From Camelus ferus (lineage: Eukaryota), in assembly GCF_009834535.1 (NCBI RefSeq), contig NC_045705.1, positions 56,234,001 through 56,298,000 of the forward strand: 64,000 nucleotides of DNA, given 5' to 3'. The notes below the pieces were generated by a model, which saw only the letters and a list, made by a program, of their open reading frames with translations, made no database searches and had not been told where the DNA came from. Positions 1 to 64,000 of this stretch are shown piece by piece. Made by a program: the position numbers and the translations under genes. Numbering within the stretch: position 1 is the first letter of the stretch; each line of letters begins with the position of its first letter.

Positions 1-339
1 TCAGATTTTCTTATTTGTCAGTCTTTAAATGACTTGTGGCAAGACCTAATTATAAATTTTATTTCCAAACATTTATAGGACTACTTGGATTTTCTATTTC
101 TCCCCTTTGCCTAGTTTTGTAAGTTGTGTTTATCTAAGAATGTGTATTTTGGATAAACATATTTGTATTTATTGGTTATATATTACTCACTATGTATCTT
201 TATGATCTTTCAATGTCTTCAGAAGTGTCAAGATATTGCCTTTTTTCATTACTGATGTTGGTTTTATATGCAATCTATCTTTTACACTTGCTAGTCATGC
301 AGTAGATAAATAATGTCATTGACCTTTCAAAAGTCATTT

Positions 340-625
340 TCTGGGTACACCAGAAGTAGAGACTAAGGCAGAATTTGGGATGGAAAGTATTTATTAGGAA
401 TCAACACCTGTGAGGGGAAGAGAGAAAGCAGAATTTGGCAAAGAGAAAAGTGAACTGCAACACAGACCTGACAAAATCTTGGCCAACACCAGGGACTCTC
501 TGCAATATGACTCCAAAGAATTGCCCACATCAGGTGGAAGTGGCGAACAAACACATTCCAGATTCACTCATTCATCCAATGTGGGAGCCCTAAGAAGTGT
601 GTGACCTCAGGGAAAAGGCTTTCTG
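340..625 (-). mobile_element. Old ERVL-type LTR fragment (LTR16/LTR33-like)
   Basis: Resembles these LTR consensi (gtatttattaggaatcaacacctgtg...gaactgcaa); similar to the copy at 38215. Confidence 0.45.
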
Positions 626-1369
626 AAACTAAGGCAAATCATAGGACTCTGTTCATGTCATATCCCTTAACTCAAAAGGTTCACGCCAATTTTACTCACT
701 TCTCTCTCACCTACTTTCTTCCAGTTGCTCTTTGAAATGCAACATTATTTTATGCAACTAATTTGAGATTTTCAAAAATCATTCCCAAATACTCTTTATA
801 TTTTCAGAAATATATACGCATACATCCTAATATATTAGCTATTTTCTCTTTTATAATGAAAACACTGATATTAAAACACTTTTTAGGAAATCTTCTTTTT
901 AAATGACTTCTTTTTTTCTGCCCTTTTTTAGCCCTATTAGTGCAATCTTTCCTAACCCATTTCTGAAATGATGTCTGTAATGTACTAGCCTGACTTTCCT
1001 AGGCAGATGTCTTTACTTCAGCTTACCACTCAGAACTCAGTTTCCTCATTTCAGGTTTTTCATTACCAAGGGGATGTTGTGTAAGGCAGAACAGCCCCTT
1101 CTTTAGAAAGTTCCCCTAATGTGTCTTGATTCTAAAAAAGGAAAATAAATGCTTATGTCTGGCTGAGTGGACTCATCTTAATTAATACATTGTATAGCTC
1201 CTCCTGGCTTCTACTGTATCTGATGACATGCTGCTGCCTACCCATTCCAAACTCTCCATCTGGGGTTTCTTCCTTTAAATGCAGTCAGTGGGATGTGGAC
1301 TTAGTACATATTTTTATCTAATATCTCAACAACAATATTAATAATAACAAAAAATTGTGTTACCAAGCT

Positions 1370-1540
1370 TTGATTAATGATATTTACATTCATTATAACA
1401 TTTAGCCCTAGAAATTATTGCAATTATTTAGCAAAAGTGAAATTGAGTCAAAAAGAGGTTAAATAACTTGCCCAAAGTCTCAGAGCTAATAAGGGATAAG
1501 CCACCATCCTAAGCTGGTCTCTGTAGCTATATCTTCAACA
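1370..1540 (-). mobile_element. MIR SINE
   Basis: MIR core: gaggttaaataacttgcccaaagtctcagagcta. Confidence 0.7.
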
Positions 1541-1763
1541 GCATAAACAACGTTCCGCAAACTCTACCCATGCACTAACATACTAAAAATCTATTCCTGA
1601 TCTAATTTTTTTTTTCCTTTTCAGCTAATTCAAGAGTTCCATGGCACCTCTGCTAGAATTTTCTACTTTACTATACCATTCTCTCACCCTGCTTTCAGTG
1701 ACTGAATACCAAATGTTGAGACATACCAAATTGTAAGCACACAATTTCACTTTTAAAAATAGG

Positions 1764-1769
1764 TTTATT
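1764..1769 (-). terminator. Probable MMP26 polyadenylation signal AATAAA
   Basis: TTTATT on plus strand, about 160 nt past the stop codon. Confidence 0.6.
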
Positions 1770-1929
1770 GTGATCTGGAAGTGTTCTGAATTTTGACTCA
1801 GCTGCCCTAAGTTCCATTCCTTTGGGGCTCATTCGATTGGTCTCAGAGGTGGATTTAGTGCTTTGAGTTCTTAGATCCTCCAGTGAAGCCACTGAAAGGC
1901 CAGATTGAATGATTTCTTCTGTGCCAGCA

Positions 1930-1958
1930 TTAGGGCTTTTTAGATGAACATCTTTCTC
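1930..1958 (-). CDS. MMP26: MMP26 coding exon 6 (C-terminus GERCSSKKP*)
   Basis: Acceptor TCTTCTGTCCCCATAAG|GA; TAA at 1932-1930; matches human GEKCSSDIP* in length. Confidence 0.88.
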
Positions 1959-4900
1959 CTTATGGGGACAGAAGAAAACAGTAAACTCCAAGTGGAATTT
2001 CCTGCCCAGATCCCCGCCCTTTCAGCAGGCACAGACCATAGAGTTGCTGGATTCTTTGGATATCGTCAACACCAAGGTGGAAGGTTCTAAGGTCCCGATA
2101 CATGTATCTGGGGTACATTATGGAGTTCCAATTCCTGGAGTGCTGCAGGCCCAGAGAGTGACCTAGCTCATGAATGGCAACCAGGAACAGATTAAATCCT
2201 GAAAAGGAACAGACAAAAGGATAAAAATTATATATGCATAGGAAAGGCAGAAAGTCTGTAAAAAAAAAAAAAGGAAGAAAAAAGAGAACAGAAAAGGAAG
2301 AAAGAGCAAATGTAAGAGTGCAGGAAAAAAGCAAAGAGAGGTGGACAGAATCTAGGTGAGAAACAAAATGGCAAATTAAAATGAACAAACTGGAAGTGAA
2401 CAGAAGTTGAGAGAATGATAAATGGAAACAAAGGGATAAGAGAGAGAACGCACAATATGATGATGTTTATCATAGAAGTATCTTTGTTCAGAAGTGATCC
2501 CACCTCCCCCCACTCATTAGAAGACCCAATTCCTCAGCTAAATCATCCCGCCTCACCCTGGCCACTCTGAATCCTGCCTTCTACCTTCTTCACAATATGC
2601 TAGGCCCAAATGGAGACCATCAATACCAACCCCCAAGCTCCCGGAGAGTTCTAGCACTCCCACCAGTTCAGGTCTTTACCTCTGTATGAAGTCGACCAGT
2701 GTTCTCCCTTGTCAAAGTGGATAGTTCCTGCAGCTCCAGAATTTGGTAAAAAGGCATGGCCTAAGACACCACCTGGCCCATCAAATGGACAACCATCTCC
2801 ATGGGCTGTGAACGACAGAAACTATTGCCACAATAGGGTTTCGCAGGCAAGGGCAGGAATGGTCTTAGGTAAGCCTCAGTGCCTCAGTGCCTCATGCACG
2901 CTGCAACTGCTACTGCTGGAGAGGTGAGAGGGCTGAGGCACCATCTATGTAGAAAAATAGGATGGGGCCAAAAATCTAGCTACTCCCTATCTTCTGTGGC
3001 AAAAAAAAAAAGAAAGGAAAGGTGGAAGAGACTGAGTGAAGGTTGTATGTTAAACACAAAGATCTCTTCCCAAAATGGAGGAAAAGAGGGGAAGGGAACT
3101 TAGGCACTGCAGGCTTTCATAAATAGGTTTGATCAACTCAGTAGCATTTCAACAGATTTGAGAGCCACACAACTCTCTTTTGACAGGAGAATGTGCAATA
3201 GGCTTTCCCTCGCTTTATTCACACAACAGTGCATCCTCCAGTCCCCTACCTACTACCTCATTGTTCCAAAAATATCTTTCCTGGTATAGGTTTATTGATT
3301 TCCATTAGGGTTTTGCCTTCCTTTTTTCTCAGCAGCTAGATTAGACGGACTAGGTTTTTGTTTCAGAACTGAGACCATTTGCCTTTTACATGGGACACCA
3401 TACCCTCCCTCCCATGTTATTTTCTAACCCAGCTCCCAGAAAGAAATCTTGATGTCTGCATCTTCACTCTCCACTTGCTGGAAGATCAAGGGGGTCACAT
3501 TGCTCCAGATGGAAACTGCATCATGTATAATGTTTTTCACTGTGGATTGCTTTAGATCATTTGGGTAATTGATAATCCTGAAAGAAGAAATCTTTAAGTA
3601 GAATAGCTCAAAGGTATAGGAATAATCCAGCTCTAAAAAGGCATGACTCTGCTTTGGAGAAAATCACTTAATACTTTGGGGCCTTATTTTACTATCCGAA
3701 AAGAGAATAAACCCCAGACAAACTGAATCAAAAGCCCAGGAAATTAAACCTGCAAAATACAGATGTTTAAGAATTTTTACAAATTCTCCACATTGTTCTT
3801 ATCTACACTAAGTCCTGAGAATGACAGCCCTATAGGGTAATTGTGAGGAAAAAAATCATGATGGACTCCATTGAAATGTATGGCATTTCATATAGTTTAG
3901 TATTGCTTTGTTTTGGCTATCCCCAATAGCCAAAATGCTTAGGATCCCCAGTAGAATAAGTAACATGGATGTGGAGCAAAAATACATCAAATTATATCCT
4001 AACACCCCCCTCCCCCTCCCTACCCCCACCACTTACACACAGGGGGATAAAAGTATGTTTAGTTAAGGGAAGAATGATAGGTTCACAGCCAAAGAATGGT
4101 AGTTAGGCTCCACTTCCAAAAGAGATGATCTGGGGAAGCTAGAATGAGAACTGAGAGAATTGCCTTTTCTGAGGAAGACTGGGGGCTTTGGAGAGACTGC
4201 CAGCGAAAGCAGAAGACAGTAGAGGTGCCTCCAGGAGGGACATTGCAGGCAGTCACCCCGCTCATCCCTCCAGGCCATAACCACAAGCACCTGTAGGTCA
4301 GAGTGTGCTTATTCCATTTAGAACTTGCTGCAGAGGCGGAGTCGTGATCAACATCAGTAACTCCACAGCGGGGCTGGTGTAGCACAGTCAGCGTTTGCTC
4401 CTCCCTCAGGTTTGCCTCGTTCAGATGGAACTGCGGCAGGAGCTGTATCTTTTCCCCCTGGGTAAGGAGTGATGGTTCTTTCTTGGTCAAGAAAAACTGA
4501 TGGAAATAGTCCTGGGTGGAAGATTGGGAATGAGGAGTACTTAGAGACAGCAAGGACAGACTCACAGCATCAGTAGCCCAGGCATAGCCTCCTTTGAAGG
4601 CCTGGGAAGGATGGTGCTTTGTCTCTCTGGTCTTCTTAAATGTCTTATTCTCAGCTGAATGATGGCAACGATGCCCGATTCTCCTGTCACTCAGTAGGTA
4701 ACATTAAACATGGGTGCTAAAATTAAAATGGCCTGGATAACCCATTAAAACTTCTCTGAAAATAAAGCATTAAATTTTCAGAACAGAGAGGCCCAAAGGC
4801 AAAAGTTGTCAGGGTAGGGAAAAACTACCCCCCTCCCCATCTTGAGTTCCTGTCGCTGGACTAATAATAAAATTAACACGAGACAGATTAACAGGCGAAA

Positions 4901-6541
4901 AAGAAATACATTCTAGTTCATGCACATGGGGTCTCATAGAAATGGGACTTAAGAAGTGGCCAAAGCAGGCAGCTTTTATACTTCTTAGACAAAGAAATGA
5001 TATATTTGGGAGGAATTGACAGGACAAAGAAACTTAGGTTTGGGTGCCCAACTGGTGAAGAATCTAAACAGAGTTTGGGCTTGGGGTAGTAAAGTTAAAA
5101 AGTAACAGCGTTTGTTTATCTAGGACTCTTGGCCTGGATTCCTCTTTGGTGGTAAGGGTGTCCTTCTACCTCCAGATGCAGGGAGCGCACCTTTTATACG
5201 AGAGATTTATTTCCTGCTTTCAGGGAGACAGAAAGGAAGATCAGGGTGTCCCTCTTGGGTCGGCCATTTCTTAAGCAACTTTAATTCAAAATAATCATTG
5301 TGCCATTGAGGCACATTTTGGGGCAGTCCATTCTGGGCTCCAGAAAGGTCATGAAGGTATAGATGGGAATTGCTCAGGGAAAATGACCTCTGATCTTTCT
5401 CATCGATTAAAGTTTTCTCAGTCAGGACAGAATCTATGACTCCTAGGATATAGAATTTAGCTGCTTCTGTATACTCAGTCCATTTGCATTTACATATCAA
5501 TTCCATTAAAATACTTCTAAAAATCTCATTCTTCACCTACTCCCTGTCCAACACTGACTTTCTTAACAATCCAGTGAACTAAACTTCAACCTCCAGGGCA
5601 GGGAGTGAAGGTGGGGAGGCACATTGTATTATAGTAACTCTTTCTACATCTTTATTTGAACTCTAGCTGGGCTGAAAGTACTTTAAGGGCATTGCTCATG
5701 TCTAATGAAATTTGGTCTATACTACAATTCTTATAAATCATACTTGATCTTTGATTGATATTTGAGATTGATTGATTTTTGAGTTTTGTATAAAATTGCA
5801 TTCTTATTATACCTTTAGTCTATTGTGACCTTGGCTGGGCACTCAGAGGCACATGATTTACCAAATTTTTCTAGGTTAGATATTAGCAGGAAATTTTACC
5901 AGGTCCCTGAATGATCATAAAGCAGATGACTGAAACCAGTTATAAAGAGTTTTAGGTGTTTTGAATGCAGTTTCTTGAGGAATTTGAAAGTGTTTGGTAG
6001 ACAGGTTTAAGAGATTTCTCAGTCAATAGGAAAAACACATCAGTCCATTTGAATCACTTCCCCAGATCCCTCACCACCTAGTAGGCTCAGAGATCCAGAC
6101 CTCTGAGTGTACACTTTGCCATATGGAATAATAGAAGAGTGAGACATGAACATTTGCACTGAATTATTCATTAGGTACCATAAGCAAAATTTATTAAACT
6201 CTTACCTGGAAGAGTAATTTGTATAAGCACCATTCTTTTACCAGCCCCCACAAATGATTTCATTTATTTTAAAATCAGAAGAAAAGAAATGAACTTAGAG
6301 ATTGAAGAGAATGATTTACTATGAAACAGTAAATATATTTGTCTTTATACCATGAAGCAATGTGTATACATATAACACACATCTGGGAGAAGAACCCACC
6401 ATAGTCATAATGTGATAATGCGGTCCTGATTAACCCACCTACCTTAGCAAAGTCCAGTCCTTTAAGGTCTGTAGCAGGGGGCACTGGGAAGGCAAGGCAC
6501 CATGGCAGGAAAATTGTAGCTTTGAAGATGTCAGGCTGCAT
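1930..6541 (-). CDS. MMP26: Matrix metalloproteinase-26 (matrilysin-2/endometase), six coding exons, 261 aa, intact
   Basis: Manually spliced exons 6541-6443, 4511-4291, 3577-3429, 2805-2680, 2198-2037 and 1958-1930 (99+221+149+126+162+29 = 786 nt). All introns are GT-AG and the frame is open. Features: signal/pro region [22 protein letters not shown], switch [18 protein letters not shown], structural-Zn [16 protein letters not shown], Met-turn IMYP, no hemopexin domain. Colinear with human MMP26 as I recall it. Confidence 0.95.
2037..2198 (-). CDS. MMP26: MMP26 coding exon 5 (catalytic Zn motif and Met-turn)
   Basis: Acceptor CCTTTTCAG|GA; [54 protein letters not shown]; donor G|GTCTGT. Confidence 0.95.
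2680..2805 (-). CDS. MMP26: MMP26 coding exon 4 (structural Zn/Ca sites; absent from ORF track)
   Basis: Acceptor TTCACAG|CC; [42 protein letters not shown]; donor G|GTAAAG. Confidence 0.93.
3429..3577 (-). CDS. MMP26: MMP26 coding exon 3 (absent from ORF track)
   Basis: Acceptor TTTCTTCTTTCAG|G; [49 protein letters not shown]; donor G|GTTAGA. Confidence 0.93.
4291..4511 (-). CDS. MMP26: MMP26 coding exon 2 (prodomain, cysteine switch)
   Basis: Acceptor CCACCCAG|GAC; [12 protein letters not shown]...HQPRCGVTD...KWNKHTLTY(R); donor CAG|GTGCTT. Confidence 0.93.
4807..5343 (-). mobile_element. ERV1-type solo LTR in MMP26 intron 1
   Basis: Begins tgtcaggg and ends with ttttggggcagtccattctg, the reverse complement of a typical ERV1 LTR start. 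Confidence 0.6.
6443..6541 (-). CDS. MMP26: MMP26 coding exon 1 (signal peptide and start of prodomain)
   Basis: ATG at 6541-6539; [33 protein letters not shown]; donor AAG|GTAGGT. Confidence 0.93.
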
Positions 6542-6598
6542 GGCAAAGCTCATTTCTCCCCAGCCTGAATTCATGTACCAAGCATGGATCAGCAGGAC

Positions 6599-6631
6599 TT
6601 TATAGCCGTGCCAGCAATGCCCAGTGACTCA
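6599..6631 (-). promoter_or_regulatory. MMP26 proximal promoter: TATA box and AP-1 site
   Basis: TATAAA on minus strand at 6604-6599, 58 nt upstream of the ATG; perfect TGACTCA at 6625-6631. This is the typical MMP promoter layout. Confidence 0.75.
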
Positions 6632-8022
6632 CACTGCCAGTTTCTCCTTTCTTTGCATTGGTTCTTGCCGTCACTGCCCATTCTGGGTTGAACGCAGAGC
6701 CAGCCTGCCAGAGTGATGCCAGCAGCCATGGGATTTATTTTCACCTCCATTTCACACCTGACAGCCCTCAGGACACATGGCCATAACCTTGGTTAAGGAA
6801 ATACTGGAATATCTCAGATTATAGGGGATATTATTCTTTAAAAATAGAGGGGGGAAAAAAAAGAAACAGGAGACATAGGAACAATTTATTAAAGCTTTAT
6901 CTGATATAATTTCTTTACTAGTCACCGACAAATATCTTGCTCCAGAAGCTAAAAAGAGAAGTTGAGGAAGGGAATAGCATCCCCTGTAGTGAAGACTCAG
7001 GTCATAATATGAAAAAAAATCCCACCTAGGAGAGAGAGGAACCCACAGAAAGAGAAAGTTGCTGTGTTTGAGAATGTTTGAGAAAATACATCATTGATAA
7101 TAAATTGAGAGAGACACAGAGATAAGCATACACACCCATAAGGTTTGAGCTGATAACCTTTGAAATCACAGGTACGGGTCTGAATATCAGCTCTGCTACT
7201 TAAAAGCTGATTTGCCTTAGGCAAGTTATTTAACATTATAAAGCCTGACTCTGACTTGTTCTTGAAATTCTGGTGCAGAATTGTTAATAAGTGAAATCCC
7301 CATATGTTTACAGACTCATAAACTATACCATAGACTCACTGAGGACAGAAACTTCTTTGATTTGCATTGACAGCTGTAGTACATTCTTTGGAACCTAAAA
7401 GGAACCTCTTATTTATTAGATGAATGAAAGTGTTCAGTGAAAGCATCTCATGGCCACTAACGAGACTGGATGTAAGTTCTTTGTGTCTATTTTGCTAGTG
7501 GTAAATATGAGCATGTAACTCAGATCTCTTGATGTACAGCAGAAGATAATCATAATAACTTATTAAGTACATATGCTGTGCCAATAATGCACTGTCTCGC
7601 TTCATGAACACAACCATTTGTGAAGTAGAAGTTTTATTTTCATATTATTGTTCAAGAAAGGAGGCTTCACGTCATTTAACTGTCATTTAGATAGTCACAA
7701 TGCTCAAAGTGATATGTAGACATTATAAACAAAAAGTATTCTACTCTGAAAGCAGCATTTTTAATCACTGGACTGGACTGCCAATTTCAAAGGGCTTGCT
7801 CCATCTCTCGTGATGCCACAAGCTGCCGTGATGCTGTTTCTGGCACTCCCAGTGTGCACCAGCAGTCTGGTTAGGCAGACTCAGGTGAGCAGTCACCTGT
7901 AAGACGGGCCCAGTGTTCAAGTAAATGAGTGCAGGATGCTGAGACCTAGGTAACCTACGAAAGTAAATAAGTGACTTATTAATGATTTAGCTACAGATAA
8001 GAAGTATGTATTTGAAGTATAG

Positions 8023-8185
8023 CAGTGTTTCTCAAAATGTAATGTGAGTACGAATCATCTGAAGATGTCGTTAAAAGTACAGATTTTGATTTAAAAGGTC
8101 TCAGATGGGCCTAATATTTTTAGTTTCTAACAAGCTCCTAAGCGATGCTAGTGCTGCTTGTCTGAAGATTATACTTTTTGAACAG
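8023..8185. mobile_element. MER5A-like hAT-Charlie DNA transposon remnant
   Basis: cagtgtttctcaaa...tttctaacaagctcc...tttgaacag termini. Confidence 0.7.
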
Positions 8186-9369
8186 TTATGATGTAGTGGC
8201 TGTTGAGAATATAGGGAGTGTAGAAGCTGTGAATTCAACCAGATAATTTTTAGAATGGATACTAGATTTTTATATTTTGTTTAAAAAATGAGGACCTTTG
8301 AGAAATAAGAACCCATGTCTCCTCCCACCCTCACCTATACTTTCACCCTCTTCATCATTCTCATAGCATCTGATGCCTGGGGATAGAAAAAAATCTGGCT
8401 TATGTCCAAAATCTTTCCCAGCAGAGTATAGATTGTTTGCCAGCTCCTTCTGGGTAAACTGTCTCAGTGGCAGAAGGAAAAATATTTTTGAAGCACAGAA
8501 ATATATGACCTCTGTTTCCGTGATTGAGGTAGTAAGGTGGCATAGGGAGATTTGGGGGGACATTTTCCGGAGCTGAGAAATTATTGCCTTTGTCATGCCA
8601 TCGATAACTCTGCTGGGAAAGGGTGACTCTATGTCTAATTCATCCTGAAATAGAAGAAATGTTTCCACAACTGAACCTGACTTGGTGCTTACACTGAGGA
8701 AAGAGTTACTGCTAGAGAGTTTAGGGGATAATCAGAGATTGGAACAAGGGGACTGGGCAGGCATCAAAGTTCCTTTGGTGGTACTGAGCAACACAGATGT
8801 TTAATTATCATCCCATTGAATTATTTAATTATGTAAGTGTACATTTTCTCTTCTAAAACTATCCTGCATTTACAATTTAATTTTTCTGTCCAGAGAATGC
8901 CATGCAATTTGTGATGCAAAGGTTATTATGATACAAAGCCTGCCTTAAATTAGTTTACCAGCTCATAGAATGACCTGTAAATTATACAATTGTGAGACAG
9001 TGACCAGCCTTGTAATAAATATATATACAAGTTAGACTCGAGACTAACTGGATGAGATGTTAACCTGCCTGGGTTGGGCAGAGGAAGTAAGTAAAGGAGA
9101 TGAAGTACTCTGGGTTTTATATTTTAAAAGTTTGTAGGAATTCAGAAGAAAAAGAACCTTAGGTCATTACTTTTGGTTGGAGTATAGGTTTGTATTGAGC
9201 AAATCTCTTTCATGAAGATAAAAATTAAGAGAGATGTAAGAAACAGGCGAGGGTTTTAGAAGTCATATAGAATAAATTATAGTCTTTACATTTTATAAAT
9301 GTGTATTTGTATTATCAGTGTTTATTCAAATAAATATAACAATAATTATAAAAATGATAACCATAATAA

Positions 9370-9530
9370 TAAGGAGCGGCCAACTTTTACCAGTCATTAA
9401 GTGTCACACGCTATTTGCATGAATTGTTTCATTATTCCTCATTTTACAGACCAGGGAATTAAAACTCAGAAAGTTAAATAATTTTTCCAAAGTTGGGAAG
9501 CTTTAACTAGCAGAGTCTGCAATGTTTACC
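9370..9530 (-). mobile_element. MIR SINE
   Basis: cctcattttacagaccagggaattaaaactcagaaagttaaataattt. Confidence 0.65.
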
Positions 9531-9560
9531 TACAATACACACACATACATACACACGGGA

Positions 9561-9592
<32 letters not shown>

Positions 9593-9689
9593 TGCACACA
9601 TATGTATTTTATAAAAATTGTACATGTGTAACCAAACATGGATCTGCCTACAGATCCAGAAGGAGCTCCACAACCTAGTTCCAACCTTG

Positions 9690-12641
9690 TTTGACCAATG
9701 TAAACAGAGGCATTTCTGTCTGCCCAGGGACCCAGCAAAAATCATGCTAGTTGACACCTCTGTTAACAAGCTTGATGACTCATAAGCAGCCTTTTGACTT
9801 GGCTTGACCACAGTCCTAGAGATAGTCCTATCTGTTCATAGACCTGGCAGAAGAAGGACTTTTCTTGCCAAAACCAGACTATAAAGACCAGAAAAGGTGA
9901 CAGCTCCTTAAAATGCACAGACACCAATGCAAAGCTACAAGAATCATGAAGAATAAAGCAAATATGACACCAACAAATAAAACTAATAAAGCACCAGTAA
10001 CTGACTCTATAGAAATGGAGCTCTGTGAACTGCTTGACAAAGAATTCAAAATAATAATTTTTTAAAAACTCAATAAACTGCAAGAAAACACAGACCACTA
10101 AACAAAATCAGAAAAATAATACAAGAACACAATGAGAAATTAAAGAAATAAAAACCATAAAAAAGAACCAAAGAGAAATCCTGTAGCTGAAGAATGCAAT
10201 TCATGAGCTGAAAATTCAATAGAAAACTTCAATAGCAGACTTGATTAAACAAAAGAATCAGTGAGCTCAAAAAGAAATCATTTGAAATTATGCAGTTAGA
10301 GAAACAAAAAGGAAAAAAAAAAAGAATTAAAAAGATTAGGAAAGCCTACAGGGTTTACACAGCACCATCAAGAGAACCAATACATACATTATAAAAGTCC
10401 TAGAAAAAGAAACAGAGAAAGGGGCAGAAAGCTTATTTAAAGATATAATGACTGAAACTTCTCAAATCTAGGAATGTTATTGACATCCAGATACGAGTAA
10501 AGGAACACAAATAGGTTGAATACAAAGAGGTCTACACTGAGTCACATTATAACTAAATTATCAAAATAGAAAGATAAAGAGAAGATTTTAAATCAGCAAG
10601 AAAAAAAAGTGAATTGGCACATCCAAGACAGCCCCCAGAAGACTATAAGCAGATTTCTCACCTGTCAAGGAGAGAGTAGGATGATATAATCTAAGTATTA
10701 AGAAAATAAAATGCCAACCAAGAATGCTTTACCCCATAAATCTGTCCTTTAAGAATGAAGGAGCGATAAAGACTTTACCAGACAAATAAAAACTAAGGGA
10801 ATTCGTCACCAATAGACCTGCCTTACAAGAAATGTTTTATGTTGTTCAGGTTGAAGAACTTTAAGTTGAAGAACAAGCTGTTCCAGTTAAAGTTCAAGTA
10901 GAAGAACTTCAAAGAGTTCTTCAAGTTAAAGGAAAAGACACTTAACAACATAAAAGTAAAAATCTCACTGATTTTGCCTAAGAAAATAAAAATGTCACTG
11001 TTAAATATACAAAGACAAATACAGAATATTATAAAACAGTAATGGTAGTGTATAAGTCACTTTTAACATTAATGTATAAACTTAAAAGTAGTAAAAAAAA
11101 AAAAAAGAAACAAAACTATAACCACTGAAATTTGTTAATGAAGAAAACAGTATAGAAAAAAGAAAATTTTGAAATCAGTTGCATAAAGTGTGCAGACATA
11201 AGGAGGTGTAGAATATTGAGATGAGGTTATAGTTAGTCATTAGCTTAAAATAGACTGCTGTAGATATAAAATGTTTGATGTAAACCCCATGGTGAACATG
11301 CACACATACACACACACACACAATGTATAGTAAATACACAAAAGATAAAAAACAAGAAAATGCTAAACACACAGAAAATATTTAACAAAATGGAAATAGT
11401 CATTCTTACCTTACTGTATAAATGAAGTTTGTAGTAATAAACACCTACTTAAAAATGAAGAGAACCTCAAATAAACAACCTAACTTTACAACTCAAGGAA
11501 CTAAATAAAGAACAAACTGAGCCCAAAGTAATCAGGAAAAAGAAATTAAAAAGATGAGAGCAAAAATAAATAAGGTGGAGAGTAGAGAAGTACTATAAAA
11601 ATTAAAACAATTTCTTTTGTGAAAAGATAAACAAAATTGATAAACCCTTAACTAGACTAAGTAAAAAGAGAGAAACCTAAAAGCAAGCAAATTAGAAGTG
11701 AAATAGATGTTACCACAGAAATAAAAAGATAATAAAAGAATGTTATGAAAAATTATATACCAACAAATTGAACAACCTCAAAATAATAAATTCCTTCATA
11801 GAATCTATGAAGACTGAGTAAAAAAGAAATAGAAAGTCATACAGACCTATAACAAATAAGATTGAAGGAGTAAAGAAAAATGCCAAACAAAGAAAAGCCC
11901 AGGACCAGATGGCTTTACAAGTGATTTCTGCTAAACATTTAAGAAAGATTTAAAGAATTTATATCAATTATTTTTAAATTCTTTGTAAAAGTGGAAGTTA
12001 TATCCTGAATTAATTCTATGAGGCCAGCATCACTGTAATACCAAAGCTAGACAAAGACACCACAAGAAGAGAAAGATACAGTACAATATCCCTGATGAAC
12101 NNNNNNNNNNNNNNNNNNNNNNNNNNNNNNNNNNNNNNNNNNNNNNNNNNNNNNNNNNNNNNNNNNNNNNNNNNNNNNNNNNNNNNNNNNNNNNNNNNNN
12201 NNNNNNNNNNNNNNNNNNNNNNNNNNNNNNNNNNNNNNNNNNTACCTCACAAAATGAAGGGTAAAAATCACATGATCATCTCAATAGATGTATAAAAAGC
12301 ATTTAGTAAAATTCAGTACTTTTAGTAAAACTCAAAAAACTCTCAAAAATTAGATATAGAAGAAACTTATCTTAACTCAACAAAGGCACTTTAAGAAAAG
12401 CCCACAGCTTACATCTTACTCAGTGGTGGAAAGCTGAAAGCATTCCCTTTAAGATCTAGAACAAATCAAGGATGCCTCCTCTCATTTCTTCTTTTCAACA
12501 TAGTATTGAAAGATCTAGTCAGAGCAATGAGGCAAGAAAAAGAAATAAAAGACGTCCAAATCAGAAAGGAAGTAAAACTATCTCCGTAGGTGATACGGTG
12601 ATCTTATATGTAGAACACCCTAGACTCCACATGTGCACACG

Positions 12642-12703
<62 letters not shown>

Positions 12704-12815
12704 TGTTAGAATTAGAAAGCAAATTCAGTAAGGTCACAGGATACAAAAAGCATACAAATATAGTGACCTATTCAAAAAGGAAATTCAGAAAATGATTTCA
12801 TTTACAATGGCATTC
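9690..12815 (+). mobile_element. Old L1 (L1M-type): ORF1 remnant, linker and ORF2/RT remnant, with the endonuclease region apparently deleted
   Basis: A-rich degenerate ORF1 at about 9950-10930. The ORF2 start near 11390 jumps to post-endonuclease sequence. RT motifs SLMN and KNHMIISID flank the N-run. Confidence 0.85.
12651..12700. repeat. (AC)25 microsatellite
   Basis: Direct reading. Confidence 0.95.
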
Positions 12816-12840
12816 CTTCACACTTGCCTAGTTTTGATGG

Positions 12841-13189
12841 TGTAATGGACTTAATATGTGTTTATGTTTCCCTAAAATTCATATGTTGAAATTCTAACCC
12901 CCAATGTGATGATATTAGAATGTAGGGCCTTTGGAAGTTAATTGGGTAATAAAGATGGAGCCCTCATAAATGGGATTAACACTCTTATAGAAGAAACCTC
13001 CAAAGAATTCTCTAGTCCTCTTTCTGCCATATGATATAGCAAAAAGACTGCTGTCTTCATCAGATGCCCAGTCTACCAGCACCTTGATCTTGGACTTCTC
13101 AGTCTCCGGGATTGTGAGAAATAAGTATTTGTTGTTTAAGTTGCCCAGTCTATGGTATTTTTGTTCTAACAACCCAGATGGACTAGACA
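12841..13189 (+). mobile_element. MaLR solo LTR (MLT1A-like)
   Basis: aaaattcatatgttgaaattctaacc...caccttgatcttggacttctcagtctcc...ctagaca; near-matching 5-bp flanks GATGG/GATAG. Confidence 0.85.
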
Positions 13190-13602
13190 GATAGTAAATA
13201 GACAATTGCAGAAGCCACAGTTTGAGAAATGTATGGTGGCCAAAGATGAAGTGCTGGCTGATGCTGGCAAGAATCAAAAATGAACAGTAGAAAAAGAAAT
13301 AATATATAACAGTTGTGACCTCATAACTGCTATTGTAAGGGGCTATAGATCATTCCACTAACCACCCTCTTGTTAGTTCCCAATTTTTTTTTTTAAAGCC
13401 ATATGAATCCTTGGAGAAGCTGCTTCCAAAATGCCAAAATTACTGATGCTTGTGGATTCAAGCATGCAAGGAGTGCACTGTCTATACCATCCAGATCTCC
13501 TGTCCTGCCAGGCTTGAAGCACTCATTTCTCTACAGAGAGTGTTAACAAGTGATAGAGCTCATCTGAGTCCTTCTTGGGAACTGCTGTCTTCATATTGAA
13601 GC

Positions 13603-14093
13603 TGTTGCAGGAAAATGGGGCATGAGAGGATGGTCATGAACCAGGTCTCTGAGTCCTTGGAACACACCCTGCCAAGTGAGGGTTCTTGGCTTCAGGCAGG
13701 AAAGAATTCAAGAGGGAGCCATAGTAAAGTGAAAGCAAGTTTATTTAGAGAGATACACACTCCATAGACAGAGTGCAGGCCATCTCACTCAGAAGGGAGA
13801 GCAGCCAGGAAGTGTGGAGGTTGTTAGCTTGTATGGGCTGGGCAATTTCATGTGCTAATGGAGAGGAGGATTATTCCAGCTATGTTATGGGTGGGGATTT
13901 CCAGGAATTGGGCTCCCGCCCACTTTTTGGCCTTTTGGGGTCAGCCTGGGAACTGTGTGGCGCCTGTGGGTGTATCATTTAGCATGCTAATATACTAGGA
14001 TGAGCGTATAATGAGGGTCAAGGTCTACCTCGAGTTGAATTTTTCGCCATCTTGGGCCTAGTCAAGTTTTAACCAATTTATGTCCTGTCCTCA
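13603..14093 (-). mobile_element. ERV1-type solo LTR
   Basis: TG...CA termini; gagggttcttggcttc...gcaagtttattt pattern of an antisense LTR. Confidence 0.7.
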
Positions 14094-14149
14094 GTTGCTG
14101 TGTCATTCTTTTAATGGTTGTACCCTGCCCCCTTCCCTCCTTTCTCAAA

Positions 14150-14511
14150 GCCACCTCACCCAAAATCCTGTCTCCTCTCTGTGGACAGATAACATCTAAT
14201 GGCCAGTTAATGGGTAGTTTAAAAGGCCCATATTTTTCTTTAATTCAGGACAATTCTAAAAGGTCATCTCAGTTCCAGAGATCTCTGCAGGATTGAATGT
14301 GGCCTTTATTATAATTGAATGGAGTTTAATCTTAGCAATGTTCTCCTAGGGCTGTCTATCCCAACAATTAAATGGAGTTTAACTTCTCCCTCCACTAGTT
14401 CTATTGTATTCTTTCCCCCTAGATATTTAATCTCAGGGCACTCTCCAAATAAATTTCTGCACACAAATTTTCACCTCAGTGTTCCGTGCAAAAGGAACCC
14501 AACTTGTGACC
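14150..14511 (+). mobile_element. Old ERVL-type LTR (LTR16-like)
   Basis: 3' end aataaatttctgcacacaaat...ggaacccaacttgtgac. Confidence 0.5.
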
Positions 14512-17173
14512 AATGTTAACAAAGACAAATACAAGTGACACAAGAAAAAAAATTAATTGCAAGTCACATCATAATAAAAGGTTTTATAATATAGAAAGGA
14601 CTCCCACAAACTAATAACTATTTTTTAAAAAGATGTACTTGACTAGCCTCTAAAAAGAAATTCAAATATAAAATGTGACAGCGGATCCAGACAGCCACAG
14701 CAGTTGCTCTGAAATTGCAGGTGAGGGAGCAATTAATTCTGCTTCATGGAATAGAGGGGCCTTCTGGGGTATTAACTGTAAATGGCTAGTTCATATGCAT
14801 AATGGGAATTCAGTTGAACTGTCCTTGAATTAACTCATTTAAGGACTTGCCTTTGGGTTTTTTAGTCTTTCTTGGTACAGCTTCCTGAATTGTCATCCCC
14901 AGAGACCCTTATTATACTAAAACTGCAGCAGCAGAGAAGGACTAGATTCACACTGTCATGATCAGTCCTTGTGCCAAACAACTGGGACTGGGGTGCCTTC
15001 ATCCTGAGTTCATCTCTTTTTCCACCCTGAAATGTAAATGAGGTGGCCAACCCCTTGATAAGTACTTGAGAACCCTCATGTTGTAATTATGGATTTTATC
15101 AGTCAAGAACATAAAGATGTGTATCTTATTCCTAAGAAGTTGTTATGCTTTTACTGTTTAATAACTGCTTCAATCTCTGGATATACTCAACACCTGAAAC
15201 AGTATGGATAACACTACCATGCTGATTACATAAAGAATACGATAAACAATCTCATTTAATAATTCTCATATAAATAATGAACTTTATTCTAACTCCATCC
15301 TTTAAAGATATTCTGTATCTGTTACTTAAACTGCAATATTTATGTATTTGCAAACCAGAGAATTGGGTTGGGAAGGCTTTCTGAACTGAAAACAACATAC
15401 TGGGAAAATCTCTGTACAGTATTATGCTTTGCTCTAGACTCTCTAAAAAATGTTGCCCTTTAAAGCAAATAAAATAGCTTTTCTAGGGTATATTATTATC
15501 TAAAGAAAGCCATAATTTTTTTTTTTTTTTGGTAGTTCAGGGCAAGTAGAGGTTGATAATGAAGAGTAAATAATGTGCTTTTTGAAAAATTTATTACTTC
15601 ATTTTTCTTGATTGATCAGTGAACAGATAAGTTTTAATTCTATTAAGAGAACTGATATGAACACAGAGTTATTCATAGGATTTGGTATGGAAAGATTTAT
15701 AACTCAGAGCTCAAAATGTTTAAATTGCTGAAAAGATTCAGAACTATTAAATAGATTACTATATGTCAAAAACAACACCAAGTTACAGGCAACCTATGAC
15801 GTTTGGGATAAAGTTTGCTAGATAACCTCTGGGAGAAAATTGCAAGAGAATCAGTCTCCATTTAGCCAAGGAGGAACTGCTTGGAGTAGGGGTGGAGGCA
15901 TTGACAAGGAAGGCTGATGTTAAAGACTGATCTGGTGAGTTTAACAGACAAGTCAGGCAGAAGAAGATCCCCAAGCAGCAAAGAAATATTCTCCTCAAAC
16001 ATCTCACTTAGCCCTGGAAGTCTGATGCCATCTGTCCTGGAGAGAGAGAGAGAGCCAATCTCTGTTTAACTGTATGATTACACAGATCAAACAAGCAAAA
16101 CTCTTGCGCAGTCTCTGTTGGAATAAAACTTGTTTTTCTTTGAACATTTATCTCACTCCTTTCAGATTAGCGTCATAAGCAAGTTTTGGAAATTCTAAGA
16201 CTAGACCTAACAGGTAGCCCTCCACTGATAGTTGTATGCCTTGGCACAACTGGATTAGTGTTTAGGCAGACATATCGCAATGGTATTAGTCACAGTATAA
16301 AGTTTATTCATTGCCTTTCTATCAATTTTTATGAGCCTCCCAAAGTATAAGATGAACAATATCCAAACAGCTGCCAGGTTTTTTTTTCCTTTTTTTTTTA
16401 ATGCATGTAATTTATTATAAAATCCAGGACTTCCTAGGCATTTCTTTCTAATTGTCTGTCTTCTTGATATCTAATGTCTAAAGAAAATAAATGTCACTAA
16501 AATGTTGCAAACAACCTAGAAATAGAAGTATTTTAGACAGAGGAAAATAATTATAGCAAGATGGAGGTGGAATCCAGACCGGAAAATTCAGTTCAGGAAG
16601 CAGTTACAACAGTTCAGAAACAACTGAAAGTGGATTGCAGTCATTAGAGTTTGAGACTGCAGGAGGAGAAAAATTGCAGAAAATAAATGGTTAAGAATGT
16701 GAACATGAGCTTTAGGAATTCTCCACCATGGCCACATGATTATAGTAACACAGCAGTTGAAGATATAAGTAGATAAGAATAATAGTACTAAGAAATTGCC
16801 TAAATATTTCAGATCTGAGAGATATTATCAAACTCCCACGACAAGGATTGATGATAAAACCTGCAATTAGCTCTAGTATATTATTGAATAAATTGATACA
16901 TTAATCCACTATTTTACAAACAGCACAAGATCAAATATTTTTTCAACAAAATTATTTTTTCCTGAACATAAGCTTTAACAATTTATATTTCTAAAATTGT
17001 ATTTAAATTTTGATGGAGCATTTTATTCAATATGGTGTAGTGAGCTGAATCAGGTATGTCAATTTCCACTACACACCAAACATGTAACAACAACAGATAC
17101 AATAAAAAATGATAAAAAATACATCACCATGCTTCTTAGGTCAAACAAATAGAAAATACATGATAGATAGACT

Positions 17174-17174
<1 letters not shown>

Positions 17175-17210
<36 letters not shown>
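17175..17210. repeat. (AGAC)9 microsatellite
   Basis: Direct reading. Confidence 0.95.
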
Positions 17211-17213
<3 letters not shown>

Positions 17214-17811
17214 TAATTATGAGATGCAGTGTAAAAACATATAACTGTGTGCTGAAATTGAATCCAGAAAAAATGACCAGGTATTTTTGAGAGGCAGAAA
17301 AGAAGATTTGAGAAAAGAAAACTAAAACCCATTTTTACATGAGAAGACATTGTTTGAAAATACATTACTTATCTCTGAATTTTATGTAAAGTCATTGAAC
17401 TTTTAATGAAATTCTTAACAGTACAAAAATAATTGTATTTACACAAGAAAAACAAAACTTTCAAATTCTTCAATTGGAAAATAGCACTTGTATAATTGTC
17501 TAGTTGAACCATTGGCCCTTGTTTTGAAGTTGTGTCTTTTATAATCCATGTGTTGTTAAGTTTCAATTTTAATATCAATTTGTTTTCTTTTTCTCTCAGT
17601 TTTCATTTTTAGTTGAATATTGCTATCTACCTCTGTACCTATCTATTTTTCTCCATTTAGATTTGTACCTAAGAATTATGTGAACATCACTTGGATTCAC
17701 AAGACCTCAATGATTGTAATAGGATAGAGTCAGTCATTTGAGTGAGTCTCTTTTCACCATTGCAGGAAGCCTCTCCTGAACGTCTCATGTTGATTTCCTT
17801 GTATACCTGGC

Positions 17812-20800
17812 ATATCCACCTTCAACACCTCTGAAATTGGTGTCTCTGCCTTCTTCCTCATTGGGATCCCAGGGATGGAGTCTGCCACCATTTGGGTCTC
17901 CATCCCCATTTGCCTTATGTACCTTGTTGCCATCCTGGGGAACTGCCCCATCCTCATTTTCATAAAAATGGAGCCTTCTCGGCATGAACCCATGAACTAT
18001 TTTCTCTCCATGTTGGCTCTCTCTGACTTGGGACTGTCCCTCTCCTCTCTCCCTACCATGCTTAGAATATTCTTATTCAGTGCTCCGGGAATTTCCTCTG
18101 ATGCCTGTATTGCCCAAGAGTTTTTCATTCATGGATTCCCAGCTATGGAATCATCAGTACTTCTCATCATGTTTTTTGATCACTTTATTACCATCTGCAA
18201 TCCTCTGAGATACACCTCCATCCTAACCAGTGCCAGAGTCATGAAAATAGGGCTTACTTTTTCTCTCAAAAATATTTTATTGATCCTTCCTTTTCCTTTA
18301 ACTTTAAGACATCCAAGATACTGTAAGAAGAACCTCCTTACAAGGTTAATGTCATCTATGGCTTATTTGTAGCTCTCACAGGCATCCTAGACTTCACATT
18401 TATTTTCATGTCCTACATGCTGATACTTACAGCCATGTTGAGCATAGGATCACAGAGGGAAAGACTCAAGGTCCTCAATATATGTGTTTCCCACATCTGT
18501 GCTGTGCTTATCGTCTATGTTCCCATTATCTCCTTAGCTGTCATCTACCTGTTTTCCAAACACAGTTCCCAAGTCATGAGGATCCTCATGGTTGATGTTT
18601 TCCTGCTGGTACCGCCATTGATGAACCCCACTGTATACTGTGTGAAGAGCCAGCAGATAAGAAATCTGGTTTTACCTCCCTACAAATAAAAGTCCAGGAC
18701 CAGATGGCTTCACCAGGGAATTCTACCAAACATACAAACAAGAACTCATACCAGTCCTTCTCAAACTCTTCCAGAAGATTGAAAAAGAGGGAATACTCCC
18801 AAACTCATTCTATGAAGCCACCATCACCCTGATACCAGAACCAGGCAAAGATANNNNNNNNNNNNNNNNNNNNNNNNNNNNNNNNNNNNNNNNNNNNNNN
18901 NNNNNNNNNNNNNNNNNNNNNNNNNNNNNNNNNNNNNNNNNNNNNNNNNNNNNNNNNNNNNNNNNNNNNNNNNNNNNNNNNNNNNNNNNNNNNNNNNNNN
19001 NNNNNNNNNNNNNNNNNNNNNNNNNNNNNNNNNNNNNNNNNNNNNNNNNNNNNNNNNNNNNNNNNNNNNNNNNNNNNNNNNNNNNNNNNNNNNNNNNNNN
19101 NNNNNNNNNNNNNNNNNNNNNNNNNNNNNNNNNNNNNNNNNNNNNNNNNNNNNNNNNNNNNNNNNNNNNNNNNNNNNNNNNNNNNNNNNNNNNNNNNNNN
19201 NNNNNNNNNNNNNNNNTGGTGAAAAACTCAAAAGCTTCCCACTAAAATCTGGGACAAGACAAGGATGCCCACTATTACCACTCCTATTCGACATAGTCTT
19301 GGAAGTCTTAGCCACAGCAATCAGGCAAAAGAGAGAAATAAAAGGGATCTGAATTGGAAAAAAAGTGTAAAAGTGTCGCTATATGCTGACAATATGTTAC
19401 CATACATAGAAAACCCTAAAAGGTCCACACAAAAACTACTAGAGCTGATCAAAGAATTCAGCAAGGTAGCAGGTTACAAGATTATCGTACAAAAATCAGT
19501 TGCATTTCTTTACACTAACGATGAATCAACAGAAAAAGAAAGTAAAGAAATAATCCCCTTTAAAATAGCACCCAAAGTAATAAAATATCTAGGAATAAAT
19601 CTAACCCAGGAGGTGAAAAAATTATACACNNNNNNNNNNNNNNNNNNNNNNNNNNNNNNNNNNNNNNNNNNNNNNNNNNNNNNNNNNNNNNNNNNNNNNN
19701 NNNNNNNNNNNNNNNNNNNNNNNNNNNNNNNNNNNNNNNNNNNNNNNNNNNNNNNNNNNNNNNNNNNNNNNNNNNNNNNNNNNNNNNNNNNTTTCACAGA
19801 ACTAGAACAAATCATAATAAAATTGATATGGAACCATCAAAGACCTAGAATTGCCAAAGCATTACTGAAGAGAAAGAAAGAGTCTGGAGGAATAACTCTC
19901 CCAGACTTCAGACAATACTATGGAGCTACAGTCATCAAGACAGCATGGTATTGGTACAAAAACATATAGACCAATGAAACAGAATAGAGAGCCCAGAAAT
20001 GAACCCACAAACTTTTGGTCAACTAATCTTCGACAAAGGAGGCAAGAATATACAATGGAATAAAGACAGCCTCTTCAGCAAATTGTGTTGGGAAAACTGG
20101 ACAGCAGCCTGTAAAACAATGAAGCTAGAACACTCCCTTACACCATACACAAAAATAAACTCAAAATGGATCAAAGACTTAAACATAAGACAAGATACAA
20201 TAAACCTCCTAGAAGAAAATATTGGCAAAACATTATCTGACATACATCTCAAAAATGTTCTCCTAGAACAGTCTACTCAAGCAATAGAAATAAAAGCAAG
20301 AATAAACAAATGGGACCTAATGAAACTTACAAGCTTCTGCACAGCAAAGGAAACCATAAGTAAAACAAAATGACAACCTATGGAGTGGGAGAAAGTTTTT
20401 GCTAATGAAACCGACAAAGGCTTGATCTCCAGAATATATAAGCAGCTCTTATGACTTAATAAGAAACAACCNNNNNNNNNNNNNNNNNNNNNNNNNNNNN
20501 NNNNNNNNNNNNNNNNNNNNNNNNNNNNNNNNNNNNNNNNNNNNNNNNNNNNNNNNNNNNNNNNNNNNNNNNNNNNNNNNNNNNNNNNNNNNNNNNNNNN
20601 NNNNNNNNNNNNNNNNNNNNNNNNNNNNNNNNNNNNNNNNNNNNNNNNNNNNNNNNNNNNNNNNNNNNNNNNNNNNNNNNNNNNNNNNNNNNNNNNNNNN
20701 NNNNNNNNNNNNNNNNNNNNNNNNNNNNNNNNNNNNNNNNNNNNNNNNNNNNNNNNNNNNNNNNNNNNNNNNNNNNNNTTACCATGCAACCCAGGAATCC

Positions 20801-21465
20801 CACTCCTGGGCATATATCCAGAAGGAACACTACTTCAGGANNNNNNNNNNNNNNNNNNNNNNNNNNNNNNNNNNNNNNNNNNNNNNNNNNNNNNNNNNNN
20901 NNNNNNNNNNNNNNNNNNNNNNNNNNNNNNNNNNNNNNNNNNNNNNNNNNNNNNNNNNNNNNNNNNNNNNNNNNNNNNNNNNNNNNNNNNNNNNNCATTT
21001 GCAGCAACATGGATGCTCCTGGAGAATGTCATTCTAAGTGAAGTAAGCCAGAAAGAGAAAGAAAAATACCATATGAGATCACTCATATGTGGAATCTAAA
21101 ACAAACAAAAAACACACAAACAAAGCATAAATGCAAAACAGAAATAAACTCATAGACATAGAATACAAACTTGTGGTTGGCAAGGGGGCGGAGGGTGGGA
21201 AGGGATAGACTAGGATTACAAAACTGTAGAATAGATAAACAAGATTATACTGTATAGCACAGGGAAATATTCATAAGATCTTATGGTAGCTTTCGGAGAA
21301 GAAAATGTGACAATGAATATATATATGTTCATGTATAACTGAAAAATTGTGCTCTACACTTGAATTTGATACAACATTGTAAAATGATTATAAATCAGTA
21401 AAAAATGTTAAAAAAAAAAAAAAAGAAATCGGGTTTTAGAGAAGCTGTGTCAAAAATACAGCTGA
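17812..21465 (+). pseudogene. OR51A-family olfactory receptor pseudogene, split by an L1
   Basis: ATA replaces the start ATG at 17812 (ISTFNTSEIGVSAFFLIGIPG...). A ~52-nt frameshifting deletion follows 18339 (CKKNLL jumps to NKVNVIYG). DRF is changed to DHF. The CDS runs to QIRNLVL at 18674 and resumes after the L1 as EKLCQKYS* (21439-21465). Reconstructed length is 313 aa. Confidence 0.92.
18675..21422 (+). mobile_element. 5'-truncated L1 (ORF2 RT remnant, 3'UTR, polyA) with 16-bp TSD
   Basis: ORF2 motifs [15 protein letters not shown] and KTAWYWYKN; polyA ends at 21422; TSD AAGAAATC(T/G)GGTTTTA at 18659-18674 and 21423-21438; stop codons and a frameshift in ORF2. Confidence 0.95.
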
Positions 21466-21470
21466 CATGG

Positions 21471-21576
21471 CAGGTGGAGGGTATAGCTCAGTGGTAGAGC
21501 ACATACCTGGTGTGCACAAGGTCCTGGGTTCAATCCCCAGTGCCTCTGCTAAAGGGGAAAAAAATTTTTTAATGAA
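21471..21576 (+). mobile_element. Camelid tRNA-derived SINE (Vic-1-like) with TSD
   Basis: A box tagctcagtgg, B box gggttcaatcc, A-rich tail; TSD AAAAAT(A/G)CAGCTGAC(A/T)TGG. Confidence 0.88.
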
Positions 21577-22959
21577 AAAAATGCAGCTGACTTGGATGCT
21601 TAATGATAGTGAAAACCCAATCAGTAAATGACATAGAGAAAGCAGAATTAATCAATAAGGAAGCACACCATACGTTAATCACCTTACAATATCATCTCTC
21701 AGTATGCTTATGAAGACTGAAGACTCAGCCTCGCAAATTTACTGGTTTAGGATTTAGGATTTAGAGCTCTTATGTAAACATAAAATGTATTCGTAGTTCC
21801 ACTTTCACACACCTTACCAGCCTTATGAACACAATATAAGCTTGTTTTCATCATTTTAGAGTAATATTCTGTGTGTTCATTTGAGAATTAGCAGTATACA
21901 TTTATATGACAACTGCCTAGTGATTGGAGGTGACAGAGGATTGCTTATTCATTTACAATATCCCTTTTCAACACACAGTTTTCCCTTTTATGACACATAT
22001 CTATTCTCTCAGGAATTGAAATTGAAAAGGGCAATGACAATGCACACATGGAACAAATATGCATTCGTGCAGAGTTTACAAAAATATAAGAATTAAATTC
22101 ATTTATTTGTTTCAATATTTCTTTCCTGAACATTAAAATATCACTTTATAAGTTATTTAGGGTTGAAAATTCTCTGTCTACCAGATTTCTACAGGAGTTC
22201 TACCTAATGCCATAACTCATTATACCGTATATGTCTCACTCCCATGCAAGACTGTAAACCCTGATAAAGATTAATTTTCAAAATTTTACTGTTCTCACAA
22301 AGAAATAAATTGAACATCCATATAGATCTCACTTAGCTGATTTTTAATGAATGAACCAGGCAAATGATACAACCAGTTCAAAGAGGCCAATAAAAGATAC
22401 ATTTATAAATAGCAATGTTTCCATTAATTTTCAAATGAGTTCAACTATGACTTCTTTCACCTGTGGGACACATACCAATTGACCCTCGACCAGTTTATTC
22501 ACCTGTCTACCAATGTGAATTACTTTGATTGCATTTAGTATCTACAACTTACAGAGTTGGAAAAAAGCTCAAAGACAGTGAAAACTCTAAGTCCCTACAT
22601 AATCAGAATTAGATAACCCATAGGGGTGGGCTGTGAACAATGCAGAGTTTTCCACTGAAGCACATATCTTTTTTTTCATATAGTCTCCCCCATTTTAATA
22701 AAACATTATTTGAAATAAAGATTATTCTTGATCATAAAACAAGGCTCTCCTCATTAGGTTTGGCCTCATTATTTATACAGATGAAAAAATTCACCAGAAG
22801 GGCTTCTTAAGTTTGCAGTGCTGGAGACTTTCAGACAGGATGTTATAAAGCTGCTATTATATTCTATATCTAGGAGAGGAAGCTATAACCAAAAAAATTA
22901 TCTCCATCAAATTACTCCTTCAGGTAGCCACACACTTGAGTAATATTTTATTTTCCTGA

Positions 22960-23720
22960 ACTCCCCAAGACATCCTGGGATCCTTGGCTTGCCTCCCTTT
23001 CCACCTCTAAGAGATCGGCCCGTAAGCCAAGCAACAGGCTAATTTACCTGGGATTTTGTCAGCACAGACTCTATAAAGTCAACCTCAGTTCCCTAAAAGT
23101 GACTGGTCCTACCTGATTAAATCAGAAACATTCTCAAGTGTGATATTCTAGGAAAGGCCCTAGTTGCACAATCAATTTTTAAAATTATATCTTAGTTAAA
23201 AATAAGGACAGGTTCTTAAACTGTACCTATAAAAATAATACATTGTCCTGAAAAGCAAGGACACTCAGTAAGGGTTTCCTGAACTCAGAGTATTCAGTGA
23301 GAATCAGCTATGACTTCAAAATGTTTGATTTAGTTTACAAAAGCAGATTCTACTAGATTAGTACAGTTTAAGAGAATGATAAAAAGCCTTATTATATATT
23401 CAGAAAATAGAACATAAACCACATCAACAATATTCCAAACACATAATAAGATGTTACTTATCAGTTAATTTAGTTCTACACAATTAATTCTTGTTCCACC
23501 GGCTCTTGAGTTAGCAGTCTCATGAAGGTGTTTGTCTGTTGTTAGGAAGAGTCATGGAAATCACAACTCAGCCCACTAGAAAAACCTGAAAGTTACCCAA
23601 AAGCTGGTTCTTTGAAGTTTGCAGTACTTGCTGCAGTCCTTTTCCGTGAGCTCTGGTGGGGTCCTTCTCTGTTGAAGACGAAACTCCAGCCTATTTCTGA
23701 TTGCAGATCTTTCATGAATG
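22960..23720 (-). mobile_element. Possible ERV internal fragment
   Basis: General resemblance to ERV1-int remnants; no ORF. Confidence 0.35.
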
Positions 23721-26665
23721 CATCAGAGCCAAACAAAAATTATCTATTGTTTTAAGATAGTTAAGCTAACTTAAGAGAGTTAAATTTATCTTTATATGTA
23801 TTCTTTTTCATTATATGTTATTACAAGATATTTATACTTATCTTTAAATGGCCATTGTTAATTTATTACTTATGCATTCAAATGTAAAAAGTCTGATGAG
23901 AGTTGATAACACAAATAGTGCAACTGACAAGTAAATTTGATTGTCTCCATGGCATGCAAAACAAGATAATAAAGCTATTTCCAAAAAGAGAAGTTTAAAA
24001 AAAGTCTCTAAGGATAATGATATAGACTATATCTGAGGACAGTAATGTTTCATCTGATATATACAAATAAATAAGCATAATTTTTACAATGGAAACAATA
24101 TCGATACATAGCATAATAATCATGGGAAATGATATGCATAATGTACCAAGGAAATACCAAGATTGCCAAGAATATCAAATAAAGAGATTCAGTGAATCTA
24201 GAGTAAGCCTAGATATTTGTATTTTTATAAAACTCCATAGAGAAGTCTTATGTGCATCCCAGGCTTGAAAACTACTGTCCTTGAACATGCTAGATGAAAA
24301 TGAAAATTTCAAAACATTCTCAGAAGAAAACATCTATAAGTTTAAGGGAGTGAAATCTAGAGGAGGAGGCAGACACAAAAAGGCATAGTTGTCACATATG
24401 GTGAAAATGCTCTGAGATTATTCACATGATTCTGTCAATCAGAGAAGACAGGGACATAATTCTGCCAGAGGGAGCAGAAGGGCTTAAGGGGTGTTTTCCT
24501 CAAAGGATTAATTCTTCCCATTTACAGGGGGTTGGATGACTCTCCTTGGCTCCAGTCCCTGTTGAGTTTCACCCACAGGGAGTTTTCTTTTTCTCTGGGT
24601 GCAGCCTGCTGGGCTGGAATCAAAGTTTTCTGGGCTAATAGGAAAGCATCAGGGAGGCAGGACTAGATTCTGTAGGTCAGGATTAAATGGTCATGACCGC
24701 ACAGCAGTGGAATTGTGGTGACTGACTGCATGCCACCTTCATTTCCTCTTTACTCTGGCATGTGGGTACAATGACTTACCAACTTACTGGTAAGTTTCCT
24801 GATGTTCATAGCTCTTTGCACCAGCTCAAGCAAGAAAATCCACATAGTATATCTAATTGTAGTCACTACATGCTTAGGATGGATGCCATTACCCCGACCT
24901 TCTAAAAAGTCCCCCACAGTTATGTAAATGCACGGTAGAATTCCAGGGTCCTGCCAAATTGATGGCAATCAACCAAGTGCCAGGCCCAAAATCACTGACT
25001 GAGCACAGAAGGAAATTCAAAATCAGCTACTTGGACCTGCCTCTTGGGTGATATGTTTGCTGAATGGTAGTTATCGCCTTACATGTTACTGTAAGTTGTT
25101 TCTGGTCTCAGACCACTGAGTTTGCAGTGGGCATCAGTGAGAAGGGAATAGTGACCACTAGGAGTTTCTTTCTCCATGGTATGTCCTAACTCAGCATGCT
25201 TCTTATTAGACTTAAATCTCTGCCTTACATTTTTCCTTTCTTGATAAATAAGAAAGCAATCTTATGATTCTAACAAAAAACTGCCTATGAGTTCATGGAT
25301 TTTAAGTAATGGTGTAGAGGTGGGTTTTGTATATATTCTCTTCAATCATCTACTCTACATATAGAGGTCTCCAAATTGAGGGTATAACTTCATTCATTCA
25401 AGTATATGCGTGTATATCAAAATGATGTCCGCTTCTATTAGATTCTATGAAGCCAGATGGAGGACAAAAAATATCAGTAATATCAAGGAAAGCGCACTAT
25501 ACACCGATACACTTGAATGGGAGGAGGACAAAAGTCTCAGGGAAGGATTGTAAAGGACTTAATAGCTAACTGAGGATTTGAACAAAGAAAGTCAAGGCAA
25601 GGAAGAGCATTTTTACCATTTGCAAAAGGAGAAGACTTGAAAAGCACAGATAGAAAAAGCATATTGTAGAAATTTAACAGTAGCTGGAACATGAACTGGG
25701 GAGTGAGTTTGGAGAGGGAGGAGGGTGATAATTAATGCCTCTTTGTGGCCAGGATTACACTGTGATCACTACTACAAGGTAATTAATCCCACACTTTCTC
25801 TATTTTCTGTTCACTGCATGGAAAAATATTCATGTTATTTTCCTAATTTCCTAATGGAATTCAACAATTCCTTTTTGGGAAAGTAACATTTCTCTTGAAT
25901 TGTCTCTGAAATTCTTCTTCCCTTACCATATCACAAGGGGTATTCCACAGTTTGACTGTGAATTTTAAGTTCCCAATTTGTGGTTCTGTTAACAATGATT
26001 ACGGTAAACATTATGTTCTGCACCCTGGACTATAAATATAATCAAACAAATATTAAATATTAACTGTGGTTCTGCTATAACTTTCAAATCCTTTTTTTTC
26101 TAGCTGATTCATAAAATCTTAGATTTACAGAGCTAAAAACATATGTCTCCATCCTGCTCTAGTCCAGATAGTCTGCCATAGCATGACAATACAATAAGCA
26201 GTAACAAGAGGCTTAATTTTAAAAAGAAAACAAAAGAGAGTGAGAGCGAGAGAGAGAGAGGGAGGGAGGAAAGTTTATTTATCTCTGTCAGTTTTTACCT
26301 GTTTAAATGCATATTGTTTTTTCTTAGCTATTTGATAGAAACTGGATCAAGGAACATGATATTTCAAGTAATTCTTATGTAAAAGAAAGTTTTAGGGTCA
26401 ATTTAACTTAAAAAAGGACAATTACTATATCATATACTTTACTAAGAGAGAAAGTTCTAAACCCAACAGAAGTGTGAGAGATTTTGCACAAGATTCACCA
26501 TCTCTCTGTCATACTTAGTTATTAAGGACCTCTCTCCAACCAAAATAGACCCTAATTCAAGGACTAGATAATTATTTCATTTCTTTGGTATTAACTATCT
26601 CTGTGAATTTACTGTGTCTGCACATGTTTATTCACAGTCTCAGAACAGATCCAGGTCAGCTGCAA

Positions 26666-26826
26666 TCCCTGGAGAGCTCAGCACCCCTCAAGCAAGGGCA
26701 CTAGGAGAGAAGAGAGAGACAAGCCCTCATATATGAAGAGGAGACCTTGGCGACAGACAAATGCAATAACTTCTGGGATTTTATACTAAAATCCTTCTAC
26801 TTTCAAATATCCACTCTCTGGTAAGT
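26666..26826 (+). promoter_or_regulatory. Candidate promoter and non-coding first exon of the OR51A2/A4-like gene
   Basis: O/E(EBF)-type TCCCTGGAGA at 26666-26675; donor CTG|GTAAGT at 26821; matching acceptor CTGCAG| at 27710, 21 nt before the ATG. Confidence 0.4.
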
Positions 26827-27731
26827 ACTCAGATATCTTCATCTATTTTGCTTTCATTTTACTGCTTTTTTTTTTTTTTTTTTTTTTTTGTAAATCAACC
26901 ACATGGAACTTCATACAGAGCAGGAGACACTTCCAAAAGTCATGTATCTAGGAAAATTGTTCCTTTCAGAGACTATACAAATAAACTATTTACCTTTAGG
27001 GGAATTGTTCTTCAACAGAATTCAAATTCTCCTAAATTGTGACACTTACCACTTCAGGTTATTGTTCTCTTGTCAACACTCCACAAATGGTCACAAATTC
27101 CAGGCCAGGAGAAAATTAGACATAATTTGTCAGTAATCTCTGCAGTGACTGCCCTTACAAATACAAAAATAATTTGAAAATCAAGGGAGTTTTTAAAAGA
27201 TACTTAAATAACCAACAAGTCTAGCAGGGGATAGCACTAAGAGTAGTTTGGTTTTGAGAAGACCATACTTTTGTGAGAATTCCAACAAGTAGGAAGAAAT
27301 TAAATTTTGAGACTCCTCTGCCTTCACATAGTGTCATTCTGGAAATCATATATTCTAACCAACATCTTATCTAGAATGTGAAAGCAAGAACTCATAGAGG
27401 AGTCCGGATTAATTGACTAGGGTCTACTAGTATGTTACTAGTAGAAAAAGAAACCAGCTTTTCATCTGATTGCAAAATATATTCCTGGTTTCTCTATAGG
27501 AAAAAAATGGCCAGAAGAACTTCTTTAAATCTATGATCCAGGAAATTCCAATCTAAAGTGAAAGCCACTTCTCACTATATAGTCACATAAATAACTTGTT
27601 CTATCAAAAGACAGTTGAAAAAACCCAGAAACTTCAGAACTGCTTTTTTTCTACTAAATTTCCAGATATTCACATTTTATCTACTCAAGACTTTCTGTGA
27701 TTCGCTGCAGAGCCCTCTAAATTAATTGATC

Positions 27732-28678
27732 ATGTCCATTATCAACATGTCACATGTTGAAATCACCACATTCTTCTTGGTTGGGATGCCAAGGCTGGAA
27801 TATGCACACATCTGGATCTCTATTCCTGTCTGCAGCATGTACCTTGTTGCTATTCTGGGAAACTGCACCATCCTTTTCATCATCAAGACAGAACCCTCAC
27901 TGCACGAACCCATGTACTATTTCCTTTCCATGTTGGCCCTGTCTGACATGGGCTTGTCCTTTTCCTCTCTTCCCACTATGTTGAGGATCTTCTTATTCAA
28001 GGCTTCTGAAATCTCTGCTAATGCCTGCTTTGCCCAGGAATTCTTCATCCATGGATTCACAGCACTGGAGTCCTCAGTGCTCCTGATCATGTCATTTGAC
28101 CTGCTTCCTCGCCATCCACAACCCTCTGAGATACAGCTCCATTCTTAAAACAGTCAGAGTTGCCCAGATAGGAGTGGTATGCTTTTTCAAGAGCTTCCTC
28201 CTGGTTCTTCCTTTCCCCTTCACTTTGAGAAGGTTGAAATATTGTAAGAAAAGCCAATTATCCCATTCCTACTGTCTCCACCAGGATGTCATGAAGTTGG
28301 CCTGCTCTGACAACCGAATTGATGTCATTTATGGCTTTTTGGGGGCACTCTGCCTTATGGTAGATTTTATGCTCATTGCTGTATCTTACATCCTGATCCT
28401 CAAGACTGTGCTGGGAAAAAACGCATCCCAAAAGGAGCAGCTCAAGGCCCTCAATACCTTGTGTTTCACACATCTGTGCAGTGACCATCTTCTACCTGCC
28501 CATCATCAACCTCGCCATTGTCCATCGCTTTGCCCGGCATGTCTCTCCCCTCTTCAATGTTCTTATGGCAAATGTTCTTCTACTTGTGCCTCCACTGATG
28601 AATCCCATTGTGTACTGTGTGAAAACTAGGCAGATTAGAGTAAGAGTGGTAGCAAAATTATGTCAGAAGCAAATATAA
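27732..28678 (+). pseudogene. OR51A4: OR51A2/OR51A4-like olfactory receptor with two +1 frameshifts
   Basis: Runs from MSIINMSHVEITTFFLVGMP to QIRVRVVAKLCQKQI*, very close to human OR51A2/A4 as recalled. Single-base insertions at ~28102 (in DRF) and ~28459 (in NTC); the three track ORFs are in successive +1 frames. Confidence 0.88.
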
Positions 28679-28989
28679 CAGTCATATATAGTAGAAAACA
28701 TCTGGGGGGAATGTCTCAGTAAGAGATTAAAGGTGAGTTTGGCAAAACCTAATATTTGGTACAAATAATCAATATATTTTTATTGTTATTGTCATCAGAT
28801 TTATTTCAATCAAACTGTATACTGAAGGTGGGCATAAAATAGGAAATGGAGTTCATTCTGGGGTGTCTCCATCCTAATTAATAAAAAAAAAGATGCCTTA
28901 TGAAGTCATCTTTGATAAAAGCAACAAATTATAGTCAACACTGACAACAGTAATGTCTATCCTTGTGACAGATTTTCATTCCTCATTCT

Positions 28990-29765
28990 AAGATTCTATC
29001 TATCTGTTAAGTCCTTTTGATTCTAGACCCAAATTACATCTCAAGTCTACCTCCTCATTCTCTCCATTTTAATCATCCTTGTATGTCACCAGCACTTCTT
29101 TAATGACATGCTGCAGTAAATTCTTTAGTTTCTTAATGTGTACTCTTACTACTTTCTAACTGATTTTCTGTGCAAGATGAAAATGATCTTTTTAAAAGAC
29201 AAATTGAATGATGTAAGGTCTCTTTTAAATATAAACTCTTACTTCTCTGAGAATAGAATTAAAACAATGAAATACACACCATCAGATGACACATGTTCTT
29301 TACCTGCTCTACCTCTCCAACATTACCAGATAATCAAACTCTAGTTACATTGGCCTTCTCAAAATTCATTGAATTTGTAAATTTTTCTGTTTTGTATAAC
29401 TTCTCACATCTGAACCTTTTTCTTAGAATGCTGTATATAACTCATTTCTATTCACTTTTTTAAAGGTTTCCACTTAATTTCATCATAGATTACCTATCAC
29501 CCTCAGTTCAAATTATGACCCTCTCTTTTTATTGATCTCTTTTTTTGCTTGTTTGTTCTTTATTCTTCATTATATTCATTATTATGAGTATAATGTATTA
29601 AATATAATGTATGTTTATTTCTTTTCTTTCTACTTCCCAAATAGAGTGTACTATCATTGAAGGGAGAGACCATACTTACTTTCTTTCTATCTGTGTGCCT
29701 AACATCTAGGATTTGCTGACACAGAGTATGTCTCCAATAAATAATTGTTAACAAATGAATGTGAA
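28990..29765 (+). mobile_element. L2 3' fragment
   Basis: Degenerate L2 tail ending tccaataaataattgttaacaaatgaatgtg. Confidence 0.6.
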
Positions 29766-29959
29766 AATGAGGCTATATTGAGGAAGATGAAATTGTTGAA
29801 GAGTTCAGTAATACTCCATCCATATGGGATATAACTTTCTTAAGTTTGTATCAAGGGCAGGCATATCATAAATAGGCAAAGTTACCGAGGCCCTTTCCTT
29901 AGAATCTTCCCACAGAGATGATCTCGTAAGCACAAGAGCTCAGGAAAGTTGGAAGCCTG

Positions 29960-30108
29960 CTAATTTCTAGAATTGCATCTAGTTGTAATGTGCAAAAACA
30001 ATTGTTATATTGCATTAAATCAAAGACAGTACTGATTATCACCTGCATTCCAATTTCAGAGATATTAAAATGTAAAGAATGTGCATCTTAGAACACACAA
30101 AATACAGT
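29960..30108 (-). mobile_element. MER104/Kanga-like TcMar-Tc2 DNA transposon remnant
   Basis: atttcagagatattaaaatg...gtgcatcttagaa...aaatacagta matches the recalled terminal repeat. Confidence 0.6.
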
Positions 30109-30689
30109 ATTATTTATTTATGGAAGTTGCTCCTGGTCATTTTGAATAAGAGTTTTTTCAGAAATATGAGGATCCTCTAAATCTTAAGGTCATCAATGGC
30201 AAGAGACTCAGAAATTAATGCCTCAGTTTCTTGCACACACTTTAAAAAGTTTCTTTGCATTGTTCTTTCTCCTTCTCTTTATATCTTTTTTTTTTTTTTT
30301 TTTTTTTTTGCCCCTCTCATTCACACTCTATTTCTATTTCTGTGTGGCCATTTCACAATCATTTTTTTTCCACGAGACCCTTAATTTTCAGCTGGAGATG
30401 TTTTCCTATAATTTGTTTTTTGCTATCTTAAGCTGTTTCGTAAATTGCTGTTCCCAGAAACTGTGCAAAGATTCTCATTATAAGCCCCTGTTAGAGTGCT
30501 CATTGATGGCATGCATATTTAATGATGTAGCATTAGTTTCTTCAAAAGCTATTTGTTAAATATCTACTTTGTTTCAGTCACTTTACTACATGCTTGTGAA
30601 AAAATGATTAATGCCATGAGAAAATACTGTATAACACATTTTAACTGAGTATCATCAACCCAGTGAATTGAACTTTAGTATAAGCCCTG

Positions 30690-31530
30690 ACAGTTGATTT
30701 TTTTCTCTCGCATAATGCAAGTGTCTGACTTAAGCTATGATTACAAGAGACATCTTCAAAGAGGGATGTCTCTAATGGACACATTTGCCAGCCACACAAC
30801 TAGAAAAGCCAGGCCAACCCCTTCCCCCAATCAGGCCACTTTGTTTTAGAGATGTTGCTTGATTTCAATAGTTGACCATTTGGAGTCCTTGTTTTTTCCT
30901 CTTCTCCCACTAGAAATTCCCACTCCTATGTTTTAAATTCACTAATAAAAAGTGAGTCTGATAGACTTCATGGACATAGAAAACAAACTATGGTTACCAA
31001 AGGGGAAAGGGTTGGGGAAGGATAACTAGGAGTTGGGGATTAACAGACACACACCACTGTATATAAAATAGATGAACAACAAGGACCTACTGTATAGCAC
31101 AGGGAACTATATTCAATTTCTTGTAATAACCTATAGTGGAAAAGAATTTGAAAAGAAAAAAAATATATATATGTATGTATATGTGTAACTGAATCACTTT
31201 ACTATACACCTGAAACTAACACTGTAAATCAACTACACATCAATAAAAAATTTTTTAAATATGAAAGGAAAAAAAAAGTGAGTTTGATAAACATTAAGGC
31301 TCCCACCATCAACACCAATAAACTCAGAACCCAGGTCTGTTTCTCTCTCTCTCTCTCCCCCAGTGTCCTCACTGTGTGGCCCCAGGTATGCCATGTAATT
31401 TCTAAGACTTATAAGTAATAAAACTCTTTTTTTCCCAAAGTTTCCTCATGGTTATTGCTGAGGGCATCCTGAAATCATAATAACTGCAAGGGCCAGTCTA
31501 GCCACGAACATTGGTTATTGATAGTAAGAG
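30690..31530 (+). mobile_element. ERV1-type LTR interrupted by an L1 tail
   Basis: LTR-like sequence with aataaa and (TC)n U5 on both sides of the L1 insert. Confidence 0.55.
30964..31272 (+). mobile_element. Short L1 3' end (cetartiodactyl type) with 17-bp TSD
   Basis: catggacatagaaaacaaactatggttacc...ctgtatagcacagggaactatattcaa...; TSD AAAAAGTGAGT(C/T)TGATA at 30947-30963 and 31273-31289. Confidence 0.9.
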
Positions 31531-32389
31531 GTCAGCACAAAACAATAATTGAATGTATCATCATTTCTCAGTAATTCAAAATCCCATACACACCACATAC
31601 CACATATTAAACATGTATATTATATCTGTGCATGTGTGTGTCTGTGCATGAGTAGTTCCCCGTGTGTTTCTGAAGTAGATAGGGCCTGAAAATTTTCTTC
31701 TTTTGATTTTTGTAAGATCATTGCCATTCTTCAACTATATCAGAATTTTTAAAAATACACATTTAAATCATTTAAATTAGAATAAACTAAAAAGATATCA
31801 TTACAATAGAAGTTAAAAAAAAGTTCAATAAAGTATGATAGCCATGCATAATTTTAAAAGATTCTTAGAACGCAAGGAGTATAAAAGGACTGATTTCATG
31901 TTAAATAGTGAAAATTAAACTCCTCCCTCAAAGCAAAGAATAAACCTTAAAGTCAGTGACAAAATATTAAGATAGCCCTTTAAAATTCAAGAAAAGACCA
32001 AGATTCCCTATATTATTATCTATATTCAGTTTTGATTCAGGCCTTAGAACACTAAAATAAGTGAGAAAATAACCAGAATGGGACATACAGCTGATATACA
32101 AGAATTCCTGCAGAGAATCCCAGATAAAAAATGAACAAATAATTCAAAAGGAAAATAATAATAAATTTTAAAATATAAGACAAACTACACTGATTTTAAC
32201 ACAACATACATGCTCGTTAGTCACTCTAATTGAAGAGAGACAATTTTTATCAGTTACATTTACTTGACTATTATCTTTAAGTTTTTCCTTTTTCCTTGAC
32301 GAAACAAATCACTCCCAAGCAAATCCAACATGACTGACAGATTTGCTTCCATCTACCAAAACTATGTAGTAGGAGACAAAAGTAGCATG

Positions 32390-32550
32390 TCTCAGAGGGT
32401 GGTCTTTGGACCACCAACATAGGCATCACCTGGGAGCTTGTTAAACATATAGTAATTTATGATCCACTCAAGTATCTTGAATGAAAATGTTCATTTTAAC
32501 AAAATTTTCAAGTGATTCATCTTCACATTGAAGTTTAAAAGACACTTCAC
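32390..32550. mobile_element. MER5-like hAT remnant
   Basis: gtggtctttggaccaccaacataggcatcacctgggagcttgttaaa. Confidence 0.65.
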
Positions 32551-35500
32551 TAAACCACTTCTTTATTGCCAAATGTAGAGAATTTGTGTGTGATTGTGTA
32601 TTGTGAAGGTTGGAAGACTTGCAAAGATCCTAAACAAAAAGTGAAAGCCACAGTGAATTTGTTTCTCTCTAATTTCCAAACTTCTAATTAGATCATAGGT
32701 TATTATATTTGAGAAATTAGATATGATTTACACTGCAAAGACTGGTTGGTCACATGTGATTGCTGACCTATGGTTTGCTCCTGTTAATTCCAAAGGGAAT
32801 CCCTGCCTACAAGTAAGTACAGCATAAAATCTACATAGCCTAACATGGCTGACTCCATCAATTGAATAAACAGGATTGAGTAAGAGACTAAAGAGACAAG
32901 CAGTAAAGTGGAAGAACATAAGTGCTATACATCACCAACAAGTGGCTGAGCCTATATTTATTAAAACACTTCTGTAAATCAATTATGGAAAGACAAACAA
33001 TCCAATGGAAAATGGGCAAACAGCTTCAGTAGATGCTTCAAAAATAAGAAATAAAAATGACCAATAAACATATGAATAGAGAAATATAATTTCATGTCAG
33101 AAGAAAATTAATATACAATATTGGTAGCCTGATCTCTTTCAGAACTTGAGATTCTAAATACCTAGCTGATTTGTCCCAAGAAATGTTGGCAAATGAGCCA
33201 AGGGAAAGAGTTGATGAATGGCTGTTGAATTTTAATATGGCCGCCAAGATCTTATCATGCTCAGTTTCCTCAATCTGAGCCTGCATTATGAGCTCAGTCT
33301 TAGATCACTGTCCCTTGAGACAACCCTTTAGAAGATTTCCATGAAGTATGGTGTCATTCATCAGGCATCTCCTGCTTGTCGTCAACCCCATGGGTTCTCT
33401 AGGCTTTATAAGACAGTGCCTACAAAGCAGAAAAGGGGAGTCTAAAGGATACTTCCCAGCTTCTAATCTCTTTCTTACTTTAGGGTGAACTGTCATCTTG
33501 GTGGAAAAAGAGTCACAAAGGAGGTAAGATATAATTCTACTCTTTCAGAATATTTAATATAATTTGCATTCTGTTTTCTATCTCATTGGATCCTGAAGAG
33601 ATTTAAAACAAAAACAAATCAAGAGATGCCCATGGAGCCTGAGAATCTTATAGAACTACCAAGAAGAGACAGAATGTACACGTTGGTGGGGGTATGTGTC
33701 CAGAGATGTTTTAGAAATCCCCAGTCTGAATGATACATGTGACAAGGTATGTATCTCAAACATCACATGATTCATTTTCTTTACGTCTCCTGGCAGGTAG
33801 ATGCATGACCTTGGATAAATTATTATACCTCTAAGAACTATTGTCTTCCCTATAAAGGGAAAAAGATAATCACATAAGAACAGAAATGAGAAATCTATGT
33901 AAGTCATTTAGCAGGATGTCATATTACTATATAAATTATAAAATAAGAATAAATATTGATAATAAAATAATTAAATTTATGTGTGCTTATCCTATAAGTT
34001 AAAATTAAATCTCAGTAGTGACTACCTCTGAAAAACAATGCAGTCTTCAAGCAATGCTGAGTAAAAGGCCAGAACACAAATGGCCACAGATAATTTTAGC
34101 CTCATCTAGCATATTTCAGAAAAGTAAGTTCTATGGCTCAGATAAGGAGTTTCAGAAGATGGGTAAACTCATAATATGATGGATATCATGGACTTATCCG
34201 CACCCTTGGCCTTTCTCTTAAGTTCCGAACACTTATCTTTAAGCTACAGATCCCCAAGGAAACCAGGTCCATGAACAGTACTCCTGGGTGTTCATCCATT
34301 TAGAGATTGGGAAGAAGAGCAAAATACAGCAAAGGAGCAGTTGGCATAGTACAGAAACATTAAGAGATTATATTTTCTTAAAAGCTAAGGTTCTTCCATA
34401 CTCTCAATATTCTTAGAAAAATCTAAGAGTCAACCCTGACAGGTAATTAAAAATGAAGGAGATTAAGTGGATAATTAAAGTAGAGAGTCAATAATTCCTA
34501 GATCATTAACAAAATGGAAATGAAAACTGTAAAGATAATGACTTTGGAAAAGGTAGACACTCTGTGGACAAACTTCCAAGGAACTGTGTTTTCATATAAT
34601 AAGAAGAACCAGTGTTTTGTGTTGTTTGAGGAGCACCAAATGAGGAATCTAAAACAAAAACAAAAACAAAAACCACAAAGCAATCAAAATTCACAGAAAT
34701 GTTATTTGATAGAATAGATGATGTTCAGTCTAAAAAGGTATAGCTAATAATGGAAGAAATCATTACTTGTCTTCAACTTCAGGAAATTACATTCAATTAA
34801 ATAAACAATTATGAAGCTACTTATTTTCCACTTACTATGCTAGGCTTTGGAATTGCAGTAGTGAACAGTATGACCCAGATTCCCTACCCTTATATTCTAG
34901 CAGTGGGAGAAGACAGATATCAATTATGTAATAATAATAGAAATCATTAAAGAAACTATTTTGTGTAAATGGGACTAGATTCTGCACCTGCAAAGAAAAA
35001 AAAAAGATGAAAACTTTTAAAAACATTTATCAACTTAATTCAAGGAAGAAAAACAATATGAGTATTCAAGCATGAAGGCAAAACTTCAGGTAGCAGTTAA
35101 TACACCAACACTGTGAATAAGCTAGGATATGTTAGTTGATAGTGACCAATGATTTAAAGTGGTTCAGTACAGACAGGAGAGTAAGACTGCATATTTTCTA
35201 GACGATTTTAACTCTAAGACCTTCAGTTCTGCCATTACTTCAAATGTTAATCCTACTTGAGATATGCAGATTTGAATATAGGTATAGTTTATGAATCCTT
35301 CCCCATTCATTGTAAACTTTGCTTTTTCCCTTCAAGATTTTGCTTTTATAAAACTGAGATAAGAGAACCAAAAAATCATAGAGCTGGTTTTGTGAAATTC
35401 AGCCATGGGTAGCTGCAGGTTGTGAAAGGATTGTCTGGAATTGTTAATTGTGCAAAGTCCAAATTGATTAACCCTTTAACAAAATAGAAACAAATAACCT

Positions 35501-35725
35501 GGATGAAGAAGCAAATCAGATTCTTCTCATTATTTCTGTGTTTGACTTTTCTTACAGCCTGAACTGACAGTAGAAATATAGACCATTTTAAGAAGTCTCT
35601 GAAAGTCGTCTTAGTATCTATGATCTACATTGTACCAAAAAGAGACATCTTCTGCCATAACTTTATTTAGGAAATTTCCAACTCCACTGAGGTAAGCACC
35701 TGGCTAAGTATCTTTTCCATGTGTC

Positions 35726-36667
35726 ATGTCTCCTCTTAACCACACGAACACTGAAGTTCTTAGATTCCTCCTTATCGGTATCCCTGGACTGGAGAAGGAT
35801 CACATCTGGATATCTATTCCTTTCTCATCTGTATACCTTCTTTCCCTCCTGGGTGACCTTGCCATCCTCTTCTTTATCAAGACGGAACCAAGTCTCCATG
35901 AACCCATGTACTATTTCCTTTCCATGCTCTCCATCTCTGACCTAAGGTTGTCCATCTCTTTCTTACCCACCACTCTGGGACTATTCCTGTTTGGTGTCCA
36001 TGAAATTCATGCAGCTTCATGCTTTGCCCAGGAGTTCTTTATCCACCTATTCACAGTTACTGAAGCCTCTGTGCTATCTGTAATGGCATTTGGCCAATAT
36101 GTGGCCATCCACAACCCTCTGAGATACAGCACAATCTTAACCAGCTCCCGAGTCATCAAAACAATGGTCTTACTGACTTCCAGAAACATTATCTTGATTC
36201 TTCCACTACCCTTTCTGCTGCAACGGCTGACATACTGTCATCAAAACCTGCTCTCACACTCCTACTGTCTCCACCAGGATGTCATGAAGCTGGCCTGCTC
36301 TGACAACAGAGTTAACTTTGTCTATGGACTCTTTGCTGCCCTTTCTACTATTCTGGATTTGTTGTTTATTACTTTCTCCTACATAATGATCTTAAAGACA
36401 GTACTGGGCATTGCAACCCCCAAAGAGCAGCTTAAGGCCCTCAACACCTGCATCTCTCATATCTGTGCTGTGCTCATCTTCTATGTGCCCATGCTAAGTG
36501 CAGCCATGCTCCACCATTTTGCCAGGGGTGTGTCTCCTATGATCCATATTCTCATGGCTGATGTGTTCCTACTGGTGCCACCCCTGATGAATCCCATCGT
36601 GTACTGTGTGAAGACCCATCAAATCCAAGAAAAGATTATGGGGAAACTTTGTCCAAAAAGAAGTTGA
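35726..36667 (+). CDS. OR51A-family class I olfactory receptor, 313 aa; open frame but key motifs degenerate
   Basis: Has LHEPMYYFL, HSYCLHQDVMKLAC, KALNTCISHICA and PPLMNPIVY. However GN is GD, DLGLS is DLRLS and MAFDRY is MAFGQY. Confidence 0.88.
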   Translation: MSPLNHTNTEVLRFLLIGIPGLEKDHIWISIPFSSVYLLSLLGDLAILFFIKTEPSLHEPMYYFLSMLSISDLRLSISFLPTTLGLFLFGVHEIHAASCFAQEFFIHLFTVTEASVLSVMAFGQYVAIHNPLRYSTILTSSRVIKTMVLLTSRNIILILPLPFLLQRLTYCHQNLLSHSYCLHQDVMKLACSDNRVNFVYGLFAALSTILDLLFITFSYIMILKTVLGIATPKEQLKALNTCISHICAVLIFYVPMLSAAMLHHFARGVSPMIHILMADVFLLVPPLMNPIVYCVKTHQIQEKIMGKLCPKRS

Positions 36668-37789
36668 TTAAAGGAGTGAGAAAGGGAACACATTTATAAG
36701 CAATAACTAAATAAACATTGACTGTGTAACTGGGGGAAAGCATAATATAGAAGACAGAGCTCATAGAGTGAATAGTTTTTAATATTAAGTATGCTTAGTA
36801 CCCTCAGTATCTCTGAGAGCTTCGGAAAATTACTTCAGTTCCCTGATTTTCAGATTGGACATCGAAAAATTCGAGGCTTCAATGACTGGAAGCCTCTACT
36901 TCTTCCTTTTAAGAACAGATGCCAGTAAAATAATATAAAACTTACTGATGTCAATGTCTGTATTAAAAGTGAAAAAAAAAAGTTTCCATACTTTGTTTCA
37001 CTTTCCTAGCTAATAAAATCCTATTAAAAGAAAGACTAAAATATTTCTTCTGTTTTCTTAAGTTTCACAATGATGTAGTGATCTAATTCCTGAACGCCAA
37101 AGCTTCCTATACATATTCACTGATTTAAAAATCTATACATCAACAACATATTTGGATATAAATTCAAACTAGAAATGCTATTATTCTGTTGTCATATGAG
37201 TCAATGAGATTATTACCAAGGGTATTTTTTTAAAAAGCTTCAATGACCATAATTCATTATTTATTTTAGAGTAGTTTGAAAAATAATAATAATAAACATA
37301 AATTTCTCTTCTTTATCTGTGCCTGCTCAGCTCTGGCAATTGTTCTGAAAACTTGTTCCCATATATATCTTGCTTCCACTTGTTAGAATCAGCTAATTCT
37401 AACTAAGTGTGAAGGAGAATCTTTTTATGATTTAAAGAAAATTTTGCAGAGATCTTACTATTTCCCTCAATCTTTTATTAAGCTAAGATCACACTTTGTC
37501 AGTACAAAGACTTCCCTGACCATCTCCAGCCTAGATAGATATTTTTAACTTCTGAACATCAGACATCAATCCGTCTAATTGATCATCTCATATATCATAT
37601 ATATTGTCTTGTTATATATCTATATCTTAGGTATCCTAGATGTGCTTAGAATAGTAGGTATCATTTGTGTATACATACTTGTTTTTTATAATATCTTTAC
37701 AAGTACTGTGTGTCAGAATCTGAGCTCCAGGAGATTAGTGACTGTCATATTCACTGCTTTATACCAGCTACTAGCAAGTGGCTCAAATA

Positions 37790-38040
37790 TTTTCTTTAAT
37801 TGAAGTATAGTTGATTTACAGTGTTGTATTAGTTTCTGATGTACAGCCTGGTGATTCAGTTATGCATATATATATTCTTTTTCATATTTTTTCATTATAG
37901 TTTATTACAAGATATTGAACAGTTCACTGTGTTATACAGTAGGACCTTGTTGTTTACCTATTTTATATATAGTAGTGTGTATCTGCTAATCTCAAATTCC
38001 TAATTTACCCCTCACCAACACCTTTTCCCTTTTGTAATCA
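37790..38040 (-). mobile_element. L1 3' end (cetartiodactyl type)
   Basis: tttaattgaagtatagttgatttacagtgttg...tgttatacagtaggacc. Confidence 0.9.
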
Positions 38041-38214
38041 TAAATTAAGCAATCTGTATCCATGTACAAGCTCTGTTTGCAAGCTTTGAATTAGCAAGTG
38101 ATTTATGTTGGCTAAAAGAAATCAAAGCTAAAGTTTTGGTACTCCAGTGTATCAATGCTTTGGTTAAAGATGTCTAAGTTCCTTTGAACAAAATATGTAA
38201 AAGTAGTTTAGAGG

Positions 38215-38600
38215 ATGTGTTCTCTGGGAAGCAAATGTTCAGACAGAGTTAGTATGCAGAGTTTATGTGAAGGAGAAGGGTTAAAATTAGGATTGGGTAG
38301 CGGGAGCTACTAGACCATGATGCAGATATAGTGAAGTCTCTGCTAGACCTAATGGGAGCTTCGGAGCAGAGATTGATGTATGGAGGAGTCCCCCACTGAT
38401 CAGAAAGGGCCAAGTACGTGTACCACCATTTGCTCATTCATTATCGGGTCACCCAAAGACTGTGGCTGTGGCTGGAAATCTAAGGTAGACCCTGAAGCAT
38501 TCTTCAGCTGGCCACACTCCTTGCAACTAGATAACCACTTATTTCTTCAGATGGGATCTGAAAAGTGGGTGTTTACATCTGTTACACCAAATTGGGCTGG
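38215..38600 (-). mobile_element. Old ERVL-type LTR (LTR16/LTR33-like)
   Basis: ctgggaagcaaatgttcagacagag...gatgcagat...atgggagcttcggagcagagattg. Confidence 0.5.
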
Positions 38601-39114
38601 TTTACCAAACATTCCTTCAGAGGCTCACCTTTCTTTAAAATCTAATTGAAGGTGATCAGTCAGTAAAAGAGAACGCTGATCATTCTTTTACTATAATGCT
38701 GAAGTTTTTATTTTTTTAAATTGAATATCAGCTTTGTCTCAAAAGTTTCCTAATTCAGTTCCTCAAAATGTGTAGGTAAAAAGAAAATAGACTGGAAGAA
38801 GAATTGCTGGGATGTAATCATGAACTGTGTTTGCACCACAACCATTCCAAAAACATGACTGAATGAAAGTTTCTTAATTTCACAAGAACATTGTTTTTAC
38901 CACATTGTTGTCCTGTAACAAAATATGTATTTATATCATATCTACATTTAAAAATAAATGTATCTCAAATGTTGAGCTTCTTAACTGGATTCAAAATAGC
39001 ATTCACAATAAGACTATATGTTTTACAGAATAAAATCTGAACAGAATACATGTTCAAAAACTTTACTTTGAGTCATGAATTGGAATAACTAAACAACTTG
39101 TATAATTAATTGAT

Positions 39115-40180
39115 TTTCAGAGTGACTTCAGCATTGTGGCAAAATAAGATGCCTCTCATTTATCATCTTTCCAACAATGACAACAAAAAAGTATCCATCC
39201 ATGAACAAAAGTGCCTCTGTGGGAGTTGTGGGATCCAGTACCATATTTCAAGGAACCTGGGAGGGGTCACACCCACACATTCACTGGGTAATAGGCAAAC
39301 AGACCTTGATTCTGGCTATTGTCTCCACAACAGCCTATGAACCAGCTCAATACCCTGTCAGTCTTGGTCTTTCTGCACTTGGAAAACACTGACTGGGGCA
39401 GTCACCCACGAATGAAAGAAGCTTTGTGGAATTCCAGATTCCCAGAAAAGTTCCAGCATACCTTTGGAATAAAAATACAATTTTAGATGTACTGGAGTGT
39501 GTAAGAGGAAAAGCTAGATTTTGTCTTCATTACTCCTCCCCCAGGTAGCAAAGTTAAGGGCTAAGTGAGACCTTCTAGGAGGATGGGGGATGGAGGGAGA
39601 GAGAGTGGCTGAGTGAACTCCCATATTCCCCAGGTGTGCAGGACCCTGCAAAAGAGACTTATTTCTCTTGTAGCATCCAGAGTACTAAATCCTACACTCC
39701 ACGACTGAAGAGAGGAAAGATATCAGGAGAGGTGCAGATAAAATTCTCAGAGGTCATTAAAGGGATGTGGTCCCTGCTGATGATTTGATGAACTCCATCA
39801 AGAAGTCTTTCCATGGGCCAATGGGAAAGCATGATCTGAAGATCCCCCTAACTGGGAAAAAAAAGCAAANNNNNNNNNNNNNNNNNNNNNNNNNNNNNNN
39901 NNNNNNNNNNNNNNNNNNNNNNNNNNNNNNNNNNNNNNNNNNNNNNNNNNNNNNNNNNNNNNNNNNNNNNNNNNNNNNNNNNNNNNNNNNNNNNNNNNNN
40001 NNNNNNNNNNNNNNNNNNNNNNNNNNNNNNNNNNNNNNNNNNNNNNNNNNNNNNNNNNNNNNNNNNNNNNAGCAGAGGAACTGAATAAACATTTTTCCAA
40101 GAAGATATGCAAATGACCAACAGGTACATGAAAAGATGCTCAACATCAGTAATCATCAGGGAAATGCAAATCCAAACTGG
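39115..40180 (+). mobile_element. L1 remnant: 5'UTR-like segment joined to late ORF2 segment
   Basis: gacttcagcattgtggcaaaataagatg (L1M 5' end); after the N-run, ctgaataaacatttttccaagaagatatgcaaatgaccaacagg. Confidence 0.65.
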
Positions 40181-42728
40181 TTAGGAAACCAAGATAATAA
40201 CTATAAATTAGGCCCATTTTTGGCAAACTAGAATCACAGTCACTCTACCAATGATTTTACGAATGATGCTTACTGTGAATCCATTAAGTGTCAGCTATTC
40301 TGTTCAGGTCTTTCCTCCAGCTATTTAAATCAATCTGAAAGAACATGGCCAGTGGTAATTAAGAAACCTATATTTTAGACTGAAGGCTGAGAAGGACCTT
40401 TTTCCCTAACATGCAAACCAGATTACATTACCAGTTGGTTCTAAAACATGTGAGAATGCCTACTAGTACCAGGGTCTGTGTAGAAAAAAAGGAGGGAAGA
40501 GGTTGCTTTTTTAATATATAAGAGAATAATCTCTCTAGAGATTCAGTAATATGTCCCTAGGTTACTGGCTAGAAAGTATCAGAGATAAGATTGGAATCAG
40601 CTTTTCTTTTATCTCAATCTGAATCAAAACACTGTCTTGTGCAGCACTGCTTTTCACGCAGAGCTAGGTCTTTCTTACACAATTTCGGAAAATGAATTCA
40701 TAACTAGAAATGAGAAATGTCCTAACATCTTGAAGATATCCCTTGCCTATGTGCAGGATTGGAGTTTCTCAGCCTTTCACAGCCTCCAGCTCTAGCCAAG
40801 AGCCTTGAGAGCTCTTCAGGGAATTTTCAGCCTCAGCTGAGGCCCCTAGGGAGACGCTGCTGGGCTCTTCAAAAAGACCCTGTGTGTCAAGCAGGGAATA
40901 TTCTTGTAGCTGAGTTACCATCTGTCCTGAGTTCTGACAGGAAGTACACACCCCAAGCACTTTTATCTCTAGCTGTTGGTATTTAGATACGTATTTTAGG
41001 AAGAATCACAAGGAACTGCCAGGAACACAAAGAGAACTGGGGCACATATAACCAGAACCATACACAGAGCTCTCAATCGTAGCTACTTCTGAATCCCCAC
41101 ATCAAATTAGTCAAGGAAGTTTTGAGTAGCAGACAGAATGGGGAGAGGGCTCCTGCGGTTTTGTCCTAGCTTTGTCGCTGTGTGTGACCTTGTAAAAGTC
41201 ATCTTCATCATTCGATTCAATTCTTGTCGCCCTTCATCTCTTTTCTCCTCCTTAGGAGTATTAGTACCTTTATCTTTAAATTAAAATTGTAATCTCTACC
41301 TTGCTTACCTTAAACCTGTATTATAATAATTAAATATTAAAATGGATTTGACAACGCTTTGTAACAATCAAGCGTTACACTAATATAAGGTCATAATTGT
41401 CCTTAGGAGTAATTTTGCAGACTGTCACCAGCGCAGCTGCTGATAAGCGTAAACACATTTGTGCAATTATCTGAAGAATGAAAATGAGGAGTCCGGTGTC
41501 GTTGAAATCTCTGTCTAACCCATCTCTTCTCTGTTTCTGCCACAGACCATAGGTTGACATCCCTTTATCTCAATAAATTGGAGCTGAAGGGAGGACCAAG
41601 TGTGTGTGATATAGTCTAGAAGAGAAATCAGCTGACACTTCTCTGATTCACTAAACTGGAGGTGAGTACCTTTGAAAAGAAAATGAAGAGTCTCTGCACT
41701 AAATAATATTCTGTGTAATTCCTACTGCATCTCATCTCTTTTCTTATCCATTCGTTAATGCACTTGTTCAGTATAACCTATTAGGTTCCAAATCTGCGCT
41801 AGGGTCACAAGACTCTAGTGATGCAGAAATTCCATCACTCTGAGTCTAGTTATATTTGCTTTGATCTTTTTTTGCCTCACCATACATGGTACACTTGCCT
41901 CTTACCTGTACCAAAAATATGGAATATATTTGGAAGAGGAGATAATAACTGGGATGGGATATTACAAATGCAAATTTTCACTAAGCAGGCAGAATGAACA
42001 GTCTCTGTCTGGAGATACAGGAGTGAAATAGATAACCTTTAAATGTTTCTTCTGTTTCTCATACTCTCTGAAATCTCTCAATGTGAGCTGGATGGAAACC
42101 AGAATCACTGTGAGTCTGCTGGCTGAAAAGCGACATATATATTTAAACTCTTGTTTGCATCTCCACTTAACAGATGGAAATTTGTCTCTTCTTTATTATC
42201 ATTCCTTTTTACAATTCTGTTGCCGTTTTTTGTTTTTTGTTTTTTGTTTTTTTTCTCCATCACTGTTCTCACTCTCAGAGTGAGACTGCATTGTTATCTA
42301 TGCCACCCACAGGGCACTCCTCAAATCCTATGACTTTTCCTTCTTCCCTCGTAGCCCATCTTCTCTCCAAGTCTCCACTTCTCTCCTTCATTCTTCCTCT
42401 TTCCTAGCTGTGCCTTTTTCTATCCTTTTTCTGTTTCTCCTTTGGGGTCATAAAACAAGAGAGATTTTACTATGATATTAATTATTGCATTATTATCTTT
42501 TTTATTACTTGATTTGAAGTTTGAATGGCAAAAGCTGGGTATGGACAGTTTTTTCTTTCTTTATCCTCAAAACACTTCAACGCCTTCTACCTTACTGAGA
42601 AAAAAGAAGCTTTTTGAAACAGTACTCTCAAGCTTCCTTCTCTGTTTCTTAAAATATTCTGTCTTCACTCATCATGTAGATTTTCTCTTAGAAGAAAAAC
42701 AATATACACTTTAAAAAATAGTGTTCCT

Positions 42729-42820
42729 TTATTTATTTTTTTAGATTTTTTTCATGGGGGTACTGGGGACTGAATCCAGGACCTTGTGATTGCTAAGTGT
42801 GTGCTCTACCCAACCCCCCA
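42729..42820 (-). mobile_element. Camelid tRNA-derived SINE (Vic-1-like)
   Basis: polyT then gggggtactggggactgaatccaggacc, the reverse complement of the SINE body. Confidence 0.8.
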
Positions 42821-43459
42821 GTATATCCTTTTTACTTATTCCTCCTCACCCACTGATAATTTAAGCTCTTATAATCTTTCTCCAATATACTGAAATATTC
42901 TCTAAAAAATCAACAATGATCTCGCCTTCGTAAGGGCAATGCCTTTTTAAAAACCCACATCCTGCACATCCATCTCCTTTTCATGGTCAACAGTAGTGAC
43001 TTGACTTTAGTGACATTATACACTACTATTTTCATCCTGTTTTTCTGATTCTCCATTCTCTACCTCTTTTCTAGATCTTATTGTATGTCCTACTCTCATT
43101 TAAAATAGTTTCCAGTGTTATGAACTGGGCCCTGGTCTTTCCTTTCCACACTGCACTTGCTAGCAATTTTCCCCATGTTCTTGAGTGATACCCTGTAGCT
43201 CGAGCCTTCACTGAAACAGAGATCACTACATATAATACCCTCTAGACGCTCTCTGCAGTAACTCGTTGTTAAGCTTACATTCAGCATGCCCCAGCTGAAC
43301 TCAGTCCCCAGAACATGTTTTCTCTCATCTGTTATGCATATACTAGAAATGGCTGTCCATAGTTATACCAAGGTACAGCTTTATTTTGTTTTTTCCATTG
43401 GTTTATTTTTTTTTTTAATTATCTGACTTTTGTAAGAGCTAAAGTGTTATGTAGCAGCA

Positions 43460-43740
43460 GTAGTGTAGTCGTAGTAAGAAATATGATGTAAAACAGTAAA
43501 TGTAGACTCTGGAGTGTACTGTCAGAGTTTGAATTCCATCCTAAACCTTTACTTGCTCTGTAACCTTACCCAGGTTACTTCACCTCCCTGTGCCACAGTT
43601 TTCTCACCTGTAATGTGCTCCTTAGAACAAAGCCTATCTCATACGAGTGTTGTGAGAGTGAAGCGGCTTAATAAACATTAGGCACTTAGGAAGGTGACAG
43701 GAACACAATATATTAAATAAGTATTAGCTATTTTAAGCAA
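43460..43740 (+). mobile_element. MIR SINE
   Basis: tgtagactctggag...taaccttacccaggttacttcacctccctgtgccacagttttctcacctgtaa. Confidence 0.8.
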
Positions 43741-44596
43741 ATAATATACTAGTCATACTGTATTAGTATACATAGACCCCATTATAGTGTGGATTGCAAT
43801 AAATGTGACTGAATAAAAATTCTGAGGGCAAAAGTAAAGGAGAGCATGGTTTCAGGTTTTACAAGGACCGACCTAAACTGCAGAGGCACAGCTCTCTCTG
43901 AGAGCCTCAAGATTTACTTTCCTATGTAAGTACAGATTAGAGGCTTTTCCTGACCATTTCAGGTTCCTCTCTGTTATTACTGTTTCAGAGCTTGTGCCTC
44001 CTTCCTCCGCATCCCTATCCCTTCATCTACCCCAGCTTAACTGCCCTGATGTCAGAAACACACCTCTCTCCTGATATTTCTCAGAACTAAGCCCAAAGCA
44101 CCCTTTCCTAGAATACTTTGTTTTCTGAAGGACATGCCTTCTCAGACATTTCTCAGACTTTAAATTTGCACACCACCATTTGCCCCCTCAGCCATCAAAG
44201 GCTTTTCTAGTAGATTCAGGAAAGCCATCATTCTGGTCCCAAGTTACAAGTTTAAGGAGTCAACAAACATTTCCTCAATGCTTTCTGGCATTCCCCTGAA
44301 GGCTAGGTACTGTGGAATGAAACGTAGTCTCCATCCAAATTACAAATACATGTAAAAGCTCATGATATGCAACTGATTCTAGTAAATAGTTATGCAAAGT
44401 GGTGTGTAGTGCCAATTCCCCATGTATTGTGGCATAGATTCTAAATGCTTTGGTGATTGTATTGAAGTTTTTCTCATGTGAAAAACGTGCCATCTGAGAT
44501 GATCTCATTAAACTCCTGAGAGTCCAACACCGATGGACATACCACCATAACACTAAAACACAGGGCATCTGTGAGCCATGCAAATCCCCTATATTC

Positions 44597-45160
44597 TGAT
44601 TTTTATTTCTATTGGCTGGGTAGAACATTGCTAAGATTTATGTTGGATAATGTTTTGCCTATGTTTTCTTCTAATAGTTTTATAGTGTCTTGTCTTATGT
44701 TTACATCTTTATGCCATTTTGAGTTTATTTTTGTGTGCGGTGTGAAGGTGTATTCTAATTTCCTTGATTTACATGCAGCTGTCCAGCTTTCTCAATACCA
44801 CTTGCCAAAGAGACTCTCTTTTCTCCATTGTATATTCTTGCCTCTTTTGTCTTAAGATCAATTGGCCATAGGTGTGTGGGTTTATTTCTGAGCTCTCTAT
44901 TCTGTTCTGTTGCTCCATATCTGTTTATGTGCCAATACCACACTGTTTTGATGCCTGTAGCTCTGTAGAATTGTCTGAAGCCTGGGAGGGTCTTTCCTCC
45001 AGCTTTGTTCTTTCTCTTCAGTATTGTTTTGGCAATTCTGGGTCTTTTGTGATTCCATGTAAATTTTAGGATGACTTGTTCTACTTCTGTGAAAAAATGT
45101 CCTGGGTATTCTGATAGGGATTGCAATAAATCTGTAGATTGCTTTGGGTAGTGTGGCCAT
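44597..45160 (-). mobile_element. Internal L1 ORF2 fragment
   Basis: Minus strand reads [16 protein letters not shown]...[23 protein letters not shown]...KTVWYWH; no 3'UTR or polyA. Confidence 0.92.
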
Positions 45161-45340
45161 AGAAATCCCCTTCCTAGACCCTCCAGAAAAGGCTCCCCCA
45201 CTTATTTCCTATTTCATATGCAGACCCTTCCTAACTCACTGATCCCAGGACACTTACTTAGGCAAGTGAGAATTCAGCCCTGTCACTATCCAGGAATCCC
45301 ATTCTATATTGCAGGTTGGTGAACTCAAGTTTGTAAAGTC

Positions 45341-46306
45341 ATGACAATCCTTTATAATAACAGCCTCCAAAAAACCACTTTCTTCCTGACAGGCTTCCAA
45401 GGTCTGGAAGAGCTCCACGGCTGGATATCTATTCTCTTCTGCTCCATCTATTTGATAGTTATTGTAGGAAACCTTACCATCCTCCACATCATCCGGACTG
45501 ATGTCACACTCCACGAATCCATGTACTATTTCTTGGCCATGCTGGCCCTTACGGACCTGGGCCTTTGCCTTTCTACACTGCCCACTGTGATGGGCATCTT
45601 CTGGTTTGATGCCAGAGAAATTGGTATCCATGCCTGTTTCATTCAGCTCTTCTTCATCCATACCTTGTCCCTAGTGGAGTCTTCAGTTCTACTGTCCATG
45701 TCCATTGACCGCTATGTTGCCATCTGCAACCCACTGCGTTACTCCACAGTCTTGACACCTGCACGGATTGTCAGGATGGGGCTGAGCTTGGTGTGTAGAA
45801 GCGCACTGCTCATCTTCCCCCTGCCATTCCTCCTTAAGCGCTTCCAGTACTGTCGCTCCCATGTGCTGGCCCATGCTTATTGTCTGCACCTAGAGATCAT
45901 GAAGCTGGCCTGCTCTAGCATCATTGTCAATCACATCTATGGGCTCTTCGTTGTGGCCTGCACCATAGGTGTGGATTCACTGCTCATCTTCCTCTCCTAT
46001 GCCCTGATCCTCCGCACCGTGCTCAGCATTGCCTCCCGCCAGGAGCGACTCCGGGCCCTCAACACCTGCGTCTCCCATATCTGTGCTGTGCTGCTCTTCT
46101 ATATCCCCATGATTGGCTTGTCCCTTGTGCACCGCTTTGGTGAACATCTACCCCGCATTGTACACCTCCTCATGTCTTATGTGTATCTATTGGTCCCACC
46201 TCTCATGAATCCCATTGTCTACAGCATCAAGACCAAGCAAATCCGCCAACGCATTGCTAAGAAGTTTGAGTTTATAAAATTGCCTAGGTGTTTTCGACAG
46301 GATTAG
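45341..46306 (+). CDS. OR51G1: Olfactory receptor 51G1, 321 aa, intact
   Basis: MTILYNNSLQKTTFFLTGFQGLE, MSIDRY, HAYCLHLEIMKLACSSIIVNHIYG, RALNTCVSHICA, PPLMNP; matches recalled human OR51G1. Confidence 0.95.
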   Translation: MTILYNNSLQKTTFFLTGFQGLEELHGWISILFCSIYLIVIVGNLTILHIIRTDVTLHESMYYFLAMLALTDLGLCLSTLPTVMGIFWFDAREIGIHACFIQLFFIHTLSLVESSVLLSMSIDRYVAICNPLRYSTVLTPARIVRMGLSLVCRSALLIFPLPFLLKRFQYCRSHVLAHAYCLHLEIMKLACSSIIVNHIYGLFVVACTIGVDSLLIFLSYALILRTVLSIASRQERLRALNTCVSHICAVLLFYIPMIGLSLVHRFGEHLPRIVHLLMSYVYLLVPPLMNPIVYSIKTKQIRQRIAKKFEFIKLPRCFRQD

Positions 46307-46409
46307 GTTGGGATGAAGGGAGGAAGTTTGAGGTGTAAAGCTCACGGATACTTTTGGTTTCAGCTATGATGCGGAAAAATAACGAACTCCCAATTATCAA
46401 CAGAAAGTG

Positions 46410-46620
46410 GACTAACTGTACAATATACTGCATGTGTGCCCTTGGAAATATTACCTACCTCTCTGTTCTTTACTTTCCTCACTTGCAGAATGAGTATGGA
46501 AATAATGATAATACCTTCTTTGTAGGGATATTGTGAAGATTAAATAAGAAAATACATGTAAGTCTCTGACACAGTGCCTGATACATATCAATTCTCAACC
46601 AATATTAACTATTATTATTT
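46410..46620 (+). mobile_element. MIR SINE downstream of OR51G1
   Basis: ttcctcacttgcagaatg...ttgtgaagattaaataag...acagtgcctgatacat. Confidence 0.8.
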
Positions 46621-47369
46621 GAAAAAATCTCCAAAAGGGTATACAAGTTTCATCTTTTATTCCTCCAGGCAGTGAAATTTGATCAGAGATTTATACATTT
46701 GAATTTATATTTTATTACCTTATTTTATGTTACTTTATTGTAATTATCATTTTTATTCATTTGCAACAGATTTGCACACATACCTATACCCCAGTTAATA
46801 ACTTTTTGTGAGGCTGCTTCCTAAATGCATATCTACAAAGTTAAGAAAAGAAGATACCCTGGGAGTCTGAGGGAAGATACCCAGTGAGAACAAAAAAACA
46901 GTAACCATAGTTCACCCTCAAAGGAGGTAACTGAGGTTTAGGATAATCACTCATCATCTTCGTAACTAGTCGGGGGACTTGATTTCTTTCTTTAGTTATT
47001 TTGTATATTACTGAGTTGAAAAAGCAAGAGAAACACATGCACATTTTATGTTCTTTGCAAGATGTTTTTGTCTCAAAAAGGTACAACACTTTGATGCTAT
47101 TTGCAAGCAGCATAGATAAGCTCCTGAGTGAAAAGGAAGAATTCCTATGGAAGGTACACTCTTATTCCATGATGAGGGAACACAGTTCCTGAGAAAGCAA
47201 ATATTTCTCATAATTGCCTTCATTCTCATCAATGTGTATAATTTAATAGATTTTGTAACTATAGTAGAAAAGATGCTGGATTGAACACAATTAACTTTTA
47301 AAAATAACACCAAAAAGGCTGATTCTGTCTCTAGTCTTCACAAAAATATATATTTTATTTAAATTTCTA

Positions 47370-47530
47370 TTAAATAATTATAGATTAAGATGCTGTTATA
47401 AGATATAACTCAGAGATCCTTTGTATATTTTTTCCGGTTTCCTTCAGTGGTAATATTTTGCATAACCAGGATACTGACATTCGTACGTCCACTAATCTGA
47501 TTCATACTTCCCCACTTTTACTTGTTCTCA

Positions 47531-47569
<39 letters not shown>

Positions 47570-48200
47570 ACATGCGTGTGTACATTAAGTTCCAAATAAT
47601 TTTATCACCTGTGTAGGTTTGTGTCTTCTCCGAGATATTAAGTGGTTTCAACACAAAAATCTTTCCCTTTTGCCCTTTTATAACCGCATCCACCTCCCTT
47701 CCATTCTCACTGTCCTTAGTACCTAAGACTTGGCCACCAGTAATCTGTCTTCCATTTCTAAAAGTTTACCATTTAAAGGGTGTTATATAAGTAGAATTGT
47801 ACAGTATGAACCTTCTAGGATTGGATTTTATCACTCAGTGTAATTCCTTTGGCTTCATTCAAGTTGTTGCTTATATCAATAGTCTGTCCCTTTTTATTGC
47901 TGAGTAATACTCCATGTTATATATACACCACTGTTTATTTAATCATTCACTTGTTGAAGGACATCTTGGCTAATTCCAGCTTTTAGCTATTACATGAACA
48001 ATTGTGTTTGGGTTTTTTGTGTGAACATAAGTCTATTTTTCTGAAGTAAATGCCCAAGAGTGCTAGGTTGTGTAACAGCATGTTCACTTTTATAAAAAAT
48101 TGCCAAACTCTTTTCCAGAGTACCTGTACCATTTTACATTCTCACCAACAAGGTATGATGACCAGTTTCTCTGCATTCTCATCAACATTTGTTGTTGTCA
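47370..48200 (-). mobile_element. Old L1 (L1MA/L1MB) 3' region
   Basis: ttttttattgctgagtaatactccatg...tgccaaactcttttccagagtacctgtaccattttacattctcacc. Confidence 0.85.
47534..47568. repeat. (GT)n microsatellite, about 17 units
   Basis: Direct reading. Confidence 0.95.
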
Positions 48201-49479
48201 AAAAATGCATTTTTAATGTACTGATTGAGCCTATTAATTCCCCAGGTTGATCTTTTACACTTCCCAAACCCCTCCACAGCAACCTCTTTCTCAGACAGAT
48301 TACCTGTAGAATCAGTATTTCTCCATTTGTGTGTAACCCTTCATTGAATCTGAACGTTATAAAGGGAAAAGTAACACAGTCTTTCTCTTCCCATAGAGTT
48401 TGACTTGCCCTATTTCTTCCCACTCTCATCCATGTAATATAGAGAAGTCCTTCTACTGAAATTGAAACCAATGAGTTAAACTCTATTCTTGGACACTGAA
48501 TCTATGTTCTCTCATATAAGGGTCAGTCAGCCAGTGGCCTTCAAATCAGCTAACGATACATATCCTCTGACTCTGGGCACTACCCCACATACTGTGTACA
48601 CTGATTCTCTCCCTGAATACTGGATTTTCTGAGTGCAAGAGTATCAAGTGAAAATTCTTCAATTTTTTTGCATTTTATGACTTGACAAAATCAAATCTGA
48701 AAACAGTTACTGAGTAACTATTCTATATGAAATACCTCTCTAGTTCTCATCTTGAATTAAATGTCTCAGTGGAAGGAATGTTTGCACTGGTTTTGATCAC
48801 AGAGTCACACTGAACGTGTTCAATGATTTATTTTACATTCCCTGCTCCTTCTTATTGTTTACTTTCAAAATGGGGGTCCCTTGCCTTTTAGCCATCTCAA
48901 CTTTAGTGAAACTGTTTCTCTAGACCGTCACTTTTTAAAACTCTTCTCCAGGATGTTCTAAGACCATAAAAAGGGATTTTAACAACTACTGTGGATAGGA
49001 AGGTGGGTATGACAGAGATTAATGAGGCTTTGAAGCTCTTTTCACCTAGATTACTGCATCTACATTTTATGTGATTTTCAATGAGAAAAGGGTTCCACTG
49101 CCAAGAAGTGGTAATGTTGCTTTATTTTTGGTCCTTTAGCCAGCTCTGTCATCCTTTGGATCTTATAGTCTATTTCAAAGCCTCTCCCTCATCTTTTCAG
49201 ACCTTTTTTTTCCCCTCATGTTCTCTTACTCTACTTTCTGACTTCTCTATTCTTTAATATCCTTCATCTTATCTCACCATCCAGTCTCTTTGTCAAAAAT
49301 ATGTGTTAAAAGCAGATGCTTCTTGTCTAAAACTAGGGAGTTTGCCTGACTGTTATGAGAAGTGATCAGTAAGGCTTGTCCTGTTCAGACAATTTCTTTT
49401 TCATTCCCCGAACAGCTTGATTCATTAACACCTTCATCACAATGCATGCAAATTTGTTTTAAATGGCTATTTTTTTCCA

Positions 49480-50375
49480 AGGTTTTTTTGGTTTTTTTGC
49501 TTTGTTTTAGAGCACGTTTAGATTCTCACACAGCAAAACTGAGAGGAAGGTACAGAGATTCCCAGATACTCTTTGGCTCCACACACGTATAGCCTCACCC
49601 ATTAACATCCCCCAGAGTGGTATATTTATTTGTTACATTTGATGAACCTACATTGACACATCATAATCTCAGGGATTGCAGTGCCAACTGGTGCCTGCCC
49701 TGCACCCAATAAACTTCCAGCCCTTAGAAGTCTGCCTGCTCCTCTTCAGAAGATAAAGTCCTAACAGGTATTGGCCTTCCCAGGGTAACAGCCCTGGGAA
49801 ATGACTAGCCTCACTGTAGCTCAGGCTGGCTTGTCTCAGCCCACATCTCCTCCTTATCGTAATCATAAATTCCACTACTGTTCATTGTGTCAGCGCATGT
49901 CTCCATCTTACTGGAGTCGTAAATCCACTATCCTCCCTTATACCAAAGCCCCTCACCTCACTTGTAGCCAATCTATTCCCCATCCCATTGTGTTCACAGC
50001 CTCTTCCTCAGTAAGAGACCCTGCACAGTTCACAAAGGGTGGGCACGCAGGCACCGCTTGCCTGTGTGGCCTGCTGTTGCCTGTAGCAGCTTAACTATTA
50101 AATCTTTCCTTTGTTCTTAAACTTCTCCCTTTCTGCTAAATTCTTCTTACCAACCTGTGTCACCAGCCCACAAAATGTCCCCCAACAGGGATCACTCTTA
50201 GTGTTGTACATTCTATGCTTTTAAGCAAATGTATAATGCCATGTAATCCATTATTATTGTATCACACAAGGTTATTTTCATAGTTCTAAAAATCCTCTGT
50301 GCTCTACCTATTCATCCCTGTCTCCAAACCCAATCTCTAGAAACCACTGATCTTTTTAAGATCCATAGTTTTGCC
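49480..50375 (-). mobile_element. Old L1 (L1MA) 3' region interrupted by a solo LTR
   Basis: gatgaacctacattgacacatcat...cactcttagtgttgtacattctatg continues across the LTR. Confidence 0.8.
49677..50187 (+). mobile_element. Solo LTR, 511 bp, with 5-bp TSD GGGAT
   Basis: TG...CA termini; GGGAT at 49672-49676 and 50188-50192. Confidence 0.8.
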
Positions 50376-50378
50376 TAT

Positions 50379-50412
50379 ATATCATATCATATCATATCAT
50401 ATCATATCATAT
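50379..50412. repeat. (ATATC)6 pentanucleotide repeat
   Basis: Direct reading. Confidence 0.9.
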
Positions 50413-51421
50413 GATGAATATTCAATAGTAATACAATTAATATATGATATGTTACTGTATTATTGTATAATATTTTATATGCTGTAATTATGAATATTAG
50501 TTTCTTTTAACTTATACATATTACTGCTATCATTTTGTTCTAATGATTATCATCAATATTATTGGTATTAATTTACTCTCTCTTTATTTACCTTGGGACT
50601 TTCACATTGTTTACAAAATGAACCATGAATCTGGTATACACTGAGTATATGAAGAAATATTTCATAAAGAGATGGTTTCCTTTAACAGTCTAAAATATAC
50701 TTAATCATCAGCATGAATGTGGTTCTTCACAAAACTGAATTTAGTGGTCATGCTCCTACCAAAAGGTGGAGAACTTACGCTACAGCCAGCACAGTCTAGT
50801 TCACAGTTCACTCATTCGAGTGATTCCCACCATTCTTGAGTAGAACACATCTTTGAAATGCATTGAATTACTCAGGAATATATAGAATGCAGGCCAGGTC
50901 CTCAGACTGAAAACTGGTAAAAAAAAAAAACAACACTTTTTTTTAAATTGAATTTATTAGTAATGAATGAGTGGAATTGAAATTTTTAAAAATACCATTT
51001 ATACTAGCACCTCAAAAAATGAAATTCTTAGATATAAATCTAAGGAAATGTCTTCTCCATTAGACTTCAGAGTCTAAAAATTGATGATTAACCCTTCATA
51101 ATCCTACACTAATACATAAAACTCCTCTGGAGATTTAACCACCCTTTGCAGAAGCTCATGTTGTCCACAAGAATACAAGGATAGACTGGTTTCTCCAGTT
51201 GGCTCCTGATGTCTAGAAACAAAGGGCTGTGCTCTGAGTGGGTCAGAGGCAGGAAGAGGAGATGGAGTCCCTGAGTGTAGGCAAGAGTCAGGAGCTTACA
51301 GGGTTCCCTGGGGCACCAAGAATAAGCATAAACACTGTCACAATATTTCCAAGAACTTGGTCTAACTTCTTTCCTCCCCTTTGGTGATAGGAAAAACATT
51401 TAATCAAAAAGCCCCTTTTCA

Positions 51422-51879
51422 TGTTACATAGGGTTATGTATACTCAACATGCACGCTGTCACATCAGATATGCCTAAACTATACAGTTAGGATGAAAAGG
51501 AAAAGGTTGTGGGCCAAGACTGGGCTGGGCTAACTCATGAATTTTAAGTCTCACCTTGGACTGGTTTCGGGTTACTGCAAGCGACCCTTTGCTTCTGCTT
51601 TTATGATACTGCCTGGCTGTACTCACCTTACTGGTTGATGGACCCCGAGTTTGCAAGCGACCCTTTGTTTCCGCTTTATACTGCCTAGCTGTACTCACCC
51701 TGTTGGTTGATGGACCCCGAGCTTGTAAGCGACCCTGTAAAACCTCACTTACACTTCCCGGGGGCGCTCAGAGCTCCAGAGCGAGAGCCCCACTGAGCCC
51801 GCCAGCATAATAAACCTGAGTACTCCAACCCTCCTCCGAGTGGCATTTGTTTCTTGGCTGGCCTGCTGTTTCTGTAACA
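51422..51879 (+). mobile_element. Young-looking ERV solo LTR with internal tandem repeat
   Basis: Inverted termini TGTTAC...GTAACA; 72-76 bp tandem repeat; AATAAA near 51809; CpGs retained; no TSD found, so the left end is uncertain. Confidence 0.75.
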
Positions 51880-53369
51880 AGAATATATCATTGATAAAAC
51901 ACTATCAGCAACACCCTGCTGCACTTCCCTGAAGCTGTAGGGGTTGTTCAAAACTTTCACCAGATCTTTAAAAAGTAGCTACAGTGTATAAAATCCTCTG
52001 GGTTTCCCAGCTAGACAGCTCACAAGACCACTCTCTTCTTTCTTTTCCTTCTCCCCAGGGTCTGAGATAATGAGGGACAGGAAGCCAGTCCTAGCAGGAA
52101 GTTGATTAAAGATCGTTGATTGGGTCTCCATGGGGACCTCAGGCAGTTTTATAAAAATCAGGAAGTTAAAAATCCACCCTCTAGTTTCTCCATTCCCCTC
52201 AGAGCTCTAGTTTTAACCTTCCTTCTCCTTTGTTGTTAAGGCTCGGAACCTCTGGGTTTAGTCTTGGTACATTAGGAGTCAACATAGTGAGAAGGTGTTC
52301 AGTGCTGAATTGTGGAACCAAGAAGAGATCCCCGAAGGCTCAGCCTTGTCTTTGGAGAGGGAGAGAAATAAAGGGATTTTGAGGCACAGGAAAGGCTGTA
52401 GAGGGTTCTCTGCTCAAGGTGGGACTGCTGGAGTCAGATCTTGCTTACTTCGTGGGATTTCAAGGCCTGGTTTTAGCACTAGCCCAGAGAGGAAAGAATA
52501 GCTCCCTCACATCTGCTCACTTCTTTAGTTTTGTGCTCAGAGTGTTGCCCCATGCATGGTGACAGTGGGAATATTGCTGAGACCCAGGGAGACAGGCCAA
52601 TTTGGCAAGTGAACCTGAGGTGCAGGAAGGAGATGAGCTCAGTTACTCTAGGTTCAGTATCTGCCCTTTAGCGTCAAACACAAGGTTATAGAATCGGGAG
52701 TTATTTCCAAGAAGCACAGAGATAGAGGGGCAGGAAGAAATGTGATCCTCTAGAGAAAAGCTCGACTGTAATATCAAAGGACATTTCCCTGAAGGACCAC
52801 AGCATATGACTGATGGAATTAGAAGCAAGCATTGCACTTGTACAAGTCACTCTAGGAAGTGGTCTCCAAGAAGAGCAACTGGGGACAGAAAGGCATTTGT
52901 TAAATTTCCCACCCTTCTCTACCCTGGACAGCTACTTTTGGTACTGGTCAGGAACAGTGAGATTCTCACCAGAACTGAGGAGGAATACTCTAAGGACCTT
53001 TAAATAAGAAGCCCTTGGAATAATTATCTTACTAAGATCTCTTCAGCCAACACACTAAAGGTGAAACCAAGCAGATATCTCCTGGCTTCACTCTTCTGGA
53101 TTTTTGCTTATATCCAAGTTCCCTCCTTCAACTCATCCTTATAAGTCCTCTCTTTCTGATTCCTGTTCTGCTCTACTCCCTTAAAATGTGAAGCATAAGC
53201 TCTCATTCCAGAGAGGCTCCCTTGAGCTAGTAGCTACAAGAAGGTAGGGACTGATACTTTTGATAATTCTCTTTATCATTTGTCATTTAATCACCACCCA
53301 TTTCAGACTGTCTCGACTTTAAAAACTGCCTGGATTTGTTAACCTAAATGTTTACAAATTCTCAGACTG

Positions 53370-53580
53370 TGCTTTGGAGCTCCAGAGATTTAAGTTTGGA
53401 TTCCAGCTCTGCCACTGATTGGCTGTACAATTTTAGGCACGTTATCAAATCCTCTAAGTTTTTCTCACCTTATTTGCAAATTGAGGTAATGATGTTAACT
53501 TGCAAGGCTTTTCTAAGGTCTAAATGCTATTTCTTTTGCAACATTTTCGGTCCAGTGCCTGGCAAATTGTAGATGTTCAT
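53370..53580 (+). mobile_element. MIR SINE
   Basis: ttccagctctgccactgattggctgtacaattttaggcacg. Confidence 0.7.
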
Positions 53581-54029
53581 CAAGTATTATAGTTCTTTCT
53601 TCTTTACCACCCTACCTCATTTTCATGTCAAAAATACTTTCTGCCTTAGATTTTATGAGTTATATTGTTAACTACCAAGTAGCTTGGCTGTCACTTACAC
53701 ATAAGTTTATCACTTCTGAATTCACTCTGATGAATAATGTGCTGACCACTGATCACAGCCAAAGCAGAAACTGGGGAACACCGCATGACAGTCAATCTGA
53801 CCTTCAAGTGAACAGTAAGTTAATAACACCGGCTGTCAATTTCGTTGGATTGGGGAAGAAAATGTCTGAGTATGTATTTGTGTGCATTTCCCCAGTAATT
53901 TTATTTATTCACTCAGCTAAAGAGTCAGCACTTTTTTTGAAGACCTATCAAGCCCTTCATTGTATGCTAGTTGCTGATAGTTGACAGTAACTTTTCATCT
54001 GTGTGGGTAGAAAATGTAACAGTTGTTTA

Positions 54030-54230
54030 GAGCCTGGAATCTAGAAGAAAGTCAGATCTTGATTCAAACCCCATTTTGGCCATTTTACTATGTCTTTGAT
54101 CTTAGAAATGTCTGTTTCTTCTAAGCCTCTGTTTCCTCATCTATAACATGATATTATTAATAGAACTTTATTCATAGGATTTTTTTAAAAGAGATAAAAG
54201 TATGCACAAAGTTAGTCGCAGCTAAGTAAG
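54030..54230 (+). mobile_element. MIR SINE
   Basis: gattcaaacccc...aagcctctgtttcctcatctataacatg. Confidence 0.7.
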
Positions 54231-55907
54231 TAAAATTTAACTCTTAGTCATGCATTAAAAAAATATTTGCTGGGCACTTGCCATGTATAGGACACATTCT
54301 AAACACTATCTTTTCAGAATTAAACAAAGCAAAGCCCCCACCCACTTTGAGCTCACACTGCAGTGGGATTATTAATGGGAGTGGACCGATCACTGCTCTG
54401 GAAATCAAGAGGCTTAAATTGGCAAATGACTTCTGCCTAGTGACTGTCTTCTTCTGAGCCTTTCTCTCTTCATTTACAGAAGAATGAGCCCCACCAGCAT
54501 CCATGTCTTTTGTTCTGTGGACTCTCTCAGGCTCTGCCCTGTGACTGGGGGTGTGGTCAGATTGCTTCAGTATCTCCTCTCACAGAGGTTCACAGCAGGG
54601 AGCCTGCTGCTTTAGGGAATGGCTGTTACTGACTGATATGAGGATCAGAGCTTTGATCTCTTACTCCAACAGTCGAGAATAATTTTACAGGCAGCTGTTC
54701 ATGCACTCTGCAGTTCTCTCTGGAATTCTGTGAGCTGAGTAGCATTTATGAGCTATCTGCATCAAGCTAGGCTTGTATAGCAGGAAGATCAGAGAAGGCA
54801 AGTGAAGGATTTGTCTGTATCTTACATTGGCGATGACATGTGGCCGATGAAGTTAAACAAAAATAGACAGAAGGTAGGAAGGAAGGAAAGTAGGAGGGGA
54901 GAAAGGAAGGAGGAGAAGTATATGGTCAGGCCACCCAAAATGGTTGTTTGCTTTCTCTCTACATCCTCTGCCCCACCAGTCCCTGCTTCACCTACTTCCC
55001 ACTCACAAGACTGACCTCTCACCTTAATCTCAGAGCCTAATCAGTAAATACCTTCATATTTGTCCCTGGCCCCAGTTAGTGATTGTTCTAATCTTTAGAT
55101 CAGAATGGCTCCCCTTTGATAGTTTAACAAAGGGAAGACCTCTGACCTCTGCCCATTGAAGTCACTTAGCCCTAGGGGCTACAAGGGCCCTGCCAGTCTG
55201 CTGGTTTCCTCGAGAATCCAACAATCTGATGTGCCAATCTGAACTCAATTCCCCCCATAATGGATAGTCTCTTATTTCCCCTGGAGCAGAGACTGCTGCT
55301 GCCTCTGCTGTCCATGTGGTAAACTATTGATGACTCTGTTGCTGACTCCAGGCTCTTTCTTTGGTCTTGAGGCTGGGCAAGCACAGGGCTCTCAGGCCTG
55401 CAGCGTGCAGTGCAATAGGAGGAAAAAAGAAGGAAGGAGGGAGCAGAGGAAGGGAAGATGAAAGAAAGAAAAAAGGTAAAGAAAGAGTAAAGGACCTAAA
55501 ATAAGACAAAGGAAAAGAAGCTGAGAGAAAGGTTGAAAAGAAACATCAGTGAAAGTTTGAAACCTCATAAGAGGTAGGCAAATTTAAATACAGCCAACTT
55601 ACATATCTGCTATAGTGAAGTATAAGCACTATAGTGAGGATGCTCTGCACCTCTCAGCCTGAAGAAGCAAGGAGAAAAAATTTCAAAAAAAAAAAATTTC
55701 TCTAAAAAAATATTGAGAGGGAATCAAGGACCAGATGGAAATGACCTCTGGAGGAGACACACAGCTATAGGTCTGCTTGATCCTGATCTCTCTCTCTCTT
55801 TTTTTTTTTTTTTTTAATAATTTCTTCCCAGGTACAATCACTAGCTTTTTCTCAAGTCATTTCAGGGATCTGGAGGGACACCACCTGCCCCCTTCCCCGC
55901 ACACACA

Positions 55908-56849
55908 ATGACGCTGAGGTCCCTGGAGAACAGCAGCAGCACGTCCTCCACCTTCCTGCTGAGCGGCGTGCCTGGGCTGGAGCACGTGCACCTCTGGGTC
56001 TCCATCCCACTGTGCTTCATATACCTCGTTTCCATCCTGGGCAACTGCACCATTCTGTGTATCATTAAAACAGAGCCCTTGCTCCATGAGCCTATGTACC
56101 TCTTCCTGTCCATGCTGGCTCTGACCGACCTGGGTCTGTCCCTTTGCACCCTCCCTACAGTGCTAGGCATCTTTTGGGTTGGGGCGCGTAATATTGGTCA
56201 TGATGCCTGTTTTACCCAGCTCCTTTTCATTCATTGCTTATCCTTCCTGGAGTCCTCCGTGCTACTGTCCATGGCCTTCGACCGCTTTGTGGCCATTTGT
56301 CGCCCCTTGCACTATGCGTCCATTCTCACCAACACCGTCATTGGCAGGATGGGCCTGGCCTCCCTGGGCCGCAGTGTAGTGCTCATTTTCCCATTACCTT
56401 TTATGCTCAAAAGATTCCCGTATTGTGGCTCCCCAGTCCTCTCACATCCTTATTGTCTCCACCAGGAAGTGATGAAGTTGGCCTGTGCAGACATCAGAGC
56501 CAACAGCGTCTATGGCTTGTTTGTCATTGTTTCCACAGTGGGTGTAGACTCACTCCTCATTCTCCTCTCCTATGCCCTGGTCCTGCACACCGTGCTGTCC
56601 ATCGCATCCAGGGCCGAGAGACTCAAGGCTCGTAACACCTGTGTCTCCCACATCTGCGCTGTGCTGCTCTTCTACACTCCCATGATTGGCCTGTCTGTCA
56701 TCCACCACTTTGGGAAGCAGGCGCCTCATCTGGTCCAGGTGATCATGGGCTTTGTGTACCTTCTCTTCCCTCCACTGACGAACCCCATCGTCTACAGTGT
56801 GAAGACCAAACAGATCCGAGATCGTGTGACCCAAGCCTTTTGTTACTAG
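55908..56849 (+). CDS. OR51G2: Olfactory receptor 51G2, 313 aa, open frame
   Basis: MTLRSLENSSST...MAFDRFVAIC...QIRDRVTQAFCY*; matches recalled human OR51G2. Confidence 0.95.
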   Translation: MTLRSLENSSSTSSTFLLSGVPGLEHVHLWVSIPLCFIYLVSILGNCTILCIIKTEPLLHEPMYLFLSMLALTDLGLSLCTLPTVLGIFWVGARNIGHDACFTQLLFIHCLSFLESSVLLSMAFDRFVAICRPLHYASILTNTVIGRMGLASLGRSVVLIFPLPFMLKRFPYCGSPVLSHPYCLHQEVMKLACADIRANSVYGLFVIVSTVGVDSLLILLSYALVLHTVLSIASRAERLKARNTCVSHICAVLLFYTPMIGLSVIHHFGKQAPHLVQVIMGFVYLLFPPLTNPIVYSVKTKQIRDRVTQAFCY

Positions 56850-56977
56850 CTAGTATTGGAGGCACTATTTCCTTAAATATGCCCTTATTTACTTACTCAA
56901 CAAACAAGAAATCACAACTGTTACACAACTCTCCCTCTGGGGCAGGGTTGGGGGGTAGGAAATTCACTGCAGTATGG

Positions 56978-57560
56978 TGTGGTAGATTCTGTTTTCCCAA
57001 AATGGCCAGAAATGTTTCCAATCCCACATTCTCTTCTAGAAACTTGTCATTCTTCCATCACTTCTCCCTTTGTAACTGGTTCTGACCTTGTAACAATTGA
57101 ATGTTGTGGTAGTGACCCCATAAGATTTCAAGGCTAGGTCATAAAAGGCAATATGGTACCCGTTCTCTCTTTCTTTCTCTATCCCCTTTCCATCTCTACG
57201 TCTATAGGCATCTGTTCCTCTATCTATCTCACTCAATGCTTGCTTGCTTTTCAAAGCCAGTCACCAGACTGAGCAGAAGCCCAGACCACATAGACAGCCC
57301 ACATGTAGGGGTTTTAACCAGTAGACCCAGCTGAGGTCTCAGCCTTAGCTGGGTCATTATCAACTACTAGTGAGTCAACAAATCTTTGAACTGTTCCATC
57401 TCCCAACCTTCCTGCCTCTCCAGCTGCCACCCAATGAAACAGACAATTAATCCTACTCTGAACCCAGTCCAGATCACAGATTTCTAAGCTAGATAGATGT
57501 TTGTTTTTCAGAGACACTGCATTTTGGGGTGGTTTGCTATACAACCAAATGTTACTTGTG
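56978..57560 (+). mobile_element. MaLR solo LTR (MLT1F/G/H-like) about 130 bp after the OR51G2 stop
   Basis: tgtggtagattctgttttcccaaaatggcc...ggctaggtcataaaaggc...ttttggggtggtttgctatacaacc. Confidence 0.8.
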
Positions 57561-59299
57561 TTAAGCAAAGAAATAAATTGATTAATTAAAAAGAAATTGA
57601 TAGAGGAGCTAAAAGAAAGATATCTTCCTTGAGCTGGGGAAAGAGAGTGGCATGAAGGGGTTCCACGACTTGGTCTAGCAGCCAGCCGTAAGGGACACCT
57701 AGCAGTTAGGCAGCCAAATCGGAAAATTACAGTCTATAAGAACAGTGTGTGCAAAACTGAGAAAGAGGTGTGAGAGAGAGGACACTGTAATCAGGGAAAT
57801 ATCTGAAACTGTCTTTGCTGTCACAGTTGTTCCCTGCAAGTCAAGGAAGGGTAGAGAATTACGGGGGTGGATGGCAGTGAGTGGTAAGAGGTTGAGGCAC
57901 CAACCACATCAGAACAGTCATGAGCCAATGGACTAAAGAGAGAGAAACCCTTATAACTGACTATGTGTGTTTTACAATTGTACCTCCACATTGCTCCAGA
58001 TGAAAAATTATCTTTTGAGTAATATTTGTCAGTATAGAATCTGTAACTTTGGCTTGGAGGTATCTGTGAGGAAAGCAGGTCTAGATAAGATGCTGCCAAG
58101 GAGAACTTTGAACATCTAGAGGGAAGCACGTTCCTGCCTGTGTTTAGTGCAGGGTCAAGAAAGGGAGTGGCAGAGGGAAGAAGACAAAATTCTCCATTAC
58201 GACCTTTATGTGAAGCCAGTTCTCATTTGAGGTTAGTCTCATTTAAGGCTATCTAGCACCCTTGACGTTGAACTCTTGGTGGGTCGTGCGCCAACCCCCC
58301 CACCAGTGCCTCATCCTGTCAGGCATGAGAAAGAGAGTGATTCTGAAATGGTGGTTTATGGGACCTTGGCTGTCACTCTGTGGAAGATCCAAGATCAATT
58401 ACACAGCAAATAGAATAAAAGAGAATATGTGTTTGAGTGTCATGGGTGGTTTACATCACGAGATGTAATCGTGTGTCTGTGTACGCACAAAACTTCAGAA
58501 AAATCATAAAGCCCAGGCAAATTCTGAAGCATGCATACAGCTCCCAGCTGGAATCTATATCCACGCTATCTATGTACCTGACATTTTAGTCCTCCTATGG
58601 GAGTCATGTTCTCTTATATCTTACAATGAATTAAAGAGTTATCATGATACACTGGTCAATATACAACACTTGGAGTCAGGTTTGGAAGGTTCTATTTTCT
58701 ACGTGACTTAGCAAAATTATTTTATTGTTATAAGCTCAGTTTTCTCTATCAATGTCATTCCCACAAGACTCTCTACACATTTTAAATATATGATATAGAT
58801 GAAAGTTTCAAAAAAAAATCTTAGCCTGTTTTTCAGCTCTAAATAAATTGTACTTACTTTCATGCCTAAAATAAAACCAATAACACAGAGTAAAATCCAT
58901 CAATCATGGAGAATGTATAATAAGTCAAAGAGAGAGCCCTCCAACAGCCTGAGGGGGAGGAGAATCATGGGTCATTTTCCAGAGGGGCTGCCTTAGCTGA
59001 GTCTTAAAGAATAAGCGGAAGTTAGATGAACAAAACTGTGTGGCTGGAAGAACATTCCTTCGTTCCACAAAGGGCGGTTGAGTGGGCTCTTTTCTAGGCA
59101 GAGTCTGCATTCTAGGAATACAGAGGGCAAAAGAATGATGGATTGTGTTTTTGGCTTACATTTTGGTGAGAGAGACAGATAGTAGCAAAGTGAATGGTTA
59201 ACCATTTTAGTCAGTGCTAAGTGCTTTGAAGGAAGCAAAGTAGGGTAACAGGTGGAACGTGATGGAGGAATCTGTGAGCTGGGGAGGTCTCCATAGAGG

Positions 59300-60980
59300 G
59301 GATTTTCAAGCAAAATTCTAAATTATGCAACGGAGTGAGACATGAAAAGATTTAAAGGAAGAGCATTCCAAACAGGCAGAACAAGTGTCAAGGGCCTGAA
59401 ATGGAAAAAAAGTGGAATGTTATAGGAAAAGCACAAGGACCAGTGTGGCTAGAGCTAAGTTAGCAAGAAGCTACATTAACTGGTGGAAAATTATCAAGTA
59501 ATTATTTGATATTAAAGACAGGAGAGAAGCGTGCTAGGCAAAGATGATATTTCAAGGTCACTGTCAGAAAAGATGCTTCATGTAGGAAGTTAAAACAGTG
59601 GCCATGAGAGGTAGTTTAACATGGTCTGAGGGACCCAGGATCAAGCGCTCATATCTAAGATCATAATTGTTAAACTTTGCAGCATAACTAACCCAGAACA
59701 GATGGGAACAGGGAGGGGATGAATTGTACCTTTCTATAAGAAAACTAAGGCCCAGACTCCTCTGATAAAGTTGTTAAAAAGAAAGGCAGTTGTTGTAAAA
59801 GGCCATGACATTGCAGCCAAGCCTGGATAACAGCCTTTATGCATGGAATGTGGAACCAACCTCATTCATTCATTTATTCATTCAACACTGAATGATTGAC
59901 TTTCGTAAAGGTTACTTGTGATAAATTGGTAAACAAGACACATTTGTTACCCTCAAAGAATTTATAGTCTAGTAGGGGTATCTAGAGTAGTTTAGTGTTT
60001 AGAATGCTCTACAGATTGAGTCCTAAAGGTCAGGTTAGAATTATCCATGTGAAAATGAGAAAAAATATAGTTCTCTACATAAAGCAAGTATTTTGGGAAA
60101 GAATCAAGAGATGATCAAAGAGCACTACTTGTTTAGAAACTATAAATAATTCTTGTTGAGAACCACCCAAGTGGTAGATTGAGAGAAGGGTATCCTGAGA
60201 TGCAGCCAGGCACACACAGGGATCAGAACTTGCAGTGACTGTAGACTGAGTAATTCTTTCCACCAATTACTATTGAGTACCTGCTTAATATCAGTCAATG
60301 TTCTTGGTTTCAGGAATAGAGCAGTAAACACAACAGAAAAAAAAACACTGTCCTCAGGAGCCTCAGATTCTGTTGATAAGCTTAGATATAGGCAAGTTAT
60401 AAACCTGAAAAATAAAGAAGATAGAATGTTGAATGATGAAAAGTGCAGTGAAGAAAAATTAATGTAGGAAAGGGGTATTAGCTGTACTCAGCAAACCTGT
60501 ATTTTTTTTCATTGAATAATATTTTATTTAAAAAATTTTTTTAATTGAAGTATAGTTGATATACAATCTTGCTTTAGTTTCTGGTGTACAGCATAGTGAT
60601 TCAGGCATACATATATATATTATTTTTCATATTCTTTTTCATTATAGGTTATTACAAGATATTAAATATAGTTCCATGTGCTAATTTTTAGATGGTCAAG
60701 AAAATCTTCTTTGAGGTGTTATTTCAAGGAAATGAAGAAGCGACACAAGGATATCTTGGGGAAAGGATTCCATATGAAGAGAAGAGCATGTGCAAAACTT
60801 CAAAACAGGAACGTGTCTTGTATGTTTAAGGTAGGTTAAGACTCACAGTCTGGCACAGTGAAAAAGAGAACACAGCAAGAAAAAGAGAAAGGGAGATGGT
60901 GGTGATGATATTACTTAAGCCACTAATAGAGATTTGGAATTTCAATTCAGAATGTGATGGAAAGTCATTGGAGAAGAGTG
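59300..60980 (-). mobile_element. Dispersed L2 fragments, plus an L1 3' tail at about 60530-60685
   Basis: gaaggaagagcattccaaacaggcagaacaagtgtcaagggcctgaa; tattgagtacctgcttaata; ttaattgaagtatagttgatatac. Confidence 0.6.
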
Positions 60981-61009
60981 AGCAGGAATATAACATGGTA
61001 CCCTTTTTT

Positions 61010-61400
61010 TCCAGCTTTACGGAGGTATACTTGACAAATAAAATTTGTGTATATTTAAGGTGTACAATGTAATGTTTTGATATATGTATGAATTGTGAGA
61101 GGGGGGAGGATATAGCTCAAGTGGTAGAGTGCACGCTTAGCATACACAGGGTCCTGGGTTCAATCCCCAGTACCTCCTCCAGAAATAAATAAATAAGTAA
61201 ACCTAATTACCTCCCCTCCAAAAACAAACAGTAAAAGGTGAAATGATTATACAATCAAGCTAACTAACATATCCATCACTTTACATAGTTACTTTTTTGT
61301 GATGAGAATACTTAAAATCAACTCTCTGAGCAAATTTTCAGTACACAATTCAGTTATGATTCACTTTAGACACCATACTGTATATTATTAATCTCTGAAG
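61010..61400 (-). mobile_element. L1MA-type 3' end interrupted by a SINE
   Basis: ccagctttacggaggtatacttgacaaataaaa...aatcaagctaactaacatatccatcac. Confidence 0.8.
61100..61235 (+). mobile_element. Camelid tRNA-derived SINE (Vic-1-like)
   Basis: ggggaggatatagctcaagtggtagag...gggttcaatccccagtacctcc followed by aaataaataaat tail. Confidence 0.9.
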
Positions 61401-62264
61401 AGTACAAAGTTTCAGTTATGTTGGATGATTAAGTCCTGAAATTCTAATGCTACTCTTCTCACTAAATTATTTTAGTTGTGTTTCATTCTGCTATTTTTCA
61501 AAAATATGTCATTTATGTTAATACATAATGAGCTTATTATAGTCATTTTAATAAATTAATAAGAATTTAATGTTATCAATTTCCTCCCTCTCTACTCCAC
61601 TGAACAAATGGATGAATAGATGAAGAGTATAGCAAATTTATAGATTAAGATATGTCTCAGAAAGCAGTAGTGCAAAGAATAAAAAAGTTGATAGGAGACT
61701 TAACTGTGAGGTATGCATAAAGCTAACTGCATGTATAGACCAAACCAAAGAATAGAAACAGCCCCTTTAATGAGAAGCCTGATGAAGTATTTACCTAGGG
61801 AAGTACTATAGTCACATTTGCACTTGAAGATGTTCAGTCAGCCTATGACATAGAGAGAATGGATTAGGAAAGGGGGTGGGAAGAGTTGATAAAGGAAGAA
61901 CACGTAGGAAGCTGTTACAGCAATCCAGATAAGAACTCATCATGTCAAGTACCATGGTAGAATCGTCAAGAAAAGTGAACAGTATCAGGAGATATTTAGA
62001 AGAAAGAAATTTCATGACTTAAAATTTTCATGACTTTTTTCATACCTTGGCTGTATATTCATTGGACTAAACAACAGGAAGAAACAGACGAAGTTTTCTC
62101 CCAGGTTTAAGCTTTGAAGAATTAAGTGTATAAGAGTTCTACTTAAGGAAATAAAGAATACTTTATAAGGAACAGGCTTCAAGGGAGGAGTTAATTAATT
62201 GCATTTTGAAGATACTGATCTCCAGATGCCTGAGCTAACACAGAAAGTATGCAGTGGTTAAGAA

Positions 62265-62530
62265 TTCAGTTATAAGATGAATGAGTTCTGGGGGTGTAAT
62301 GGACTGCATAGTGACTAGAGTTAACTATGCTGCATTGCATATTGAAATATTGTTAAGAGAGTAGATTTAAAAATTTCTCAAACACACATAAAATAAATGT
62401 ACCTCTCAGGTGACAGATAAGTGAACTAACGTTATTCGGTAATCACTTTGAAATATATACATATATAAAATCACTGCATTGTACTCCTTAAGCTGCACAA
62501 TGTCATATGTCATATCTCTCTAGAGCTAAA
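62265..62530 (+). mobile_element. L1 3' end fragment
   Basis: gttataagatgaatgagttctgggg...gagagtagatttaaaaatttctca. Confidence 0.75.
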
Positions 62531-62619
62531 AAGAAAAAATTTATAGAATAAATGGAATAAAAGTACTCTTTCAACATACACATAAACACACACACAAACA
62601 CACGAACTCAGGTTCAGGA

Positions 62620-62830
62620 ATAGACTAACATGAGTTGAATCCAGATCACATCACTTACTAGCTGTGTGTCCCAGGAAAGTTTTTGAGTCCTGGAAGCTCC
62701 TGCCTTCTTATCTGTCAAGTGGGGAGAAGTAATAGTGCCTCCTAATAGGTTAAAATAAGGAATAAATCTGATAAGGTACCGGATATTGTGTAAAGCATTT
62801 GGTATAATATATGGTTCTTAATAAATAATC
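62620..62830 (+). mobile_element. MIR SINE
   Basis: gagttgaatccagatcacatcacttactagctgtgtgtcccaggaaag. Confidence 0.7.
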
Positions 62831-64000
62831 AATAATTGTGAGATATTATTATTATTATTATTCTCATTACAAAGCAGTGTCAAAAGGTATTTGGAGCTAA
62901 TGGGTCTAGAGCTTGGAAGAGAATTCCATGGTACAGAAATGAACTCGTGACCTGAGATCCTATATCAAACCTATTGTAAGGCAAGGCTACCCAGTCACTT
63001 TACCTCTCCCAGAGACAGCCGAGAACTGGAGTGACACACTCAAATCCCTGCAGAGGCTGTGCGGTAGGGTAAAGGCATGAAGTAAAACTGTGGAAGACAA
63101 ATAGCGAGTGGTGAGGTGTGACTCGTGGAAAACTCTATCTTAGGGGACATGACCACTCACCTCCAGAATCTGGGCTGATGTTACTAAATATGCTAATTCA
63201 TAAGAAGAAAATACAAATCCAGATTCTTAGGTAAAATGTCATTTTTTTCCAAAAGGTTGGGAACTAATTCAATTTTAACAGTCCCACAGTTATATGCATT
63301 AAATAAGGCATCCTCTAGCAAGCTTTGTCCTGTGAACCACCAGTTTGCACTTCTGGCCTGTCAATGTCTCCCAAAGAGCCATTTTTTTTTCATTTGTTCT
63401 TTTTCCTTTATATTCTGAAAGACAATGGAGCACAAGGCTTAACACAAAGGCAGTGGCCCCCAGAAGGCCTGAGCCCAGCCCTCAGGTCTGCAATTTTAGC
63501 AATTACTCAATTTCTCTAAACTGTAAGTTTTGGATGAAAGTAATATCTACTTTGGATAATCATTATAAGAACTAAATGAGATACTGTATGTCATGTATCT
63601 GGTAAAGTGTAGAACAAATCATATATTATCAATTAAGTCTGGGCAATACATTTGCCCCTCAGATATATAACCTTATTTCTCCAGAGTACTGAGTTTATCC
63701 AGCCAAGATTTTACTACCTCCTACCAATCTTACCCCAAATGAAAAGGAGGGTGACATCCCAACACGTCCCTTACCTCTTTGTTCATGGCTTCAGTCTTCC
63801 CAGCTACCACAGCCAGGACCAACTCTTCAAGGCCCTCACCTGGAAAGGCTAGAAAAGAGATTTAGGTCTGATACTTTCTTGGACGTTCCTCAGGGGACGT
63901 TCTCGTTTCTTCCAATTTTTTTCTTTCTTTTATCCACTGGATTTTTGTTTCAGGTTTTGAGGAGCTTATAATAATATCTACTTATTAAGTTAAGAGTCAA

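What the first reader, a model, noticed from the sequence alone, without database searches (positions are those of the whole stretch)
1930..6541. Complete, intact MMP26 in a non-primate (camelid) genome
Six exons splice with canonical GT-AG into a 261-codon open frame. All catalytic (H208/E209/H212/H218, M226) and structural zinc (H158/D160/H173/H186) residues are present, with a TATA/AP-1 promoter and a polyA signal. MMP26 is absent from mouse and often described as primate-restricted, so a functional artiodactyl copy would imply an older origin with repeated losses. The ORF track misses exons 3, 4 and 6 entirely.
Basis: partly seen in the sequence, partly recalled or inferred. Interest (0 to 1): 0.7.

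Follow-up and report, generated by a model that had tools for sequence, protein, structure and literature searches.

The report
Camel MMP26 gene, already annotated
The window really holds a complete six-exon gene for the small secreted protease MMP26, but public databases already annotate the identical camel protein and orthologs across most mammalian orders, so it is an ordinary known gene.

Summary
On the minus strand, six exons with GT-AG borders give a 261-codon frame. The cysteine switch, both zinc sites and the Met-turn are intact, and a TATA box, an AP-1-like site and an AATAAA signal are present.

The product is identical to RefSeq XP_010988966.3, "matrix metalloproteinase-26 [Camelus dromedarius]". 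Alpaca and wild Bactrian camel models also exist.

MMP26 proteins are annotated in carnivores, horse and rhino, bats, pangolin, armadillo and sloth, elephant, dugong, tenrec, rabbit, lemurs, tarsier and a marsupial. Their tree follows the species tree. Horse endometrium is published as expressing MMP26 at very high level. The "primate-restricted" view is a 2007 statement that is now out of date.

The gene looks constrained:
- Camel-alpaca coding divergence is 0.76%, against 3.1% in the introns.
- Catalytic-domain omega is 0.51 (p = 4e-5).
- No frameshift is seen, where 11-17 indels would be expected under neutrality.
- Camelids depart at none of the 61 columns that are invariant in other placentals.

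Two tests were inconclusive. The camelid-branch omega alone cannot be told from 1. The public RNA runs gave no proof of splicing, because introns are covered as well as exons.

Verdict: real, probably functional, already known. One lead remains: no ruminant, pig or whale MMP26 appeared among the protein hits.

The parts
6625..6631 (-). AP-1-like heptamer TGAGTCA, about 90 nt upstream of the ATG
   Evidence: Located. Conserved in camel, alpaca, fox, rhino and pangolin; the bat differs (alignment). Binding was not tested.
6599..6604 (-). TATA box (GCTATAAAG), 58-63 nt upstream of the ATG
   Evidence: invariant in all six species aligned.
6572..6574 (-). Upstream in-frame ATG (MNSGWGEMSFA-), used by older 272-aa RefSeq models
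   Evidence: It lies about 30 nt after the TATA box, that is about where transcription should begin, so the ATG at 6541 is the more likely start (inference). The current RefSeq versions use 6541.
6443..6541 (-). Exon 1 coding part: start codon, signal peptide and start of the propeptide (codons 1-33)
   Evidence: donor AAG|gtaggt.
4291..4511 (-). Exon 2: propeptide with cysteine switch PRCGVTD (residues 80-86) and start of the mature enzyme
   Evidence: 96% identical to alpaca MMP26 and 58% to orang-utan MMP26.
3429..3577 (-). Exon 3: first part of the catalytic domain
   Evidence: Pfam Peptidase_M10 covers residues 98-253.
2680..2805 (-). Exon 4: structural zinc and calcium ligands (H158, D160, H173, H186)
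   Evidence: These residues align with the matching residues of prostromelysin-1 (1slm).
2037..2198 (-). Exon 5: catalytic zinc motif [11 protein letters not shown] (208-218) and Met-turn (M226)
1959..2036 (-). Intron 5 (78 nt). It stays in frame if read through, giving an alternative C-terminus [24 protein letters not shown]
   Evidence: ORF 1960-2388. The read-through form is annotated as isoform X1 in Camelus ferus. Contigs of the RNA-labelled runs cross it unspliced.
1930..1958 (-). Exon 6 coding part: last nine codons (ERCSSKKP) and the TAA stop at 1932-1930
   Evidence: The human protein ends EKCSSDIP at the same length.
1764..1769 (-). Polyadenylation signal AATAAA, 161 nt after the stop
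   Evidence: The 3' end itself was not mapped: the contigs run on to an A-rich genomic stretch at about 1606.

Best explanation
This is the Camelus ortholog of MMP26 (matrilysin-2, endometase). It is an ordinary, vertically inherited, probably functional gene lying in the class-I olfactory receptor (OR51) cluster.

It encodes a 261-residue minimal matrix metalloproteinase: a signal peptide, a propeptide with a cysteine switch, and a zinc catalytic domain, with no hemopexin domain.

By analogy with other matrixins, the protein is secreted as a zymogen in which Cys82 caps the catalytic zinc held by H208, H212 and H218. Removal of the propeptide frees the zinc, and E209 then acts as the general base for peptide-bond hydrolysis of matrix and other extracellular proteins.

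Shown here: the gene structure, the intact motifs, identity to the annotated protein, orthology and sequence constraint. Inferred: secretion, activation, proteolytic activity and the tissue of expression (most likely endometrial epithelium and glands, as in human and horse).
For: - Gene model and motifs.
- Identity to RefSeq XP_010988966.3 over 261/261 residues, and three differences from alpaca XP_006203639.3.
- Pfam Peptidase_M10 over the full model (1-159 of 159, E = 6.5e-58), with no hemopexin.
- Alignment to solved proMMP-3 and proMMP-7.
- Orthologs named MMP26 at 60-75% identity in Carnivora, Perissodactyla, Chiroptera, Pholidota, Xenarthra, Afrotheria, Lagomorpha and Primates, and at 46% identity in Sarcophilus.
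- The placental MMP26 clade has 99/99 support (100/99 with Sarcophilus) and is species-tree-like, with the camelids inside Laurasiatheria.
- The neighbouring OR at 35726-36667 is 100% identical to 'olfactory receptor 51A7-like [Camelus bactrianus]'. OR51A-type genes share the MMP26 contig in rhino, tenrec, tarsier (a 252-kb contig), lorises and Sarcophilus.
- Camel versus alpaca: 6 differences in 786 coding nt (3 non-synonymous, all before residue 94) against 118 in 3812 intron nt; Poisson p = 1e-5.
- Codon models on six Laurasiatherians: omega 0.66 overall (p = 7e-4 against 1) and 0.51 in the catalytic domain (p = 3.6e-5).
- Exon lengths are identical in camel, alpaca, fox, rhino and pangolin, although 11-17 indel events would be expected in 757 neutral nt.
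- Camelids depart at none of the 61 columns invariant in 21 other placentals.
- The promoter TATA box is invariant in six species.
- Horse: MMP26 is the 12th most abundant endometrial transcript in pregnancy (PMC6855469), and the protein is found in equine uterine vesicles (PMC7835857).
Against: - No spliced camelid transcript was shown. In four RNA-labelled runs the contigs over 1606-2257 are colinear with the genome, with intron 5 and part of intron 4 included and no joints.
- These runs hold intron 1 about as well as the whole gene (shares 0.20-0.41 against 0.22-0.33). They may therefore carry DNA or unspliced RNA.
- Contigs that resemble human DNA are filtered out, so spliced mRNA contigs could have been removed.
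- Omega on the camelid clade (0.67 overall, 0.61 in the catalytic domain) does not differ from the background, but on its own it cannot be distinguished from 1 (p = 0.24 and 0.27).
- The family as a whole is only weakly constrained; propeptide omega is 0.94.
Confidence: 0.9

Rival explanations
1. It is an unprocessed pseudogene that has not yet decayed. The gene lost its function (for example its expression) recently in camelids, and the frame is still open by chance.
For: No spliced transcript could be demonstrated. Camelid-branch omega is not separable from 1. MMP26 has been lost in other mammals such as the mouse (PMC2865498).
Against: - Camelus and Vicugna both keep the full frame.
- Their coding divergence is a quarter of the intron divergence (p = 1e-5), with no amino-acid change after residue 93.
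- No conserved column is altered.
- The TATA box and all splice sites are intact.
- In simulation, substitutions alone at 0.10-0.15 per site leave the frame open in only 2.5-7% of trials. Several frameshifting indels would be expected on top of that.
- Only a very recent silencing, independent in each lineage, would fit.
Confidence: 0.07
2. It is a camelid-specific duplicate or another MMP (such as MMP7 or MMP12) misnamed MMP26, not the true ortholog.
For: Names in databases are automatic. MMP7 has the same minimal architecture and similar exon structure.
Against: - The nearest non-MMP26 proteins are only 42-47% identical, against 60-75% for MMP26 of other orders.
- The tree puts the camelids inside a 99/99-supported placental MMP26 clade, in the expected Laurasiatherian position.
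- The locus lies among OR51 genes, as MMP26 does elsewhere, not in an MMP cluster.
- Exon sizes match those of five other species exactly.
Confidence: 0.02

Closest known systems
Human MMP26 (matrilysin-2 / endometase; NP_068573, UniProt MMP26_HUMAN)
   Same: Both are 261 residues and align without gaps, with 177 of 261 residues identical. The protein alignment runs to the same last residue. The zinc motif, Met-turn and structural zinc ligands are the same, neither has a hemopexin domain, and both lie in the class-I olfactory receptor region.
   Different: - The cysteine switch is PRCGVTD in camel and PHCGVPD in human. The camel keeps the ancestral Arg81 found in Sarcophilus, Xenarthra, Afrotheria, lemurs, rabbit, horse and rhino, while Thr85 replaces Pro as in other Laurasiatheria.
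- Camelids alone have Ala66, which removes the N64-x-T sequon present in 20 of 21 other placentals.
- The propeptide is the most divergent part.
Alpaca and Camelus ferus/bactrianus MMP26 (XP_006203639.3; XP_032346357.1, XP_006183172.2)
   Same: The same gene. The Camelus models are identical over the 261 residues, and alpaca differs at T50I, T73M and S93Y only. Exon and intron sizes are almost identical.
   Different: Older or alternative models add 11 residues from the upstream ATG (272 aa) or read through intron 5 (288 aa).
Horse MMP26
   Same: It is a Laurasiatherian ortholog. The donkey protein is 73% identical. Abundant endometrial expression and uterine-fluid protein are published for the horse. 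Like camelids, the horse has a diffuse epitheliochorial placenta (general knowledge).
   Different: The annotated equid and rhino proteins end in the intron-5 read-through tail (..LYG-M/VCLLEGR..) rather than the spliced ERCSS tail. No expression data were obtained for camel.
MMP7 (matrilysin)
   Same: It has the same minimal architecture (signal peptide, propeptide and catalytic domain only) and six exons (the exon count is from general knowledge). The solved zymogen 2mze aligns over residues 30-260.
   Different: Only about 42-47% identical (bird and frog MMP7). It forms a separate clade and lies in the main MMP cluster rather than among OR genes (general knowledge).

Membership tests
Matrixin (MEROPS M10A / Pfam Peptidase_M10) | Catalytic domain matching Peptidase_M10 above the curated threshold | tested here: met
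   195.5 bits against a cut-off of 24; residues 98-253 cover profile positions 1-159 of 159.
Matrixin (MEROPS M10A / Pfam Peptidase_M10) | Zinc motif HExxHxxGxxH followed by a Met-turn | tested here: met
   [11 protein letters not shown] at 208-218 and M226 in SIMYP. The motif is conserved in all 24 orthologs aligned.
Matrixin (MEROPS M10A / Pfam Peptidase_M10) | Structural zinc ligands (His, Asp, His, His) | tested here: met
   H158, D160, H173 and H186. They align to the equivalent residues of prostromelysin-1 (1slm).
Matrixin (MEROPS M10A / Pfam Peptidase_M10) | Propeptide cysteine switch PRCGxPD | tested here: met
   PRCGVTD at 80-86. Cys82 and Arg81 are present. Thr replaces the usual Pro at position 85, as in rhino, the fur seal Callorhinus and bat. 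Whether the switch keeps the enzyme latent was not tested.
Matrixin (MEROPS M10A / Pfam Peptidase_M10) | N-terminal signal peptide (secreted enzyme) | not tested
   The sequence shows a hydrophobic N-terminus ([17 protein letters not shown]) conserved with the human protein. No signal-peptide predictor was run.
MMP26 orthologous group | Groups with MMP26 of other mammals rather than with other MMPs | tested here: met
   the placental MMP26 clade has 99/99 support and the camelids sit inside the Laurasiatherian part; 60-75% identity to MMP26 proteins against 47% or less for other MMPs.
MMP26 orthologous group | Minimal architecture of about 260 residues without a hemopexin domain | tested here: met
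   261 residues. No PF00045 hit.
MMP26 orthologous group | Location in the class-I olfactory receptor (OR51) cluster, not the MMP cluster | tested here: met
   Three intact 7tm_4 ORFs lie at 35.7, 45.3 and 55.9 kb. The nearest is an OR51A4/A7-type receptor. OR51A-type genes and MMP26 share contigs in several species. A primate fused model joins MMP26 to OR51L1. The human map position is from PMC1867822 (11p15) and general knowledge.
MMP26 orthologous group | Transcribed, spliced and translated into an active protease | tested here: inconclusive
   RNA-labelled runs hold the locus, but colinearly and with introns as well covered as exons, and the filter removes human-like contigs. Enzyme activity cannot be tested with these tools.

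The most novel reading that the evidence does not exclude
Within Artiodactyla, MMP26 may survive only in camelids. The search that found MMP26 in about a dozen other orders returned no ruminant, pig, hippo or whale MMP26 protein, although those genomes are well annotated. If so, the gene was lost at the base of pigs, ruminants and whales, in addition to the rodent loss, and camelids would be the only artiodactyls in which its uterine role could be studied. This rests on absence from a protein list. No cattle, pig or whale DNA could be searched here.
Probability: 0.5. Interest if true: 0.25.

Novelty: already known. Interest (0 to 1): 0.1.

Why it matters
It matters little as a discovery. The gene, its exact protein and its wide mammalian distribution are already in RefSeq and UniProt, and non-primate expression is published for the horse.

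The check is still useful in three ways:
- It shows that the 'primate-specific MMP26' statement still found in reviews is obsolete.
- It flags that camelids may be the only artiodactyls keeping the gene. That could interest people working on uterine and placental remodelling in species with epitheliochorial placentas.

Tried and rejected
I did not resend them. It gave only colinear contigs and no joints.

2. I used the second run search on intron 1 alone, to tell RNA from DNA. Intron 1 is held as well as the whole gene, so these runs cannot prove splicing. The contig depth of 74.9 in run X1 is a whole-contig mean and may be inflated by its low-complexity ends, so I did not read it as expression.

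I did not work around this. Instead I fitted two-ratio codon models that sum over ancestral states. They gave no power to separate the camelid omega from 1.

4. DNA of the armadillo, golden mole and elephant orthologs could not be fetched because the files were too large. The 272-aa Camelus ferus model was not on record. The codon analysis therefore has six Laurasiatherians only.

5. The supplement of the cetacean MMP paper, which might list MMP26 presence by species, is not held.

6. Rejected: that the primate 'OR51L1-like' proteins clustered with MMP26 are orthologs of the ORs in this window. They are only about 50% identical.

7. My first model of exon 6 was one base too long. This was corrected.
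Full report
**What is in the sequence**

I read window 1500-7000 and placed the exon borders by motif search and translation. The gene is on the minus strand. Its coding exons are:

| Exon | Window coordinates | Length (nt) |
|---|---|---|
| 1 | 6541-6443 | 99 |
| 2 | 4511-4291 | 221 |
| 3 | 3577-3429 | 149 |
| 4 | 2805-2680 | 126 |
| 5 | 2198-2037 | 162 |
| 6 | 1958-1930 | 29 |

- All five introns (1931, 713, 623, 481 and 78 nt) start with GT and end with AG after a pyrimidine tract.
- The joined frame is 786 nt: 261 codons plus TAA.
- The zinc motif is [11 protein letters not shown] and the cysteine switch is PRCGVTD at 80-86.
- TATAAA is at 6604-6599 and TGAGTCA at 6631-6625. AATAAA is at 1769-1764, 161 nt after the stop.

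**What it is**

An open reading frame that contains exon 2 was searched against the protein collection, restricted to the exon-2 residues. It hit 'matrix metalloproteinase-26 [Vicugna pacos]' at 96% identity and a primate MMP26 at 58%. The cluster members include XP_010988966.3, 'matrix metalloproteinase-26 [Camelus dromedarius]', 261 aa.

- My spliced translation is identical to that protein at all 261 positions.
- It differs from alpaca XP_006203639.3 at three positions: T50I, T73M and S93Y.
- It differs from the human protein at 84 positions, without any gap.
- Older or alternative models start at an upstream ATG (6574, 272 aa) or read through intron 5 (Camelus ferus isoform X1, 288 aa).

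Pfam gives Peptidase_M10 over the whole profile and no hemopexin domain. The nearest solved structures are the zymogens of MMP-3, MMP-10 and MMP-7, and the zinc ligands align.

**How widely the gene is known**

A search with the camel protein returned proteins that their sources name MMP26, at 60-75% identity, from:

- Carnivora: Vulpes, Canis, Callorhinus, Zalophus, Neovison
- Perissodactyla: Ceratotherium, Equus
- Chiroptera: Miniopterus, Pteropus, Phyllostomus, Glossophaga
- Pholidota: Manis
- Xenarthra: Dasypus, Choloepus
- Afrotheria: Loxodonta, Elephas, Dugong, Chrysochloris, Tenrec
- Lagomorpha: Oryctolagus, Ochotona
- Strepsirrhine and haplorhine primates and the tarsier
- A marsupial, Sarcophilus, at 46%

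The next best proteins, matrilysins and collagenase-like proteins of birds, frogs and fish, are 47% identical or less.

A maximum-likelihood tree of 25 MMP26 proteins and 13 other MMPs gives a placental MMP26 clade with 99/99 support, and 100/99 with Sarcophilus. Its internal order follows the species tree: Xenarthra with Afrotheria, then Euarchontoglires, then Laurasiatheria. The two camelids lie together inside Laurasiatheria. The gene was therefore present in the placental ancestor, and probably the therian ancestor, and the camel copy is its ordinary vertical descendant.

**Surroundings**

- Three intact olfactory receptor ORFs lie at 35726-36667, 45341-46306 and 55908-56849 on the plus strand.
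- The nearest is 100% identical to 'olfactory receptor 51A7-like [Camelus bactrianus]', and its orthologs are named OR51A4 or OR51A7.
- OR51A-type genes and MMP26 lie on the same contig in rhino, tenrec, Nycticebus, Otolemur, Sarcophilus and, within 252 kb, in Carlito (contig lengths).
- A fused primate model joins MMP26 to OR51L1.

This is the expected neighbourhood. Human MMP26 maps to 11p15 (PMC1867822).

**Literature**

- PMC1867822 (2007) wrote that MMP26 probably evolved in primates, because it was then known only from human, chimpanzee and rhesus.
- The 2010 degradome comparison lists it as present in human and absent in mouse and birds (PMC2865498).

- In the mare, MMP26 ranks 12th among endometrial transcripts and 68th in chorioallantois in mid to late gestation (PMC6855469).
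- The protein is detected in equine uterine extracellular vesicles (PMC7835857).

A working non-primate, Laurasiatherian MMP26 is thus already published.

**Is the camel copy under constraint?**

I recovered the exact coding exons of alpaca, arctic fox, white rhino, a bat (Miniopterus) and a pangolin from their genomic loci. Exon lengths 99/221/149/126/162 are identical in camel, alpaca, fox, rhino and pangolin. The bat has one in-frame 9-nt deletion.

Camel against alpaca:
- There are 6 differences in 786 coding nt, 3 synonymous and 3 non-synonymous. All non-synonymous changes fall before residue 94.
- The introns show 118 differences in 3812 aligned nt, that is 3.1%.
- At the intron rate, 24 coding differences would be expected. 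The probability of 6 or fewer is 1e-5, and the probability of 3 or fewer non-synonymous ones is 1.4e-5.

Camel against the four outgroups:
- Introns differ by 25-30% and carry 45-67 indel events in about 3 kb. That predicts 11-17 events in 757 neutral nt.
- The exons differ by 12-19% and have no frameshift.
- In simulation, substitutions alone at 0.10-0.15 per site leave the frame open in 7% and 2.5% of trials.

Codon models on the fixed six-taxon tree:

| Partition | Omega | Test against omega = 1 |
|---|---|---|
| Whole alignment (250 codons) | 0.66 | LRT 11.4, p = 7e-4 |
| Catalytic domain | 0.51 | p = 3.6e-5 |
| Signal peptide plus propeptide | 0.94 | p = 0.73 |

- The camelid clade has the same omega as the rest: 0.67 against 0.66 overall, and 0.61 against 0.50 in the catalytic domain.
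- With so few changes, the camelid clade cannot be separated from 1 on its own (p = 0.24 and 0.27).

In an alignment of 24 orthologs, 61 columns are invariant in the 21 other placentals, and camelids depart at none of them. The only highly conserved column where camelids are unique is T66A.

The TATA box is invariant and the AP-1-like site is kept in five of six species.

Taken together, the gene behaves like its orthologs: a weakly but clearly constrained catalytic domain and a nearly free propeptide. The exon-versus-intron and indel tests speak for function.

**Transcription**

- Fourteen RNA-labelled public runs, several from 'reproductive system' samples, hold 6-33% of the sampled words of 1700-6800.
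I sent no part of those places again.
- On 1500-2733 the four runs gave seven contigs, all colinear with the genome. One of 665 nt spans 1606-2257, that is the 3' UTR, exon 6, the unspliced intron 5, exon 5 and 59 nt of intron 4. One 151-nt piece lies wholly within intron 4. There are no joints.
- A second search with intron 1 alone found the same runs holding 20-41% of its words, as much as for the whole gene.

These libraries therefore contain genomic DNA or unspliced RNA of the locus and give no evidence of splicing. Contigs resembling human DNA are removed without notice, so a fully spliced mRNA contig containing the conserved exons 3-4 could have been dropped. Absence of joints is not evidence of absence either. 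This test is inconclusive.

**Mechanism**

- Shown: the sequence has everything a matrixin zymogen needs.
- Inferred from the family: secretion through the N-terminal signal; latency through Cys82 bound to the catalytic zinc held by H208, H212 and H218; activation by loss of the propeptide; and hydrolysis with E209 as general base.
- The switch reads PRCGVTD. Arg81 is the ancestral state, found in Sarcophilus, Xenarthra, Afrotheria, lemurs, rabbit, horse, rhino and bat.
- Human, tarsier, carnivores and pangolin have His81. Thr85 is shared with rhino, the fur seal Callorhinus and the bat.
- The likely site of action is the uterine epithelium and glands, by analogy with human and horse. This was not tested.

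**Verdict**

The one lead left is negative evidence. No ruminant, pig, hippo or whale MMP26 appears, so camelids may be the only artiodactyls that keep the gene. I could not test this at the DNA level.

Noticed in passing
one search hit list (no window coordinates): MMP26-named proteins were found in about a dozen mammalian orders, but none from ruminants, pigs, hippos or whales, nor from rodents, cats, shrews or hedgehogs. Among artiodactyls only camelids appear. This may mean a loss at the base of the other artiodactyls.
   Followed up: partly
window 6344-6346 region of exon 2 product: residue 66 (codons 64-66, within 4511-4291): Camel and alpaca have Ala66 where 20 of 21 other placentals have Thr. 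This removes the N64-x-T glycosylation sequon of the propeptide. It is the only highly conserved column where camelids are unique.
   Followed up: partly
window 1959-2036: The 78-nt intron 5 is open in frame. Its read-through form is annotated as an isoform in Camelus ferus, and as the only or main model in rhino, donkey, dugong, elephant and golden mole. MMP26 may therefore have two alternative C-terminal tails across mammals. Contigs in RNA-labelled runs cross the intron unspliced.
   Followed up: partly
window 35726-36667, 45341-46306, 55908-56849 (+): Three intact class-I olfactory receptor genes (Pfam 7tm_4, E = 1e-105 to 1e-137). The first is identical to 'olfactory receptor 51A7-like [Camelus bactrianus]'.
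   Followed up: partly
window 19265-19969 (+): A 234-aa ORF interrupted by an N run. It looks like a fragment of a LINE-1 reverse transcriptase; no family search was run. There are six N runs in the window: 12101-12242, 18854-19216, 19630-19791, 20472-20778, 20841-20995 and 39870-40070.
   Followed up: no
window 2695-2697 region: residue 162 in exon 4: Camelids have Cys162 (GDGCPFDG) where other mammals have Trp, Leu, Phe or Tyr. Carnivores and Saimiri instead have a Cys one position earlier. This is an extra unpaired cysteine next to the structural metal sites, of unknown effect.
   Followed up: no
window 6572-6574: An upstream in-frame ATG (ATGAATTCAGGC) is conserved in five of six species and lies about 30 nt after the TATA box. 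Older RefSeq versions started there (272 aa) and the current ones do not.
   Followed up: partly
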